From Thermodesulfobacteriota bacterium (GTDB lineage Bacteria > Desulfobacterota_D > UBA1144 > Nemesobacterales > UBA2774): a stretch of DNA of 64,000 nucleotides. Positions 1 to 64,000 of the stretch are shown here, piece by piece (position 1 is the first letter of the stretch; each line of letters begins with the position of its first letter). A model generated the notes under the pieces. The model ran no database searches, was not told the origin of the DNA, and saw nothing but the letters and a program-made list of their open reading frames with translations. A program made the translations under genes and the position numbers. Location of the stretch: assembly GCA_965216785.1 (NCBI GenBank), contig OZ244197.1, forward strand, positions 1-64,000, read 5' to 3'.

Positions 1-217
1 ATCTAGATTTGGTCATGGTATGGTCACACCCTACTAATTCCCTTTCTTTTTTAGAAAGTCAGTACAACCAAATATATTGAAGAAAAAAACGAAGTCAAAT
101 AAACGTCTTGCGCCGCAAATTTAAAACTAAGACATTTGACAAAGGTTAATTCTGGTGAAAAAATTTATGGGCTATTCTATAATTAGATTAGGTTTGATAA
201 CATAAGTAGGTGAAATT

Positions 218-1153
218 GTGATTTTTTCTGAATACTCAAAATACAGTAAAAATGGACCAGTGATCTCATTTGAGATATTTCCGCCCAAGACTGCTAAAGG
301 AATGGATAATCTCTATAATGTCATAAGTGACCTGGTAGAACTCAGACCCGACTACATTACCGTAACTTACGGAGCCATGGGTACTACCCGAGATAAGACA
401 CTGGAAATAGCCACGCTGATTAAAGACAAATTCAAGGTCGATTCCGCGTGTCACCTCACATGCGTAGGCTCTTCGAGAAAGGAGCTAGACACCATACTCT
501 CGCTCATCTACGACGCCGGAATTAGAAACATCGTTGCCATACGGGGAGATCCCCCTTCGGGAGAAAGCAGCTTTGTAGCTCCCGAGGACGGCTACAAATA
601 CGGAAGCGAGCTTGTCGGGCATATAAGAGCATTTGAGGCGGAGAGGCAAATGAAAGGGTATTTCGGTATCGCAGTGGGCGGGTACCCCGAAAAACACCTT
701 GAAGCAAGTGACATTGAGACAGACATCGAGAACCTAAAGCTCAAGGTAGTGGCCGGTGCGGACATAGTGAAAACCCAGTTGTTTTTTGACAATTCATATT
801 ATTTCGAGTTCGTAGACAGGGTCAGGAGCGCGGGAATCACCGTACCTATCATACCGGGATTGATGCCCATCTTGTCTGCGAAGCAGATAGAGCGCATTAC
901 CTCTATGTGCGGCTCATCCATACCTCTTGAGCTCAAAATTAAGCTTGATGAAGCAAAGGGTGATGACGATAAGGAACGTACTATCGGAGTTTCCCAGTGC
1001 ATCAAACAGGCAAAGGAGCTGCTCGATTCAGGGGTTCCCGGACTACATTTTTATGTTTTAAATAAGTCTGAGCACATGAAGGAAATCATTCAGTCCTTAG
1101 GGGTCGGAAGCTACAAACAAAGCTCTGACAAATACGCTCAAAGCAATCCATAA
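218..1153 (+). CDS. metF: 5,10-methylenetetrahydrofolate reductase
   Basis: SFEIFPPK, VTYGAMG, HLTC, AIRGDPP, GYPEKH, TQLFFDN and GLHFYVLN motifs; GTG start. Confidence 0.95.
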   Translation: MIFSEYSKYSKNGPVISFEIFPPKTAKGMDNLYNVISDLVELRPDYITVTYGAMGTTRDKTLEIATLIKDKFKVDSACHLTCVGSSRKELDTILSLIYDAGIRNIVAIRGDPPSGESSFVAPEDGYKYGSELVGHIRAFEAERQMKGYFGIAVGGYPEKHLEASDIETDIENLKLKVVAGADIVKTQLFFDNSYYFEFVDRVRSAGITVPIIPGLMPILSAKQIERITSMCGSSIPLELKIKLDEAKGDDDKERTIGVSQCIKQAKELLDSGVPGLHFYVLNKSEHMKEIIQSLGVGSYKQSSDKYAQSNP

Positions 1154-1177
1154 TAAATAACGTTTTATATAAATCTT

Positions 1178-1867
1178 ATGCCGCAAACAGTCCCGCTATT
1201 TAATAAAGTTGCAAAACACTACGACTCCCTGAACACGTTCTTCAGTCTGGGCATGGACACCTTATGGAGAAAAAAGCTGGCTCAGGAGTTAAGCGGCTCA
1301 AACTCTATACTCGATATAGCCACAGGCACAGGAGAAGTGGCCATTCAGATGGTAAAAAACCTAAGCGGCGTTAAAGTTACCGGACTTGACCCGAGCTCGG
1401 GGATGCTGGAGCTGGCTAGAGACAAAATTAACGCGCCCGGATTAATTGATAGAATTTCATTAATTCAAGGATCGGCGGAAAACCTTCCTTTTGGTGACGA
1501 AAGCTTTGACGCCGTATCTATTGCATTTGGAATCAGAAATACTCAGAACCCGCTAAAGTCTCTCTCAGAGATGAGCAGGGTACTGAGACCCGGGGGTAGA
1601 GCCGGTATTATGGAATTCGCAATCCCCGAGCACAGGCTCTTTAAACCTCTATATCTTTTCTATTTCAGAAACATATTGCCGCTTGTGGCTTCGGTATTCG
1701 GAAATAAAAATGAGTACAAATACCTCTCAGACTCAACCTCTGCCTTCCCGCAAAGACAAGGTTTTATAAAATTGATGGAACAATCCGGCCTCAGAGTGGA
1801 AAAAACAGTCGAGCTTATGCTCGGAATTGTAATTATTTATGTGGGCGTGAATGATCCGGAAAGTTAA
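1178..1867 (+). CDS. ubiE: ubiquinone/menaquinone biosynthesis C-methyltransferase (UbiE/MenG)
   Basis: F..VA..YD..N, LDIATGTG SAM motif, AENLPF.D.SFD, FGIRN, YKYL.DS. Confidence 0.9.
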   Translation: MPQTVPLFNKVAKHYDSLNTFFSLGMDTLWRKKLAQELSGSNSILDIATGTGEVAIQMVKNLSGVKVTGLDPSSGMLELARDKINAPGLIDRISLIQGSAENLPFGDESFDAVSIAFGIRNTQNPLKSLSEMSRVLRPGGRAGIMEFAIPEHRLFKPLYLFYFRNILPLVASVFGNKNEYKYLSDSTSAFPQRQGFIKLMEQSGLRVEKTVELMLGIVIIYVGVNDPES

Positions 1868-1877
1868 TACACAATTT

Positions 1878-2516
1878 TTAGGGAGCAAGACGCTCTATTA
1901 CCCAATTCCCCGAATCCTCTAGTCTATACAGGAGCCTGTCGTGTAGCCTGTCGGGCCTACCCTGCCAAAACTCAATCGTTCTTGGCACCAATACATAACC
2001 TTGCCAATATGGAGGCCTTGGAATATCTTTTCCCTCGTAGAGTTTCTCAATCTCACGGTAACGGCTTTCTAAAACATCCCTATTATCAATTACACTGCTT
2101 TGATGCGATGCCCATGCCCCAATTTGACTGCCCCTCGGTCTGCTGGCAAAATACGAATCCGCGGCACTTGCATCAGTCTGCTTGACCTCTCCTTCAATAC
2201 GAATCTGACGCTCGAGCTTTCCCCACCAAAAACAGATTGAGGCGTTTTTATTACCGCATAAATCACTTCCTTTTTTGCTTTCTGAATTTGTATAAAACAC
2301 AAACCCATTTTCATCAAAGTCCTTCATGAGAAGCATCCTAGCGGAAGGTCTTTGGTCTTCAGCACAAGTTGCAAGACAAAATGCGTTTGGATGAACCAGG
2401 TCTTCATTCTGAGCTGTTTCAAACCACTTCCCAAACTGAACAAAGGGGTTTGGGTCAAGATCTTCCTCTCTAAGCTCATAAAGCTCATACTGCTCGTTTT
2501 GGTAGTTTTTATTCAT
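1878..2516 (-). CDS. pdxH: pyridoxamine 5'-phosphate oxidase
   Basis: PSARMLL, FYTN..S.KG, RQIRIEG, YF.SRPR.SQIGAWAS.QS, EFWQGR..RLHDR, W...RLAP. Confidence 0.96.
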   Translation of the reverse strand: MNKNYQNEQYELYELREEDLDPNPFVQFGKWFETAQNEDLVHPNAFCLATCAEDQRPSARMLLMKDFDENGFVFYTNSESKKGSDLCGNKNASICFWWGKLERQIRIEGEVKQTDASAADSYFASRPRGSQIGAWASHQSSVIDNRDVLESRYREIEKLYEGKDIPRPPYWQGYVLVPRTIEFWQGRPDRLHDRLLYRLEDSGNWVIERLAP

Positions 2517-2533
2517 AGTTATTACCTGTAATC

Positions 2534-3427
2534 CTATTTAAGAATTTCCTCTAGTGCGCCATCTAATCTTGCATACTTAAACTTATAACCAGTCTCCAAA
2601 AGTTTCTTCGGCTCCACCCGCACACTCGACAAAAGAGCCTCATCTGCCATCTCGCCAAAAAGAGCTCGTGCCGCAAAAGAAGGCAGCGGCAGCACAGTAG
2701 GGCGCCCCAGTGCTTCACCCAGATCATTTGTGAATTCGCTATTTGTTACACTTCCCGGCGCCACTATGTTTACCGGTCCCAGAACTTTTTCATTTTCGAT
2801 ACAATGAAATACTGCCCCTACTACGTCCTCAAGCGCGATCCAGCTCCAATACTGCTTACCGTCCCCTATTCTCCCTCCAAGGCCCAATTTAAATGGCAGA
2901 AGCATCTCATTAAGAGCCCCTCCGTCCTTACTTAGCACCACACCTATTCTCAAATTCACAACCCTTATTCCGGCTTTAACAAGCGGCTCTAGCGCGGCTT
3001 CCCACTTCACGCATAGATCGGGGAAGAATCCCTCACCCGGACCAGACTCCTCTGTCAGCACTTCGTCCCCGCGGTCTCCGTAAAACCCAACTGCGGAAGC
3101 GGCTACGACAACATTCGGTTTAGATCTGAGCTTTAAGAGAGAATCGGCAAGCAGTTCCGAGCTCAATAGACGGCTGCTCTGAATCCTCCTCTTCTTCTCA
3201 GGGGTCCACCTTCCCGTAATAGTCTCTCCAGCAAGATTTATAACCGCTTCGTGCCCTTCAAGAGAGTTAAGGTCTATTTCCCCTTTATCCGGGTCCCAGT
3301 AGCCCTGGCTCTTAAATAGTAAAGCATTTGAGCGCGTGAGGCCGGTGAAAGTATCCCCGCTCTTTTGTATCTGCTGTATTATTGCATTGCCCAATAGACC
3401 CGTAGGCCCTGTGATTAGTATATTCAT
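2534..3427 (-). CDS. TIGR01777/YfcH-type NAD-dependent epimerase family protein
   Basis: TG.TG.LG Rossmann motif, INLAGE, ASAVGFYG, FKLGLGG..G.G.Q..SWI, P..L...GY.F. Confidence 0.9.
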   Translation of the reverse strand: MNILITGPTGLLGNAIIQQIQKSGDTFTGLTRSNALLFKSQGYWDPDKGEIDLNSLEGHEAVINLAGETITGRWTPEKKRRIQSSRLLSSELLADSLLKLRSKPNVVVAASAVGFYGDRGDEVLTEESGPGEGFFPDLCVKWEAALEPLVKAGIRVVNLRIGVVLSKDGGALNEMLLPFKLGLGGRIGDGKQYWSWIALEDVVGAVFHCIENEKVLGPVNIVAPGSVTNSEFTNDLGEALGRPTVLPLPSFAARALFGEMADEALLSSVRVEPKKLLETGYKFKYARLDGALEEILK

Positions 3428-3494
3428 AGACTTCAGAGACTAAGAAAATTCGGGAATAAGGATAGCATAAAGGAGCGTTTAGTGTAGTAGCACA

Positions 3495-4508
3495 TCAGGA
3501 GGAGAATGTATCTAAAATCGCTTTTTGATACTCCCTTACCTCATCAAAGTCAAGATAGTAGTGCGGGGCACTGAGTATGGGCAAGTCTATAAAGTCCAGG
3601 TATTCCTCTACCCTCTTTCTGCATTCTTCCGGTGCTCCGACAATAGCAAAGGTATCGACCATATCATCCGACACGTTCTCAACCATACCCTCTACGTCAC
3701 GGTTAAAGAAAGCCTCTCTGATCTTAGCCGTTTCATTTTCAAATCCGTGAAGCTTAAAAGGGGGCTCGTAAGTCCTTACAGTCGCATAGAACGCGATCGT
3801 AGCGCGGGCTGCCTGCCTGGCCCGCTTCTTATCTTGAGATACGGCGCATGTGATTATCGAAGCATTCGTAAAATTACCCGGGTCTTTGCCGCCGTTTTTA
3901 AGCCCCAGCTCAAGGCTCTTAGACACCACCTCCTTTAAATAGCGGAGCGAGCAAACAACGTGTCCGATATACCCATCGGCAACTTCCCCAGCAGCCTGAG
4001 TCATTTTTGCCCCTACCCCGGCAAGAAATACCGGGATACTATCCCTCTCCGGTTTAAAGGCTCTGTGATATCCCCTGGTACTAATATTGTAAAATTCCCC
4101 TTCATAGCTAATTGGTCCTTCCAGGTGAGAAGCACCTATTATATGCCTTATCACCTCGATACACTCCTTTATCCTGGTTACGGGCTTACCGTGGGTAAGT
4201 CCGTGCCACAGTTCATTTGTGCGCTTGGCCCCTGAGCCTAGACCCAATAAAAGCCTTCCCTGTGAGACCTCGTCCAGATCAAGCGCCGTGAGTGATGTGA
4301 TTAAAGGGGAGCGTACGAACGCAAGCGCTACTGCTGTGCCGAGTTTTATTCCCTGAGTTTCCGCGGCTACCGCAGCCAGCTGCTGAAAAGAAGTGCGGTA
4401 TAGCTCCGTTGCCCAGACAGAGTCAAACCCTGCGTCCTCAGCCTCCTTAGCTAAGGAGACGATATCTGATATTCGGTCTCCGTCCAATATTAATCCTACA
4501 GGCTTCAC
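3495..4508 (-). CDS. luciferase-like (LLM class) oxidoreductase, probably F420-dependent
   Basis: AE.AGFDSVW..E, LGTAVA.AF.RSP, GRL.LGLG, AGEVADG; cofactor is inferred. Confidence 0.8.
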   Translation of the reverse strand: MKPVGLILDGDRISDIVSLAKEAEDAGFDSVWATELYRTSFQQLAAVAAETQGIKLGTAVALAFVRSPLITSLTALDLDEVSQGRLLLGLGSGAKRTNELWHGLTHGKPVTRIKECIEVIRHIIGASHLEGPISYEGEFYNISTRGYHRAFKPERDSIPVFLAGVGAKMTQAAGEVADGYIGHVVCSLRYLKEVVSKSLELGLKNGGKDPGNFTNASIITCAVSQDKKRARQAARATIAFYATVRTYEPPFKLHGFENETAKIREAFFNRDVEGMVENVSDDMVDTFAIVGAPEECRKRVEEYLDFIDLPILSAPHYYLDFDEVREYQKAILDTFSS

Positions 4509-4531
4509 TGATTAGACCTTCCTTTTGACAT

Positions 4532-4560
4532 AAAAAAAGGCGACCGTTCGGGCCGCCTTT
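4532..4560 (-). terminator. rho-independent terminator after rplQ (end of alpha operon)
   Basis: minus strand reads AAAGGCGGCC-CGAAC-GGTCGCC followed by T7. Confidence 0.8.
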
Positions 4561-4614
4561 AGGATAACTTAGTTTTAGCTTTTTCTCTCGTAATTCAGAT
4601 AATACTTGAACCCG

Positions 4615-5427
4615 TCAGTCCTCTTTCTTTTCAGTCTCTTCTGAAGAATCGGGAGCAGCCTCTGTATCTTCTGCCGGCGCTTCAGCTTCCTCAGCCGTAG
4701 CTTCAGGTTCTTCTGTGGTTTCCTCAGGCGTTGCATCTTCAGCGCTTTGAGCTTGTGCTTCCTCAGGCTCTTCAGGAGCTTCTTCTGCTTTTGCTTCCGG
4801 CTCTTCCGCCGCTTCTTCAACAGGAGCTTCTTTGGCTTCCGGCGCTTCATCTTGAGTTTTAACTTCAGGTGCTTCTGGAGCTTCTTTGGCTTCTGTTTCA
4901 GCAGCGGTATCGACAGCCTCCGCTGCTGCTTTTGCTTTTGCTTCCTCTTCCTCTATCAGTCCCAGCTCTTCGGCCGATTCCTTCTTCGAGCTCTTCGCCG
5001 TATCTTTCTTAGCCTTAGGTTTTGTTGTTTTTGTTGGCGCCTTCTTCTTTTTCTTCTTCTTAGGCTTAAACTCTTCTTCAACCAGCTCAATTAGAGAAAT
5101 CGGGCTGTTGTCACCTTTTCTAAATCCGAGCTTAATAATTCTGGTGTATCCCCCAGGGCGGTCTTTGAACTTCTCCGCAATCTCAGAAAAGAGCTTTTTT
5201 AGTACTTCGTTGTCTCTAATGTACGCGCCAGCCTGTCTTCTTTTATGAAGACTTCCATCCTTTGCCAGCGTTATGAGCTTTTCAGCAACCCTTCTCAGCT
5301 CTTTTGCCCTCGTATCGGTCGTTCTCAATCTATCGTAACGAAACAGATCCGTAACCATATTTCGGAGCATAGCTTTTCTATGTTTAGTAGTAACACCGAG
5401 TTTTCGTCCTAGTCTTTTATGTCTCAT
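4615..5427 (-). CDS. rplQ: 50S ribosomal protein L17 with ~150-aa low-complexity C-terminal extension
   Basis: MRH...GRKLG...[16 protein letters not shown]; follows rpoA. Confidence 0.97.
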
Positions 5428-5456
5428 ATCTCTTTCTCCGATTCAGTTCTGTTTCC

Positions 5457-6488
5457 TTACTGAGAAACCATTCTCTCGCTTCTTTTTAATTTTTCGGCAT
5501 CAAACACTTCCTGATCTATCTTAAGCCCCAAGTCAAGTCCCATTTCCTCAAGCCTCTCCTTGATCTCATATAACGAACGCTTACCGAAATTCTCTAAATT
5601 CAGGAGATCTTCCTCAGATTTCTGAACTAAATCACCCGAGTACTCGACCCCCGCTTTTCTTAAACAGTTAAGTGAGCGAGCGGACAGGTCCATCTCCTCA
5701 ATCGTATTGAATAGTATCTCTTCAGTTCCTTTAATTTCCTGTGTTTCTTCACTCTCAGGCACTTCGTCAACTTCTGACTCATCGAAATTGATGAATACCG
5801 ACAGCTGGTACTTCACGATCTTGGCAGCATATGCAAGCGCGTCCTCAGGAAGTATGGTTCCGTTTGTCCATATTTCGAGCGTGAGTTTCTGGTAGTCTGT
5901 GCGTCTCCCTACACGCGCGTTGGTTACTGCGTAGTTTACTTTTCGAACAGGTGAGAAAAGAGCGTCAATAGGAATCACCCCAATTGTAGTCTGAAGCTCG
6001 CCTCTTCTCTCGACAGGCTCGTATCCCCTGCCCATTTCCACTGTCATTTCCATCTCAAGCTTTGAGCCTTCCGCCAAGGTGGCGATGTGATGGTCCGGGT
6101 TTAGTATCTCTACGTTATGCCCGAGCTCTATATCGCCTGCTTTAATATCGCATTCACCCTCTGCGCTTACTGTAATGATCTGCGGCTCGTAGGTATGCAT
6201 CTTAAGCTCAAGACCCTTTAAGTTCAGTATTATCTCAGTAACATCCTCTTTTACCCCGGGAATAGAAGAAAACTCGTGCAGCACACCGTCTATCTTTATG
6301 GAGGTCACAGCAGGTCCCTGGATGGAGGAAAGGAGTACTCTTCTGAGCGCGTTTCCGAGTGTGACGCCGTAACCGCGCTCAAGCGGCTCGCAAACAAACT
6401 TCGAGTATAGCTGGGTCGCGCTCTTCTCTTCCCTTTCTATTCTTTTAGGCTTAATAAGATCTTGCCAATTCTTTTGAAAATCCTTCAC
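5457..6488 (-). CDS. rpoA: RNA polymerase subunit alpha
   Basis: EPLERGYG.TLGNALRRVLLSS, HEFS.IPGV.EDV, DA.FSPV, alpha-CTD LSARS.NCL and NFGKRSL.EI. Confidence 0.98.
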   Translation of the reverse strand: MKDFQKNWQDLIKPKRIEREEKSATQLYSKFVCEPLERGYGVTLGNALRRVLLSSIQGPAVTSIKIDGVLHEFSSIPGVKEDVTEIILNLKGLELKMHTYEPQIITVSAEGECDIKAGDIELGHNVEILNPDHHIATLAEGSKLEMEMTVEMGRGYEPVERRGELQTTIGVIPIDALFSPVRKVNYAVTNARVGRRTDYQKLTLEIWTNGTILPEDALAYAAKIVKYQLSVFINFDESEVDEVPESEETQEIKGTEEILFNTIEEMDLSARSLNCLRKAGVEYSGDLVQKSEEDLLNLENFGKRSLYEIKERLEEMGLDLGLKIDQEVFDAEKLKRSERMVSQ

Positions 6489-6562
6489 CTTGATCCCTCC
6501 GTATTAAAGAAATCTGACATTGTTGCACCTATAAATCCTTTTGCAATATTTAAATAAAACAA

Positions 6563-7195
6563 TTACACCCGTGAATAAAACTCAACGACCAACTGCTCGT
6601 CAATCGGGAACGTTACGTCATCACGCTCAGGCGCCCTAAGTACTGTGCCCGAGTAGCTCTCTTCGTCCAGCTCAAGCCATTCCGGCACGCCTCTGCGGGC
6701 ACGAAATTGCAGCGCTTCGTTTATTCTCTGAAGTTTTTTGCTCTTATCTTTGATTTGAATCTTATCGCCTTCTTTAACTTGATAAGATGGGATATTTAAT
6801 GTCTGGCCGTTCACTAATATATGCTTGTGACTCACAAGCTGCCTGGCGTCATTTCTAGAGCTGCCGAGACAGAGCCTGAACACTACGTTATCAAGTCTGC
6901 GCTCAAGAAGCGAAATCAAGATAGAACCGGTAACACCTTTTATGTGAGACGCCTTCTTAAAATATTTCGCAAACTGTTTTTCTCTAAGACCATACATTCT
7001 TTTTACTTTTTGTTTTTCTCTAAGCCTCACCCCGTACTCAGAGAACTTACTTCTAAACTTGCCGTGTTCTCCTGGCACCTGGTCAGGTCTTCTTTCAATG
7101 GCCGTTTTTCCGTTATAGCTCCTCTCCCCTTTTAGGAAAAGGTTAACTCCCTCTCTTCTCGACAGCTTATCTGTTGGCCCGGTATATCTACCCAT
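6563..7195 (-). CDS. rpsD: 30S ribosomal protein S4
   Basis: RYTGP...SRREG, LREKQK, LE.RLDNVVFR, ARQLVSH, VVEFYSR. Confidence 0.98.
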   Translation of the reverse strand: MGRYTGPTDKLSRREGVNLFLKGERSYNGKTAIERRPDQVPGEHGKFRSKFSEYGVRLREKQKVKRMYGLREKQFAKYFKKASHIKGVTGSILISLLERRLDNVVFRLCLGSSRNDARQLVSHKHILVNGQTLNIPSYQVKEGDKIQIKDKSKKLQRINEALQFRARRGVPEWLELDEESYSGTVLRAPERDDVTFPIDEQLVVEFYSRV

Positions 7196-7246
7196 ATTGC
7201 AGTCAAACCTCCTTGGTAAAGCTATAAGCTATATAGTTGCGCATTG

Positions 7247-7633
7247 TTATACCCTTCTTCTCCCGGGCGGTCTGCACCCGTTGTGAGGTATTGGGGTAAC
7301 GTCTCTTATAAAAGTAATTTTAAGTCCTGAAGCCTGTATCGACCTTATCGCCGGCTCTCTCCCCGGACCCGGTCCTTTAACATAAACAGATACGCTCTTC
7401 ATACCCACGGAGGACGCTTTCTTAGCTACATCCTCTGCAGCCATCTGAGCTGCAAACGGCGTTCCCTTTCTCGTTCCCTTAAACCCCTTCGTGCCGCCGC
7501 TCGACCACGCGACCACATTTCCGCCGTTATCGCTTATTGATATTATCGTGTTGTTAAAAGTAGCCCGAATATTCACTACTCCCTGCTCCACGAACTTTTT
7601 TGCTTTCTTTTTTCCTACTTTCTTAGTAGCCAT
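7247..7633 (-). CDS. rpsK: 30S ribosomal protein S11
   Basis: [37 protein letters not shown]. Confidence 0.98.
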
Positions 7634-7655
7634 CTCATATCTCCGAAATTACAGA

Positions 7656-8036
7656 TTATTTACCAGCCTTCTTCTTTTTGGCAATCGCTGTGCCGCGAGG
7701 CCCTTTTCTCGTTCTTGCGTTCGATTTAGTTTTCTGGCCCCTTGAAGGAAGACCGGTTCTATGCCTAACTCCACGGTAACAGCCAATCTCGATCAACCGT
7801 CTGATATTGGACTGAACCTCTTTTCGAAGCTCTCCCTCAACAGTGTATTTTTGCTCTAATAATTCTCTTATCGAAGCAACTTCCTGATCGGTCAGTTCGT
7901 CTGATTTTTTATTCCCGTCAATATTAGCTTCTTTTAATATTTCGGCTGATAAAGCGTTCCCTATACCGTATATGTATGTGAGGCCGACTACTATTCTTTT
8001 ATTGAGCGGAATATCAACGCCCGCAATCCTAGGCAT
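7656..8036 (-). CDS. rpsM: 30S ribosomal protein S13
   Basis: [38 protein letters not shown]. Confidence 0.98.
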
Positions 8037-8048
8037 ACAGTTGCCCTC

Positions 8049-8162
8049 CTACCCTTGTTTTTGTTTGTGTCGTTTGTTCGAGCATATAACCCGTACGACA
8101 CCCTTTCTTTTTATTATTCTGCATTTATCACAAATCTTTTTAACCGATGCTCTTACTTTCAT
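8049..8162 (-). CDS. rpmJ: 50S ribosomal protein L36 (Zn-binding type); not in the ORF track
   Basis: hand translation [37 protein letters not shown]. Confidence 0.97.
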
Positions 8163-8198
8163 TTCATTTTACCTCTTGCAATGTCCATTAGCTCTTAA

Positions 8199-8420
8199 TC
8201 ATTTTTTCAATCTATATGTTATTCTGCCCTTCGTAAGATCGTAGGGCGATAGCTCAAGCTTCACTTTATCTCCGGGCAGTATGCGTATAAACCTGGTCCT
8301 CATCTTACCTGACACATACGCAAGCACTTCGTGGCCGCCCTCAACCTCAACTCTGAACATCGCGTTAGGAAGCGCTTCAAGTACCGTACCCTCAAACTCT
8401 ATTCTTTCTTCTTTTGCCAT
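8199..8420 (-). CDS. infA: translation initiation factor IF-1
   Basis: [35 protein letters not shown]. Confidence 0.98.
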
Positions 8421-8429
8421 AAGTTATGT

Positions 8430-9188
8430 TTACTGCGTTAATATTTGAGGCCCGTCTTCCGTAACCGCAACCGTATGCTCGAAATGAGCAGACAGTGTAC
8501 CGTCCACAGTCACTGCCGTCCAGCCGTCTTTGAGTATTTTAATATCTGGGCGGCCGACGTTCACCATTGGCTCTATTGCAATCACCATTCCGGGTTTTAA
8601 CTTAACCCCCTTTGCGTGACTCCCGTTCTCGGGAACAAAATTCGGCACCTGCGGCTCTTCATGGAGCTTGGTGCCTATTCCGTGCCCTACAAAAGACCTT
8701 ACTATCGAAAATCCCTTATTCTCTACATAAGATTGAATTGCCCTTGATATATCGAACAGCCTGTTCTTTGTCGTTGCCTCATCTATCCCCTTAAGTAAAG
8801 ACGCCTCTGTCACTTTGAGCAGATTTTGCGCCAGCGTAGAAACCTCGCCCACGGGAACCGTTACGGCCGAGTCCCCAAAATATCCGTCTAGAATCACTCC
8901 GAAATCAAGCCCGACTATATCACCTTCCTTTAAAAGTTTCTTCTTGGAAGGTATTCCGTGTACCACTTCATTATTTACCGCAAAACACACGGATCCCGGG
9001 TAATCAGAGTACCCTTTAAAAGCCGGCTTAGCACCGTTCTTAATAGCATTTTCCTCAGCCATTCTATCCAAATCCCAGGTCGATATTCCAGGCTCAACAG
9101 ATTCTTTGAGCTTGCCGAGCGTTTCAACAACTATTTGAGCGGCTGAGCGCATCTTTTCTATTTCTTCTTTACTCTTTAAATGAATCAT
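8430..9188 (-). CDS. map: methionine aminopeptidase type I
   Basis: N.EVVHGIP, GHGIG..LHEEPQVPN, AIEPMVN, DGWT, SAHFEHT. Confidence 0.97.
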   Translation of the reverse strand: MIHLKSKEEIEKMRSAAQIVVETLGKLKESVEPGISTWDLDRMAEENAIKNGAKPAFKGYSDYPGSVCFAVNNEVVHGIPSKKKLLKEGDIVGLDFGVILDGYFGDSAVTVPVGEVSTLAQNLLKVTEASLLKGIDEATTKNRLFDISRAIQSYVENKGFSIVRSFVGHGIGTKLHEEPQVPNFVPENGSHAKGVKLKPGMVIAIEPMVNVGRPDIKILKDGWTAVTVDGTLSAHFEHTVAVTEDGPQILTQ

Positions 9189-9190
9189 GC

Positions 9191-9757
9191 CTATATGCCT
9201 TGCAGTACCTTATCGATTCTGCCGAACACCTCTTCGATACTTCCCATCCCGTCTACTTCTTTTAGTACTCCCTGATTATCATAATAAGATTTAAGCGGCT
9301 CTGTTTGATCACGATAGACCTGGAGACGGTTTTTAACCACTTCTTCAGTATCGTCCTCTCTGCCCTCAAGCTTCTGCCTCTCTAATATTCTGTCTATTAT
9401 TTCAGAGTCTATGACCTCGATCGACACTACAGCGTCTATCGACACTCCCTCACTTTGGAGCATCTGGGTCAGCGCCTCGGCCTGTCCCACTGTGCGAGGG
9501 AAACCATCTAACATAAAGCCCTTTTGCGCGTCGCTTTCTTTTATCCTGTCTTTTATTATTCCTATAACCACACTGTCAGGAACAAGCTCTCCCTTATCCA
9601 TATAGGACTTGGCCAGCTCCCCAAGCTCGGTGCCGTTTTTAACAGCGGCTCTAAGCATATCGCCTGTAGAGATGTGCGCCGTCGCATATTTATCTGCAAT
9701 GTTCTTAGCCTGAGTTCCTTTTCCCGCCCCGGGCGGTCCAAATAGTATTAATCTCAT
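9191..9757 (-). CDS. adk: adenylate kinase (short, LID-less form)
   Basis: GPPGAGKGTQA, HISTGDMLR, LDGFPRT, GREDD. Confidence 0.96.
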   Translation of the reverse strand: MRLILFGPPGAGKGTQAKNIADKYATAHISTGDMLRAAVKNGTELGELAKSYMDKGELVPDSVVIGIIKDRIKESDAQKGFMLDGFPRTVGQAEALTQMLQSEGVSIDAVVSIEVIDSEIIDRILERQKLEGREDDTEEVVKNRLQVYRDQTEPLKSYYDNQGVLKEVDGMGSIEEVFGRIDKVLQGI

Positions 9758-9769
9758 CGTATTATTCCA

Positions 9770-11089
9770 CTAGACGTTGTAGCGTCTGGGCCCCTTCATT
9801 CCGCCTTTCTTCACAAACCCCTCATAGCTGTGGGTTATAAGGAAAGACTCAATTTGCTGTACAAAATCAAGCGTCACACCCACTACGATAAGGAGCGAAG
9901 TTCCGCCGAAATAAAACGGCAGGTTAAACGGCTCCCGCTGTAAAAACGTAGGTATTACGCAGACGAATGCGACATAAATCGCACCTATAAAAGTAATCCT
10001 GCCAAGTATCTTATCAATATACTCAGCCGTCTTCTTACCTGGCCTTATACCGGGCACAAATCCGCCGTTCTTTCTCAGATTATCTGCCAGATCATCAGGG
10101 TTATATATCACTGCGGTATAAAAATACGCAAAGAAAATAATAAGTCCCGCAAATAGAATATTATACACTACTATATTTTGAAATAATAAATCCGAAATGT
10201 CCCTCAGAACCGGAACGTTTACAAATGTAAGAATTGTGGCCGGGAAGATGAGAAGCGAGGAGGCAAAGATCGGAGGTATAACACCAGCGGTATTAGTCTT
10301 AAGCGGCAGGTGCGAAGACTGACCCCCGTATACTTTCCTGCCGACTACGCGCCTTGGATACTGAACCGGAATCTTCCGATACGATCGCTCAACAAACACG
10401 ATGAACGCCACGATAACAGCAAGCAGCGCAAAAATAAGCACCACACCAAACACCGTAAGCTCACCGGTTCCGATAAGCCTTACAATATCCCATAAAGCCC
10501 CGGGAATGGATACAAGGATTGAAGCTGCGATTATAAGCGAAATACCGTTTCCTATTCCCCTCTCTGTAATCTGCTCACCAAGCCACATCACAAATAGCGA
10601 GCCTGCCGTGAGCGTAAGAACTGTCATAATCCTAAATGTCCAACCGGCGTCTTTCACTACCGTAGCGCCCTGCCCTAAACCGCCTTCAAGCGTAATTGCG
10701 AGCATGAAACCCTGAACAACGCAAATAAGCACAGTACCGTAACGAGAGTACTGATTTATTTTACGCCTACCGGCCTCTCCCTCTTTCTGCATTGCCTCAA
10801 GTGTCGGGAAAGCCTTCACCAGTAGAGACATAATAATGGAAGATGTGATATAAGGCATCACACCAAGCGCAAAGACCGATGCACGCTCAAGCGCCCCGCC
10901 TGAGAACATATTCAGTATGTCAAAGATCGTACCCCTGGTCTGTTCAAAAAGTCTTAGAATCTGCTCAGGGTCAATTCCCGGTATCGGCACAAAAACACCG
11001 AAGCGGTATATAATGAGAACTACTGCCGTAAACAAAAGACGCTTATTAAGCTCAGGGATTCTGGGAATACCGCTTACATTTCTATTCAT
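9770..11089 (-). CDS. secY: preprotein translocase subunit SecY
   Basis: ALGVMPYITSSI, WLGEQIT.RGIGNG.S, GVIPPIFASS, PGIRPG..T, GGTSLLIVV. Confidence 0.98.
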   Translation of the reverse strand: MNRNVSGIPRIPELNKRLLFTAVVLIIYRFGVFVPIPGIDPEQILRLFEQTRGTIFDILNMFSGGALERASVFALGVMPYITSSIIMSLLVKAFPTLEAMQKEGEAGRRKINQYSRYGTVLICVVQGFMLAITLEGGLGQGATVVKDAGWTFRIMTVLTLTAGSLFVMWLGEQITERGIGNGISLIIAASILVSIPGALWDIVRLIGTGELTVFGVVLIFALLAVIVAFIVFVERSYRKIPVQYPRRVVGRKVYGGQSSHLPLKTNTAGVIPPIFASSLLIFPATILTFVNVPVLRDISDLLFQNIVVYNILFAGLIIFFAYFYTAVIYNPDDLADNLRKNGGFVPGIRPGKKTAEYIDKILGRITFIGAIYVAFVCVIPTFLQREPFNLPFYFGGTSLLIVVGVTLDFVQQIESFLITHSYEGFVKKGGMKGPRRYNV

Positions 11090-11517
11090 AAAATTTCTGC
11101 CTTACCGCCTTTATCCTCAATTTTTTTAATTGCGCCTTTAGAAAAAGCGTGGGCCTTTACGGTGACTGATTGCTCCAGCTCTCCCTGACCCAGGATTTTA
11201 ATCGGGTTTTTCCCGCCGGTAAGCCCCGAATTTTTAAACTCTTCGGGTGTTAATACATCGCCTTCAGAAAACCTATTTAGGTCTCTAATATTTATCAAAT
11301 CGTACTCTTCTTTGTTGCGGCTAGTGAAGCCTCTTTTGGGTGAACGGAGCTTAAGCGCAGTCTGCCCACCTTCAAACCACGGCGACACGCCGCCGCCTGA
11401 TCTGGAGTTCTGCCCTTTATGCCCTTTACCGCTGGTTTTTCCCGTGCTGCCCGGACCGCGGCCTACTCTTTTTCTTTTCTTCTTAGATCCTGGATGAGGT
11501 GATAAGTTATTAAGCAT
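11086..11517 (-). CDS. rplO: 50S ribosomal protein L15
   Basis: RVGRG.GS.GKT.GKGHKGQ.SRSG, FEGGQ, PKRGF. Confidence 0.97.
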   Translation of the reverse strand: MLNNLSPHPGSKKKRKRVGRGPGSTGKTSGKGHKGQNSRSGGGVSPWFEGGQTALKLRSPKRGFTSRNKEEYDLINIRDLNRFSEGDVLTPEEFKNSGLTGGKNPIKILGQGELEQSVTVKAHAFSKGAIKKIEDKGGKAEIL

Positions 11518-11563
11518 TTATTACGATCCTCTAAAACAATTTTCAAACTATCTACGTATCTTT

Positions 11564-12115
11564 TTAGCTACCCGCACCGCTTGACGCGCCTTGGTTCAGA
11601 TAAGACTTTGGGAGATCAAGCTCGGTTAATTCCTTGCCTCTCAGACGAGCTACGTCCTCGGGCATCCTTAGTGACGCAAGACCGTTAATAGCCGCGCTCA
11701 CTACGTTTAGGGGATTTGTCGATCCTACTACTTTTGAGAGTATGTCGTGTATTCCCGCAAGCTCTACAACCGCTCTGACAGCACCGCCCGCAATAACACC
11801 GGTACCGGGAGAGGCAGGCCTGAGCATTACTCTACTCGAAACGTGAATTCCTATAATTTCATGGGGAATTGTGCTTCCCGATATTGGAACTTTCACCAGG
11901 CTTTTTTTGGCTTTTTCAATGGCTTTTCTTATAGCGTCTGGAACCTCGTTTGATTTCCCGAGTCCCGAACCTACGATTCCATTGCCGTTTCCTACAACAG
12001 CCAGAGCGGTAAAGTGAAATCTCTTTCCGCCTTTAGTAACCTTGGCTACTCTCCTTATATGTACGACTTTTTCATTTAGCTCGTACTCATTTGGATCGAT
12101 CTTATCTTTTTGCAA
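11564..12115 (-). CDS. rpsE: 30S ribosomal protein S5
   Basis: [27 protein letters not shown]; TTG start. Confidence 0.97.
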
Positions 12116-12152
12116 TCAAGCCTCCCAACTAATACTATTGATTTCCATGCTC

Positions 12153-12527
12153 TTAAAATTTTAGCCCAGCTTCTCTTGCTGCGTCCGCCAGAGCCTTTAT
12201 CCTTCCATGATAAGGATATCCACCACGGTCAAAAGAGACCTCTTTAATCTCTTTTGCAATCGAGAGCTCTGCTACATGCTTACCCACGGCCTTTGCCGCA
12301 TCAACCTTCTTTTGTGCTTCTGCGCCCAAAAGCTCCTTTACTTTAGGAGTAAGTGTTGAAGCCGAAGCAAGCGTAGTACCGTTTGAATCGTCGATTACTT
12401 GCGCGTAAATATGCTTTGACGATTTAAAAACGCTTAACCTTGGTCTGGCCTCACTGCCCTTTACTTTCTTTCTGACGCGTTTGTGTCTTAGATCTTTTTT
12501 AGATTTTCTGCTCGTTCTTTTTATCAT
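12153..12527 (-). CDS. rplR: 50S ribosomal protein L18
   Basis: [37 protein letters not shown]. Confidence 0.97.
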
Positions 12528-13072
12528 GCTTTTGCACCAGCCTTACCAGGTTTTAGTCTGAGGATCTCACCTTCGTAGCGAACCCCTTTACCCTTATAGG
12601 CATCGGGCGGCCTTAGTTTTCTGATCCTGGCTGCTATCTCACCTATTATCTGCTTGTCTATGCCTTCGAGTATGAGTTTTGTGCCCCTTTCCTCAACCTT
12701 AGCCGAGATGCTTGAAGGTAGTGAAAATTCAACAGGGTTTGAATACCCGAGACTGAACTTAATCGTGTCCTTTCCTATGAGCTCTGCCCTGTAACCCACT
12801 CCGACTATCTCAAGAGTGCGGGTAAACCCCTTACTCACACCTGTCACCATATTTGACAGAATAGAGCGCGTAAGCCCGTGTAGGGCCTTTATTTTCTTCT
12901 CATCATTTATTCTTTCTACAACTATATTATTATCTTCGACCTTAGCTTCTATACCCTGGGGTATTTCCCATGTGAGCTTCCCTTTTCCGCCCTCAACATC
13001 CACTTGAGCGTTCTTGAAGCTTATTTTTACCCCGTCGGGGACTGCTATAGGTTTTCTACCAATTCGTGACAT
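12524..13072 (-). CDS. rplF: 50S ribosomal protein L6
   Basis: start reassigned to MSRIGRKPI (ATG at 13072); [24 protein letters not shown]. Confidence 0.97.
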
Positions 13073-13082
13073 TAATTCTCCC

Positions 13083-13475
13083 TCACAATACAGAACAGAT
13101 AAGCTCACCACCAATGCCCTGGCTTCTGGCTTCGGTGCCTGTCATAATCCCTTTAGAAGTGGAAAGTATACAGATTCCAAGTCCGCCTTTTATGCGGGGG
13201 ATTTCACCCTTATCCACATATACCCTGCGGCTGGGCTTACTTATCCTTTGTATCTCTTTTATAACACTCTCTTTTTCAGACGTATAAGCGATATTAACTT
13301 TTATCTGGGGAACTTTCTTTTCTTCAGTAATGCTGTAGTCCTTAATATACCCCTGCTCTTTAAGTATTCTGGCAACCTCAACTTTTAGCTTCGATAACGG
13401 AACCAGAGTAGTTTTATGCCCCGCTATAATAGCATTTCGTATCCTACTTAACATATCTGCAATTGGGTCTGTCAT
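13083..13475 (-). CDS. rpsH: 30S ribosomal protein S8
   Basis: TDPIADML.RIRNA, RISKP.RRVY, GLGI.ILSTSKG, GGE. Confidence 0.97.
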   Translation of the reverse strand: MTDPIADMLSRIRNAIIAGHKTTLVPLSKLKVEVARILKEQGYIKDYSITEEKKVPQIKVNIAYTSEKESVIKEIQRISKPSRRVYVDKGEIPRIKGGLGICILSTSKGIMTGTEARSQGIGGELICSVL

Positions 13476-13525
13476 AAGATTATGCCTCTTATCTTTAATA
13501 TTCCTCTTTCTTTATTGCCAGTGTT

Positions 13526-13711
13526 CTACCAGCTGGCTTTCCTAACTCCCGGTATCTTTCCAAAACTCGCCAGATCTCTGAAGCAGAGCCTGCACATATC
13601 GAACTTGCGCATATAAGCCCTGGGCCTGCCGCACAAAGGACAGCGATTCCCTGCCCGAACTTTAAACTTGGGCTCTTTCCTGAATTTTTCCATTAACGCT
13701 TTTCTAGTCAT
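13526..13711 (-). CDS. rpsN: 30S ribosomal protein S14 type Z (Zn-binding)
   Basis: 61 aa; [24 protein letters not shown]. Confidence 0.96.
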
Positions 13712-13723
13712 ATGCCCTCTCTC

Positions 13724-14278
13724 CTAAGATTTTGCAAACGGCATTCCGAATTCTTCCAAAAGCCCCTTTGCTTCCTCGTCCGTTCTTGCGGAGGTGTTTA
13801 TTGTTATATTCATACCTTTTACGTGCTGTACCTTGCTGTAATCAATCTCAGGGAAAATGATCTGCTCTTTTAGCCCCAGAGTATAATTCCCCCGCCCGTC
13901 AAACGCTGTAGCGGAAACTCCCCTGAAATCACGTACCCTTGGGAGAGCGAGGTTGATTAAACGGTCCAGAAACTCGTACATTTGGTTCCCTCTTAGAGTA
14001 ACCATACACCCTATGGGGACACCGTCACGAAGTTTAAATCCGGCAATCGACTTTCTCGCAAGCGTAACCACGGGTGCTTGTCCCGTAATCTGAGCGATCT
14101 CAGCCTGCGCTTCTTCTATTACCTTTTTATCCCTGCCGGCGTCAGTCATCTTCCCTAGTCCCATGTTTAGTACTATCTTTTGGACTTTTGGAACCTGCAT
14201 AGGGTTTTTATAAGAGAACTTTTCCATCAGCGCGGGAGACACGTTATCTTTATAAAAGTCTTTTAATCTAGTAGTCAT
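13724..14278 (-). CDS. rplE: 50S ribosomal protein L5
   Basis: [40 protein letters not shown]. Confidence 0.97.
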
Positions 14279-14281
14279 TTT

Positions 14282-14635
14282 TTAGCCTATCTCCTCTCCG
14301 CTCTTTTTGCTGTAGCGAACCTTTTCTCCACTCCCCAGCACTTTACGGCCAATGCGCACAGGTCCGCCCTCCGAAGGGTCATAAGCCATCAGATTTGAAA
14401 TATGTATCGGAGCCTCTTTCTCGACTATCCCACCTGTCGGATTTTGCTGGCTCGCCTTTTGGTGACGCTTAACCATGTTTAATTTTTCAACTATTGCCCT
14501 GTTTTTACCTCTCAGGAGCTTTGTCACCTTACCGCTCTTGCCTTTCTCCTTTCCCGAAACCACATAAACAGTATCACCCGTTTTAATGTGCGTTTTACTC
14601 CTGCCTTTAGATTGTCCGCTGTCTCTCAGTGACAT
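14282..14635 (-). CDS. rplX: 50S ribosomal protein L24
   Basis: [27 protein letters not shown]; start set at ATG 14635. Confidence 0.95.
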
Positions 14636-14636
14636 T

Positions 14637-15005
14637 TTACACAACCTCCGGCGCAAGCGAGATAATCTTCATAAACCCTTTCGTACGGAGCTCGCGGGCT
14701 ATCGGTCCGAAAACACGTGTTCCCATGGGCTCGTTCTCTTTATCAATAATTACAGCGGCGTTATTATCGAACCTGACATAGGATCCGTCGGTTCGTCTCT
14801 GTTCTTTTCTGGTACGTACAATCACTGCTTTGTATATAGCTCCTTTATCAACTTTCGCGTTCGGTATTGCCTCTTTCACCGACACCACGACAACGTCTCC
14901 GAGCCTTGCGTACTTCCTGCCCGAACCTCCGAGCACTTTAATGCAGAAGAGACTCTTTGCGCCGGTGTTGTCGGCTGAGTCCAGATAAGTGGTTGATTGA
15001 ATCAC
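14637..15005 (-). CDS. rplN: 50S ribosomal protein L14
   Basis: [43 protein letters not shown]. Confidence 0.98.
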
Positions 15006-15487
15006 TCGCCCTGTCCTCCTTTGTCCTCTGGCTCTTCTGTCTCTCCCTCAGCACTCGCCTCTTCAGCCTCTGGTGCTTCGGACTCGCTTACTTCAGCCGT
15101 AGCTTGCGGCTCGGCAGCTTCGGCTTCTTCAACGTTTTCCGTTTCAGGCTCCGCCGCATCGACTCCGCTGCCTGTAATTTCAGCCTCTTCCTCTGCAAGC
15201 CTTGATTCCGCCTCTGCCTTTTCTGCCTCTACCATCTTCGAGCGCTCGAGAATCTTGCTTACTCTCCACCTTTTGGTCTTGCTCGTGGGCTTTGTCTCGA
15301 TTATCAATACCTTATCCCCTACCTGGCAGTTCTCATTTTCATCGTGAGCCTTAAAAGTAGTATTTCTCTTAATTGCTTTAGTGTAGCGCGGATGCTCTTT
15401 AATCTGGATTACGTTTACGACAACGGTTTTATCCATTTTATCGCTCACTACAGTCCCAATTCTGGATTTATATATACCTCTTGGCAT
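15002..15487 (-). CDS. rpsQ: 30S ribosomal protein S17 with ~75-aa acidic C-terminal extension
   Basis: [20 protein letters not shown].., GD.V.I.ET.P.SKTKRW. Confidence 0.96.
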
Positions 15488-15492
15488 TATTA

Positions 15493-15696
15493 CTATTTCT
15501 CCCTCAGGGCAAGTTCCTTTTCTCTTATCACTGTGTGTACCCGGGCCAAGTCTCTTCTAAGCTTCTTTATCCTGGCCACATTCGTAGTCTGTTGTGTTGC
15601 AACCTGAATCTTTAAATTAAAGAGCTCTTCTGAAAGCTCTTTTTTTTGTTTGCTTATCTCTTCTTCCGTTAGTTCTCTCAGCTCGCTCGCTTTCAC
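15493..15696 (-). CDS. rpmC: 50S ribosomal protein L29
   Basis: [20 protein letters not shown]; operon position. Confidence 0.95.
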
Positions 15697-16118
15697 TTTA
15701 GTATATCCCCCTGATCTCGTGTCACCATGCGCGTTTTAACCGGAAGCTTGTGCGACGCCAGCCTGAAAGCCTCTTTTGCAAGCTCCTCTGTAAGTCCGCT
15801 GATCTCATATATCATGGTTCCTCTTCTTAGCGGAGCCACATAACTATCGACATCGCCCTTTCCCTTACCCATCCGGGTCTCGGCGGGCTTTTTGGTTATG
15901 GCCTTGTGCGGGAATACTCTGATCCAGAGCTTTGCCCCTCTTTTCACATGCCTAGTAATTGCTATACGGGCAGACTCGATCTGCCTTGACGTCAGCTTTC
16001 CACACTCAAGCGACTGGAGTCCAAACTCACCAAAGGCGAGCGAAGCCCCTTTAGTAGCCTTTCCTCTTATTCTTCCTTTAAACAGTTTTCTATATTTAGT
16101 ACGCGATGGTTGCAGCAT
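15693..16118 (-). CDS. rplP: 50S ribosomal protein L16
   Basis: [39 protein letters not shown]. Confidence 0.98.
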
Positions 16119-16130
16119 TATTTATCACCG

Positions 16131-16784
16131 TTAAGCCAATTGTCTATGTTTCTTCTCAAGTACTTCACCCTTGAATATCCAAACTTTAATCCCTATTATT
16201 CCGTATGTTGTTTTAGCTTCGGCAAGCCCGTAATCTATATCCGCTCTGAGCGTTGCAAGAGGCACTCTTCCTTCCCTGTACCATTCTTTTCTCGCAATCT
16301 CAGCTCCTCCGAGACGACCCGAAACCATGATCTTTATTCCGAGTGCTCCCAGGCGCATGGCAGAGGCGATCGCCCTCTTCATAGCTCTTCTAAACGCGAT
16401 CCTTCTCTGGATCTGAAGCGCCACGTTCTCAGCCACAAGCTGTGCGTCAATCTCAGGGCGTTTTACTTCCCGGATATCCAGATAAATATCCTTGCCGGTC
16501 ATTTTTGAAAGCTTTTGTCTCAGAGACTCAATCTCCTGCCCTTTTCTTCCTATAATCATTCCCGGACGCGCGGAGTTGATAATAATCCTCACTCTTTCAG
16601 ACGCCGCACGCTCAAGCTCGATCTTGGAAATAGCAGCTTGATAGAAATCCTTCTTAATAAGGTTTCTGATCTTCAAATCCTCATGCAAGAGGTCTGAATA
16701 CTTCCTTTTCTCAGCAAACCACTTGGAGTCCCAGGTTTTAGTAATTCCCAATCTAAGCCCTATAGGGCAAACTTTCTGACCCAA
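16131..16784 (-). CDS. rpsC: 30S ribosomal protein S3
   Basis: [32 protein letters not shown]; TTG start at 16784 after GAAAGGGGG. Confidence 0.97.
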
Positions 16785-16785
16785 T

Positions 16786-17124
16786 TTATAGCCCCCTTTC
16801 TTCAAGCACTATAGTTATATGACTCATTCTTCTCTTCCTCGATGTAGCTCTTCCCATCGCTCTAGCTCTTATGCGTTTCAGGGTCGGGCCTTTGGAGGCG
16901 TAAGCCTCTTTTATATATAGAGTCTCCGTGTCGCTATGGCCCTTTTCAGAAGCGTTTGCTACAGCGGACTTGAGAATTTTCGCTATATCGTCCGCCGAGC
17001 GTTTCCTTAGCGTGGATAGAGTCGAGAATGCATGCTCTACGCCAGCGCCCCTTATCAGCTCTAAAACCAGGCCTACTTTCTTAGGCGACTGTCTGTAATA
17101 TTTTTTTATTGCTTGCGATACCAT
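16786..17124 (-). CDS. rplV: 50S ribosomal protein L22
   Basis: SP.K...V...IRG, SAVANA, GPTLKR...RA.GRA, SHITIV; start may be 17124 or 17136. Confidence 0.94.
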
Positions 17125-17204
17125 ATTATATTTCACTCACACTAAATTTTATTTAACCCACTTTACTTTCTATCAAATTTAAAGGCTAAGGCACTCCCCC
17201 GTAA

Positions 17205-17492
17205 CTATCTACCCTTACCCATCTTTACCTTCTTATCTCCCGCATGACTCGAAAAGGTGCGCGTTGGTGAAAACTCACCCAATTTATGCCCTACCATATG
17301 CTCTGTCACGTACACAGGAATGAACTTCCTCCCGTTATGTACTGCGAACGTAAGCCCTATCATATCGGGGGTAACCATGGAATTCCTTGACCACGTCTTA
17401 ATAATACGCGGGTCTCCGGATTTCTTTTCCGCCTCTATCTTCTTAAGCAGCTTTTCGTTTACGAACGGTCCTTTTTTACTCGATCTCGGCAT
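17205..17492 (-). CDS. rpsS: 30S ribosomal protein S19
   Basis: RS.KKGPFV, KTWSR.S, HNGRKF.PV...[13 protein letters not shown]. Confidence 0.98.
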
Positions 17493-17507
17493 AACCCTTC
17501 CTTGTCC

Positions 17508-18350
17508 TTAGTCCATTCCGTAACCGACTCTTCTTCTTCTGACGATGAATTTGTCGGTCCTTTTATTTTTTCTAGTTTTATATCCGATTGTAATCCAGCC
17601 CCATGGAGATACCGGGTGGGGGTTTCCTTTTGTAGCCTTACCCTCTCCTCCGCCGTGCGGATGGTCAACCGGGTTCATCGCCACACCCCTTACAGTCGGG
17701 CGTTTGCCCAGGTGGCGCTTTCTTCCCGCCTTTCCGAATACCACGAGCTCGTGCTCGGTATTTCCGACTCTCCCCAAAGTGGCCATGCAGTTCTGATGTA
17801 TTATGCGTATCTCGCCCGAGGCCATTTTTAGCTGAGCATAGTCGCCCTCTTTGGCGACGATCTGAGCCGACGCCCCGGCAGCCCTTGCGAGCTTGCCGCC
17901 GCCCCTTGGCTTGATCTCTATGTTATGTACCGTGTTACCAACAGGGATATTTCTTATGGGCAGCGCGTTTCCGGTTGCTATTTCAGCATTCTCACCCGAC
18001 ATTACCGTGTCGCCCACTTTTATAGCGTCAGGGGCTATGATGTATCTTTTTTCACCGTCAGCGTAATGAAGAAGAGCAATCCTGGATGAGCGGTTAGGAT
18101 CGTATTCGATCGATGCTACCTTTGCGGGTACTCCGAATTTGTCTCTTTTGAAATCAACTTTTCTGTACTGACGTTTGTGTCCGCCCCCCCTCTGAAAGCT
18201 GGTTATTCTTCCCTGAGAGTTGCGGCCTGCCTTTTGTTTATTGGGCGAAACAAGGGGTTTATGCGGCTTATCCGTAGTAACGTCCGCAAAATCGGACCCC
18301 GACATAAATCTTCTGCCCGGACTTGTAGGATTGAATTTTCTAATACCCAT
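17508..18350 (-). CDS. rplB: 50S ribosomal protein L2
   Basis: [33 protein letters not shown]. Confidence 0.98.
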
Positions 18351-18352
18351 AA

Positions 18353-18640
18353 TTAAACTCCCTCAAAGAACTCAATTGCGCCTTCTCTGAGCTTCACATA
18401 CGCTTTTTTAATTGATGACCTTTTTCCCGAAGGCCGCCCGAACCTCTTTACGACCTTACCAGCCGTAACAAGCGTTCTTACTTTATCTACTTTAACGTTG
18501 AATATCTTTTCAATTGCGTCTTTGATCTCAATTTTATTAGAGCGTTTATCTACCGAGAATACATACCAGTCAGCCTCTCTCGCATCAGAGGACTTTTCGG
18601 TAACAAGGGGACGCTTTATTACTTGTCTTGGGTCTTTCAA
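18353..18640 (-). CDS. rplW: 50S ribosomal protein L23
   Basis: P.VTEKS, NK.EIK.AIE.IF.VKV, KKAYV.L. Confidence 0.96.
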
Positions 18641-19260
18641 TGTGATAACGCCTCCTGTGCTTGAGCGAGAGATTCCTCAGTCATAATGAGCGTATCGTAT
18701 TTTAAAATGTCGTATACGTTTATACCGTCCAATTTAATAACCTTAATATTCTTAATATTTCTGGCTGATTTCATGAGGTTATCGTTATCCGATGCCACGA
18801 TGATCAGCGCGGATTTGAGCTCAAATTTTTGAGCGAATTCCGCTACGTTTTTAGTTTTAATTTCGGGAAGGGTAATTTCATTAAGCCCCACCAAAAAACC
18901 TTCACTGTATTTTAACGACAGCGCGCTAATGAGAGCGTTTCTCTTGGTCTTTTTATTAATAGTATATGACCAGTCTTTTGGCTTAGGCCCGAACACAACA
19001 CCGCCCTTTCTCCAAATAGGGGATCTTGTGCTCCCGTGACGCGCTCTGCCCATATGCTTTTGCTTCCAGGGTTTTGCGCCGCCGCCTCTCACCTCACCCC
19101 TTGTCTTTGTTGACGATGTACCCGCGCGCTTTTTAGCAAGCTGCCAGTTTACAACAGAGTGAAGGAGGTGTTTTTTTACCGGAGCCTCGAATATCTCAGG
19201 GAGAAGCTCTACACTTCCCACTTTGCTTTTTGTAATGTCGTATAAATCAAGCTGCGGCAC
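18637..19260 (-). CDS. rplD: 50S ribosomal protein L4
   Basis: R.GT.STKTR.EV.GGG.KPW.QK..GRAR.GS.RSP.W..GG..FGP.P; GTG start at 19260 (alternative 19269). Confidence 0.96.
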   Translation of the reverse strand: MPQLDLYDITKSKVGSVELLPEIFEAPVKKHLLHSVVNWQLAKKRAGTSSTKTRGEVRGGGAKPWKQKHMGRARHGSTRSPIWRKGGVVFGPKPKDWSYTINKKTKRNALISALSLKYSEGFLVGLNEITLPEIKTKNVAEFAQKFELKSALIIVASDNDNLMKSARNIKNIKVIKLDGINVYDILKYDTLIMTEESLAQAQEALSH

Positions 19261-19894
19261 GATCACCACTTCCTTTTGTAGTATTCTTTATAACCAGTAT
19301 GCCACCGTTAGGACCTGGCACTGAGCCCTTAATCAACAGTAAATTCTTTTCCTCATCCACCTTTACAATCTTAAGCCCCTGCACCGTCACTCTCTCATTT
19401 CCCATCTGGCCCGCCATCTTGATCCCTTTCCATACTTTTCCGGGATAAGAGGCCTGCCCAATACCGCCGGGTCTTCTGTGAGCCATACCCCCGTGAGAGG
19501 CCGGCTGGCCGCTGAACCCGTGACGCTTCATGGTACCGGAAAACCCTTTACCTTTGGATGTCCCCGCAACGTCCACTACGTCACCTTCATTGAATATTCC
19601 AGCTGTAACCTGATCGCCCTCGTTATATTCCTCAATACTGCCCTGAAACTCCACCACGTGTCTCTGAGGCACGGTTCCCGAGCGTTTAAAGTGACCGATG
19701 GTAGCTTTGTTTGCTCTTCCGGGCTTAATTTCCTCAAACCCCAGCTGCAACGCCTCATAACCGTCCTTATCCTGAGTCTTTTTCTGAAGCACATAGCACG
19801 GACCCGCCTCTACAACCGTAGTTATAACAACGGTGCCGTCATCTTGAAATATTTCCGTCATACCTAATTTTTTACCAATTAATCCTTCAATCAT
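19247..19894 (-). CDS. rplC: 50S ribosomal protein L3
   Basis: GKK.GMT, DGY.A.Q.GF, SKGKGF.G..KR.GF, SHG, MAG.MG, KGSVPG. Confidence 0.97.
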   Translation of the reverse strand: MIEGLIGKKLGMTEIFQDDGTVVITTVVEAGPCYVLQKKTQDKDGYEALQLGFEEIKPGRANKATIGHFKRSGTVPQRHVVEFQGSIEEYNEGDQVTAGIFNEGDVVDVAGTSKGKGFSGTMKRHGFSGQPASHGGMAHRRPGGIGQASYPGKVWKGIKMAGQMGNERVTVQGLKIVKVDEEKNLLLIKGSVPGPNGGILVIKNTTKGSGDRAAA

Positions 19895-19900
19895 TACCAG

Positions 19901-20218
19901 TTATCCGTTTAATTTTATTTCAACCTCAACGCCCGATGCCAAATCCAGCTTCATAAGCGCGTCGATTGTCTGTTGTGTAGGCTCGAGTATATCTACAAGC
20001 CTCTTATGCGTCCTTACCTCAAAATGCTCCCTCGAATTCTTATCCACATGAGGAGAGCGGAGAACACAATAACGGCTAATATGTGTTGGCAGCGGAACCG
20101 GTCCCGCCACTCTCGCGCCCGTTCTCTTCGCGGTGTCTACAATCTCAACCGAAGAGCGGTCAAGCAATCTGTGATCAAACGATTTTAACTTTATTCTTAT
20201 CTTCGCAGCACGACTCAT
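19901..20218 (-). CDS. rpsJ: 30S ribosomal protein S10
   Basis: [32 protein letters not shown]. Confidence 0.98.
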
Positions 20219-20372
20219 ATAATAATTCCTTTTATGTTACTACTTTATTATGCATACACTACAAAAGTTTTGTATACACCCCAAAAAGAAAACAATTTTA
20301 AATTTTTGTCTAAATCCGTTTCAAGACTTGGCTTAATCCGGCTTTACTAATCGTGAATCCAAATGCCTAACG

Positions 20373-21557
20373 TTATTCCGTAATTTTAGTAACAACACCA
20401 GCGCCAACGGTTCTTCCGCCTTCGCGGATAGCGAAGCGAAGCTGCTCTTCCATCGCCACAGGCGCTATAAGCTCTACATCCATGTTTATGTTATCCCCGG
20501 GCATTACCATCTCAACTCCCTCTGGAAGCACTATCGATCCCGTCACGTCCGTTGTCCTTAAGTAAAACTGCGGACGGTATCCAGGGAAAAACGGCGTATG
20601 CCTTCCACCCTCTTCTTTCTTAAGCACATAAACCTCTGCCTTAAACTTCGCATGAGGTGTAATGCTCCCGGGTTTTGACAGTACCTGCCCTCTTTCCACA
20701 TCGTCTTTTCCCGTACCCCTCAGAAGCACTCCTACGTTGTCCCCGGCTATCGCGTCGTCAAGTATCTTCCTGAACATCTCAAGGCTCGTGGCAACCGTCT
20801 TCTGCGTCTCCCCAAAACCTACTATCTCCACCTCGTCTCCGCCTACGATCTTCCCTCTCTCAACTCTTCCCGTTACAACCGTTCCCCTACCGGAGATAGT
20901 GAACACGTCCTCTATCGCCATCAAGAAAGGCTTGTCCATGTCCCTTACCGGCTCTGGAATGTAGCTGTCTACCGCGTTCATCAGCTCAAGTATCTGCTGC
21001 TCTGCGGCCGCGTCCTCTTCTAGAGCTTTAAGCGCGCTTACCCTTACTACAGGGATATCGTCCCCAGGGAAGCCGTACTGGCTAAGGAGGTCCCTTACCT
21101 CAAGCTCTACCAAATCTAGTAATTCTTCGTCGTCCATCATATCTACTTTATTAAGCGCTACAACTATATAAGGCACTCCAACCTGGCGTGCAAGAAGTAT
21201 GTGCTCACGTGTCTGTGGCATCGGGCCGTCAGGGGCGCTTACCACCAATATCGCGCCGTCCATCTGCGCAGCTCCGGTGATCATGTTCTTTACATAGTCC
21301 GCGTGACCGGGGCAGTCTACGTGCGCGTAGTGCCGGGTCTCTGTCTCGTACTCTACGTGGGCGATGTTTATTGTGATTCCGCGCTCTTTCTCTTCAGGGG
21401 CTTTGTCTATGTCCGCAAACTCCACGAACGCCGCCTGTCCGGCTTTCTCCAAAACCTTTGTTATCGCTGCCGTGAGCGTCGTCTTCCCGTGGTCTACGTG
21501 ACCTATCGTCCCTATGTTTAAGTGCGGCTTGCCCCGCTCAAATTTCTCTTTTGACAT
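20373..21557 (-). CDS. tuf: elongation factor Tu
   Basis: [37 protein letters not shown]; start at MSKEKF after AAGGAGG. Confidence 0.99.
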
Positions 21558-21593
21558 CGATTGCCTCCTTAGCAAAAGTACCGGCCGGTTTCA

Positions 21594-23681
<2,088 letters not shown>

Positions 23682-23703
23682 CTTAAAATCCCTCCGAAAA
23701 TTT

Positions 23704-24174
23704 TTACCACCTGTAATGAGCGAACGCCCTGTTCGCCTCTGCCATCCTATGCGTATCCTCTCTGCGCTTTATCGACCCGCCGCGCCCTTCTGCGGCGTCC
23801 AATATTTCGCCCGAAAGCTTCTCTTTCATCGACTTTCCGTCCCTTGCACGCGCTGCTGCCAACATCCACCTTATAGCAAGCGATTGCCTGCGGAAAGAAT
23901 TTACTTCCATCGGCACCTGGTAAGTCGCTCCACCAACCCTTCTCGGCCTCACTTCAACACCAGGCTTTACATTATCCATAGCGGCTAAAAAGACTTCTAA
24001 AGGGTCTTTCCCTGTTTTCTCAGCCACAATATCAAGCGATCCGTAGAAAATCTCCTCGGCCTTACTCTTCTTACCGTCATACATGAGGGAATTGATAAAT
24101 TTCGCAATCGTTATGTTCCCATATTTGGGGTCAAGAGATACTTTCCTTTTATTAACGGATCCTTTTCTTGGCAT
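23704..24174 (-). CDS. rpsG: 30S ribosomal protein S7
   Basis: [34 protein letters not shown]. Confidence 0.98.
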
Positions 24175-24208
24175 TTATATTTCCTTTTATTCCTTAGGTT
24201 CTTCTTCG

Positions 24209-24580
24209 CTATTTAGGCTTTTTGGCACCGTATTTAGAACGGCCCTGCCTTCTTTCGTCTACCCCGGTCGAATCCAAAGTGCCTCTTACGATGTGGTATC
24301 TAACTCCGGGAAGATCTTTTACCCTGCCCCCCCTTACCAATATAACAGAGTGCTCCTGGAGAGTATGACCTTCTCCCGGTATATAACCTGTGACCTCGAT
24401 ACCGTTTGTGAGCCTTATTCTAGCCACTTTTCTGAGCGCAGAATTAGGTTTCTTAGGTGTAGTTGTGTATACCCTGACACATACTCCTCTTTTCTGAGGA
24501 CAGTTCTGAAGCGCAGGGGCTTTACTCTTCTTTTTAGCTCTCTTTCTACCGTCTCTAACAAGCTGACTTATTGTAGGCAC
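24209..24580 (-). CDS. rpsL: 30S ribosomal protein S12
   Basis: [29 protein letters not shown]; GTG start. Confidence 0.98.
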
Positions 24581-24614
24581 TAATACTATTCTCCGTAAAA
24601 AAGTTAATCCAATC

Positions 24615-24644
24615 AGTATATCCGGATTATTTACTACCTGTCAA
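24615..24644 (-). promoter_or_regulatory. sigma70-type promoter of the str/S10 ribosomal cluster
   Basis: minus strand TTGACA-N18-TATACT, about 35 nt upstream of rpsL. Confidence 0.7.
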
Positions 24645-24667
24645 GAAAATTCAGGTGATTATTATCG

Positions 24668-24982
24668 TTATTTAGATTTTTTTCTGAGATTCGTCTCAAA
24701 CCCCACAATCGTAAGGGGTGATTTATACCATCCGGGCTTCCAGCGTTTATCTCCGTATGCATCTAATTCATCCCCGTTTACCCTCATAAACACGTATACA
24801 AAACCGCTTTCGTCAACGAGAGGATCGCCCGTCTTAAGCTCAGGAAGTGCATCCAGCTCCGCGTCCCATCTGTCGGGATTTAGATCAAGGAGCTCAATAC
24901 ATCTGCCAAGCTCAAGCACTTGTGTGGGCTCTGAGCCTTCAAGTGATTCCGTATCTACATTTAAGTACCATACCTCTGCCAT
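24668..24982 (-). CDS. hypothetical protein
   Basis: 104-aa ORF (MAEVWYLN...) with GGAGGAG SD; fills the purD-rpsL gap; no family recognised. Confidence 0.7.
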   Translation of the reverse strand: MAEVWYLNVDTESLEGSEPTQVLELGRCIELLDLNPDRWDAELDALPELKTGDPLVDESGFVYVFMRVNGDELDAYGDKRWKPGWYKSPLTIVGFETNLRKKSK

Positions 24983-25036
24983 GATCTTTTCTCCTCCGGC
25001 TGCACCCGAACACCGGCACTTCATCTACTTAGCCTA

Positions 25037-26311
25037 TTATATATACTTTAGTGCTTTTTTTCCTATATCTTTTCTGTAGTAAAGCGTATCAGAGTCTATC
25101 TTACCGACAGCCTCATACGCAAGGTTGATTGCATCAGGAATAGTCTCCCCAAGCGCCGTAACACCTAGCACCCGTCCGCCGTCTGTGACTATTTTACCAT
25201 CTTCTTCCGCAGTACCCGCGTGAAACACCACGACATCGCCCAAAGCCTCGGCTTCATCTATACCCTCTATTTGAAGCCCCTTTTTATAGTCCCCCGGGTA
25301 ACCGCGGGACGACATCACCACGCACACACTAGCTTCGTCTCTCCACTCTATCTCCTCATCGGAGAGCCCTTTATCCGCAATAGCATACAGAATCGGCACA
25401 ATATCCGAGCGCATTCTCATAAGTAACGGCTGAGCCTCAGGGTCCCCGAATCTGCAGTTAAACTCGAGTACCTTAAAATCACTTCCTTCTATCATAAGCC
25501 CTGCATACAATATACCTTTGTACGGCCTGCCCTCGCGCGCAAGAGCCCTTACTGTAGGTACCATAACGCGCTCCATTACGATCTTTGAGAGCTCGGGCGT
25601 GATCACCGGTGCGGGAGAATAAGCACCCATCCCCCCTGTATTCGGCCCCTTATCTTCGTCTAATAGCGCTTTATGGTCCTGAGAAGATACGAGCGGAATC
25701 ACCTTTTCACCATCTGTAAAAGCAAAAAATGAGGCCTCCTCCCCTTGCAGAAACTCTTCAACCACAACGCTGTCTCCTGAGTCCCCGAAAATTTTCCTTT
25801 GCATTATATCATCTAGAACTTCAATTACTTCCTTTTCGCTCTGGCAGATTACCACACCTTTACCTGCGGCAAGACCGTCCGCTTTAACTACTAGAGGCGC
25901 TTTTACTTCCTTTACCCAGCTGACAGCGTCTTCATAGTTTGTAAACGTAGAATAAAACGCCGTCGGGATATTGTACTTTTTCATAAGGTTTTTTGAGTAA
26001 ACTTTACTGCTCTCAAGCTCTGCCGCCGCTTGTGTGGGGCCGAAAATGTTTAGATTCTCTTCGTTAAATCGGTCGACAATTCCAAGCGCCAGCGGCTGCT
26101 CGGGTCCAACGACAGTCAGGTCAATTTCCTCTGCCCTTGCGAACCTTAGCAGTCCCTCAATGTCCGACACCTTAATATCCACACACTTGGCGTACTTTCG
26201 TATTCCCGGGTTTCCGGGCGCGCAGTAAAGTGATGTAACGAGCGGGCTCTTGCTTATCTTCCAGCAAAACGCGTGCTCGCGTCCGCCGCTTCCGACAACC
26301 AGTACTTTCAT
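25037..26311 (-). CDS. purD: phosphoribosylamine--glycine ligase
   Basis: GSGGREHA, VVGPE.PL, KADGLAAGKGV, GPNTGGMG, EFNCRFGDPE, GGRVL. Confidence 0.98.
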   Translation of the reverse strand: MKVLVVGSGGREHAFCWKISKSPLVTSLYCAPGNPGIRKYAKCVDIKVSDIEGLLRFARAEEIDLTVVGPEQPLALGIVDRFNEENLNIFGPTQAAAELESSKVYSKNLMKKYNIPTAFYSTFTNYEDAVSWVKEVKAPLVVKADGLAAGKGVVICQSEKEVIEVLDDIMQRKIFGDSGDSVVVEEFLQGEEASFFAFTDGEKVIPLVSSQDHKALLDEDKGPNTGGMGAYSPAPVITPELSKIVMERVMVPTVRALAREGRPYKGILYAGLMIEGSDFKVLEFNCRFGDPEAQPLLMRMRSDIVPILYAIADKGLSDEEIEWRDEASVCVVMSSRGYPGDYKKGLQIEGIDEAEALGDVVVFHAGTAEEDGKIVTDGGRVLGVTALGETIPDAINLAYEAVGKIDSDTLYYRKDIGKKALKYI

Positions 26312-26453
26312 AAAGTCATAACCTTCTTCTAATATTGTATGAAAATCTAAAGAGAGCGTTAATGTACCAGATTCTAACTATTTTAAAAGACCACAGAGAA
26401 GAGTTCTTGATATAACAAAAATATCCCGGGTATCGGCAAGCTTTAAGATTTGC

Positions 26454-28286
26454 TTATTCCACAGTAACTACCTTTGCTAGATTACGTGGCTGGTCGACAT
26501 CCGTACCTTTATACGTGGCTATATAATAGGCCAGCAACTGGAGAGGCACTACCGATAGAATGGGGCTAAGGAGATAGCCGCACTCGGGAATTTCTATTAC
26601 GTTATCTACTTTCCCCTGGAGCTCCTGGGTGAGTATGTCGGAAGTCAAAAATATGACTTTACCCTTACGCGCCCTCACTTCCTGAAGGTTCCCAAGGATC
26701 TTCTTATAGGTAATACCGTCTCTGGGTGCTATAAGAACAACAGGCATTTCCTCATCAATAAGCGCTATCGGACCGTGCTTCATTTCGCCCGCCGCATAAC
26801 CTTCCGCATGAATGTATGAGATCTCTTTAAGCTTAAGAGCACCCTCAAAGGCAATGGGGTGATTGATGCCTCTTCCGAGGTAGAGGAAATTTTTGTACTG
26901 AAAATACTCCTTGGCAAGCCCCTCCATATCTTTATCAAGCTTAAGGGTCTGCTGGATCAGGCTCGGTATCTTAACTACGTCCCTTATAAGCTCGACCGCA
27001 TGTTTTTTATTGAGCTTCTTTTTGACTCTGCCCAAATATAACGCGAACAGATAAAACACTATTAGCTGCGTGGTAAAAGCCTTTGTGGAGGCAACGCCAA
27101 TCTCGGGTCCGGCGTGCGTATAGATAACAGCGTCTGAGTCCCGTGCGATCTTGCTCATCAGGACATTAGTAACAGCAAGCGTTTTAGCCCCGTTAGTCTT
27201 TGCTTCATTCAGGGCTTCCGAAGTATCGGCTGTTTCGCCCGACTGAGAGACTCCGATGACAAGAGTGTTTTTATCTATAATCGGCTTTCTGTAGCGGTAC
27301 TCAGAGGCTATATCCACTTCCACAGGCACCTTAGCGACTTTCTCAATCATATATTTACCGATTAGACACGCGTGGTAAGAGGTACCGCACGCAAGCGCAA
27401 CTATTCTGTTTATATTTTTAAAATGTGCTTGGTCGAGCCCCTCAAGATATATATCGCCGGATTCCTCAGAGAACCTCCCTCGAATCGTATCAAGCACTGC
27501 ATGGGGCTGTTCGTGGATTTCCTTAATCATAAAATGCCGGTAACCGGCTTTCTCAACGGAAACGGGATCCCAGTCTACTTTTTTTATGCTCCTCTTTACC
27601 TTGTTTCCGTTGGAGTCGGTTATGGAAACACGCTTTCTTTCAAGCACGGCAATATCACCGTCTTCAAGATAAATCACGTTTCTGCAAAACGGCAAAATGG
27701 CCGGCACGTCCGAGGCCAGGTAATTCCCGTCATCTCCGATTGCTACAATAAGAGGTGAGAACTTCCTAGTTGCTATTACTTTCTCCGGGTCTCTGTCGGA
27801 TATAACCGCAGCCGCGTAAGAGCCTTCGACTTTATTGAACGCGGCCCTCACAGCATCTTCAAAATCCATACCGCTGTTTGAAAAGTCTTCGATCAGATGG
27901 GCAAGTACCTCGGTATCGGTATCCGAGCTAAATGTAAATCCCTTTTTTTTAAGCTCGTTCTTTAGCTCTGTGTAGTTTTCTATAATTCCGTTATGTACTA
28001 CGGAAGTTCCGCTGGAAGATTGGGGATGGGCGTTTTTTTCTGTCGCCCCACCGTGCGTTGCCCAGCGTGTATGGCCTATACCCAAAGAACCCTTTGGCGA
28101 ATTTTTATCCACCTTTTTTTTCAGCTTCGCTAGCTTGCCCGTGCTTTTAATAACGGACGGACGCCCTTTCTGCATCACGGCAATGCCGGAGGAATCATAA
28201 CCCCTGTATTCAAGACGCTCGAGACCTTCGAGCAAGACAGAAACGGTTTTTTCACGCTCCCCTACGTAACCCACTATTCCGCACAT
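26454..28286 (-). CDS. glmS: glucosamine--fructose-6-phosphate aminotransferase
   Basis: MCGIVG, GHTRWATHG, HNGIIEN, SQSGETAD, LKLKEISYIHAEG, DQPRNLAK.VTVE. Confidence 0.98.
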   Translation of the reverse strand: MCGIVGYVGEREKTVSVLLEGLERLEYRGYDSSGIAVMQKGRPSVIKSTGKLAKLKKKVDKNSPKGSLGIGHTRWATHGGATEKNAHPQSSSGTSVVHNGIIENYTELKNELKKKGFTFSSDTDTEVLAHLIEDFSNSGMDFEDAVRAAFNKVEGSYAAAVISDRDPEKVIATRKFSPLIVAIGDDGNYLASDVPAILPFCRNVIYLEDGDIAVLERKRVSITDSNGNKVKRSIKKVDWDPVSVEKAGYRHFMIKEIHEQPHAVLDTIRGRFSEESGDIYLEGLDQAHFKNINRIVALACGTSYHACLIGKYMIEKVAKVPVEVDIASEYRYRKPIIDKNTLVIGVSQSGETADTSEALNEAKTNGAKTLAVTNVLMSKIARDSDAVIYTHAGPEIGVASTKAFTTQLIVFYLFALYLGRVKKKLNKKHAVELIRDVVKIPSLIQQTLKLDKDMEGLAKEYFQYKNFLYLGRGINHPIAFEGALKLKEISYIHAEGYAAGEMKHGPIALIDEEMPVVLIAPRDGITYKKILGNLQEVRARKGKVIFLTSDILTQELQGKVDNVIEIPECGYLLSPILSVVPLQLLAYYIATYKGTDVDQPRNLAKVVTVE

Positions 28287-29750
28287 TTATTTCTTTCCTC
28301 TCGCGCTAGTAGCACCGGTTTTTTTATTTTTGGTAGAAGATTTTTGTTTGCCCCTTACCGTACTCTTCTTTTTAGAGGCCTTCTCTCTTTTCTTTTTTTC
28401 CCAGTCTTCAATGACAGTTTGTCTCGCTCTGCCGATTGCGAGAGCGCCCTCGGGTACGTCCTGGGTAATCGTCGAGCCCGCTCCGGTTACAGCGCCCTTG
28501 CCTACTTTAACGGGCGCTACAAGCATTGTGTCGCTCCCGATGAAGACACCGTCCGAGATCTCGGTTTTATGCTTATTAATCCCGTCGTAGTTGCAGGTAA
28601 TAGTGCCAGCTCCAATATTCACTTCTTTCCCAAGCGTAGCGTCCCCTACGTAGGATAGGTGCGACACTTTTGAGCCCTGACCGACAGTGGACTTTTTAAT
28701 CTCTACAAAATTCCCTATCTTGGCGCCTTTCAGGATTCGGGCCTCAGGGCGCAGGTGAGCGAACGGGCCCACACTGACCCCCTCACCTATCGATGCCCCG
28801 GTTATGTAGCATGAGGACTTCACAGTAACACCGTTTCCAATGACTGAATATTCAATCCATACATGGGGACCGATAATAGATTCGCTGCCGATTTTGGTTT
28901 TTCCGTAAATATGAGTGCCGGGATAAATAACGGTATCTCGTCCAATGACCACCTCAGGAGAGATGTAGGTCGAGCCAGGCTCTATTAGCGTTACGCCCGA
29001 GTTCATTATCCTTTCGTTAACCCTCTCTCTCATTATAGACTCTATTTGAGAGAGCTCTAATCTATCGTTTATTCCCAAGACCTCAGTTGAGTCAGAGACC
29101 CTAACCGCCGAGACCCCGAGATTACGTTTACGAGCGATTTCAATTATGTCCGTAAGATAATATTCCTTCTGTTTGTTCTCAGGTTTAATGCCTCTTAATA
29201 GCGGCCATAAAACATCGCTACTGACTATATATGTTCCGGAATTGATCTCTTTTATTTTTCTTTGCTCTGCCGTGGCGTCTTTTTCTTCTACAATACGCTC
29301 GAGTTCACGGGCCTTGTTTATAACTACTCGACCGTATCCCTTCGGGTCGTCCACAGTTGCCGTGAGAACGGAAATTTTAGAGCCGCTTTTTTCATGAGCG
29401 CCCAGAAATCTTTTAAGAGACTTTGAAGTAATAAGCGGGAAATCGCCGTTTAATATCAGAACATTGCCCCTGAATTTTGAAAGCTCGTTGCGGGCGCAGG
29501 CCGCCGCATGGCCAGTGCCGAGCCGCTGCTTTTGATGGGCGTATTTTATGCCATCCGATCCAAACTCGTCTTTTACTTCCTTAGCCCCGTATCCTACCAC
29601 CATAACTGTTTGCGCCGGTGCGAGTGCACTCACGGCATCCAGTACGTATCTCAGAATCGGACGGCCCAGCACGGGGTGGAGCACCTTAGGCTTTGAGGAT
29701 TTCATCCTCTTTCCAAAACCTGCCGCAAGCACTACGACTGCAAGCTTCAT
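28287..29750 (-). CDS. glmU: bifunctional UDP-GlcNAc pyrophosphorylase/glucosamine-1-P acetyltransferase
   Basis: LAAG.G.RMKS..PKVLH, EYYLTD, GNFVE.K, HLSY.GDA, GAGTITCNYDG; Lys-rich tail. Confidence 0.97.
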   Translation of the reverse strand: MKLAVVVLAAGFGKRMKSSKPKVLHPVLGRPILRYVLDAVSALAPAQTVMVVGYGAKEVKDEFGSDGIKYAHQKQRLGTGHAAACARNELSKFRGNVLILNGDFPLITSKSLKRFLGAHEKSGSKISVLTATVDDPKGYGRVVINKARELERIVEEKDATAEQRKIKEINSGTYIVSSDVLWPLLRGIKPENKQKEYYLTDIIEIARKRNLGVSAVRVSDSTEVLGINDRLELSQIESIMRERVNERIMNSGVTLIEPGSTYISPEVVIGRDTVIYPGTHIYGKTKIGSESIIGPHVWIEYSVIGNGVTVKSSCYITGASIGEGVSVGPFAHLRPEARILKGAKIGNFVEIKKSTVGQGSKVSHLSYVGDATLGKEVNIGAGTITCNYDGINKHKTEISDGVFIGSDTMLVAPVKVGKGAVTGAGSTITQDVPEGALAIGRARQTVIEDWEKKKREKASKKKSTVRGKQKSSTKNKKTGATSARGKK

Positions 29751-29755
29751 ATTAT

Positions 29756-30118
29756 TTACTCTACCCTCCCGTATCTGTCCTCAAGCCTTACCACATCGTC
29801 AACTTCGGGCGTCGAAGCCTCTAGCACATCACAATCGGAAATTGCCGTGAAGCGGTGTTTTGTGTAGGGCTTTATTCTAATAGACTCCCCGGGCTCCATA
29901 TTAAATTCCTTTTTATCCTCACCTTCTATTTCAATCTCAATGAACATCTTACCACTGAGTAAATATATGGTTTCGTCCTTTTGTACATGATACTGGTAGC
30001 TTAGGCACTCTCCCTTGTTTACGTGCAGTATCTTGCCCACGTATTTATCCGTGTAAGCCCACCAAATCTCATATCCCCAAGGCTTTTCAACTCTTTTTAT
30101 ATTGTCTGTATAAGTCAA
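29756..30118 (-). CDS. cupin domain protein (mannose-6-P isomerase type II C-terminal-like)
   Basis: VEKPWG.E, LS.QYH..K.ET, HR, STPE.DDVVRLEDRYGR. Confidence 0.85.
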   Translation of the reverse strand: MTYTDNIKRVEKPWGYEIWWAYTDKYVGKILHVNKGECLSYQYHVQKDETIYLLSGKMFIEIEIEGEDKKEFNMEPGESIRIKPYTKHRFTAISDCDVLEASTPEVDDVVRLEDRYGRVE

Positions 30119-30195
30119 TTTTTCTCCAGATAGAATGAATTAAAATGAGTTGACCGTACCGGTGGGTCTATGAATATATTTACTAAAGGATAACA

Positions 30196-30627
30196 CTAAA
30201 AAGGTATGTCGTCGTCGGTTTTAAAAGAATCATCGTCAATTTCAAAGTCGCCTTCGGAGCTCGAGCTGTCTCTGGACGGCGATTCCGATCTGCTTCCCGC
30301 AGAGCTCAGCATCTCCATACTTCTTGCAACGACTTCGGTAGTCCATCTGGTATTCCCTTCTTTATCTTCCCAGGATCTGGTCCGGAGCTGACCCTCGATA
30401 TAGACCATCCGCCCCTTAGTCAGGTACTCACCGCATATCTCGGCCAGCCTGCCCCATGCGACTATTCTATGCCATTCGGTGTTTTCCTGTTTTTCCCCGT
30501 CCTTGTTCGTATAGCTGTCGGAAGTAGCGATCGTAAAGTTCGCAACCGCCTGCCCCCCGGTTGTATATCTGATCTCCGGATCCTTGCCCAGATTACCTAT
30601 TAAAATTACTTTGTTTACGCCTCTCAT
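30196..30627 (-). CDS. ssb: single-stranded DNA-binding protein
   Basis: [27 protein letters not shown]-terminal DDDIPF. Confidence 0.97.
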
Positions 30628-30695
30628 TGATATTCCCCCGGTCTAATTTGGCTACTGCAGAAATTCTATCATCTGAGCACATTAAAATCCAGAAA

Positions 30696-31289
30696 TCAGA
30701 AAATATGTCTTGTAAGCGAAATAAACTGACGTAGGATTCTTCCCGTCATGCCCCAGATAATATATTGTTCATAAACGTATGCATAGTCTTCCCTGGGTAT
30801 TCCATCCCTTTCTCTTAGCCTGAGCTTAAAGTTCTTCTCATCCATAAGGTGCGTTACCGGCACCCATAGGACCTGTTCAACCTCTCGCGCGCAGGGAGTG
30901 AATGAAACCTCCTCATTAAGTACGGATAGATAGGGAGTTACAATATAAGTCCTCGCGCGGGGGTTATTGGGATTTACATCATCGAGTTCGCCGAGAACTC
31001 GTCCGCTTTGAACAATATCGACCCCAATCTCCTCACGTGTTTCACGCACAGCGGTCTCGAGCTTGTCCGTATCCTCACCCTTCATCTTGCCGCCCGGAAA
31101 CGCAACATGTCCCGAGAACGGGTCGCTGTCGCTATCGGGTCTCTTTATAAAGAGCATGGAAGTCCCGGCAGGCTCTTCCTGTAATATCATCATCACGGCA
31201 GCGTGAACGAAGTCCCCTTCAATCGTTAGTTTATGGGGATCTCTTGCTGCCAGGAGTTTTTGTAATTTTTCGCTAGTTCCCTGAGACAT
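30696..31289 (-). CDS. Nudix hydrolase, CoA pyrophosphatase (NudL/PCD1) family
   Basis: SGHVAFPGGK...A.RETREEIG Nudix box and IWGMT..IL. Confidence 0.87.
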   Translation of the reverse strand: MSQGTSEKLQKLLAARDPHKLTIEGDFVHAAVMMILQEEPAGTSMLFIKRPDSDSDPFSGHVAFPGGKMKGEDTDKLETAVRETREEIGVDIVQSGRVLGELDDVNPNNPRARTYIVTPYLSVLNEEVSFTPCAREVEQVLWVPVTHLMDEKNFKLRLRERDGIPREDYAYVYEQYIIWGMTGRILRQFISLTRHIF

Positions 31290-31329
31290 TTTATTTCAGC
31301 TGCTATAGCTGGTTTTAAGCAGAGTATTA

Positions 31330-31860
31330 TTATTTGTTTATCAACTTCTTTTCAAAAGCATCTTTGAAAATCCGATAAGCACTGTCGTCAAAAAGTACAA
31401 AGTAGATTTTCTCGAGCGATACTCCCTCATTATTAATATACCAAGAAGTTATATCTATCATAATCTCCGCACATTGTTCGAGCTGGAATCCCCCGACTCC
31501 TGTCCCTATAGCGGGGAAGGCAATAGTTTTAACATTGTTCTCCAGAGCCCTGAGAAGTGCGTTTCTTGTCGCGCTCTCAAGCGACTCCCTACTGACCAGA
31601 GCTCCCGGGTGCATGGCTGCAGCATGTATAACGTATTTGGCCGCAAGGTTTCCGGCTCCGGTGACAGCCGCCTCTCCGAGCTCAATAGGTCCGATCTCGT
31701 CACATTCAGTCTGAATGGACGCTCCTCCGTTTTTTCTAATGGCTCCGGCCACGCCGCTTCCTAAGATAAGCTCGGTATTAGCGGCGTTCACTATAGCTTC
31801 GGCGGGGCACTTCGTTATGTCGCCCTTTAAAACTTCGATTTTATCCACTAAACTGATCAT
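31330..31860 (-). CDS. macrodomain protein (MacroD/YmdB/Af1521-like)
   Basis: GDIT, AIVNAAN..L..G.GVAGAI, VIHA, FPAIGTGV.G; start set at ATG 31860. Confidence 0.9.
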   Translation of the reverse strand: MISLVDKIEVLKGDITKCPAEAIVNAANTELILGSGVAGAIRKNGGASIQTECDEIGPIELGEAAVTGAGNLAAKYVIHAAAMHPGALVSRESLESATRNALLRALENNVKTIAFPAIGTGVGGFQLEQCAEIMIDITSWYINNEGVSLEKIYFVLFDDSAYRIFKDAFEKKLINK

Positions 31861-31967
31861 AATTTTACTCACATGATATCGGGCAAAAAGTAGCAAGTTG
31901 CGCACTTGACAAACAGCGCAGTAAAACTACTAATTTAATCTATAACTCCACAATCTACAACGACACT

Positions 31968-32873
31968 ATGGACACTAGATATTACATTTTAGAGGCTCTT
32001 TACAAGCTCTTCCCATTTAAGCTCACAGGCGATGCGGAGCTTGGTCCAGAAGATTGCTCAGTAACAGCTTCGTGCGTAATCAATTTTTACGGCAGGGCCT
32101 ATTTACTCAGAAATATTCTTACATGCCTTAGCCAGCAGAGATTTGCAAAAGAGAGCTTCGAGGTGATTTTAGCCGAGGACAGGGGCGGCACAGAAGAAGG
32201 GAAACAGATAGTCCGGGAGTTTGAGAAAGAACTGAATATAAAATACTTTACTCTCAACGAGAATTTCGGCGTAATGGGCTACGCAAGAAACTTTGCCCTT
32301 TCAAAAACCACGGGAAATTACGTGCTGTTTTTGGACGATGATACCGTGATTTTAGAGCGCGATTTCCTGAAAGTGCTAGTAAGAGAATTTGAGGAAACCG
32401 CAGCAGACGCCGTAATGCCATACGGCAGCGCGAGCTTTTCAGTAATTAAAGACAAATACGATTACCATGACCCCTACTTTCCGACCAACAGGTGTATGGC
32501 ATACAGACGTGAAGCGCTCAAAGAGCTTTCAGGATTCGTATCTGAAATCATTGGTCAGGAAGACGTGGAATTTACCGTTAGACTAATTGCATCTCAGAAA
32601 AAGATCTATCGCTCAAATATGCTTTCATACATGCACCCGCCTCTTATTTACAAGGATACGAATAAAGCCGCGGCAGTCGGCTACTCGTTTACCAGACTGA
32701 GGAGCAGATATCCCCTTATTATCTGGCTATTACTTCTGTTAAACGGGCTTAGATACCTTCCGCTTTATCTTCTTCCCTTCAGCACCAAATACAGAATGCA
32801 GGCTAAATTCAGCCTCGGCTTCGCAAAAGGAATCTGGTATTCGATAACAGGCAGAAAAATCGAGTACAGTTAA
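31968..32873 (+). CDS. glycosyltransferase family 2
   Basis: FEVIL.ED.GG, ARN.AL....G.YVLFLDDD, G.ED.EF..R. Confidence 0.85.
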   Translation: MDTRYYILEALYKLFPFKLTGDAELGPEDCSVTASCVINFYGRAYLLRNILTCLSQQRFAKESFEVILAEDRGGTEEGKQIVREFEKELNIKYFTLNENFGVMGYARNFALSKTTGNYVLFLDDDTVILERDFLKVLVREFEETAADAVMPYGSASFSVIKDKYDYHDPYFPTNRCMAYRREALKELSGFVSEIIGQEDVEFTVRLIASQKKIYRSNMLSYMHPPLIYKDTNKAAAVGYSFTRLRSRYPLIIWLLLLLNGLRYLPLYLLPFSTKYRMQAKFSLGFAKGIWYSITGRKIEYS

Positions 32874-33027
32874 GGTTCTAATATATAGCAAGCTCTGTTA
32901 ATCTATAATTTAATCTATTACATGTCTGAACACATACTAGGTGTTAAACTATTTACATTAATTAAATCGAGAACAGCATTGTATCCAAACTTTACATAAT
33001 TGGCTTAATAGAGTTAGGTAAGCACAA

Positions 33028-33834
33028 ATGTTTGATTTAGAAAAAGATAGATCACTAAGAGACCTTATCGAAACACAAAACAATAATGTTATAGACAAAT
33101 GGGAAGGATATTTCAGTGTTTATGACGATGAAACAGAATACTTAAGAAACAAACCAATAAATCTATTGGAAATTGGTGTTCAAAATGGCGGCTCATTAGA
33201 GGTATGGTGTAAATATTTCAGCAAAGCTAAGAATGTAATTGGAGTTGATATTGATCCCAACTGCAGTGGTATCTCATTTGATGATAAGAGAATAAAGGTA
33301 ATTATCGGCGACAGCAATTCCACATCACTAAAAGATGAATTACAAAATGTATGTCCTTATTTCGACGTAATTATAGATGATGGATCTCACAAATCCTACG
33401 ATATAATTAAGACGTTCACAGATCTTATACCGTTATTGAATTCTAATGGGGTATATATAATCGAAGACCTTCATTGTAGTTACTGGCAAAATTTCCAAGG
33501 CGGAGTTGAAAGACCGGACTCATCATTAAGCTTTTTTAAAAAAATAGTGGACGTAATTAACATTGAACACTGGCGGAATGGAAAAGATCTTAACTGGTTA
33601 TTTAGAGATGTGGGTCTTGTAAATATCAACAGTGAATCCATCGAAGCGTTAAGCAGAATAAAAAGCATCTCATTCTATAATTCAATGTGCATTGTTAAAA
33701 TGTCAGACGGTAAATATCAAACAATCGGTAAGAGATATGTAAGGGGAAGCGTCGGGACAATAGAAAAGAACGAATCTGATGGCACAGATATATCAGACGT
33801 AGATGAGCAGCAAGACTTAAACCCGTATAGTTAA
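33028..33834 (+). CDS. class I SAM-dependent (sugar O-)methyltransferase
   Basis: DKW..YF.VY, LLEIGVQNGGSL..W, GVDI, FDVIIDDGSH, G.YIIEDL.CSYW. Confidence 0.85.
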   Translation: MFDLEKDRSLRDLIETQNNNVIDKWEGYFSVYDDETEYLRNKPINLLEIGVQNGGSLEVWCKYFSKAKNVIGVDIDPNCSGISFDDKRIKVIIGDSNSTSLKDELQNVCPYFDVIIDDGSHKSYDIIKTFTDLIPLLNSNGVYIIEDLHCSYWQNFQGGVERPDSSLSFFKKIVDVINIEHWRNGKDLNWLFRDVGLVNINSESIEALSRIKSISFYNSMCIVKMSDGKYQTIGKRYVRGSVGTIEKNESDGTDISDVDEQQDLNPYS

Positions 33835-33849
33835 TGTAAAAGCATTATA

Positions 33850-36800
33850 TCACTTTCTGTGATTTATTAAATCTGCATACCTGGAATTAAACAGTCTTAA
33901 TGCTTTTTGATATAACTCAAAATCTAAAGAATTCAACTCTGTAATCAAATTCATTAAATTAAGATCCAGATTTTGTACTTTCTCTATGTAGTTCTTCCCT
34001 ACATTCCGGACTAGGTATGGAATATCGAGCCCGAAATTAGCATTGAGTAAATGTAGCGATTTCTTATACTGCTCTGTTATACCGATAAAACCTATGTCTT
34101 CAGGTATAAGACCATTAATAAATTCAAACTGTCTATTTTGAAATTTTTCCGTATGCACAAACTCCAACAAAGTCCCCTTATATCCGTGATGATTTACAAA
34201 ATGATTATAGTCAGACAATACTCGTTGGACAGGCTCTCTGAAAAATACGATACAACGTTCTGGATTAACTATGCCCCGGTACCTTATAATCGGATAATGA
34301 CCTATTATAAAAATTTTGCCCTCTGAGACAAGCCTATTCCTCAGAGATTTCAGGTCATTGCTTTCGTACACAAATTGTCTTATGCAGGGCGATGTCAGGG
34401 ATTCATCTATTCCATAGTCATACGCTATATATTCCTCACCATAAGTTTCTTCTATGCCATTCCTTAAGCTTGTACCCGCGGTTTTTGGAATATGTACGAA
34501 AAAGATTGGATCTTTAAAGCTAATATCGAAAGTGTCTTCTCTTCTAGCGCCGGGTTGAAATGTTTTTAAAGTATTAACGGACGTTGCAGAATTGTCATTT
34601 ATATATTCAGAAACTGCAGATTCCAGCCATGGTTTATATACTTTTGTAGATTGCGCAATCTCAAACGATGAAGAATATAGAGAAAGATTGGGATTATAAA
34701 ATGGATCATTATCCAATGTATATCCCCATTTTGTTCTCATATAAGATATTTCTTTCTTAAATCTGTTTAGTTTCTCTGGCTCAGAATCATATCCTCGAGA
34801 CTTGCTTTCTAAATGGTAAAGCTCTGCATGAGGTGTCCATATAATCTTGTAACCGGCCTGCCGAATACGGATACAGAAATCCACATCATTAAATGCCACT
34901 GCCAGGTCTTTTTCATTTAGCCCTCCGATTTCATCAAACACTTCTCGTCTTACTGCCATACAGGCAGCAGTTACACAAGACAAACTATGAGTTAACATGA
35001 GCCTACAGAAATACCCAGGAAACTCTCGATCAGCATAGCGGTGTACATGGCTAGCAACACCTTCGATACCCAGAATAACTCCACCATGCTGTAGTGTATT
35101 ATCGGAATAGTAGAGTTTGGCACCGACAGCGCCGACCTCGGCCCGAATTACATGGCTTACCATTTCGTCAAGCCAGCCTGGATTTATGATCTTGGTATCA
35201 TTATTCAACAAAACACATACTTCTCCAGACGAACCGGCAATTCCATTGTTGACAAGTCGTGAAAAATTAAATGGACCTGGATCTTTTACTACCCTAACAT
35301 TATTGTTTGATTGGACATTCTCAAGAAACTCGAGAGCATCCTGCTCACTACTCCCGTTATCAACAATAATTATTTCAATTGGCTCATAATCAGTGCGGTT
35401 AAAAAGCCCGTCAATACAGGTCATGAGAAGCCCACTCTGATCTTTTGTAGGAATAATTACTGAAACGTGAGGACACTTTAAAGGTAATTCACGTTTTATG
35501 GATTGAAAACTTGAGTGGCCTTCGGAATTGGCTCTAGCACTCTGATTTGTCCGTTCGAAGTGTTCGTTTACTAACCTCTGTGCGGCATCGCGCGCTAGTT
35601 CTGATGAGCTGTTTGAAAAAGACGCATCAATTTCTCTCCAGTGATAAAGAATAAAAGGAATATGATATATCTCTGATTCCCTTATTATTTCCACTACCCT
35701 GAGAGCAAAATCCCAGTCCTGAGACCCCTCGAATCCTTCGCGGAATCCTCTCACTTTTTGGGCTAGGTCAGCTCTGTAAGCACCGAGATGACTGATCAAA
35801 TTCTGACCCAGGAAAAGATCATAGTCCCAGTCGGGTTTAAAATAAGGGGCAGAGCGCCTCCCTTCTGAATCTATCCGGTCTTCATCAGAATAAATTATTG
35901 CCGCATTAGGATTTTCATTTATTACATCTGTGACCAGATATAGTGCGTGCTCGGATAGTAAATCATCATGATCCAGAAGAACAATCCAGTCTCCGCTTGC
36001 CATTTCAAGAGCTGTGTTTGTACAGGCTGAAATGCCCCCGTTTTCCTGACGAAATGAGGGTCTTATTCGGGAGTCTTTCTCCTCATATTCCCTTAGAATA
36101 TTGTGTACTTCCATCGAGGTCGAGGAATCATCAACTATGCAAAGCTCCCAGTTTTCATATAGTTGTCCTAAAACAGAATCGATGGCTTGTCTTAGATACT
36201 CGCCTTTCGTATTATATACAGGCATAAGTACCGAGAACTTTGGATTGCTATCAAAAGACTTGATATGATTCCGTATCAGAGAGCGGTCTTTATCACTTAA
36301 GGTGTCATTTCCCTGTATCCATTTATAGTAATCGATATTATTTGAAGCATTCTTTTTGTTGAAGTATCTGGAGGTTCGTGGAATCTCATGCGGGAGCCGC
36401 TTTCCCCTCAGGTACCAGTATAACCTACCGGAGAATGTCTCTATTCCTTCATTTTTAAGCAGCTCTATCCCCAGCCCGGCATCTTCATACAAAAACGCTA
36501 CCTTGTTTTTGAGTAAAACGAACAGGTCAGCAATGCCCCTTAAAGGATGTGTAATCCGCCATGACCAAGTTACAAGTATGTTGGCTATTGTTTCCTGCTG
36601 TTCTCGAACCTGTTTTGATAATTCTAGATTCTTCCTATCTGATTCACTCAGCTTTGACTTTAGGCTATAAATTTTACTCTTATAGATTTCTTTTTCTTGT
36701 TGCAATATCTTGAAGCGTTCATCTGAGGACAAAAGCACCTCTTGCTCACCACTTAGTTCTTCAAGACGCTTTAGCAAGAGGTTTGTCTTTGCGAATGGAT

Positions 36801-37920
36801 TCGATGTCGAAGAAGAACAAGATGGGCGATGCTGCCTACAGATATCCGCTATGTAGTCCCAGTGCTTTTCAAGCTTGCCCTGTGCTGCTTTCGTAAATGA
36901 ACAAATACGAGGTGTTCCTGATTGTACCGCCCGCGCAAACTTTGCAATCGCACCTGAGTCCTGCGGCGAGGCATAGTAAACATTGTCTGATGCTTGCAAC
37001 AGTGTGTATTTGCCACCTTTGGCTTCGGCAGGCCGGAGCACAGGCAAGCCATATGCTAGCGCCGAAATCGAGAGATGCAGGCTCTGGGCAATGACACCGG
37101 CGCTATGCGCTACGAGCCCGGCAATTTCAATGGGTGATGGCCACTCCGGCAGATGCTTCGCCTTTGGGAGGACTTTTAGAAAAGGCGAGACATCGTCACC
37201 GAGAGCGGGTCCGATCGGCAGCACGAGGACATCGAGATCGGAAGGCACATCAGGATGGTAGAGTAGAGCTTCTATAATTGCTACCATTGATGGGTACGCC
37301 TGAACAACGATGTATCTATCTCTTAATTTAAGACGAGAGAGAAGGTTCTTCACCCGACTGCGTAAATCCTTTCGGGGAAAGTGGCGCGAGATTGCAAAGA
37401 CGGTATCAGGAACAACACTGCACGTGCCGTCGAAACCGGCCCTGCGGAGCGCATCGACACTAGAACGATCTCGTAGAGCAACATAGTCGCTATTTTCGAG
37501 TACTAAAGGTAGGAGTTTTTCAGACCATTCTGGAAATGCATCCGACGCACTTGGCGCATTCCAAATTACCGGCAGACCTGAACCAATACCTGCAAGAGCC
37601 GGTGCGAGCCAGTATCCTGTTGGATGAGGAATCTCCGGGATCGGCGGTGCGTAGCCAGGTGCCACAGCTTTATCAAAGCGGATGAGGTGGCCCCCTCCGA
37701 TCAGGATACAATCAAGCCTCTGTTGACCAGGCGGCTCCGTGTTCAAACTGGTGAGACTCTTAACGTCATAACACCATGACGGAGACCTCTTTTCATGATA
37801 TGAATATCGAACAAGTTCAAAATCTTCGAGCCGTTCATTAAGCTCCCGCTCCGCGATCATTGGAAACAGCAGATCGCCGTAATTCTCGACATCAAAAGTT
37901 CCGAAGATACCAATGCGCAT
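33850..37920 (-). CDS. multidomain glycan enzyme: polysaccharide pyruvyltransferase + coiled coil + GT2 + GT2 + sulfotransferase
   Basis: NYGD.L/GGG/LRD..S/PD..F/SLH (aa ~1-360); heptad helix and SWRITHPLR (~378-461); SVLMPVYN..LDHDD (from ~559); SVIIPTKD..LLNND (from ~816); FVHIPKTAGTS and FREPV.R.LS (from ~1137). Confidence 0.85.
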   Translation of the reverse strand: MRIGIFGTFDVENYGDLLFPMIAERELNERLEDFELVRYSYHEKRSPSWCYDVKSLTSLNTEPPGQQRLDCILIGGGHLIRFDKAVAPGYAPPIPEIPHPTGYWLAPALAGIGSGLPVIWNAPSASDAFPEWSEKLLPLVLENSDYVALRDRSSVDALRRAGFDGTCSVVPDTVFAISRHFPRKDLRSRVKNLLSRLKLRDRYIVVQAYPSMVAIIEALLYHPDVPSDLDVLVLPIGPALGDDVSPFLKVLPKAKHLPEWPSPIEIAGLVAHSAGVIAQSLHLSISALAYGLPVLRPAEAKGGKYTLLQASDNVYYASPQDSGAIAKFARAVQSGTPRICSFTKAAQGKLEKHWDYIADICRQHRPSCSSSTSNPFAKTNLLLKRLEELSGEQEVLLSSDERFKILQQEKEIYKSKIYSLKSKLSESDRKNLELSKQVREQQETIANILVTWSWRITHPLRGIADLFVLLKNKVAFLYEDAGLGIELLKNEGIETFSGRLYWYLRGKRLPHEIPRTSRYFNKKNASNNIDYYKWIQGNDTLSDKDRSLIRNHIKSFDSNPKFSVLMPVYNTKGEYLRQAIDSVLGQLYENWELCIVDDSSTSMEVHNILREYEEKDSRIRPSFRQENGGISACTNTALEMASGDWIVLLDHDDLLSEHALYLVTDVINENPNAAIIYSDEDRIDSEGRRSAPYFKPDWDYDLFLGQNLISHLGAYRADLAQKVRGFREGFEGSQDWDFALRVVEIIRESEIYHIPFILYHWREIDASFSNSSSELARDAAQRLVNEHFERTNQSARANSEGHSSFQSIKRELPLKCPHVSVIIPTKDQSGLLMTCIDGLFNRTDYEPIEIIIVDNGSSEQDALEFLENVQSNNNVRVVKDPGPFNFSRLVNNGIAGSSGEVCVLLNNDTKIINPGWLDEMVSHVIRAEVGAVGAKLYYSDNTLQHGGVILGIEGVASHVHRYADREFPGYFCRLMLTHSLSCVTAACMAVRREVFDEIGGLNEKDLAVAFNDVDFCIRIRQAGYKIIWTPHAELYHLESKSRGYDSEPEKLNRFKKEISYMRTKWGYTLDNDPFYNPNLSLYSSSFEIAQSTKVYKPWLESAVSEYINDNSATSVNTLKTFQPGARREDTFDISFKDPIFFVHIPKTAGTSLRNGIEETYGEEYIAYDYGIDESLTSPCIRQFVYESNDLKSLRNRLVSEGKIFIIGHYPIIRYRGIVNPERCIVFFREPVQRVLSDYNHFVNHHGYKGTLLEFVHTEKFQNRQFEFINGLIPEDIGFIGITEQYKKSLHLLNANFGLDIPYLVRNVGKNYIEKVQNLDLNLMNLITELNSLDFELYQKALRLFNSRYADLINHRK

Positions 37921-38103
37921 ATGTGTCTCACAAAGTTACTTCAGAGGAATTTGTAAAAATTTGAGTTTTAAATTCATGCTTCTCTTATTTTTATCCTTTT
38001 GCACTAAATTAGTCTGTCTGTTTTAAAAAAGAAATACAATACTCATTATTTCCTGAACATTACGAACAAAACGGTTCGGAAACTATTTCCCCCTCATAAT
38101 GAG

Positions 38104-38186
38104 TACAGAATGCAGTTTAAACTCAGCCTCGGTGTTGTACCCATAATCTGTTATTAGTGACCTGCAGAAAAATCAAGTATAATGAA
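38104..38186 (+). pseudogene. decayed duplicate of the 3' end of the GT2 gene (32790-32873)
   Basis: hand alignment about 62/84 nt identical; internal TAG and a 1-nt deletion. Confidence 0.75.
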
Positions 38187-38221
38187 TTCGCATTCTCACC
38201 CCTAACAGGCACATATTATCA

Positions 38222-38995
38222 ATGATTAAAAGAGTAATACCCTATAAAGACCTCTTCATAGTCTACGTATGGAGAGAATATAATATAAGATACCGCCATT
38301 CCATCATGGGATTCCTGTGGGCTATTATTCAGCCCTTGAGCATGATGCTTCTCTTTACATTCGTTTTCACATACATATTGAAGATACAGACATCGGACTA
38401 CCCGATAGCAATATTCTTTTACGCGGGACTCTTGCCTTGGACCTTTTTTTCTTCTTCAGTGAATTATTCTGTTTCAAGCCTTTCTGACAACTTTGATATA
38501 ATTACAAAGATTTATTTCCCCAGGGAAATACTTCCACTCTCTGGAATATCCGTGGCTTTTGTCGATTACCTCATAGCCTCGCTCATATTTATACCTATGC
38601 TTGTAATATATAAAATCCAAATCACATTAAATGTGCTCTGGATCATCCCTCTTTTCATTCTCCTATTTATATTTACAATATCGATGTCTCTTTTGCTATC
38701 GAGCTTAAATGTGTATTACAGAGACGTAAAACTTGCAATTGGGTTTTTGATACAACTTTTATTCTTTGCTTCTCCGATTCTTTATTCAATTGATGACCTG
38801 AGCATCAAGCTTAAATTGATACTATTGCTCAACCCTCTTACATTTATTATTGAAAATATGAGAAGATGCTTGATTGAGGGGCGAGGAGTGGTGTTGTGGC
38901 AGTTTTTAATAGCTGCATTATTGGTATTAGCATTCTTTTATCTAGCACATAAATTTTTCATAAAAACAGAAAGGGATTTTGCAGATGTCATCTAA
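38222..38995 (+). CDS. wzm: ABC-2 polysaccharide exporter permease
   Basis: RYR.S.MG..WA..QPL, GLLPW.FF, KIYFPRE, .YRD, F.SPI.Y, NPL..II...R. Confidence 0.92.
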   Translation: MIKRVIPYKDLFIVYVWREYNIRYRHSIMGFLWAIIQPLSMMLLFTFVFTYILKIQTSDYPIAIFFYAGLLPWTFFSSSVNYSVSSLSDNFDIITKIYFPREILPLSGISVAFVDYLIASLIFIPMLVIYKIQITLNVLWIIPLFILLFIFTISMSLLLSSLNVYYRDVKLAIGFLIQLLFFASPILYSIDDLSIKLKLILLLNPLTFIIENMRRCLIEGRGVVLWQFLIAALLVLAFFYLAHKFFIKTERDFADVI

Positions 38996-39716
38996 CACAG
39001 TCATAGAGTTTCAAGACGTGTGGAAGAAATACTCCACACAGGACATTTTCCATAAATCCATAAGGGATGAGATCGCCAATATATTTTCCAAGACCGACAG
39101 AGAAAACCTCGGGCACGGAGAGTTTTGGGCTTTAAAGGGGATTAGTATGTCGATAAAAAGGGGTGAGTGCATAGGATTATACGGACCCAATGGTTCTGGA
39201 AAATCTACGATTTTAAAACTGATAGCATCAGTCACTTTTCCAAACAGAGGAGAGGTTAAAGTGGGAGGCAGAATAGCCCCGTTAATATCTGTAGGTGCTG
39301 GCTTTCATCCTGATCTTACAGGAAGAGAGAATATTTACACCAATGGAACTATAATTGGAATGACTATCAAAGAAGTAAGAGATAAAATAGAGGATATCGT
39401 TCAATTCTCGGATATCGATGAGAAGTTTATTGATATGCCAGTTAAGAAATATTCAACCGGTATGAATGCGCGGCTTGGCTTTTCTATTGCAATTCACAGT
39501 AGTGCGGAGATAATATTAATCGACGAAATACTCGCTGTTGGAGATGAAGCTTTTCAGAAAAAATGTCTAACTAAGATCGAAGAGCTAATTGAGAAAAAAA
39601 GAACCATAATTATCGTGTCTCATAATAAAGACAGGCTCCGAGAATTGACTCACAGAATATTATTTATTCAAACAGGTGAAATAATTGATTCAGAATACCA
39701 AGAAAAGGTACTATAA
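38985..39716 (+). CDS. wzt: ABC polysaccharide exporter ATPase, without C-terminal carbohydrate-binding domain
   Basis: FWAL..IS, G.NGSGKST, GFHPDLTGREN, KKYSTGM.ARL, IDE.LAVGD..FQ.KC, VSH. Confidence 0.92.
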   Translation: MSSNTVIEFQDVWKKYSTQDIFHKSIRDEIANIFSKTDRENLGHGEFWALKGISMSIKRGECIGLYGPNGSGKSTILKLIASVTFPNRGEVKVGGRIAPLISVGAGFHPDLTGRENIYTNGTIIGMTIKEVRDKIEDIVQFSDIDEKFIDMPVKKYSTGMNARLGFSIAIHSSAEIILIDEILAVGDEAFQKKCLTKIEELIEKKRTIIIVSHNKDRLRELTHRILFIQTGEIIDSEYQEKVL

Positions 39717-39745
39717 TTTATGTCATCACATTATTCAAAGAGGAT

Positions 39746-41173
39746 ATGATGGGATATAACCCAAAAGTAGCAATCGTAATAGTTACATGGAACAAAAAGA
39801 AGTATGTAGTAGATCTACTGAACTCACTAAAAGACATTAACTATAAAAACTATGAAATATTTGTAGTAGATAATGCGTCTACAGACGATACTTGCAAAGT
39901 AATAAAAGAAAAGTATCCATATGTGGATTTAATAGAGAATGAGGAAAATCTTGGGGGAACCGGCGGATTTAACACTGGGATGAAGTACGTTCTTGAGAAG
40001 GGCGGCTATAAGTATATATGGCTCTTGGATAACGATGCAGTGGTAGAGAAAGATACACTAATCGAGCTTGTTAAAGTTATGGAAAACGACAACGGCGTAG
40101 GTATTACAGGTTCTATAATAATGGAACCTGACAAGGAAATGATAGTTGAGCTCGGAGCATATGTATCATGGTCTATTGGAACATGGAAGCCAAATATGCG
40201 GAATAACAGAATAAGCAAAATGGAGCATCTCGAGAATGCAGAGGTCGATTATGTAGCTGCGTGCTCGTCTCTAGTACGTACTGAAGTTCTTGAAGAAATC
40301 GGAGTAATGGATGAAAGATATTTTATACATTGGGATGATATTGACCTCTCTCTGAGAGCCAAGGCTGCCGGTTATAAGGTAATGGCATCACCAAAGTCTA
40401 AAGCTTATCACGGGATCGAGGACAAACCCATTAACCCTCTAATGTCATATTATGACATTAGAAACGGGCTACTTACAATCACAAAACATCAAGACGGTTT
40501 AAGCAGGTTTATATATATAATGAACATGCTGAGGGGAACGAGTAAGGGTATCGTATACTCTATGTTAAGCGGACTTCACAATACTTCTAAGCTCCTGATT
40601 CGTGGGCCTATAGATTTCATAAGGGGCAAATTTTATAAAACTAATATTCAGGTGATCAAAAGTGAATATGATGACCCGAAAGTTAGAAAATATAAAATAG
40701 AAGATTTACCGCTCAATAATAATTCTAAAGTGATAATTCAACCTAATGCAAGCTACGCAGTCATTAAAAATATGGTACAAGAACTAAGAGAACTATATCC
40801 CGACTGCCATATTAGCTTACTGATACAGCAAGACAGACAAGAGCTTTTTAAAGGCCTTAAGATTGACCGTTTTATTACTTTTGAAGGATACAGACAATCA
40901 ACTATACAAACTATTTCGGTACTCAACAAGATACTACAATCGAATTATGATATTTGCATCAGCCCAAGCCGTTCACTTCTTCCGTTCTCACATGCTGTAA
41001 AAAAATACTTCTTGTATGATCATCAAAATGACTATTTTGTAAAGAGTAATGAAAATTTATTTGCATCCTGGAAGCTCTTCGTATCATTCTTTGCGGGGGA
41101 GTTACTAGCATTTATTCTTTTACCCTTCGTATATCTTAAGAGCTTTCAATATGAGACAGTAAAGAGCTCTTAA
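39746..41173 (+). CDS. glycosyltransferase family 2 with extra C-terminal domain
   Basis: VVDNASTD, NLGGTGGFN.G, WLLDNDA, MDERYF..WDD.D...R. Confidence 0.87.
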   Translation: MMGYNPKVAIVIVTWNKKKYVVDLLNSLKDINYKNYEIFVVDNASTDDTCKVIKEKYPYVDLIENEENLGGTGGFNTGMKYVLEKGGYKYIWLLDNDAVVEKDTLIELVKVMENDNGVGITGSIIMEPDKEMIVELGAYVSWSIGTWKPNMRNNRISKMEHLENAEVDYVAACSSLVRTEVLEEIGVMDERYFIHWDDIDLSLRAKAAGYKVMASPKSKAYHGIEDKPINPLMSYYDIRNGLLTITKHQDGLSRFIYIMNMLRGTSKGIVYSMLSGLHNTSKLLIRGPIDFIRGKFYKTNIQVIKSEYDDPKVRKYKIEDLPLNNNSKVIIQPNASYAVIKNMVQELRELYPDCHISLLIQQDRQELFKGLKIDRFITFEGYRQSTIQTISVLNKILQSNYDICISPSRSLLPFSHAVKKYFLYDHQNDYFVKSNENLFASWKLFVSFFAGELLAFILLPFVYLKSFQYETVKSS

Positions 41174-41227
41174 CTTACATCCACAAAATTATTTGAGAGA
41201 AACAAATTGATTTAGAGATAACAGGCT

Positions 41228-42139
41228 ATGTACTCTAAATTACCAAACTTTTTCATAGTAGGTGCTGCAAAATCAGGCACAACATCAATTTTTGCATATC
41301 TGTCTCAACACCCAGAAATTTTTTTTAGCCCTCTTAAAGAGCCTAAGTTCTTTTCTGTCTCAGCAAACACATTTCCTCATAAAGGACCTGGTGATAGTGA
41401 AGTTGACAATACTATAATTAAAGATAAGCACGATTACCTTAATCTGTTTAAAGGTGCTAAAGATGAAAAAGTCATTGGGGAAGCTTCAGCTGATTATTTA
41501 TATTTCTATAAGATTGCAGCACCTTTGATATACGAATGCAACCCTAATGCAAAGATACTTATAATTCTGAGAAACCCGGCTGAAAGAGCCTTTTCCGCTT
41601 ATCGACACATGCTGAAAGACAAAAGAGAAAGCCTCTCATTTGAAAACGCCATTGAAGCTGAAGAAAGTAGGATGGACAATAATTATGAGTTCATATGGTT
41701 TTACAAAGACGTTGGTCATTACTATCACCAAGTCCTGGAATATTTAAAGACTTTCAATAAAGGTTCAGTAAAAATTTGCCTTTTCGAGGATTTAACAAAG
41801 AATTCAAGCGAAGTTACAAGGGAAATTTTAAAGTTCCTTGAAGTTGATGAGTGCTTCTCACCGGATATAAGCGAAAAACATAATGTATCGGAGATAAAAC
41901 TTAACGAGTCGTTAGACCAATTCCTAAGCAGGTATAATCATCCTGTTAAAAATTTGCTTCGCCCCTTATTCCTCAACACTTTAGGTAAAGATAATACAGA
42001 AAGATTAGTGAATTATTTCAAAGGTAAGAATGTTCTTAGAATGAGATCAAAAACGAGGAAATCCCTGATTAATTTATACAGGGATGATATTATAAAACTC
42101 CAAGATTTAATAAAGCGTGATCTATCGTCTTGGCTTTAA
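41228..42139 (+). CDS. PAPS-dependent sulfotransferase
   Basis: PNFFIVGAAKSGTTS (5'-PSB), QHPEI, KEP.FF, GEAS..Y, LRNP.ERAFS.Y (3'-PB). Confidence 0.92.
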   Translation: MYSKLPNFFIVGAAKSGTTSIFAYLSQHPEIFFSPLKEPKFFSVSANTFPHKGPGDSEVDNTIIKDKHDYLNLFKGAKDEKVIGEASADYLYFYKIAAPLIYECNPNAKILIILRNPAERAFSAYRHMLKDKRESLSFENAIEAEESRMDNNYEFIWFYKDVGHYYHQVLEYLKTFNKGSVKICLFEDLTKNSSEVTREILKFLEVDECFSPDISEKHNVSEIKLNESLDQFLSRYNHPVKNLLRPLFLNTLGKDNTERLVNYFKGKNVLRMRSKTRKSLINLYRDDIIKLQDLIKRDLSSWL

Positions 42140-42209
42140 TTACTAGCATAATAACTTAGTAATGAAGGCTCTGAAATACAATTCCAGTTCTTGACCTCAC
42201 GTACGAATT

Positions 42210-43520
42210 CTATCTCCCAAACGCCCCACCTATGAAAAACCCGTCCTTTATGGACTCGGCAATGCCTTGGAACACCCACCTGCCATAGCGGCCTATCTGA
42301 TAGACTCCTTTTTTCTCAAGCTCTTTTATGGCATCTTCGCGCCAGCTGGAACCCGGCATAGACCAAGTGTAAGCAACGTCTATCCACGTAGGGTCTACAG
42401 TCTCGGCTTTGGTAATAAATCCCCAGGATTTAAGCTCTTTTACTACGGAGTCTGAGTATTTTTTGATCTCTTTTGCGCTTGGCTTTTTACCGTTTTGGTA
42501 GGCTTTTTCAACATATATGCTCACTCGGTTATTGGCTTTCCTTGAACTTTTGGGCATAAAAGAAACATCTACATTTGTATAGAACCCAACCCTGTGAAAC
42601 TTGGAATCGCTATCTGGGATGTAGAGCCAGTGATCCTCGGGACATTTTCTGCCTTTAGTAGCGCCGATATTGAGTACCAGAACCGAAGTGTAATTGGATG
42701 GCTCCTGATCGATTTTTACTCCCGCCATCTCCATAGCTTTATTTAGCGGCAGGGTAGATATAAGGCTTTTATAATGCGATCCCGAGCCGTCTGAAAAAAT
42801 TACTTCCTTCTTCTTTGTATTTATTTCAGCTACTTGTTTGTCATAGTTTACTTTGCAGTCTGCAGCCATTTTCTGGGCCATGGTGTTAAGACCTTGCTTT
42901 GGATATAGATACGTAACGTTGTATCCGACAGCGGGTGGAGCTTTGTCCATTGCCCCCTGCACTGCCACTTTAAGATCCACAGGGGATTTATAGGCGTCCT
43001 GAGGGGCAATATCAGTCCATAGTCCTGCCGTATAGAGTTCGTGAAACGGGGCGAAGAAAAGCTCCATTAGCGTTTTTCCAAAACTCTTCTCGAGCCAGTC
43101 CCCCATTGTCCGGGGGGTACCTTCCGGAGCGTTTATAATCTCGCTGATAGCTAGTGACGCTGTCTTTTTCCCTAGGTAGCTCAAATGGTTTTGTATTGGA
43201 TATGGAACATAAAGGTCTTGTTTACTAAAATAGACTGCCGATTTTCTCTTGTACGATTTAACCGGAGTAAGTGATTTAATATAACGCAGTATCGCGGGGT
43301 CGCCGCCGAAAATCCAGTGTCCCCCGCCTATCTCGAACCTGTAGGCTTCCTCATCTTCAGGCGCTTTAAAGAGCTTCTTATTGCTCCCTGGTTTTAAATA
43401 ATACGAAGAGCAGATTCCACCCGGCACGTCCTGTGCTTCAAATACCGGCAGACCGGAAACAAGTCCCGCGGCAAGACCCGTAATCCCGCCGCCTAAAATT
43501 AGATTGTTAGAGTTTTTCAC
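42210..43520 (-). CDS. FAD-dependent oxidoreductase (protoporphyrinogen oxidase/UDP-galactopyranose mutase-like)
   Basis: ILGGGITGLAAG, E...PGG.C.S, GGHW.F, Y.YP..G, IST.PL, GRYG.W. Confidence 0.75.
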   Translation of the reverse strand: MKNSNNLILGGGITGLAAGLVSGLPVFEAQDVPGGICSSYYLKPGSNKKLFKAPEDEEAYRFEIGGGHWIFGGDPAILRYIKSLTPVKSYKRKSAVYFSKQDLYVPYPIQNHLSYLGKKTASLAISEIINAPEGTPRTMGDWLEKSFGKTLMELFFAPFHELYTAGLWTDIAPQDAYKSPVDLKVAVQGAMDKAPPAVGYNVTYLYPKQGLNTMAQKMAADCKVNYDKQVAEINTKKKEVIFSDGSGSHYKSLISTLPLNKAMEMAGVKIDQEPSNYTSVLVLNIGATKGRKCPEDHWLYIPDSDSKFHRVGFYTNVDVSFMPKSSRKANNRVSIYVEKAYQNGKKPSAKEIKKYSDSVVKELKSWGFITKAETVDPTWIDVAYTWSMPGSSWREDAIKELEKKGVYQIGRYGRWVFQGIAESIKDGFFIGGAFGR

Positions 43521-43636
43521 TTTAATTTTTTCCGTCCTCCATAAAAGTTAGATCAATATATAACATGTTTAAGCCAAAGATTACAAATTTCGCACGTACA
43601 CAAAATTTGGCAGAGCGGCCAGCAGTACTTTCAGAG

Positions 43637-45628
43637 CTAGATTACCGCTGTAATATTTCCCCACTTATCTACTTCACATTTATATTCAGGTGTAATAAAT
43701 AGGGTCGAGGTTTTCTCTAGTACAATTGCAGGACCTCTGAATTTAAATCCCGGGTAAAACTCCTCCCTCCTATATATCTTAGCGTTTATTTCTTTGCCGC
43801 TTAAAATAAGAGTGCTTTTGATAAAGCTCGCTTTTCTCTTTGTTGCTATAAGCTCGGGCTGTGCGAGTTTCTTTTTCTTGCTGACTGCTCTTAAACGGAG
43901 TGTGACGACCTCGGTTTCACTTTCGGTCTTCATATATCCAAATAGCTTTTTGTGCTTTTTATGGAATGCTCTTATGAAATTCTTACCGAAGGGTATTGTA
44001 ATTTCATGGGCCTGCCTCTTATATCTCATATCGAGAAAGCGCTCGAATTTTAACTTGCCGCCCCCTATATCATCTTGAGCTTTACGCTCTAATTGTTTGA
44101 AACTCCCTTGAATTTTAGAGAGCGTTGCCTGTTTCTCAGTTAAGAATCTAGTTAAACTGTAGTCCCTGAACGTATCCGCCATAAGCATACCCATAGCGGA
44201 CAAAACTCCCGGGTCTTTTGGAAATATCACGGTGTTAATCTCCATATCCCGGGCAAGCTCGCACGAGTGAAGACCTCCAGCTCCGCCAAAAGATACAAGG
44301 GCAAAATCCCTTGGATCGTAACCCCTGCCAATCGAGATAACCCGAAGCGCCCTTTCCATGTTTGCGTTTGCTACCTTGATAACACCTTCGGACACTTCAC
44401 GAATAGTCATTTTCAGATCTCTGGCGAGCTTACCTAGCGCAGTTTTAGACTTAGATAGATAAATCCTCATCTGCCCTCCGAGAAACCATTTCGGATCAAT
44501 CCTGCCAAGAACGACATTTGCATCCGTTACAGTCGGGAAAGAACCCTTACCATAACAGGCCGGTCCGGGATCGGCGCCCGCGCTTTCGGGACCTACTTTA
44601 AGCACTCCCCCAGAATCAACATAGGCAATTGAGCCTCCTCCCGCCCCAATTGTCGTGACATCAATCATAGGGACTTTGATGGCAACTCCGTCAATGTGCA
44701 TCTCTGTAGTAAACCCTGGAGCGTTGTCACAGAGGGAAACGTCTGTTGACGTTCCTCCCATATCGTAACCAATAACCTTGCTATAACCCATTTCCCTAGC
44801 GACTCCGAAGCTCCCTACTACGCCCCCCGCGGGACCTGAAAGAAGTATCCTCACGGGTTCATCCGCCGCTTGATCGGGTGTTATGACACCACCGCTTGAC
44901 TGCATAATAGATACCTGGTTCTTATTTTGGCCATTCCCAAGCTTTTTATCCAGGTTATTGTTTTTGTTGATGTTTTCTGAGAGAGCAGTCATATAAGACC
45001 TTACTTTTGGAAGGAGATAAGAGTTTGCGACAACAGTTGAGGTCCTCTCATATTCCCTGAACTCAGGCAGTATCTCCGATGAAACTGAGACCGGTATATT
45101 GAGGCTTCTCAAATACTCCGCTACTCTCTTTTCATTTTCGGGATTCGCGTAGGAATGTAGAAATGATAGCGCAATACCTTCTACTCGGAGCTCCTTAAGT
45201 TTAATAAGAAGCTTTTTTAAATCAGCCGCTTTAACCTCTAATTCGACTCTACCCTCAAAAGTGGTTCTTTCCTTTATTCCCAACCTGCAGTTTTTGTCCA
45301 CTAGCGGCTTTGGAGCTTCCCAGAAAATATCGTAGAGCTCACCCCTGTTCTGTCTTCCGATTTCGATTACGTCTTCGAATCCCTCAGTTGTAATGAGCGC
45401 AAGACGCGCGCCTTTTCTCTCAAGAAGGGCATTTGTTGCAACAGTGCTTCCGTGGACAATGTTTAGCCCTACTCCTCGGGTATCGCCCTCAGTAATGTGT
45501 GCGAGCCCCGACAAGATAGCCTTTGAGGGATCTTCAGGGGTTGATGGTACTTTATAAGTTCGGAGCTCCGAGCCGTCATATACAACGAAGTCTGTAAATG
45601 TCCCTCCGGTATCTATGCCGATAAGCAT
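43637..45628 (-). CDS. hydantoinase/oxoprolinase family protein (subunit A)
   Basis: [61 protein letters not shown]. Confidence 0.93.
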
Positions 45629-45763
45629 TTAGGTATATAGACTCCTCTTATTCAGATTCTAGTAAGGAGAATCTCTGTATTACAAGTATTATTAGAAGTA
45701 TTAAATCGAAATTTAGTAGGGAACAGATCAGAAAGTACATTCCTTAATCAGTTCGAAGGAAAT

Positions 45764-45973
45764 CTAATATTCGTCCTGACCTACAGGGTATACAACTTTA
45801 ACTTTATCCTCTGCAATCTCTCTTAAAGCTGTAACAACGTCCTTATTGTCAGTTTCTTCAGAAAGAGGAACAGCACCTTTAACCAGGAGTCTCGCTCTTT
45901 TCATCGCCGCTACAGATAGTGCGAATCTGTTAACAACCTTCTCTAAACAATCTTCAATGGTTACTCTTGCCAT
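45764..45973 (-). CDS. rpoZ: RNA polymerase subunit omega
   Basis: [13 protein letters not shown]...A..RAR, K..V.ALREIA. Confidence 0.95.
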
Positions 45974-46105
45974 TTGTATTCCTCTCAGTAGGGGGTTTTT
46001 ATTACTACTAAAATATAAGTGAATACAGCAGATATGTAAAGAGACTGGGCCGTGGTCTCGGAATTAGCCCATTATTTAGTTAATATTACATCCGGAGGTA
46101 ATAAA

Positions 46106-46771
46106 ATGGATTTAGATGATATCAAGTTTGACGATAAAGGCCTGGTTCCCGTAATAGTACAGGACGCCGGTAACGGACAGGTGCTAATGTTTGCCTACGC
46201 GAACAAAGAATCACTTCAAAAAACAGTAGAGACCGGAAATACTCATTTCTGGAGCCGCTCCCGGGAAAAGCTCTGGATGAAGGGGGAAGAATCGGGAAAC
46301 ACGCAAACTGTAAAAGCCATGTATATAGACTGCGATAACGACACAGTACTGGTAGAGGTGGAGCAAAAAGGGGTTGCATGCCACACGGGACAACGCACAT
46401 GTTTTTACCGATCAGCTAAAAAGGTAGAAGAAAGTGCTCCTAGCTTTGTAGAAGACTCAGCAGGAAAAACCCTCCGGGATGTATACAACGTCATAGACGA
46501 TAGAAAGCGCAACCCTAAAGAAGGCTCGTACGTGAGCGGACTCTTTGAGAAGGGGCTTGATAAAATACTAAAGAAAGTAGGCGAAGAAGCGGCAGAAGTT
46601 ATAATCGCTTCAAAGAACAGTGATAAAAAAGAGATTATTTACGAGACCGCGGACCTATGGTTTCACTCCTTGATTACGCTCTCATATGCCGAAATCTCTC
46701 CCGAGGATATATATGGGGAGCTAGGCAGAAGGTTCGGAAAGCCCAAGGAAGCCTACAGAGAAGAATCTTGA
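46106..46771 (+). CDS. hisIE: bifunctional phosphoribosyl-AMP cyclohydrolase/phosphoribosyl-ATP pyrophosphatase
   Basis: SRSR..LW.KGE.SG, DCD.D, ACHTG..TCF, KKVGEEA.EV, E.ADL.FH; ATG at 46106 after GGAGG. Confidence 0.95.
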
Positions 46772-46778
46772 TAGTATT

Positions 46779-48548
46779 CTACTGCTCAGGATATAGACTA
46801 GGCAGCCTTTCCGATCTATAAACTGTCCATCCGTTCATATTCTCGGGATTATCATCCTCTATAGATAGGTCAAAAACCTTCTCAGCCGGTGTTGTATGAG
46901 TTACTTCGATTATGCGTGGTGTGGTTATTGCTGTTGCAATATTATCTGTAGGAACACCTTCAGCATCCTTAGCAACACCTCCGTGAGTGATCAGCACATT
47001 ACCAGTTACAGGCATATAGTCCGCATCGCCAATGAAAGGAGCGTAAAGTATTTCATCCGCAAATTCCCCGAATTCCCAAACCTGCTCTATCTCCATGTTG
47101 TCCAGATCAAGTGAGTATTCCACAGCTCTACTGAAGTTTTCTGACGCGGGGACAGTCTCATCAAAAGGACTTGCTTTCAAATTACCGTTATCGTATATCA
47201 ATATATTTCCGTTAGGCAATACCATAGGTGCATGCTGGTGAAATTGCCAAAGGAAATTCAGTCCGATAGGGTCAAAAAGTAAGTCACCAAAAATATCTGT
47301 ATCCCAGTTAGCATGGGTACCTATTATCCAAGACAGGTCTCCAGTTGCTCTGTCGAATTTGATTACAGCGTCTTGGTGTCTCAAGGAGACAATAATAGAA
47401 TCATCGGATGGATCATATATAACGGCATTTCCATGGCTCCAATCCTTGGTTCCTTGCTCGAATTCAGGAAAGGTCGCATTCCAAAAACCTAAAAGGGAAT
47501 TATATCCTATTCTGAAAGGGTCCAGCATTTCCAGAATAGACCATTCATTTACAATAGTCCCATCTGTTGAGAGCTCTAAAACAGTATCCCCCGCAACAAA
47601 AGCACTCTCAGTCGGGGCTAACGGATCGGTATCACTAGCAGGAAAATTGTCTATTAAAATTACTTCAACGCCTAGTGTAAGTAAATTGCCATTTGGCATC
47701 TCGAACACTTCATGGTGAAACACATCAGTATTTACGACAATACTGTCAGGACCTGCCGTACTACTTAACAGTGTATGCCATTGTCTTACAATATCTCCCA
47801 ACATATTAATTTCAGTAATAGTACTATTACTTTCAATAAATAGAATGTTTCCATTTGATATTCGGGTAACATCACCGTAAGCAACATCATCAAACCTTTT
47901 GTACCAAACGACATCACCTTGTGCATTTACAGCTACTAAAAAAGAGCCTAATTCCGTGTTAGCCACACGTGGTCTCAGAGGAAATATCGTAACACCAGGC
48001 TCCATCATCTCAGGATTACTTGTTACCTCGATCGGGGGGAAACCCTCCGGCAATGGATCGGTGTCTACTAAGATTGGCTGATCAAACTGAGTTTGGTTTC
48101 CGAATGCGTCGCTTACAGTGATCTGAAGCATAAAACTGCCGTCCGGAGTAAAACCTAAAATCGGAAGTGAGTGCTCAATAGCCCGATCATCAAACTCAAT
48201 TGTCAATGACTCGAATGCGCCTCTATTTAGAGTTGTAGTAGTTGTTGTAGCTTCGGTGATTGTAACGCTCACAGATGTAGGCTCATCTGTTCCAAGCTCG
48301 AGCAGTCCCGCAAGCGGGGTGTCCGGGTTGGGCGCCAAAGTGAATATAGGCTGGGACGTGAAAACAGGAGCGGTGTTATCATTTTCTATATTAGAAGAGT
48401 CACCGGATGCGGCATCTCCTTCAAACCCATTGAAATTATCGTCACAGCCTGCAGCCAACAGGATTAATGCAAGAACTGGCACTAATACAATGTAACGATT
48501 AGATAACCTCAGAATATTAAAAAAGTGTAATACTCCGTATTGACCCAT
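46779..48548 (-). CDS. arylsulfate sulfotransferase (ASST) family lipoprotein
   Basis: lipobox LAAGC; N-terminal P..PL.G Ig-like part; HHE, DW.H.NA, SLRHQ and QHAP motifs, ...SRAVEY, YR..R. Confidence 0.88.
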   Translation of the reverse strand: MGQYGVLHFFNILRLSNRYIVLVPVLALILLAAGCDDNFNGFEGDAASGDSSNIENDNTAPVFTSQPIFTLAPNPDTPLAGLLELGTDEPTSVSVTITEATTTTTTLNRGAFESLTIEFDDRAIEHSLPILGFTPDGSFMLQITVSDAFGNQTQFDQPILVDTDPLPEGFPPIEVTSNPEMMEPGVTIFPLRPRVANTELGSFLVAVNAQGDVVWYKRFDDVAYGDVTRISNGNILFIESNSTITEINMLGDIVRQWHTLLSSTAGPDSIVVNTDVFHHEVFEMPNGNLLTLGVEVILIDNFPASDTDPLAPTESAFVAGDTVLELSTDGTIVNEWSILEMLDPFRIGYNSLLGFWNATFPEFEQGTKDWSHGNAVIYDPSDDSIIVSLRHQDAVIKFDRATGDLSWIIGTHANWDTDIFGDLLFDPIGLNFLWQFHQHAPMVLPNGNILIYDNGNLKASPFDETVPASENFSRAVEYSLDLDNMEIEQVWEFGEFADEILYAPFIGDADYMPVTGNVLITHGGVAKDAEGVPTDNIATAITTPRIIEVTHTTPAEKVFDLSIEDDNPENMNGWTVYRSERLPSLYPEQ

Positions 48549-48615
48549 TTATCCTTCCTCCTTTATCAATCAATAATACCTTATTTCGGAAATTCTACTC
48601 AGCTATTTTTTATTC

Positions 48616-49101
48616 TTATCTATTTTTCTTAGGCCTGTCCTTCTCTTCTATATACTCACCTATCTTAGTATTTCTTCTGACCGAGGGGGGAAGGTTGGAA
48701 AGGTCCGGTTTTGGCATATTAGTTGAAAGATCGCTCGTAAAAGCAAAACTAGAGACGACCTTCTCAACTTTCTTAGTGTCGCAAAACGGGCACCTGACTT
48801 TATTCTCGTCCTTATCTTCATAGATAAGCTCGGAAAAACGATAGTTCTTCCCTAGATTGAAAAACACCAGAGTCGTTCCTTCATTAAGATAAAAATCCAA
48901 ATCGACAGCGTCTTTATCACGCTTACCGTGTTCACCCAAGATTGTTTCTTTCTCCGTATCATAAACTACTACATGATTTATATTGTCATACTTCTTAACC
49001 AGCTCGGATACGGTTTTTTTATTCGCTTTATTAGCAATTGACTTCAAAGAATCATCTACGTTTTTCCTGCATACCGTGCATTCATATTCAAATAGCGGCA
49101 T
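48616..49101 (-). CDS. FmdB-type zinc ribbon protein with inserted domain
   Basis: MPLFEYECTVC - 76 aa - RFSELI...CPFC....KVVSSF. Confidence 0.75.
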   Translation of the reverse strand: MPLFEYECTVCRKNVDDSLKSIANKANKKTVSELVKKYDNINHVVVYDTEKETILGEHGKRDKDAVDLDFYLNEGTTLVFFNLGKNYRFSELIYEDKDENKVRCPFCDTKKVEKVVSSFAFTSDLSTNMPKPDLSNLPPSVRRNTKIGEYIEEKDRPKKNR

Positions 49102-49119
49102 CTCACTCCTCCGGATCTA

Positions 49120-49623
49120 TTATCTATTGAAATATTGATTCAGATGGTCCTGACCTACCCAATCGTTTCGCTGCTCTTCATCTTTTTGCTGCTTATACTC
49201 TAAATGCCATTGGAGCTCGTCCCCTGGACCGGGCGCCCTTTTACTTTTATCCTCGAATATGGCTTTAAACGTCGAGAACACTCTCTGAAGACCCTTGCCG
49301 TCACATATCGGGCACCTGAGCTTTTTTTCATCCTTCTTGTCGTAAATTAGCTCGCTGAATCTAAAATTCTTGAGCTCAAGATAAAGGACCTTTTTGTTTT
49401 CAAGAGTATATTTAAATCTTCTTAGCGTCCTGCTATCACTTTTTTCGCCCAAGGCGAAAAGGGGCTTTTTCTTCTTCCCTTCTGTTACTTCTATATAAGT
49501 GAACCCATCGTTACTTTTCTTAATCCTGGACGCATTGGTCTTGTTGAGTTTCTCTACAAGGGTGTCAATGTCTCTGTTATACCTCTCTATGCACTCTTCG
49601 CATTCATATTCAAATAGCGGCAT
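49120..49623 (-). CDS. FmdB-type zinc ribbon protein with inserted domain (paralog)
   Basis: MPLFEYECEEC - 76 aa - RFSELI...CPIC....RVFSTF. Confidence 0.75.
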   Translation of the reverse strand: MPLFEYECEECIERYNRDIDTLVEKLNKTNASRIKKSNDGFTYIEVTEGKKKKPLFALGEKSDSRTLRRFKYTLENKKVLYLELKNFRFSELIYDKKDEKKLRCPICDGKGLQRVFSTFKAIFEDKSKRAPGPGDELQWHLEYKQQKDEEQRNDWVGQDHLNQYFNR

Positions 49624-49710
49624 TATGTCACTCTCCTAATTCGGTAGAGAAATAATAATAACTCAAATTTTAGGTTTGCTCTAGTTATACGTAACCCGGA
49701 CGCAGTGGAT

Positions 49711-49738
49711 TTGACAAAATATCCCCTGCTCAGATACT
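49711..49738 (+). promoter_or_regulatory. candidate sigma70 promoter of the enoyl-CoA hydratase gene
   Basis: TTGACA-N16-GATACT about 38 nt upstream of the ATG. Confidence 0.4.
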
Positions 49739-49776
49739 AATCCAATAACCCCTTATTAAGTATATCGGAAAAAATT

Positions 49777-50568
49777 ATGTCTGTTACAGATGAGCTGATA
49801 GTTGAAGAAAAAGGCGCCATATGCACGCTCAGATTTAATAGAGCAGAGAAGAGGAATTTGCTCACCCCCCAAATGCTGCTTGAGCTTAAGAGCACTTTTG
49901 AGAGACTGGCAGAAGAGAACAGGGTTAGATGTGTCGTTATTACCGGGACGGGGGATAAAGCGTTTTCCTCTGGCTATGATATATCTGCAATTGGGGAAGA
50001 CGATATGATCAGAAACCATGAGGGAGAAAACCCTCTTCCTTTGGCGGCAAGAGCTATTGAAAATTTCCCATACCCAGTGATCGCCATGATGAACGGGCAC
50101 GCATTCGGAGCCGGTCTTGAGATAGCCGTAACGAGCGACATTAGGGTCCTAGCACAAGGCTCTCTATTGGGCATGCCCCCGGCAAAGCTCGGTGTTGTTT
50201 ATTCGTACAGAGGTGTAAAAAAATTCCTGAACCTAATCGGACCCGGATACACAAAAGAGCTCTTTCTTATCGGTAAAGCAATCAACGCAGAGAGAGCTGA
50301 AGCTATGGGGCTTGTGAACTATTTGGTACCAGCAACCGAGTTAGAAAAATTTACTTACAGCCTGGCTGAGGAGATTTCGGAAAACGCTCCTCTATCGCTT
50401 AAGGCTCTTAAGGAAATGACAAAAGTCTGGGAAAGAAAAAAGATTGTGAGTCCGACTGATGAGTCGCTTTTAAGAGAGATGATATTAGATGTACAGAACA
50501 GCGCCGACTATAAAGAGGGGCAGAGGTCATTCTCCGAGAAGAGAAAGCCAAAATTTAAGGGGGAGTAG
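49777..50568 (+). CDS. enoyl-CoA hydratase/isomerase (crotonase) family protein
   Basis: NR.EKRN, TG.G.KAFSSGYDI, PVIA..NG.AFGAGLE, A.NAPLS, S.DY.EG..SF.EKR.P.F.G. Confidence 0.92.
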   Translation: MSVTDELIVEEKGAICTLRFNRAEKRNLLTPQMLLELKSTFERLAEENRVRCVVITGTGDKAFSSGYDISAIGEDDMIRNHEGENPLPLAARAIENFPYPVIAMMNGHAFGAGLEIAVTSDIRVLAQGSLLGMPPAKLGVVYSYRGVKKFLNLIGPGYTKELFLIGKAINAERAEAMGLVNYLVPATELEKFTYSLAEEISENAPLSLKALKEMTKVWERKKIVSPTDESLLREMILDVQNSADYKEGQRSFSEKRKPKFKGE

Positions 50569-50640
50569 ATAGATTGCGAAGCCAGCCATTTCTAAGACTA
50601 ATAATTAACCCATTTAACAACTCTTAATAATATATAATTC

Positions 50641-51537
50641 TCATTTGCCGTAGCCGAATTCACTAATAATACTATCTCTTTCAGTCCACTTATCGCTTAC
50701 TTTAACCCAGAGCTCGAGGAAAACTTTTGTGCCGAGTATGCGCTCAATGTCAGCTCTTGCTAGGCTGCCGATTTCCTTAAGCATCTCACCGTTTTTACCG
50801 ATGATTATACCTTTATGGTTTTTCCTCTCTACATAAACCACGGCGGATATTCGTACCAGATTCTGATCAGGCACGTCCGTAAATTCTTCGATCTGGACCG
50901 CAGCCGAATAAGGTATTTCCTTATGCGTAAGCTGGAAGATCTTTTCCCGTATGAGCTCCGCCGCAAGGAACCTCTCGGGCTGATCCGTGTACATATCCCC
51001 GGGGAAATATTTAGGCCCCTCGGGCAAATGCTCTTCGATCACACGTACAAGCTCCAAAGTGCCGTCAGAGTTCTTCGCCGAGATGGGAATAATGTCCGAG
51101 AATTTCCCTTCGAATTCACGAGAGAGCTCGAGGATGGTGAGGATATCTTTTTTCTTAATCTTATCTATTTTATTTATAACCAGTATTGCGGGCTTGGGCA
51201 GCCTCTCTATGATAAACCTGTCACCCTTTCCGAAGGGGTTATCTACTTCTACCATCATTAGTATAACGTCCGCTTCCTGAGAGGCCGCAACCGCAGTCTG
51301 TACCATCGCTTTGCCGAGCCTGCCTCTGGCTTTGTGAATACCGGGAGTGTCAAGAAATATCATCTGTGACGTGGGAGTGGTTCTGATCCCGAGAATCTTG
51401 TTGCGTGTCGTGTTGGGTTTGTCGGAGACGGCGGCGATCTTCTCCCCTACAAGTGCGTTTATAAGCGTAGACTTGCCTACGTTCGGTCTTCCGATTACTG
51501 AGATAAACCCTGAATGAAATTTCTCTTTATCGCTCAT
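50641..51537 (-). CDS. era: GTPase Era
   Basis: GRPNVGKST, TTR, DTPG, NKID, REK, E.PY, KH domain IIGK.G, LELWVKV. Confidence 0.97.
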   Translation of the reverse strand: MSDKEKFHSGFISVIGRPNVGKSTLINALVGEKIAAVSDKPNTTRNKILGIRTTPTSQMIFLDTPGIHKARGRLGKAMVQTAVAASQEADVILMMVEVDNPFGKGDRFIIERLPKPAILVINKIDKIKKKDILTILELSREFEGKFSDIIPISAKNSDGTLELVRVIEEHLPEGPKYFPGDMYTDQPERFLAAELIREKIFQLTHKEIPYSAAVQIEEFTDVPDQNLVRISAVVYVERKNHKGIIIGKNGEMLKEIGSLARADIERILGTKVFLELWVKVSDKWTERDSIISEFGYGK

Positions 51538-51558
51538 ATGATTAATCCTGCCATGACT

Positions 51559-53037
51559 CTATTCCTTTTCATATAAATATAAATTAAGCTTGCTAAAACT
51601 CCTCACAGGTTTTAAATTATAGCCCTTTAGCACATCATTTTTAACTGATTCTTCATCGATCTTTGCGAATAGACCTATAACAACCCAAAATCTATCCGGA
51701 AGTTCACTTAATGCCTCAGAAGTAAGAGGTATGAAGTGTAAATCCTCCCTACCCTGGTAATATGCCGCCGTACTTACATCGAAAGACGGATAGACGAATA
51801 CACTGTCGTTTTCCCGGGCTTTCTTTTCCACGTAGGTGACGGTCTCTCTCCATTGATGTTTTTGCGCATCGACATAGTAGATTCTGAGAGGCCATATGGA
51901 TAGTACTAGTATAACTGCAGGGATAACGACTGTGAGTCTCTTATTGTGCAAGTTGCTGATACCTTTTGCTATGAGTAGAAAAAACGCAAGAGACGAGCCA
52001 ATGATGTATCGTGTGTGAAGTATAGGAGTTGAAATATTAGATAATACAAAGGGAATAAGAATCGGCACTAGTAGCCATAGAAGAAGTAAATACATGCTGT
52101 ATACATTTGAGAGGAAGGAATTTGGAGCAGGAGCGCCTTTAATATCTAGAATATCTCGTATATGCTTCATATTGTTTATAGCTTTGTAATTGATAAACGA
52201 AAAAGCCGAAAGTACAAGAAACAAAATGAAGAGAACGTAGTCACGGCCGGAGAAATGGTAGAAGTACCTCGCAATATCAACCACTGTGGGCTCTGAAAGC
52301 CAGAAACCGCGCTGTATAGCGAGGGTGTTTTTGTACCATATTAAGAGTCCGGGGATAAATAGCAGGCCTATTATAACTTGAAGCGCTATCCACTTGGATA
52401 GTCTCAAACTGAAAACATCTCTGTTAACGAAATAGCGGGTAAAACAAAATATATTCTGCACAACCAGTATAAACACACCGTAAAAATGAGAGTACATGAG
52501 CAGCACGCTCGTTATGACATAGCCTATAATATAGAGCGGATTCGAGCCGCTTAGGGTCTTTAAAAAGAAATAAAAAGAACATAGGGTGAGGAAAGCCAAG
52601 AGACTGTATGATCTGGCTTCCTGGGAGTACTCGATATGGAAAACCGAAACCGCTAAAATTAGTGAAGCTATTAATGCCGTAGTTTTGTTAAAAACCAGTC
52701 TCCCAACTGCGTATAACACAAGAATCGAGCCTGTTCCTACGATTGCCGAGGGAAGTCTAAGCGAGAACTCCGAATGCCCGAAGAGGGAAACCCAGAAATG
52801 CATCAGCATATAGTAAAGGGGAGGATTGTTGTCGTTCTGACTAATCATCCAAGCGATGATTTCGCTAATCTTTAGCTCCGCGACCTGAGAAGTGACGACT
52901 TCATCAACCCATATGCTCTCCCCACTAAGATCATAGATCCTTAAGACGGCGCCCAGGAGTAGAATCAGTAAAAGGAGATAATTTTCTTCTATATATTTTA
53001 GTGAATGGTGGTTTTGCAAGTCGGTTTTCTCTATCAA
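51559..53037 (-). CDS. GT-C fold PMT/ArnT-like membrane glycosyltransferase
   Basis: TM1 then LR.Y.L..ESIW.DE, .PPLYY, LRLPS, SQEARSY; multiple TM segments. Confidence 0.83.
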   Translation of the reverse strand: MIEKTDLQNHHSLKYIEENYLLLLILLLGAVLRIYDLSGESIWVDEVVTSQVAELKISEIIAWMISQNDNNPPLYYMLMHFWVSLFGHSEFSLRLPSAIVGTGSILVLYAVGRLVFNKTTALIASLILAVSVFHIEYSQEARSYSLLAFLTLCSFYFFLKTLSGSNPLYIIGYVITSVLLMYSHFYGVFILVVQNIFCFTRYFVNRDVFSLRLSKWIALQVIIGLLFIPGLLIWYKNTLAIQRGFWLSEPTVVDIARYFYHFSGRDYVLFILFLVLSAFSFINYKAINNMKHIRDILDIKGAPAPNSFLSNVYSMYLLLLWLLVPILIPFVLSNISTPILHTRYIIGSSLAFFLLIAKGISNLHNKRLTVVIPAVILVLSIWPLRIYYVDAQKHQWRETVTYVEKKARENDSVFVYPSFDVSTAAYYQGREDLHFIPLTSEALSELPDRFWVVIGLFAKIDEESVKNDVLKGYNLKPVRSFSKLNLYLYEKE

Positions 53038-53045
53038 TCTTTACC

Positions 53046-53079
53046 ACTAGTATTTATTTATTTGGGTGAGAGGTCAATT
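53046..53079 (-). repeat. 34-bp upstream element, copy 1 (putative promoter TTGACC-N17-AATACT)
   Basis: 33/34 nt identical to 54620-54653. Confidence 0.8.
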
Positions 53080-53115
53080 TCAGGATTAAATCAGAAACTA
53101 AGATATTCTTAAAAC

Positions 53116-54591
53116 TCATCTTCTGTAATGATAAAGTTTTAACTTGTGAAATTCCTTAAAGGACTCCACATTATAGTCTTCAAGGAGCTCCTGTGTAAGA
53201 GATTCTTTTCCCGCAGATCCGTGCCAGCTCATTACTACCCAGAAGTTATAGTTATCTTCATCGAGCTCTGAGAGTGACTCGCCGCTAAACTCTATCATCT
53301 CTAAATCATCTCTCTTCAAATGATAAAGTCCGGTTCTTAATTCATAGTCGGGAGAAACCATTATAAGCTCTCCCGCATCCGCAGCTGATTCAAGGTAGGC
53401 AACGGTTTCCCGCCACTGGTGCTTATGGATTTTAAGGTAATATTCCCTAATATTTAAAAAGGAAAAGATTAGAACGATTCCCGTTAGAACTGCTAAAATT
53501 CTTTTATTCCCAAAACTCTCAATTCCCTTGGCAACTATAATGAAAAATGCAGCTGCCCCGCAAACTGCATAACGCACCTGGTACATCGGGGTAATCATTA
53601 CTGATATCAAAAACGGGATTATTATAGGTATAGATATCCATAGGACTAGTAAATATATTTTTTGTATGTAGGGAAGCTCCGTTTCACCCGATTTATCGTA
53701 TTGGGATCTGATATAGCCGTTTAAGCTTTTTAGTCGGAATACGGATATTAGATTAAAAACCGCGAATACTGAGAAGATGGAGAACAAGACGAATAATGGC
53801 CAAGACCCGGAGTATGCTAACACCGCTCCCGGTATCTCTTTAAGACTCGGAGCACTAAGCCAGAGTCCTTCCTTAGTGGCTCCTGCCTGCGCTATTAAAT
53901 ACAGGTGCGGCAAGTATAAAACAAACAAAATAAGCTGGAGCAATACCCATCGCCCTAAGCTTAATGACTTATATTCTCTGCTTAAAAGGAAGTTAGTGAA
54001 GATAAAAATATTTTGAGCTATCAGTACAAATACGGCGTAGTAATGTGAAGATAGCAGGAGTAATGAGCTGATAATATATAAGGCACAAATCCAAAAGCTC
54101 TGTTGTTTAAGGAGCTTTGTAAAAAAATAGAAAGAAAGGATAGATAGTAACGCAAATAAGCTGTAGCTCCTGGCTTCCTGAGAAAGCTCTATTAACATTA
54201 CTGAAGTTGCTAGAATGAGAGCTGAAAGAAGAGCGGTGTTTTTATTAAATAGGAGTTTTGCCATTTTATAAACGGCTATGATAGAGAGCACCCCGAATAT
54301 AACCGAAGGAAATCGCACAGAAAAAGCGGAATCGCCAAAGAGCTTTATCCAATAATGCATAATCGAATAGTACAAAGGAGGGTGATTTTCGTTGTCCCTT
54401 AAGATTTCCTTTATAATTTCGACCGGACCATGTTTTGATATCTCTATCGTATAGGCTTCGTCAAGCCAGATACTCTCGCTACCGAGATCATAGATCCTTA
54501 AGATTGCGCCTAGGAGAATGATTAGTAAGAGAAGATAGTTCTCTTCTATGAATTTTAGTGAATGGTAATTTGGCAAGGCAGCGATCCTCAC
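53116..54591 (-). CDS. GT-C fold PMT/ArnT-like membrane glycosyltransferase (tandem paralog)
   Basis: ESIWLDE, HPPLYY, RFPS, SQEARSY, KHQWRETV shared with the neighbour. Confidence 0.83.
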   Translation of the reverse strand: MRIAALPNYHSLKFIEENYLLLLIILLGAILRIYDLGSESIWLDEAYTIEISKHGPVEIIKEILRDNENHPPLYYSIMHYWIKLFGDSAFSVRFPSVIFGVLSIIAVYKMAKLLFNKNTALLSALILATSVMLIELSQEARSYSLFALLSILSFYFFTKLLKQQSFWICALYIISSLLLLSSHYYAVFVLIAQNIFIFTNFLLSREYKSLSLGRWVLLQLILFVLYLPHLYLIAQAGATKEGLWLSAPSLKEIPGAVLAYSGSWPLFVLFSIFSVFAVFNLISVFRLKSLNGYIRSQYDKSGETELPYIQKIYLLVLWISIPIIIPFLISVMITPMYQVRYAVCGAAAFFIIVAKGIESFGNKRILAVLTGIVLIFSFLNIREYYLKIHKHQWRETVAYLESAADAGELIMVSPDYELRTGLYHLKRDDLEMIEFSGESLSELDEDNYNFWVVMSWHGSAGKESLTQELLEDYNVESFKEFHKLKLYHYRR

Positions 54592-54619
54592 TATTTATTA
54601 ATACCAGTGCTTTATTATT

Positions 54620-54653
54620 ACTAGTATTTATTTATTTGAGTGAGAGGTCAATT
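54620..54653 (-). repeat. 34-bp upstream element, copy 2
   Basis: 33/34 nt identical to 53046-53079. Confidence 0.8.
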
Positions 54654-54767
54654 GGAATTAGGATGAGTGATAGAGGATTTTACCCCCAACCTACAATCTT
54701 CCCCTGCATTGGGGAGGGGAGATAAAATAGGCGAAAGCTAAAGGTAAGCGCACCTGATGCCGGCCCC

Positions 54768-54795
54768 TTGCGAATTTTATCTAAGAGGTTATGAT
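54768..54795 (+). promoter_or_regulatory. candidate sigma70 promoter of aspS
   Basis: TTGCGA-N16-TATGAT about 43 nt before the start. Confidence 0.4.
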
Positions 54796-54838
54796 TCCCT
54801 GTTTTTATAGACATATATATGAATAAGGAGTTTTAGTG

Positions 54839-56638
54839 ATGCTTGAACTGATGGGAGACTGGCAAAGGACTGATCGCTGCGGAGCACTAAGCGCATCTGA
54901 CGTGGATAGGGATGTGCTGCTAATGGGGTGGATTCAGTCGCATAGAGACCACGGAGGGGTGATATTTATCGACCTCAGAGACCGTGAGGGACTGGTACAG
55001 ATCGTATTTAACCCCGAGATAAGTAAAGATGTGCATGAGATAGGAGAAACCTTAAGAGACGAGTGGGTAATAGCCGTTAAAGGCAAAGTGAAGAACCGCT
55101 CCGCCGAGACCATAAACCCCAACCTTCCAACAGGCGAGATCGAAGTGTTCGCAGACGAAGTAAGGGTGCTTAACACATCTAAAGTTATCCCGTTCCTAAT
55201 TGAAGACGACATTAATGTAGACGAGCTATTAAGACTCAAGTACAGATATCTGGACCTCAGGCGCACAGCGATGAAGGACAACATAATTACGAGACATAAA
55301 ACCGTCACCGCAACCAGGAATTATTTAAACTCTGTGTCCTTTCTGGAAATAGAAACTCCTTACCTTACAAAATCTACCCCTGAGGGCGCGAGGGATTTCC
55401 TGGTGCCGAGCAGGCTTAACCTGGGGCAGTTTTACGCCCTCCCACAGTCGCCCCAGATACTGAAGCAGACCCTTATGATCTCCGGGTTTGACCGCTACTA
55501 CCAGATAGTACGCTGCTTCAGGGATGAGGACTTAAGAGCGGACCGTCAGCCAGAATTCACTCAGATTGACCTTGAGATGTCTTTTGTAAACGAGTCGGAC
55601 ATCAGGGATACAGTTGAGGGAATGCTGAAAGCTATATTCAAAGAAGCCGCAGGTAAAGAGATTGTAGCACCGTTCAAACGAATGAAATATGAAGAAGCTA
55701 TGCTCCGCTACGGTACGGACAAGCCCGACACCAGATTCGGGCTCGAGCTCGAGGATATAAGCGATGTTTTCAGGGAGTCTGAATTTAAAGTATTCAGCGG
55801 CGCGCTCGGGAAAGGCGGAATTATTAAAGCTCTTAACCTGAAGGGGAAAGCGGGCGAGCTTTCGAGAAAAGAGATTGACGATCTGACTGAGGACGCCAAG
55901 ACGCTCGGCGCAAAGGGGCTTGCCTGGATAAGGGTTTCAGGGGATGAGTGGCAGTCTCCTATAATCAAGTTTTTCAGTGATGAGGAAAAAGAGAACCTTC
56001 AAAAAACCCTGAACTTGGAAGTCGGCGATATAGTTTTCTTCGGAGCCGATTCGAGCCATATAGTAAACCTGGTGCTGTCGAATCTAAGACTGAAGCTGGG
56101 CGAGAAGTTCGGGATGATCGACCACGGCAAGTTTGAGTTTCTATGGGTAGAAGAGTTTCCGCTGCTCGATTATGACGAGAACGAGAACCGCTATACCGCC
56201 ATGCACCACCCGTTTACCTCGCCCTTTGAAGAGGATATAGAGCTTCTTGAAACCGACCCCGGGAAGGTGAGATCGAGAGCGTATGATATAGTGCTGAACG
56301 GAGTCGAGATCGGGGGAGGCAGCATAAGGATTTATAGAAAGGATATTCAGGAAAAGCTATTCAGTGCAATCGGGCTGAGCAGCGAGGAAGCGGAGAGCAA
56401 ATTCGGATTCCTACTCGAGGCTCTTGAGTATGGAGCACCCCCACACGGTGGTATTGCTCTTGGGCTGGACAGAATAGTAATGCTAATAGCAGGGGCAAGC
56501 TCGATAAGAGACGTAATCGCTTTTCCTAAAACGCAAAAGGGCGCGTGCCCGCTCACTGAGGCCCCGTCGGAAGTGGATATCGCACAACTGCTTGAGCTGG
56601 GTATAAAGCTCGATATAAAAGAAGAAGACAAGCAATAA
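54839..56638 (+). CDS. aspS: aspartate--tRNA ligase
   Basis: FIDLRD, RLKYRYLDLR, TPEGARDF, ALPQSPQ, FRDEDLRADRQPEFTQ, HHPFT, GGGSIR, GAPPHGG.A.G.DR. Confidence 0.98.
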   Translation: MLELMGDWQRTDRCGALSASDVDRDVLLMGWIQSHRDHGGVIFIDLRDREGLVQIVFNPEISKDVHEIGETLRDEWVIAVKGKVKNRSAETINPNLPTGEIEVFADEVRVLNTSKVIPFLIEDDINVDELLRLKYRYLDLRRTAMKDNIITRHKTVTATRNYLNSVSFLEIETPYLTKSTPEGARDFLVPSRLNLGQFYALPQSPQILKQTLMISGFDRYYQIVRCFRDEDLRADRQPEFTQIDLEMSFVNESDIRDTVEGMLKAIFKEAAGKEIVAPFKRMKYEEAMLRYGTDKPDTRFGLELEDISDVFRESEFKVFSGALGKGGIIKALNLKGKAGELSRKEIDDLTEDAKTLGAKGLAWIRVSGDEWQSPIIKFFSDEEKENLQKTLNLEVGDIVFFGADSSHIVNLVLSNLRLKLGEKFGMIDHGKFEFLWVEEFPLLDYDENENRYTAMHHPFTSPFEEDIELLETDPGKVRSRAYDIVLNGVEIGGGSIRIYRKDIQEKLFSAIGLSSEEAESKFGFLLEALEYGAPPHGGIALGLDRIVMLIAGASSIRDVIAFPKTQKGACPLTEAPSEVDIAQLLELGIKLDIKEEDKQ

Positions 56639-56665
56639 CCGGCAAGCTTTTAATAGGCCGAATAT

Positions 56666-56884
56666 TTATTTGACAACTTCGGGGGACTTACAGTTCTTCA
56701 TAGCACTCTCAAGCCAATGATCGGCTTCCTCTTTAGTCTCAAACTTCTCTGACCATAAGGTGTCGTTCCTGTACTCAAATTCCCACACCCAGCCGTCTGT
56801 GGGACGGCCTAAGCGGATCACGAGCACCTGTTTCAGGTTTATCCAGCAAAGCTCCCCGACCTTGGATTTAATCTGAATAAACAT
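56666..56884 (-). CDS. small hypothetical protein
   Basis: 72-aa ORF with AGGAGGA SD; no family recognised. Confidence 0.65.
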   Translation of the reverse strand: MFIQIKSKVGELCWINLKQVLVIRLGRPTDGWVWEFEYRNDTLWSEKFETKEEADHWLESAMKNCKSPEVVK

Positions 56885-56977
56885 CACATCCTCCTATGTT
56901 ACAGTGCTAATAAACTCGGTGAATAAAATTATCAATGCTATTATTCTTTCTTTTCTTGTTAGATTAATCAAGCCTTT

Positions 56978-57931
56978 TCAATTTTGTGAAAGACTCAGTG
57001 TCAGATCATCGACATTTTTAGGGAGCTTCTTAAAGTTTTCCTTTGAGGTCGAGTATATGGTGTCCTGAGAGTCAAACTTAATATAGTACTCGTCTTCGTC
57101 TTTGCGTTTGCCGAAGAATAGTTTATGCGAGGCGCCGTTTTGGAATATCTCAATTTCAGCAGTCGGCAGATCTAATCCGAAGCTCTTTAAACTTTCGGGC
57201 TCACGGCTCACAACTCCGTTAATTTCCAGATCCGAAAGAGTCATCAGAAGCTGATCCGCCTTTTCCTGATCGAGCTTCACGTCTTCTGTAAGCGGCTCAG
57301 CAATCCATAGACCGTCTTCTCTTTCAAACTGAATGTAAAAATTCCCTACTCTTAGAACAATCCGGTTAACCAGATCGGGGATCAGAGCAATCACCCTTTT
57401 ATCCCTGAAATCCTTACCGGAGTTATCTATTAATCTTGAGGCCGCAGCGTTATCAATGATGAGCACTCTGTCTTTATCAACGTCATAAACGTATGTGCCG
57501 GTCTCGCTCGGATTCTGATTGCCGATTAGTAAGTAGTATTCGGCCCTGTCAGATATGACCATAAATTCCGAAGGGGGCTCGTGCAGACCGAATTGGTCCA
57601 GCTCAAGACCCTTTGAGGAAACAGTCTCTATAAGCTCCATAGACTTAATATCGTTGACTAAATCCTGAACATCCGCGCTGTCGGCCTTTGACCTGCGCTC
57701 CGAATCCGATACGAACCATTGTCCGTCTTCATTGTCAAGATTGATTTCAGAGCCCGGTGATTTTAGCATTACAGAGAGAATTTCTTCTTTTTCGAGAGAA
57801 GGGAAAACCATTTTTTTATCATCGGCTTCATCTTCCCCGTTAAATAGAAAGATCCCGCCCAGCAGTATGAGGAAGATCACTGCCGCTGCTAAGGTGCCTG
57901 AAAATTTTTTCAGATAAGGGCTTATTCCCAT
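56978..57931 (-). CDS. DUF4340-like membrane-anchored protein
   Basis: N-terminal TM; two repeats with W, FGL..P and (I/F)G...Y motifs; position after GldG-like gene. Confidence 0.75.
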   Translation of the reverse strand: MGISPYLKKFSGTLAAAVIFLILLGGIFLFNGEDEADDKKMVFPSLEKEEILSVMLKSPGSEINLDNEDGQWFVSDSERRSKADSADVQDLVNDIKSMELIETVSSKGLELDQFGLHEPPSEFMVISDRAEYYLLIGNQNPSETGTYVYDVDKDRVLIIDNAAASRLIDNSGKDFRDKRVIALIPDLVNRIVLRVGNFYIQFEREDGLWIAEPLTEDVKLDQEKADQLLMTLSDLEINGVVSREPESLKSFGLDLPTAEIEIFQNGASHKLFFGKRKDEDEYYIKFDSQDTIYSTSKENFKKLPKNVDDLTLSLSQN

Positions 57932-58000
57932 CTATTAAGAGTATTAGTTCAGAGTTTTATAATTACAATTTTATATGTGTCTGTATTGTCTCTTAGAATA

Positions 58001-59362
58001 TTACATCTTTCTTCTTTTCCACCATATTGCAACCCCAGAGAATAGAACCACAGCCGGTATGAGTATGACAGTAAAGAAAAAGATAATATTTGTCTGCTGA
58101 TTAGTAATGGTGAGCTTTCCCTGCTCGGCGCTCTTGGGTCTGATGGAAATAAGGTTTTCATCACCCGAGACCCAGTTTACCGTATTCAAAAAAAGGTCTC
58201 GGTTCCCTGAGAAGTCAAAGAATATGTTCGACACGAAATCTACGCTACCGAAAACCGCTATCCTGCCCCTGGAGCCGTTCTCAGATACCGCGAGTACGCC
58301 TAAAGGGCCCGTCTTGTCACTCTCTTCCTGCTGAGCCACACCCTGATCGAAATTCTCAAAATCAGTTTCCGACCAGCTGTACTGCCCAGTATGGGCCAGG
58401 ACGACTGCATTCATGCCATCGACATCGTGGGTATCTATACTCCGGGAGTAGGGAAATATGGTCGCGTAGCGAAAATCATCTGTGATTTCATGGGGGGTGT
58501 ACTCGCCTACTATTGGGGCTATATCGCCCCCGCCTTCAAGCTTTGAGCTGGGGTCGACAATGATATCCTCTGAGAGCATTATTCCGTAAGATTTAAGGAC
58601 AGATACTATCTCGCCGCCCGTACGGGGCTCGATCATAAAGACCGCCTTCCCTCCCTTTGAGAGGTATTCCTTTATATCCCCTATCTCCTTTAGAGTGAAG
58701 GCCTGTTTGGGCGCCGCAAGCACAATTACGGAGTTTTCAGCAGGAAGCGCCTGCCCTTTTGGTAAAAGTATTTCTCTTACGTTATAACCTTCGTCGATGA
58801 GCGCGTTCTTGAGCACGCCTAACCCTTCGGGCTCGACATCGTCCCCTATGTCCCTTTCGCCGTGACCGGTTATAAAATAAACTGTCTTATTAATATTTCT
58901 CGACAGTTTCAGAATAGCGTTTGTGATCTCCTCTTCGGAGTTATTTATTATGCCGCCTGAAAGCGGATCACCCAGTCTGAGCTTTATCGTTTCGTCCCCG
59001 TACGCCACAACAACAGAGCCGTATTCTTTAATTTCGTATTTCTTGGCAAGACCTGGTTCTTTGTCGGGGTTTATTACGCTTACACTTAAATTATCGGCGC
59101 GTCTGGTATAGTCCTTTATCAAGTCTTGAAACTCACTCCTGTCAGCGCCGGTGTCTTTGAAGAAGGCGATAATTTCTATGGGGCTATCGAGCTCGTTTAA
59201 CACCTCTACAGTATTATCCGAGACCGTGTAGAGCTTTGTGTCTGTGAGGTCGAATCTGAAATCGCTCTTCGAAGCCAGAAAGTTCAGGATAATGAGTATT
59301 CCGACTGTGCTTATTATGGATATGAGCGCATTGGTACCGTATATGAGCCTTCTGTTCTTCAT
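58001..59362 (-). CDS. GldG-like ABC transporter auxiliary component
   Basis: DLT..K.YT.S..T, VYF.TGHGE, L..GG, H.IT, N.D.FLN.V.W, C-terminal TM then WWKRR; ATGA overlap with the permease stop. Confidence 0.87.
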   Translation of the reverse strand: MKNRRLIYGTNALISIISTVGILIILNFLASKSDFRFDLTDTKLYTVSDNTVEVLNELDSPIEIIAFFKDTGADRSEFQDLIKDYTRRADNLSVSVINPDKEPGLAKKYEIKEYGSVVVAYGDETIKLRLGDPLSGGIINNSEEEITNAILKLSRNINKTVYFITGHGERDIGDDVEPEGLGVLKNALIDEGYNVREILLPKGQALPAENSVIVLAAPKQAFTLKEIGDIKEYLSKGGKAVFMIEPRTGGEIVSVLKSYGIMLSEDIIVDPSSKLEGGGDIAPIVGEYTPHEITDDFRYATIFPYSRSIDTHDVDGMNAVVLAHTGQYSWSETDFENFDQGVAQQEESDKTGPLGVLAVSENGSRGRIAVFGSVDFVSNIFFDFSGNRDLFLNTVNWVSGDENLISIRPKSAEQGKLTITNQQTNIIFFFTVILIPAVVLFSGVAIWWKRRKM

Positions 59363-60111
59363 CTCCACCTCTCTGATTCTAGCGCGGTGTGAGCGAGAAA
59401 GAGCCCGAGGTATACAAGCGATCCATAGTATACTAGATCTTTAATTCCGATAATACCTTTACCGAAAGGCTCGAAGTGGTTAATGACGGATATATAGCCG
59501 AGGATACTGCCGTCCACAGGTGACATAGCGCCCACCAGCCAGAGCACGAGGAGAACGCCGAAAGAGATTACGGCCGCTATTAGCTGGTTATCTGTGAGAG
59601 AGGAAGCAAAAAGACCGATTGCGAGAAAAGAAGCTCCAAGCAGAAAGAGCCCGATGTAACCTGATGTGACGGCGCCGATATCGGGGTTACCGTGCACCAT
59701 TAAAACAAATACATTTATCGAGGAAAGCGCAAGCATAATAACGAGAAGGATTAAGGCCGCAAGGTATTTACCGAGTATTATGGTTCTAAGCTTAATAGGG
59801 GAAGTGAACAGAAGCTCCGCGGTGTAGCTCTTTCTTTCATCCGCCAACTGTCTCATGGTTATAAGCGGTATTATGATGAGCAGCACCAGAGTGATGGTAC
59901 CGAAGTAGGGAGCTAAAACCAGGTTGTTTAGGTTAAGCTCACCCCTTTGGAGCTGAAAACCGGGATCTAGCTGTATGTGCAAAAAACCTTTTAAATATAG
60001 GAAAAAGAACCAGGCAGATATCGCCTGAAAGACTACGATGATGATATAGGCGAGCGGGGAAGCAAAATAGGATTTAAGCTCTCTTTTTAAAATAGGTGAT
60101 ATCGAATTCAT
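59359..60111 (-). CDS. ABC-2 permease (GldF-like)
   Basis: REL.SYF.SP.AY, P.ITMR..A.E...T.ELL.T.P, GKY, SSLT.NQ. Confidence 0.88.
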   Translation of the reverse strand: MNSISPILKRELKSYFASPLAYIIIVVFQAISAWFFFLYLKGFLHIQLDPGFQLQRGELNLNNLVLAPYFGTITLVLLIIIPLITMRQLADERKSYTAELLFTSPIKLRTIILGKYLAALILLVIMLALSSINVFVLMVHGNPDIGAVTSGYIGLFLLGASFLAIGLFASSLTDNQLIAAVISFGVLLVLWLVGAMSPVDGSILGYISVINHFEPFGKGIIGIKDLVYYGSLVYLGLFLAHTALESERWR

Positions 60112-60114
60112 TTC

Positions 60115-61038
60115 TCAGCCTTCGGATGAAATAACCTTTAGAAATATTTCCTCTAACGTATGCGTGAGGGGTCTTAGCTCAAGGAGGCCCCAGTCGTTTT
60201 GTACGGCCGTCTTTGCAAGCTCATCCCTTACATCGCTGCCGTTTGAAGGAACAATGACATACTCGCCCGGAGCGCTCATATTTACCTTTGATATGTTTTC
60301 TATGGACTCAATTTTTTCTTTTACGTTATCACCGTCATGCCTTAGCTTTAAGTAGAGACTCTCAGAGCTCTTAAGGTTCAAAGAGAGCGACTCAAGGGAT
60401 TCTTCCAGCGCAATCCTGCCCTCGTTAATTATTATCACACGGCTGCATATCATAGTGACCTCGGGAAGTATGTGCGTGCTAAGTATTATGGTACGCTCAC
60501 CGGCGAGGCTTTTGATGAGCTCGCGTATCTCGATAATCTGCACCGGGTCAAGCCCGTTTGTAGGCTCGTCGAGTACGAGTACCGAGGGGTTATTAATGAG
60601 CGCTTGGGCTATACCGACGCGCTGTTTGTAGCCCTTTGACAGATGGGCTATGATCCGCTTGCTTACCGATGTGATACCGCACTTGTCCATTACGTAGAGG
60701 ATCCTGCCCTTTTTTTCCTTTGAGGGTACTTTTTTGATGTCGGCTACAAAATCAAGGTAGTCCTCAACATCCATGTCATTATAAAGAGGCGGGTTTTCGG
60801 GCAGATATCCGATCTGTTTTTTCGCCTGTAGCGGGTGGTCAAATATGTCGACGTCCTCAATGCGTACAGAGCCTTTTGTAGGAGGCATATAGCCCGTAAT
60901 GATGCGCATGGTCGTAGTTTTACCCGCTCCGTTGGGACCTAAAAACCCAAGCACATCGCCCTTCTCGAGCTCAAAAGAAATGTTTTCAACGGCACGAAGG
61001 CTGCCGTAGTTTTTAGTGAGATTATGAACGCGTATCAA
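60115..61038 (-). CDS. ABC transporter ATP-binding protein (GldA-like)
   Basis: GPNGAGKTT, GYLPE.PPLY, LSKGYKQRVG.AQA, LDEPT.GLDP.QI, STHIL.EV. Confidence 0.92.
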   Translation of the reverse strand: MIRVHNLTKNYGSLRAVENISFELEKGDVLGFLGPNGAGKTTTMRIITGYMPPTKGSVRIEDVDIFDHPLQAKKQIGYLPENPPLYNDMDVEDYLDFVADIKKVPSKEKKGRILYVMDKCGITSVSKRIIAHLSKGYKQRVGIAQALINNPSVLVLDEPTNGLDPVQIIEIRELIKSLAGERTIILSTHILPEVTMICSRVIIINEGRIALEESLESLSLNLKSSESLYLKLRHDGDNVKEKIESIENISKVNMSAPGEYVIVPSNGSDVRDELAKTAVQNDWGLLELRPLTHTLEEIFLKVISSEG

Positions 61039-61428
61039 ATAAGTATGTACTCCCGATGCCTATTACCCAATACCCTAAACCCACTCCGTATATATTTGAG
61101 GACTGCAAATAGAATAACCGTACCTTAATTCTATTCCAAACTGATTATTAATGATAGTTTTAATTCTCTGAGATTTGGGTAGAATTTACGGTTAGCCAAA
61201 GAAAATTGACTAAGCGTTATAACTATGATATTAAACTGGATGTATTATTAAATAAGGGTGGCAATTTAGAGATATACCGATATTAAGAAAACGGATATTT
61301 AATCATATTTACGAACACCATAGCATCGAAAATACATCATATACAATACAGGACTTGGAAGGCCTATTATTAAAAGCCTAAAAGCCGTGTTCTGTAAGTG
61401 ATAAGACTACCGAAGAAGGGAGTTTTTG

Positions 61429-62709
61429 ATGAGTAAAGAAGAGCTTAGTAACGACGACAAACTAGTGCTTGCGGTCAAAAAAAGGTACCACGATATGCTC
61501 GCTGAGGGTGTTGACCCCTATGAGTGGGCTTATGCGTGGCGCTCTGAGATTAACCGAGGCGGTTTTAAAGCGGTTGATTTCCTTATGGACGAAATAGTGG
61601 ATACTGGTAAGTGCGTCGGGTGCGCAGCCTGTGTGACAATTTGCCCGACCGATGTATTTGACTATAAGGACGAGCACCCTGTGGATACGAGAAAGGACGC
61701 ATGCGTGCTGTGCGAGCTTTGCGCAGACGTTTGCCCGGTTCTCAGACCCCTGGATAAGGATCTGCACACACTTTTGGGCTTTAAGCAGCCGGTAATTGAC
61801 GAGGGGTTCGGCCCTTACAACTACGCCGTAATAGCACGGGCAAAGAATAAGGAGTTTTTGGAGAAGGGACAGGACGGAGGAGTAACGAGCGCGCTTTTGG
61901 TGCATCTGCTGGAGCAGGGCGCCATAAACGGTGCGGTGCTCGGAGACGTGCTTCCGGAAAACCCTCAGGTAGGCGTGCAGAAACTCGCCACCACTTCAGA
62001 GGAAATAGTTCAGTGCAGCGGCTCGCGATACACATATTCGCCCAACACTGTGGCATTGACCGAGGCTATGAGACAGGACGTGCGTCCTCTGGCAGTAGTT
62101 GGCGTGCCTTGTCAGGTGGACGGAGTTCGTCAGCAGCAGTATAGCAGCATACGACTTGAAGTGGCCAAATGGTATCAGAAAAACGTAAGCCTGGTAATCG
62201 GGCTGTATTGCTCTGAGAGCTTTACTCACGAGCACATTACATATATAGCGAAAGAGCTTGATGTTGAGCCAAAAGATATTGTTAGAGTGAACGTAAAGGG
62301 CAAGGTAATAATCGAGCTCCGCGACGGCAGGGAAATAATTATGAAGCTCAAGGACTTTCATCCTTTCGCGCGGCCCGCATGCCTTTATTGTCTTGACTAT
62401 TCCGCTGAGCACGCTGATATCGGAGTGGGAGGTATAGGGCTTGACGGATGGACATTTGTAGCTGTCCGCACAGAAGCGGGGCACAAGGCGTGGCAGGCGG
62501 GAGTGGATGCGGATCTTTTTGAAATCATGGAAGTAGATGAAGTACCAAAGGCAAAGAGCCTGCTCATAAGGCTCTCTGAAATGAAAAGAAATAAACCCCT
62601 CCCTGCACTTATGCCTACGCTGCAGGAGAGGATTGAAATGGGCAACACAAACCCTAAGACTTTCTATAAAGATTACAATCCAAGCGATGGAGGAAAAAAC
62701 GGTAAATGA
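61429..62709 (+). CDS. coenzyme F420 hydrogenase/dehydrogenase beta-subunit family protein (FrhB/FpoF-like) with 2x[4Fe-4S] domain
   Basis: CVGCAACVTICP and CVLCELCADVCP; GQDGG.TS.LL, GSRY, VG.PCQ, IGL.C.ESF, C..C.D..A..ADI.VG, GWT. Confidence 0.88.
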   Translation: MSKEELSNDDKLVLAVKKRYHDMLAEGVDPYEWAYAWRSEINRGGFKAVDFLMDEIVDTGKCVGCAACVTICPTDVFDYKDEHPVDTRKDACVLCELCADVCPVLRPLDKDLHTLLGFKQPVIDEGFGPYNYAVIARAKNKEFLEKGQDGGVTSALLVHLLEQGAINGAVLGDVLPENPQVGVQKLATTSEEIVQCSGSRYTYSPNTVALTEAMRQDVRPLAVVGVPCQVDGVRQQQYSSIRLEVAKWYQKNVSLVIGLYCSESFTHEHITYIAKELDVEPKDIVRVNVKGKVIIELRDGREIIMKLKDFHPFARPACLYCLDYSAEHADIGVGGIGLDGWTFVAVRTEAGHKAWQAGVDADLFEIMEVDEVPKAKSLLIRLSEMKRNKPLPALMPTLQERIEMGNTNPKTFYKDYNPSDGGKNGK

Positions 62710-64000
62710 GCTCCAATAACGGCCAACCCGTACTCGAAGATATAAGCGTGATCGTAGCCGGACAGGGAGGTGACGGTTCACTTACAGTTATTACAATGCT
62801 TGCAGACCTGTTCCGGAACAGCGGGCTTAACGTATACACGGAAAGAGACGTGCTCTCGCGTATCCGCGGCGGACACGCGGCGGCAACGATGAGAGCGTTT
62901 ACCGGCCACCGCTACTGCATAGGGAGCAAGATCACTCTCCTAGTGGCGCTTGACGAAGAAGCGGTAACGAAAAATGCGCGTCATCTGGACTCTGACAGTG
63001 TGATAGTGTTCGATGACTCAAGCGGCCCTCTACCCGACGGATTATTACCCAAGGGCGCCAAGCTCTATGCGGCCCCTTTCAATAGAATCGCTATGCGTAC
63101 GATGAGACGCGAGTTATACAAAAACAGTATCGCTTTCGGAATGGTGGGGCGTCTGCTAGGACTTGAAGACGAGCACATGCGCGAGACTTTCGTAAAGCGC
63201 TTTGAAAGACGTGGGCAGGTAATTTTAGACTATAACTTAGAAGCACTCGGCCTTGGACTGCACATGGCGGACGAGCTGGATATTAAGGAAGGACACGGAC
63301 TTTATAGAATAGAGCGCACGGACCCTGAGGAGCACCTCTTAATAATGGGGAACGAATCCGTGGCTTTCGGATTCATGGCCGCAGGCGGAAGATTCTTCAC
63401 CGGCTATCCGATAACGCCCTCTACAGAGGTGCTTGAGACGCTGCAGAAATGGCTGCCAAAGTGCGGGGGAGTGGTAAGACAGACTGAGGATGAGCTTGCT
63501 GGCATAAATATGGCCATAGGCGCTGCGCTCACAGGCGCAAGGACTATGACCGCCACATCAGGACCCGGGTTTTCACTCATGCAGGAAGGAGTGGGACATG
63601 CCGGCTCTGCTGAAGTACCTATTGTCGTTGTGGACTGTCAGCGCTCGGGACCGAGCACCGGAATGCCTACAAGACCGGAGCAGAGCGATCTGAACCTTAT
63701 GATTTTTGGAGGTCACGGTGATTTCCCGAGATTCGTTCTAGCCCCGGGACACCCGGAGGACTGTTTTTATCTCACTGTAGACGCTACAAACCTGGCAGAT
63801 AAATATCAGCTGCCCGTGTTCATAGCAATGGACCAGGCGCTTTCACAGAACATTGCAACCGTAAAGCCCTTCGACCTGGACGAAATAACTGTTACACTAG
63901 GGAAGAGACTTAGCGCGGAGGATGTTGCAAAACTGGATACTTATAAACGCTACAGTTTCTCTGAGGACAATATCTCGGCGTTCGCCGCACCGGGAACACC
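62706..64000 (+). CDS. 2-oxoacid:acceptor oxidoreductase subunit alpha (gamma-alpha fused, KorA type), truncated by window end; not in the ORF track
   Basis: hand translation MSSNNGQPVLEDISVIVAGQGGDG..SRIRGGH..MGNESVA..GYPITPSTE..QTEDELAGI..TATSGPGFSLM.E..QRSGPSTGMPT..EQSDL..HGDFPR; frame stays open to 64000. Confidence 0.93.
   Translation, partial: MSSNNGQPVLEDISVIVAGQGGDGSLTVITMLADLFRNSGLNVYTERDVLSRIRGGHAAATMRAFTGHRYCIGSKITLLVALDEEAVTKNARHLDSDSVIVFDDSSGPLPDGLLPKGAKLYAAPFNRIAMRTMRRELYKNSIAFGMVGRLLGLEDEHMRETFVKRFERRGQVILDYNLEALGLGLHMADELDIKEGHGLYRIERTDPEEHLLIMGNESVAFGFMAAGGRFFTGYPITPSTEVLETLQKWLPKCGGVVRQTEDELAGINMAIGAALTGARTMTATSGPGFSLMQEGVGHAGSAEVPIVVVDCQRSGPSTGMPTRPEQSDLNLMIFGGHGDFPRFVLAPGHPEDCFYLTVDATNLADKYQLPVFIAMDQALSQNIATVKPFDLDEITVTLGKRLSAEDVAKLDTYKRYSFSEDNISAFAAPGT

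What the first reader, a model, noticed from the sequence alone, without database searches (positions are those of the whole stretch)
33850..37920. 1356-aa single-chain glycan enzyme: pyruvyltransferase - coiled coil - GT2 - GT2 - sulfotransferase
Seen: five consecutive modules in one ORF (aa ~1-360, ~378-461, from ~559, from ~816, from ~1137), next to wzm/wzt. Known: in ABC-transporter-dependent glycans, WbdD (E. coli O9a) and WbbB (Raoultella/Klebsiella O12) use a coiled coil as a length ruler between polymerase and capping domain. Geobacillus WsaE fuses a capping methyltransferase to two rhamnosyltransferase domains. Characterised caps are methyl, phospho-methyl or Kdo. Inference: here a dual-GT2 polymerase may be terminated by pyruvylation at a ruler distance of ~70 aa and also sulfated by the same polypeptide. 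I do not recognise that cap chemistry or domain combination as described.
Basis: partly seen in the sequence, partly recalled or inferred. Interest (0 to 1): 0.75.

Follow-up and report, generated by a model that had tools for sequence, protein, structure and literature searches.

The report
Five-part sugar-chain enzyme with swappable ends
One intact 1,356-residue bacterial protein joins five modules predicted to build a surface sugar chain, sulfate it, and cap it with pyruvate at the tip of a rigid spacer that likely sets chain length; close relatives carry the same core with different end modules, which offers a natural test set for a pyruvate length ruler that is predicted in print but unproven.

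Summary
The five-module ORF is real and not a chimera. It has a pyruvyltransferase-family domain, a coil of about 10 heptads, two GT2 domains and a sulfotransferase whose fold is closest to heparan-sulfate O-sulfotransferases; full-length homologues and contigs from other studies bridge the junctions. Its layout is that of Klebsiella O7 ORF6, WbbB and WsaE: cap enzyme, ruler, dual polymerase.

The cap chemistry is not new. Terminal pyruvylation is proven for WbbZ (without a ruler), and pyruvate rulers are already named as unvalidated candidates. My searches did not find the single-chain pyruvate-plus-sulfate form in print. I also found a swap series on one conserved core: pyruvyl- or methyltransferase in front, and one of two sulfotransferases, or none, behind.

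Against the textbook model: the adjacent Wzt lacks the cap-reading domain, no LpxC was found (so probably not LPS O antigen), no ATP sulfurylase was found, and the fold search shows only GT-B. The scan's index held this protein only on this same DNA. New variant of a known kind.

The parts
33850..37920 (-). Whole ORF, 1356 aa; no transmembrane segment (highest 19-residue hydropathy 1.46), so likely cytoplasmic
36832..37920 (-). Residues 1-363: polysaccharide pyruvyltransferase-family domain, GT-B fold; motifs N13-x-G15-D16, R150-xxx-S154, H282; 51.5% GC
   Evidence: Pfam; motifs; AF2; fold; GC
36565..36798 (-). Residues 375-452: long helix with heptad repeat, about 10 heptads (strongest 403-451); predicted coiled-coil ruler
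36496..36567 (-). Residues 452-475: conserved S-W-R-x-T-x-P-L-R-type motif and amphipathic helix ending the coil; likely membrane anchor (inferred by analogy with WbdD)
   Evidence: motif found in 105 of 197 family sequences; moment of windows at 445-457 ranks 50-93 of 1338
35491..36255 (-). Residues 556-810: first GT2 domain with D650-x-D-D
34621..35490 (-). Residues 811-1100: second GT2 domain with N906-x-D908
33853..34530 (-). Residues 1131-1356: PAPS-type sulfotransferase (H-I-P-K-T-A-G-T-S at 1143, R-x-P...S at 1228), closest in fold to heparan sulfate O-sulfotransferases; 35% GC
33843..34678 (-). Exchangeable cassette: replaced by 833 unrelated letters in contigs of runs X5 and X6 (one study, P2); the matching protein P0002 carries a different sulfotransferase (27% identity)
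38222..38995 (+). wzm (ABC-2 membrane subunit), divergent from the ORF
38979..39716 (+). wzt, 245 aa, ATPase only, no Wzt_C carbohydrate-binding module
39746..41173 (+). GT2, 475 aa; best NCBIfam hit is the rhamnosyltransferase subfamily (E 4.6e-27, below cut-off); candidate adapter enzyme (inferred)
41228..42139 (+). Stand-alone sulfotransferase (Sulfotransfer_1/3), 303 aa
33028..33834 (+). Stand-alone Methyltransf_24, 268 aa, convergent with the ORF; not detectably similar to the methyltransferase fused in P0105
31968..32873 (+). GT2, 301 aa; this gene and the methyltransferase flank the orthologue in the same-genus genome G002

Best explanation
This is one intact five-module protein that is likely a cytoplasmic polymerase-terminator for an ABC-exported surface glycan: the two GT2 domains would extend a lipid-linked, probably rhamnose-rich chain near the membrane, the C-terminal sulfotransferase would sulfate residues of the growing chain, and the N-terminal pyruvyltransferase, held about 10 nm away on the coil, would stop growth by adding a pyruvate ketal once the chain reaches it. 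Shown: the ORF, the domain folds and motifs, the heptad repeat, and natural exchange of both end modules. Inferred: every catalytic step, the donor sugar, the ruler action and membrane anchoring. Export in this strain is probably not gated by the cap, because the neighbouring Wzt has no cap reader. The glycan probably does not end on lipid A, because no LpxC was found.
For: (1) The layout equals K. pneumoniae O7 ORF6 (cap - coil - GT2 - GT2). Its proven dTDP-rhamnose modules have DXDD at 975 and NXD at 1230, 255 apart (PMC11231755); here DXDD is at 650 and NXD at 906, 256 apart. (2) Slot swap: P0105 and L015 have Methyltransf_24 in place of the pyruvyltransferase on a core 83% identical over residues 481-920. 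L023 has a kinase-like N-terminus on a 39% identical core (read by eye, no Pfam hit). (3) All three motifs that PMC10629545 gives for pyruvyltransferases are present: N13 in 56 of 57 aligned homologues, G15, D16, R150 and H282 in 57 of 57, S/T154 in 52 of 57. (4) Of 154 loci holding this domain, 56 show a wzt in the fetched DNA; 49 of these 56 are long or cap-reader-bearing (15 fused to the pyruvyltransferase) and 7 are short (Pfam checks on 4 long and 4 short ones). Many are Pseudomonas and not independent. (5) In L014, whose neighbouring methyltransferase begins with the same sequence as that of same-genus G002, the orthologue faces a wzm and a 421-aa Wzt with Wzt_C at E 1e-26. (6) The spacer between domain end and anchor motif varies (median 93, 5-95% range 59-318 residues in 105 sequences), as expected of a ruler. 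(7) rmlABCD lie next to the P0005-type gene in L017, and rml-like genes lie in this genome at about 2.32 Mb. (8) APS kinase is present.
Confidence: 0.5

Rival explanations
1. WbbZ- or Ogawa-like decoration: the pyruvate is a terminal epitope on some chains, length is set by coupling of synthesis to export through the reader-less Wzt, and the coil is an inherited spacer with little effect.
For: The adjacent Wzt lacks Wzt_C. In K. pneumoniae O1 the exporter lacks a CBM, exports capped and uncapped chains, and WbbZ hardly changes length (PMC10629545; PMC11231755).
Against: WbbZ is not described with a coil, whereas this protein has an intact coil and anchor motif. The methyl-cap swap and the Wzt_C-bearing exporter in L014 point to a ruler system.
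Confidence: 0.2
2. The sulfotransferase is a passenger: a neighbouring gene fused by loss of a stop or by a frameshift, acting on another glycan or poorly supplied with PAPS; the working unit is the four-module enzyme.
For: P0003, P0004, L015 and the G002 copy end without it. P0004 and the stand-alone P0125 (74% identical to this domain) share a contig length of 38,670 and read like one gene split by a frame change (same contig inferred, not shown). 191 stand-alone homologues were found against 4 long proteins. No ATP sulfurylase was found.
Against: Sulfotransferase tails occur in at least three versions: this one (P0001, P0005, P0105), a 27%-identical one (P0002), and one on the differently built 1877-aa P0007. 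PAPS-binding motifs are invariant in 85 homologues. APS kinase is present in 32 of 33 family genomes.
Confidence: 0.15
3. The N-terminal GT-B domain caps the chain with something other than a plain pyruvate ketal, for example a sugar or a group later oxidised by a partner oxygenase.
For: The fold search does not single out pyruvyltransferases. Similarity to CsaB is weak (TIGR03609 E 1.6e-5, far below cut-off). The oxygenase partner occurs in 115 of 154 loci.
Confidence: 0.1
4. The gene is not a partner of the adjacent wzm/wzt; it works in trans with the Wzt_C-bearing exporter at C1:3.09 Mb, so export is cap-gated after all.
For: The gene is divergent from wzm. Close homologues lie without a wzm/wzt hit in the fetched DNA in L015, L016 and L017. 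The exporter beside it differs between this genome and L014 (Wzm 34%, Wzt 39% identical).
Against: The 3.09-Mb exporter has its own methyltransferase and glycosyltransferase genes next to it, and it is no closer to the L014 Wzt (40%, ATPase part only) than the adjacent one is.
Confidence: 0.04
5. Assembly chimera or artefactual fusion.
For: GC falls from 51.5% in the first domain to 35% in the last.
Against: Independent full-length homologues and contigs of other studies bridge the junctions. Run X1, possibly the source sample, covers 33000-40000 in one contig with no differences.
Confidence: 0.01

Closest known systems
K. pneumoniae O7 ORF6 (methyltransferase-kinase - coil - GT2 - GT2; PMC11231755, passages and section 10 read)
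   Same: Cap enzyme at the far end of a coil and two C-terminal GT2 modules with DXDD then NXD at nearly the same spacing (255 against 256).
   Different: The cap is predicted to be pyruvate, not methylphosphate; there is an extra C-terminal sulfotransferase; the adjacent Wzt has no CBM.
WbbB of K. pneumoniae O12 (described in PMC11231755, passages)
   Same: Polymerisation, ruler and termination in one chain.
   Different: WbbB caps with beta-Kdo and pairs with a CBM-bearing Wzt.
WsaE of Geobacillus stearothermophilus (PMC2943079, passages)
   Same: An N-terminal cap enzyme plus two rhamnosyltransferase domains making a non-LPS (S-layer) glycan; the homologues P0105 and L015 have this methyl-cap layout.
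   Different: WsaE adds a methyl cap and is described with three active domains, none a sulfotransferase.
WbbZ of K. pneumoniae O1 (PMC10629545, sections 9 and 10 and passages read)
   Same: Pyruvyltransferase motifs; terminal pyruvate that stops a dual-GT polymerase in vitro; exporter without CBM.
   Different: WbbZ is a separate protein not described with a coil and does not set length in vivo; no sequence match to it was detected.
Predicted pyruvate terminators of Pseudomonas protegens and Burkholderia vietnamiensis G4 (one sentence in PMC10629545; its bioinformatic source, Mann et al. 2019, was not held and not seen)
   Same: Very likely the same family: Pseudomonas loci show wzm - wzt(CBM) - pyruvyltransferase-coil at 35-42% identity to this domain.
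   Different: There the cap enzyme is stand-alone or fused to Wzt and usually has a 2OG oxygenase in the locus; here it is fused to the polymerase and a sulfotransferase.
Heparan sulfate 2-O and 6-O sulfotransferases (PDB 3F5F, 5T03)
   Same: Closest solved folds for the C-terminal domain; both modify polysaccharide chains.
   Different: They are eukaryotic enzymes with 16-25% identity; the acceptor here is unknown.

Membership tests
Capped, ruler-controlled ABC-transporter glycan systems (WbdD/WbbB/ORF6 type) | Terminating enzyme at the distal end of a coiled coil | tested here: met
   Order of domains, helix 375-469 and heptad test; self-association of the coil itself remains untested
Capped, ruler-controlled ABC-transporter glycan systems (WbdD/WbbB/ORF6 type) | Polymerase modules at the proximal end of the coil | tested here: met
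   Two GT2 domains with DXDD and NXD
Capped, ruler-controlled ABC-transporter glycan systems (WbdD/WbbB/ORF6 type) | Membrane-associated amphipathic helix after the coil | tested here: inconclusive
   Conserved motif, moment in the top 4-7% of windows; membrane binding not testable
Capped, ruler-controlled ABC-transporter glycan systems (WbdD/WbbB/ORF6 type) | Cognate Wzt with a cap-binding module (Wzt_C) | tested here: not met
   Adjacent Wzt is 245 aa without Wzt_C; one Wzt_C elsewhere in the genome; met in the related locus L014
Capped, ruler-controlled ABC-transporter glycan systems (WbdD/WbbB/ORF6 type) | Chain length depends on coil length; cap found at the non-reducing end | not testable with these tools
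   Needs biochemistry
Polysaccharide pyruvyltransferases (PF04230; WbbZ, CsaB, WcfO, Pvg1p) | Pfam score above cut-off | tested here: met
   100.6 against 25.3 bits
Polysaccharide pyruvyltransferases (PF04230; WbbZ, CsaB, WcfO, Pvg1p) | Motifs NxGD, RxxxS/T and a late His | tested here: met
Polysaccharide pyruvyltransferases (PF04230; WbbZ, CsaB, WcfO, Pvg1p) | Structure closest to Pvg1p/WbbZ within the GT-B fold | tested here: inconclusive
PAPS-dependent carbohydrate sulfotransferases (PF03567) | 5'-phosphosulfate and 3'-phosphate binding motifs and sulfotransferase fold | tested here: met
   the domain itself scores just under the Pfam cut-off, its 74% homologue P0125 above it
LPS O-antigen pathways | Lipid A biosynthesis (LpxC) in the host | tested here: not met
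   0 of 33 family genomes, 0 of 22 among those at least 90% complete; divergent enzymes could be missed

The most novel reading that the evidence does not exclude
A single polypeptide polymerises, sulfates, measures and pyruvate-caps a surface glycan in a lineage with no detectable lipid A pathway. The ruler fixes chain length without any cap-reading checkpoint on the exporter, and strains retune surface charge and length by recombining whole end modules (pyruvyl or methyl cap; sulfotransferase A, B or none; short or long coil) onto one conserved polymerase core.
Probability: 0.3. Interest if true: 0.75.

Novelty: new variant of a known kind. Interest (0 to 1): 0.52.

Why it matters
Pyruvate as a ruler-controlled chain terminator was stated in 2023 to lack biochemical proof (PMC10629545). 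This soluble single-chain enzyme holds polymerase, ruler and cap together, so the question can be tested with one expressed protein. Its natural variants supply controls: methyl against pyruvyl cap on an 83%-identical core, spacers of different length, and three states of the sulfotransferase tail. It also offers a bacterial polysaccharide sulfotransferase physically tied to its likely acceptor-making enzyme; PMC11641403 notes that little is known of such enzymes. If length control works without a Wzt reader, the ruler and the export checkpoint can be uncoupled.

Tried and rejected
Chimera: rejected.

Sulfate as the cap: rejected as unlikely. The domain sits at the polymerase end, and its stand-alone homologues end in a roughly 100-residue extension that by eye is not a coil.

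Neighbouring methyltransferase as the displaced N-terminus of P0105: no BLAST similarity at E 1e-5.

Two-copy complex prediction of residues 1-470: no verdict (score 0.29, mark 0.42); not used either way.

Sequence searches of the N-terminal domain against the PDB found 0 hits, alone or as an 87-row profile. WbbZ (6X1L) is not among the rows listed in the three fold searches, which does not exclude it.

A tree of the core (residues 481-920, 9 rows, none dropped) supports only P0001 with P0002, so the order of swaps cannot be given.

The pyruvyltransferase domain was found in 1 of 33 family genomes (only this one) with a single-protein query; G002 is 82% complete and its contig breaks inside the gene.

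No RNA holder listed. Rfam found 0 matches in the window. No STT3 match. Run X4 laid only fragments and was not used.

The wide profile search of the family did not run because the machine was busy, so family size is open. The host lineage was not named by any search (one search gave no names; one search returned nothing relevant). PMC6030368 and PMC13721041 passages added nothing on this question.
Full report

It is not an assembly product. A search with residues 1-470 returned 119 long proteins among 7990 scored candidates. P0005 aligns end to end at 70%, and its cluster has three members from two sources. Contigs from two other studies bridge the junctions: a 12,610-bp piece over 34679-41076, and a 465-bp piece over the GT2-sulfotransferase joint with no differences. 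Run X1 spans the stretch exactly but may be the source sample. The GC gradient from 51.5% to 35% along the gene (genome 46%) therefore likely reflects mosaic ancestry.

The protein is one member of a swap series. Seven close proteins share the core at 78-99% identity over residues 481-920. In front, five carry the pyruvyltransferase and two (P0105, L015) a Methyltransf_24 domain. Behind, P0001, P0005 and P0105 carry this sulfotransferase, P0002 a different one (27% identity), and P0003, P0004 and L015 none. P0002 is 98-100% identical up to residue 925 and 74% over 926-1100, and at DNA level 836 letters (33843-34678) are replaced by 833 others in runs X5 and X6 of one study. P0004 and the stand-alone P0125 look like a frame-split copy (same contig inferred from equal contig length). 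The spacer differs too: 176 residues in P0105 against 63 in L015 from the same methyltransferase landmark, and 99 in P0001 against 91 in P0005. The tree does not resolve the order of these events.

The N-terminal module belongs to a wide family. Of 159 fetched loci (the best 79 of 195 confirmed metagenome matches and the best 80 of 297 genome matches), 154 hold the domain. In 56 a wzt lies in the fetched DNA: 15 fused to the domain, 34 long or with a CBM hit, and 7 short. In 98 none was seen, many on short contigs but some with full flanks. Pseudomonas loci read wzm - wzt(CBM) - pyruvyltransferase-coil, the classic terminator position; they are related and count as few events. In long proteins the domain precedes GT2, GT4, RgpF, WbsX or WsaF modules. 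In 115 of 154 loci a 2OG-Fe(II) oxygenase is fused or present in the locus; this genome has none.

Mechanism. The two GT2 domains have DXDD at 650 and NXD at 906, matching in type and spacing the two proven dTDP-rhamnose modules of K. pneumoniae O7 ORF6 (975 and 1230; PMC11231755 section 10). rml genes flank a homologue (L017) and occur in this genome. I infer a rhamnose-rich backbone; the donor is not shown. The N-terminal domain has the three motifs published for pyruvyltransferases (PMC10629545 section 9; conservation). Its fold is GT-B, but the searches do not single out pyruvyltransferases, so PEP use is inferred. About 70 coil residues span roughly 10 nm by standard helix geometry, which would allow a few tens of sugars (rough inference). 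The sulfotransferase sits beside the polymerase, not at the tip of the coil, so it would decorate the chain rather than cap it.

Results against the textbook reading. First, the neighbouring wzm/wzt is divergent and its Wzt is 245 aa with no Wzt_C. The genome's single Wzt_C lies in another glycan locus at 3.09 Mb. In L014 the orthologue, without sulfotransferase, faces a Wzt with Wzt_C, so the exporter beside this gene has also been exchanged. Second, LpxC was found in 0 of 33 family genomes, so the glycan is probably not LPS O antigen. Two initiating sugar transferases and three Wzy_C/ligase-family genes exist elsewhere, and no STT3 was found; the final carrier is open. Third, APS kinase is present (32 of 33 family genomes) but Sat was found in 0 of 33, and neither CysD nor an above-cut-off CysN in this 92%-complete genome, so the PAPS source is unexplained.

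Comparison with the literature. Terminal pyruvylation is proven for WbbZ, which shortens O1 polymer in vitro but does not set length in vivo and works with a CBM-less exporter; the same paper names B. vietnamiensis G4 and P. protegens as unvalidated candidates for pyruvate chain-length regulation (PMC10629545; passages, sections 9 and 10, and a supplement search whose alignment figure gave only labels). WbdD, WbbB and ORF6 are taken from PMC11231755 (passages and section 10; supplement unreadable), WsaE from PMC2943079 (passages), Pvg1p residues from PMC4872226 (passages), and bacterial sulfated glycans from PMC11641403 (passages). Eight full-text searches showed no paper describing a pyruvyltransferase-coil-GT2-GT2 protein or one with a sulfotransferase tail; most listed papers were judged from the listing only. 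Mann, Kimber and Whitfield 2019, the census of terminator chemistries, was not held and may already list this architecture; that is the main gap in the novelty claim.

Verdict. It works like a WbbB/ORF6/WsaE polymerase-terminator but fails one membership feature at this locus (cap-reading Wzt). The cap chemistry is known in one form and predicted in the ruler form. The single-chain pyruvate-plus-sulfate combination and the strain-level module exchange are what is new. New variant of a known kind; interest 0.52.

Noticed in passing
L154:11356-12054, L113:11435-12127 and many of L026-L172: The pyruvyltransferase-coil family has a 2OG-Fe(II) oxygenase fused (25) or in the same locus (90) in 115 of 154 loci, often in Acidobacteriota with no wzt in the fetched DNA; a two-step cap chemistry is possible.
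   Followed up: partly
L098:8192-9787 (Achromobacter arsenitoxydans), L024:6292-7938, L025:9977-11560, L037:9986-11581: Between a CBM-less wzt and an intact pyruvyltransferase-coil-GT4-RgpF gene lies a paralogue with coil but degenerate motifs (NxGD Asn lost, late His replaced by an acidic residue). It could be a catalytically dead cap reader standing in for Wzt_C.
   Followed up: partly
L048, L056, L058, L108, L109 and others (15 loci); P0030-P0054: Pseudomonas proteins of about 900 aa fuse Wzt ATPase, Wzt_C, pyruvyltransferase and coil: exporter and putative terminator in one chain.
   Followed up: partly
G000:C1:2319340-2319786 and 1305618-1306145; 33 family genomes: APS kinase (32 of 33) and one PAPS_reduct-family gene (32 of 33) are near universal, yet Sat was found in 0 of 33 and CysD not in G000; the family may use an unrecognised ATP sulfurylase.
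   Followed up: partly
33 family genomes: LpxC found in 0 of 33, suggesting a lineage without canonical lipid A.
   Followed up: partly
window 46779-48548 (-): Arylsulfotransferase (ASST family, E 7e-70), a PAPS-independent sulfate-transfer family by established knowledge, 9 kb from the glycan locus.
   Followed up: no
window 51559-53037 and 53119-54591 (-): Two tandem, similar membrane proteins; the first hits PMT_2 (protein mannosyltransferase-like, E 2.6e-13). Possible glycan-transfer enzymes for the exported chain.
   Followed up: no
L023:2137-4986: The same GT2-GT2 core (39%) with a kinase-like N-terminus by eye and no Pfam hit there: a possible phosphate-cap variant.
   Followed up: no
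L173:4531-9686, L174:4669-9686: Enterobacterial plasmids carry capsule-type export genes, a long methyltransferase gene (Methyltransf_24 in L173) and a GT2-GT2 gene 47% identical to this core.
   Followed up: partly
L022:9905-17494; P0007: Larger multi-module versions: 2530 aa (pyruvyltransferase, RgpF, coil, GT2, GT4) and 1877 aa (pyruvyltransferase, WbsX, GT4, GT2, sulfotransferase).
   Followed up: no

Follow-up and report, generated by a model that had tools for sequence, protein, structure and literature searches.

A candidate bacterial 2-oxoacid:F420 oxidoreductase encoded by a flavoprotein-korA-korB operon in a Thermodesulfobacteriota bacterium

The window discussed here, i.e., the whole stretch of 64,000 nucleotides that was analyzed from a Thermodesulfobacteriota bacterium (contig OZ244197.1, positions 1 to 64,000), ends inside an operon that encodes an FrhB-family flavoprotein and a KorAB-type 2-oxoacid oxidoreductase (OFOR). 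The features, including those past the window end, are as follows.

61039-61428, intergenic stretch of 390 bp that separates a divergent ABC-transporter ATPase gene from the operon
61416-61422, ribosome-binding site AAGGGAG of the flavoprotein gene, inside the intergenic gap
61429-62709, + strand, FrhB-family iron-sulfur flavoprotein gene, 426 aa counted from the ATG
62689-62693, GGAGG before the korA start
62706-62709, + strand, ATGA stop/start overlap of the flavoprotein gene and korA
62706-64000, + strand, korA-type alpha-subunit gene, cut by the window end (complete gene 62706-64511, 601 aa)
63405-63419, + strand, YPITP codons in korA (residues 234-238)
64508-65386, past the window end, korB, 292 aa, with an ATGA overlap with korA
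65462-65489, near-consensus sigma-70 site in the gap between korB and sucAB
65706-69805, past the window end, sucAB, after the gap behind korB

The initial annotation had described a gap of about 390 bp, the ATGA coupling and a KorA-type gene with YPITP, and all three were borne out. The gap is 390 bp long, and no match to a sigma-70-type promoter was listed in it; the TGA of the flavoprotein gene shares bases with the ATG of korA; and KorA has the Pfam domains POR and POR_N, the complete protein scoring 592 bits against TIGR03710, above the cut-off of 483. Reading past position 64,000, one of the proposed checks, revealed korB. The sucAB genes are probably a separate unit; membership in the operon was considered and rejected, because sucA is present in 19 of 24 Dadabacteria-like loci vs none of the 56 others and sucAB has its own promoter-like site.

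Sequence and Pfam both confirm that the first gene encodes two CxxCxxCxxxCP motifs plus FrhB motifs. The [4Fe-4S] motifs are CVGCAACVTICP (C62-P73) and CVLCELCADVCP (C92-P103), and the Pfam matches are Fer4, FrhB_FdhB_N (residues 134-210, E 1e-19) and FrhB_FdhB_C (residues 221-371, E 4e-35). The parts of the protein are:

Residues about 8-57, family-specific N-terminal helices, with W33, W37, R38 and E40 invariant
C62/65/68/72 and C92/95/98/102, ligands of the 2x[4Fe-4S] ferredoxin domain
QDGG 148-151, R200-Y201, C228, C261, C318, C321, K290-G291-K292 and G335-I336, in the FrhB domain
C-terminal tail, conserved

The published markers of FrhB, namely four cysteines (C104, C134, C192 and C195), K75-Y76, small residues at 209-210 and GKGK (PMC3591093), were transferred to the flavoprotein by alignment and are present in all 57 family rows compared. 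The four cluster cysteines correspond to C228, C261, C318 and C321 (57 of 57 rows). The FAD-site motifs QDGG, at the first-helix start, and R200-Y201, equivalent to the K75-Y76 loop, are invariant, as are the F420-site markers G335-I336 and K290-G291; position 292 is Lys in 45 rows and Arg in 12, and Ser209 of FrhB is replaced by Gly. Capsule-locus and BciB-like rows have neither QDGG nor KGK.

The flavoprotein scores 181 bits against the curated FrhB model TIGR03289 (cut-off 331.5) and only 136 bits against FpoF, far under the cut-offs of 475 and 444 (NF040616 and PRK09326). Its profile scores are 168-185 bits for FrhB, FwdI and zeta vs 64 bits for HCAR, and an Atlas search matched FrhB-family clusters only. 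In fold comparisons, made with a predicted model that is poor across the ferredoxin domain (64-101), the zeta subunit of 8RIU is closest (Z 34.0, rmsd 3.8, 351 aligned residues), and HCAR has a Z of 25.7 (rmsd 4.0, 326 aligned). A tree separates the flavoprotein from the capsule-locus and BciB-like rows, with long-branch warnings and in a sampling that comprises neither methanogen FrhB/FpoF nor HCAR; we assume the BciB-like label of row L113 from its position near bchI. The grouping with HCAR, BciB or capsule proteins that would have spoken against an F420 function was thus not seen, and by profiles, fold and motifs the protein is far nearer to solved F420-reducing modules. In the source annotations, members of this family appear as "coenzyme F420 hydrogenase subunit beta"; the neighbors of the gene are korAB rather than the frhA and frhG of an FrhB-hydrogenase context, and FrhB proper lacks an N-terminal ferredoxin domain.

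From 191 relatives found, 80 related loci were kept, and the synteny with korAB proved invariant: korA lies directly 3' of the flavoprotein gene in 80/80 loci, and korB is next in 71, the other nine contigs stopping inside korA. By record title, the hosts are Dadabacteria/Thermodesulfobacteriota, Gamma- and Alphaproteobacteria, Actinomycetota, Chloroflexota, Myxococcota, Bipolaricaulota, Gemmatimonadota and Poribacteria. The ATGA overlap is not due to chance, because the same 4-base overlap occurs in 74 of the 80 loci and the other six are spaced at -14 to +5 bases.

KorA consists of a gamma domain fused N-terminally to the alpha domain with its YPITP motif, which fits a two-subunit OFOR; the closest solved KorA is 6N2N. 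KorB scores 232 bits against TIGR02177, below the cut-off of 262, with its GDGDG motif and four cluster cysteines (C18, C21, C52 and C200, invariant) conserved. No ferredoxin motif was found in 67 KorA or 67 KorB sequences. In a sample of 101 genomes from one order, four have a KorB of this clade (E 3e-134 or better), every time beside the flavoprotein gene, and the remaining KorBs score 4e-73 or worse. Pairwise distances of the three proteins are correlated (r 0.84-0.91), a result that comes without a control gene and to which we attach no importance.

The substrate is harder to predict. In the KorA family here Arg52, beside the Ser41-equivalent, is invariant, and Asn441 stands at Asp468. Chen et al. 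reportedly described, in 2019, a role for Arg63 of MmOGOR. The residue at the position of Lys49 of StOFOR1 is Thr55 in KorB (Thr in 35 and Ser in 22 of 57 sequences). According to the available part of PMC5020499, a K49I change abolishes the 2-oxoglutarate activity of StOFOR1, and one 2-oxoglutarate-specific KorAB does without this beta basic residue. Because the residue tied to 2-oxoglutarate use is Thr or Ser here, 2-oxoglutarate is only a candidate substrate: by our estimate it has close to an even chance, pyruvate or a broad range is nearly as likely, and another keto acid is improbable.

The search of the host genome for F420 biosynthesis genes found cofC, cofD, cofE, cofG and cofH, all passing their cut-offs, and a single FrhB_C match and a single POR_N match, so that the genome has no other FrhB protein and no second korA. 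Among 50 other (non-Dadabacteria) hosts, 45 pass the cofD cut-off and 49 have cofD, cofE or cofG; no cof gene was found in one, the fragmented assembly G039. In one order the carriers are 5 of 10 cofD-positive and 0 of 91 cofD-negative genomes, and in a second they are 4 of 17 and 0 of 134. When these two F420-poor orders are pooled, 9/9 carriers have cofD and none of the 225 cofD-negative genomes carries the gene, the carriers being mutually related and partly pre-selected, with four of the nine new. Of the 56 loci outside Dadabacteria, 14 have cof genes at a distance of 7 kb or less, and in seven of these they follow korB directly on the same strand. In the host's phylum, 66 of 81 genomes have cofD without the flavoprotein gene.

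The host genome also encodes Fno and 13 LLM proteins, none of which passes the Fgd cut-off. One LLM gene in the window (3495-4508) had been cited as a fitting companion, but is weaker evidence than this suggests; it is 57 kb distant, and none of the F420-LLM family cut-offs is passed (best score 202 vs 278 bits). The idea that the OFOR stands in for a missing PDH was dropped, since aceE is over its cut-off; NAD-linked PDH and ODH complexes exist beside the proposed OFOR route.

We predict, with a probability of about 0.6, that the flavoprotein, KorA and KorB form a three-subunit 2-oxoacid:F420 oxidoreductase that works in the oxidative direction only. The F420 genes, the invariant linkage to korAB and the nearness to F420-reducing modules support the candidate function in the initial annotation. 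We infer that the flavoprotein would replace ferredoxin inside a complex. A keto acid would be decarboxylated to acyl-CoA and two electrons passed to F420, bypassing free ferredoxin. The path would start with thiamine diphosphate at the KorA/KorB site and lead to the single [4Fe-4S] cluster of KorB, then to the pair of clusters in the ferredoxin domain of the flavoprotein, presumably lodged in the empty ferredoxin pocket of the two-subunit OFOR, and on through a third cluster to FAD, which would turn the one-electron steps into a hydride for transfer to F420. With electrons falling from about -500 mV to -340 mV, the enzyme would operate oxidatively only, and the F420H2 may feed the host's F420 reductases or yield NADPH via Fno.

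The initial annotation took the architecture of FpoF as the precedent; however, the ACDS/CODH zeta subunit (PDB 8RIU) and FwdI (PDB 8RJA) of Ca. Ethanoperedens thermophilum are closer. As the available part of PMC11493965 describes them, both have an N-terminal 2x[4Fe-4S] domain plus an FrhB domain and are encoded alongside a normally ferredoxin-linked CO2-releasing enzyme, zeta docks through its ferredoxin domain, and the complexes that bear zeta and FwdI reduce F420 eightfold faster than ferredoxin. As for differences, the identity is about 24-28%, the predicted partner is a thiamine-diphosphate OFOR where the archaeal proteins serve a Ni or W enzyme, the hosts are bacteria, and the N-terminal helices are extra. 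FpoF/FqoF share the domain order, but no tie of the flavoprotein to a membrane Nuo/Fpo complex was seen and the curated cut-off was missed. As for KorAB, the Magnetococcus OGOR (6N2N) and Sulfolobus StOFOR1/2 (5B46 and 5B48) likewise have a gamma-alpha fused KorA with YPITP, a one-cluster KorB and no internal ferredoxin domain; in contrast, they use free ferredoxin, and they differ at the beta Lys49 position (Arg in 6N2N, Thr/Ser here), the invariant alpha Arg52 and Asn441 at Asp468 (PMC5020499, in part).

The alternative that survives best, although we regard it as unlikely, agrees that F420 is the acceptor but makes the flavoprotein a separate ferredoxin:F420 oxidoreductase beside an ordinary KorAB, with FdxA carrying the electrons; the net chemistry would be equal and the architecture would not be new. 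The host encodes a free FdxA, and soluble FpoF links ferredoxin and F420 in this way (as cited in the available part of PMC9012536). A weak search among proteins of 747-2130 aa found no flavoprotein-KorA fusion; one longer protein has no Kor domain, and P0265 (621 aa), which looks like a frameshift joining the flavoprotein to the KorA start, was not counted. Members of a sister family often sit in a cof operon without kor genes, and 8 of 12 sister-family loci fetched have no kor genes nearby; hence an adjacent OFOR is not a requirement for proteins of this kind. However, the sister family also includes a natural KorC-ferredoxin-FrhB fusion (three distinct sequences; in the predicted fold of one, P0153, the KorC part is unmodelled, with pLDDT <50 over most of 1-131), and this argues against a separate enzyme. 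So do the overlap kept in 74/80 loci, the lack of any small ferredoxin ORF (70-159 aa) in the 80 loci, the KorB clade seen only beside the flavoprotein gene in the 101 genomes of one order, and the invariant family-specific N- and C-terminal extensions, which suit docking.

It is more doubtful that the flavoprotein is a built-in KorAB outlet to an acceptor other than F420, such as Fo, free flavin, NAD(P), a quinone or an organic substrate, as with HCAR and BciB, the FrhB-fold enzymes that reduce chlorophyll precursors. The fold match to HCAR, the missed FrhB and FpoF cut-offs and G039 would fit such an outlet, but the gene is absent from all cofD-negative genomes of the two orders, cof genes directly follow korB in seven loci, the F420-site markers are retained and the tree sets the flavoprotein apart from capsule-locus and BciB-like rows. 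Least probable is that the flavoprotein oxidizes F420H2, either driving KorAB backwards for CO2 fixation or serving as an FpoF-like input module of respiratory complex I: the domain architecture is that of FpoF (136 bits) and 6N2N is, by the title of its paper, a reductive-TCA enzyme, but the FpoF score is far below 475, the operon lacks the additional flavin module that bifurcation would call for, no nuo gene was recognized by eye among the recurring neighbors of the 80 loci, and the host has genes that we take, from their motifs, to be NuoF- and NuoG-type for NADH input. The reverse direction, which the initial annotation had allowed for, is also unlikely on energetic grounds, F420H2 (-340 mV) being unable to reduce a couple at about -500 mV (PMC9012536, in part).

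Several observations count against the three-subunit enzyme itself: free FdxA is a possible electron shuttle, Fno could already reduce F420 in the host, most cofD-bearing genomes of the phylum (66 of the 81) lack the gene, no KorA fusion was found, the sister family is often kor-free, G039 has no cof gene, and Ser209 has become Gly.

The initial annotation knew of no characterized bacterial example of the arrangement. No bacterial report of a 2-oxoacid:F420 oxidoreductase was found in a literature search that covered freely accessible papers without their supplements, and neither a PFOR review of 2026 nor a PFOR paper of 2025 mentions F420 in its main text. F420 charging by keto-acid oxidation would be new to bacteria as far as that literature goes. 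The idea itself, however, had been proposed from gene clusters for ANME-1 archaea, in which FrhB6, a paralogue of FrhB encoded in clusters with a 2-oxoacid:ferredoxin oxidoreductase, would reduce F420 through oxidative decarboxylation (PMC9012536, in part). We liken the two systems by description only; FrhB6 is archaeal, anaerobic and mainly with PFOR, whereas here a two-subunit KorAB is linked invariantly across bacterial phyla.

The bacterial F420-reduction routes named in the available part of PMC8498797 are Fno, Fgd and Adf, which resemble the proposed enzyme in supplying F420H2 but transfer hydride directly from NADPH, a sugar phosphate or an alcohol, without an Fe-S relay from a low-potential decarboxylation. 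On balance we lean towards a horizontally travelling three-gene module in uncultured bacteria of about eight phyla that encodes a 2-oxoacid:F420 oxidoreductase working in one direction and independently of ferredoxin, which would join Fno and Fgd as a main bacterial source of F420H2, maybe with a remodelled substrate pocket in which alpha Arg52 makes up for the lost beta basic residue; the sister family would have been recruited separately to four-subunit Kor enzymes, once as a KorC fusion.

In conclusion, how and why bacteria outside the Actinobacteria reduce F420 is largely open, and this operon is a candidate for a further route, one that starts from central carbon metabolism. The current "F420 hydrogenase" annotation makes hydrogen use easy to infer by mistake, and the Kor pair does the same for a reductive TCA cycle. 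The operon offers a pure-protein test of the ANME-1 PFOR-FrhB proposal. If the prediction is true, biocatalysis could recycle cofactors with an F420 reductase driven by keto acids, and the plug-in F420-reductase design, so far shown for two archaeal enzymes, would occur in bacteria and with OFORs as well.

The initial annotation is confirmed. In the flavoprotein (426 aa), both FrhB domains of Pfam come after a pair of CxxCxxCxxxCP motifs, and the stop codon overlaps the ATG of a korA-type gene. Beyond position 64,000, KorA is completed and the anticipated korB follows, again with an ATGA overlap. The host genome, G000, is one contig (C1) of 3.12 Mb, 92% complete, and the window is its first 64 kb. 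The features of the locus are as follows.

56978-61038, minus strand: ABC-2 type ATPase, permease, long extracytoplasmic partner and a fourth gene, divergent and upstream of the operon
61429-62709, plus strand: flavoprotein
62706-62709: shared stop and start codons
62706-64511, plus strand: KorA, 601 aa
64508-65386, plus strand: KorB, 292 aa
319-bp gap between korB and sucA: sigma-70 match (11/12)
C1:65462-69805 (L001:7463-11806 in the fetched locus): sucA, then sucB, with their own near-consensus promoter

Seven promoter-like sites were observed against 5.7 expected, and so only the match quality of the 11/12 site counts. No lpd gene follows sucAB. The divergent ABC-2 genes are present in about 18 Dadabacteria-like loci, with no sign among these of a functional link to the operon.

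One genome per species was scanned for the flavoprotein, giving 191 relatives. In the best 80, which are 56-96% identical to it and represent about eight phyla by record titles, korA is always immediately downstream, with a 4-base overlap in 74; korB is next in 71, and the other nine contigs stop within korA. Conserved linkage is borne out, and the unit is three genes. Among named records, Ca. Dadabacteria come closest, with identities of up to 96%. Of the 24 Dadabacteria-like loci, 19 carry sucA, against none of the 56 others, and only in Dadabacteria-like genomes does sucAB lie downstream of korB. In the 67 complete sets checked, KorA and KorB are both free of ferredoxin motifs, and no small ferredoxin ORF (70-159 aa) was found in the loci checked. 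In one gammaproteobacterial order, 46 of the 101 genomes have a KorB-like gene, and the KorB clade of the operon is restricted to the four with a whole flavoprotein gene. G000 has a single FrhB-domain gene and a single POR_N gene. The flavoprotein gene occurs twice in the alphaproteobacterial genome G342 (C2:240880-242139 and C43:20229-21479), the first copy being about 2.8 kb from cofD.

Run on solved structures, the profile of the family gives 168-185 bits for FrhB, FwdI (8RJA) and zeta, the F420-reducing subunit of archaeal CODH (8RIU), compared to 127-142 for Fsr-type chains, 64 for HCAR and 44-56 for FdhB; the flavoprotein itself reaches neither the curated FrhB nor the FpoF cut-off. Its predicted structure has a mean pLDDT of 72, with low confidence at residues 64-101, and matches zeta best (Foldseek E 8e-23; VIA-align Z 34.0, rmsd 3.8, 351 aligned, versus Z 25.7 for HCAR). 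The cluster, FAD and F420-site markers of FrhB, as defined in PMC3591093, are kept in 57 of 57 family rows, with Gly replacing Ser209; QDGG and KGK are missing from the capsule-locus rows and one BciB-like row. In a quick tree (45 rows, long-branch warnings, no methanogen reference), the family forms one clade (SH-aLRT 98) and has a sister clade at 92; the haloarchaeal, capsule-locus and BciB-like rows fall elsewhere. Two haloarchaeal plasmids carry FrhB-like genes, one overlapping a ferredoxin-nitrite reductase gene (Halogeometricum, L114:391-3733) and one preceding nosZ (Natronococcus, L115:2390-5806); F420H2-fed nitrogen-oxide reduction is a possible role.

The sister family (about 400 aa, 30-32% identical to the flavoprotein, without its N-terminal helices) occurs in six genomes of the phylum sample; its loci include L103, L104, L106 and L119-L124. 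The gene directly follows cofD-cofE-cofG-cofH in five of 12 loci, lies no more than about 1.5 kb from a four-subunit korDABC in four (citrate synthase intervening in two) and is near neither in three. Three database proteins (P0153, P0242, P0243; two are 89-90% identical to the third) fuse the KorC gamma domain to the sister protein, a natural KorC-ferredoxin-FrhB fusion of 585 aa. The sister family is evidence in both directions: through it the wider clade is linked with F420 and OFORs, yet it also shows that proteins of this kind do not need kor genes beside them. Near its start, the korC of G218 (L106:12370-12999) seems to be broken across two reading frames. Another large group of FrhB-like proteins (P0163-P0241, about 390 aa, one named from Myxococcales) is 44-49% identical to the sister family.

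We put the probability that F420 is the electron acceptor of the flavoprotein and KorAB at about 0.8. The biosynthesis genes sought in G000 are all present over cut-off:

near 1.45 Mb: cofD, cofG and cofH, together
1.11 Mb: cofE
0.365 Mb: cofC

Fno is also present, and three of the 13 LLM proteins of G000 exceed an F420-LLM cut-off, none the Fgd cut-off. The window itself has an LLM-class oxidoreductase (3495-4508, minus strand), a probable F420 user in the initial annotation; its best matches are to F420-type families, all under cut-off. The cofD search covered 50 of the 56 non-Dadabacteria hosts, leaving out six Acidimicrobiia: 45 exceed the cut-off, two give partial but strong matches, one gives a fragment and two give no match. 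Four of these five have cofG and/or cofE; the fifth, G039, matched neither. In two orders where F420 is rare, cofD is present in 10 of 101 and 17 of 151 genomes, and the flavoprotein clade in five (in one as an N-terminal fragment where the contig ends) and four, all cofD-positive. Since five of the nine carriers were already in the relatives set and kin are not independent, we give counts without a P value. Gene proximity carries more weight: in 14 of 56 non-Dadabacteria loci, cof genes are within 7 kb of the operon, and they come next after korB on the same strand in L067, L068, L071, L077, L080, L082 and L090. Dependence is one-way, cofD often occurring without the flavoprotein gene. Of the 81 genomes sampled from the phylum of the window, only 15 have the flavoprotein gene, whereas all have cofD (74 over cut-off). 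That cofD is so general, even in genomes of about 1 Mb (sample G149-G228), suggests a core role for F420 in this lineage.

As for the substrate, the best match of KorA is Magnetococcus OGOR (376 bits) and sucAB adjoins in Dadabacteria, both of which point to 2-oxoglutarate. According to PMC5020499, changing beta Lys49 of StOFOR1 to Ile abolishes 2-oxoglutarate activity, and one 2-oxoglutarate-specific KorAB does without that basic residue. All 57 KorB compared, however, carry Thr or Ser at this position. Alpha Arg52, invariant and adjoining pocket residue Ser51, might compensate, although this is a guess.

Two-subunit OFORs have no internal ferredoxin domain, and an external ferredoxin can dock in its place (PMC5020499). 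In zeta, the ferredoxin domain is the anchor to the partner, and complexes with zeta or FwdI reduce F420 eightfold faster than ferredoxin (PMC11493965). By analogy, the ferredoxin domain of the flavoprotein likely fills the KorAB pocket, and electrons would pass through three further clusters before reaching FAD and then F420. We infer such docking, and a fixed three-subunit complex is somewhat favoured. Possibly, a free ferredoxin instead shuttles loosely between KorAB and the flavoprotein; G000 does encode a free FdxA. The reverse electron flow that the initial annotation had allowed is unlikely, as potentials quoted in PMC9012536 would make the reaction one-way, in the oxidative direction.

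F420-reductase add-ons are already known in archaea, as shown for CODH and Fwd, and PFOR with FrhB6 was proposed as such a design in ANME-1 from gene clusters (PMC9012536). The korAB of uncultured actinobacteria is treated as ferredoxin-linked in PMC12008989. No bacterial OFOR-FrhB F420 case was found in the open-access literature searched. The operon is a real and conserved OFOR variant that likely reduces F420.

G000 also has an aceE-type PDH and sucAB and, by motifs, what we take to be an NADH-type complex I and a haem-copper oxidase. The presumed complex I genes, recognised by motifs and sequence starts, appear to be scattered over at least four places of C1 without a single operon:

378584-381269
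814631-815221
1090405-1092637
1707540-1708829

Because PDH, sucAB, complex I and the oxidase are present, the enzyme would be a side outlet, giving F420H2, or NADPH via Fno, in place of NADH.
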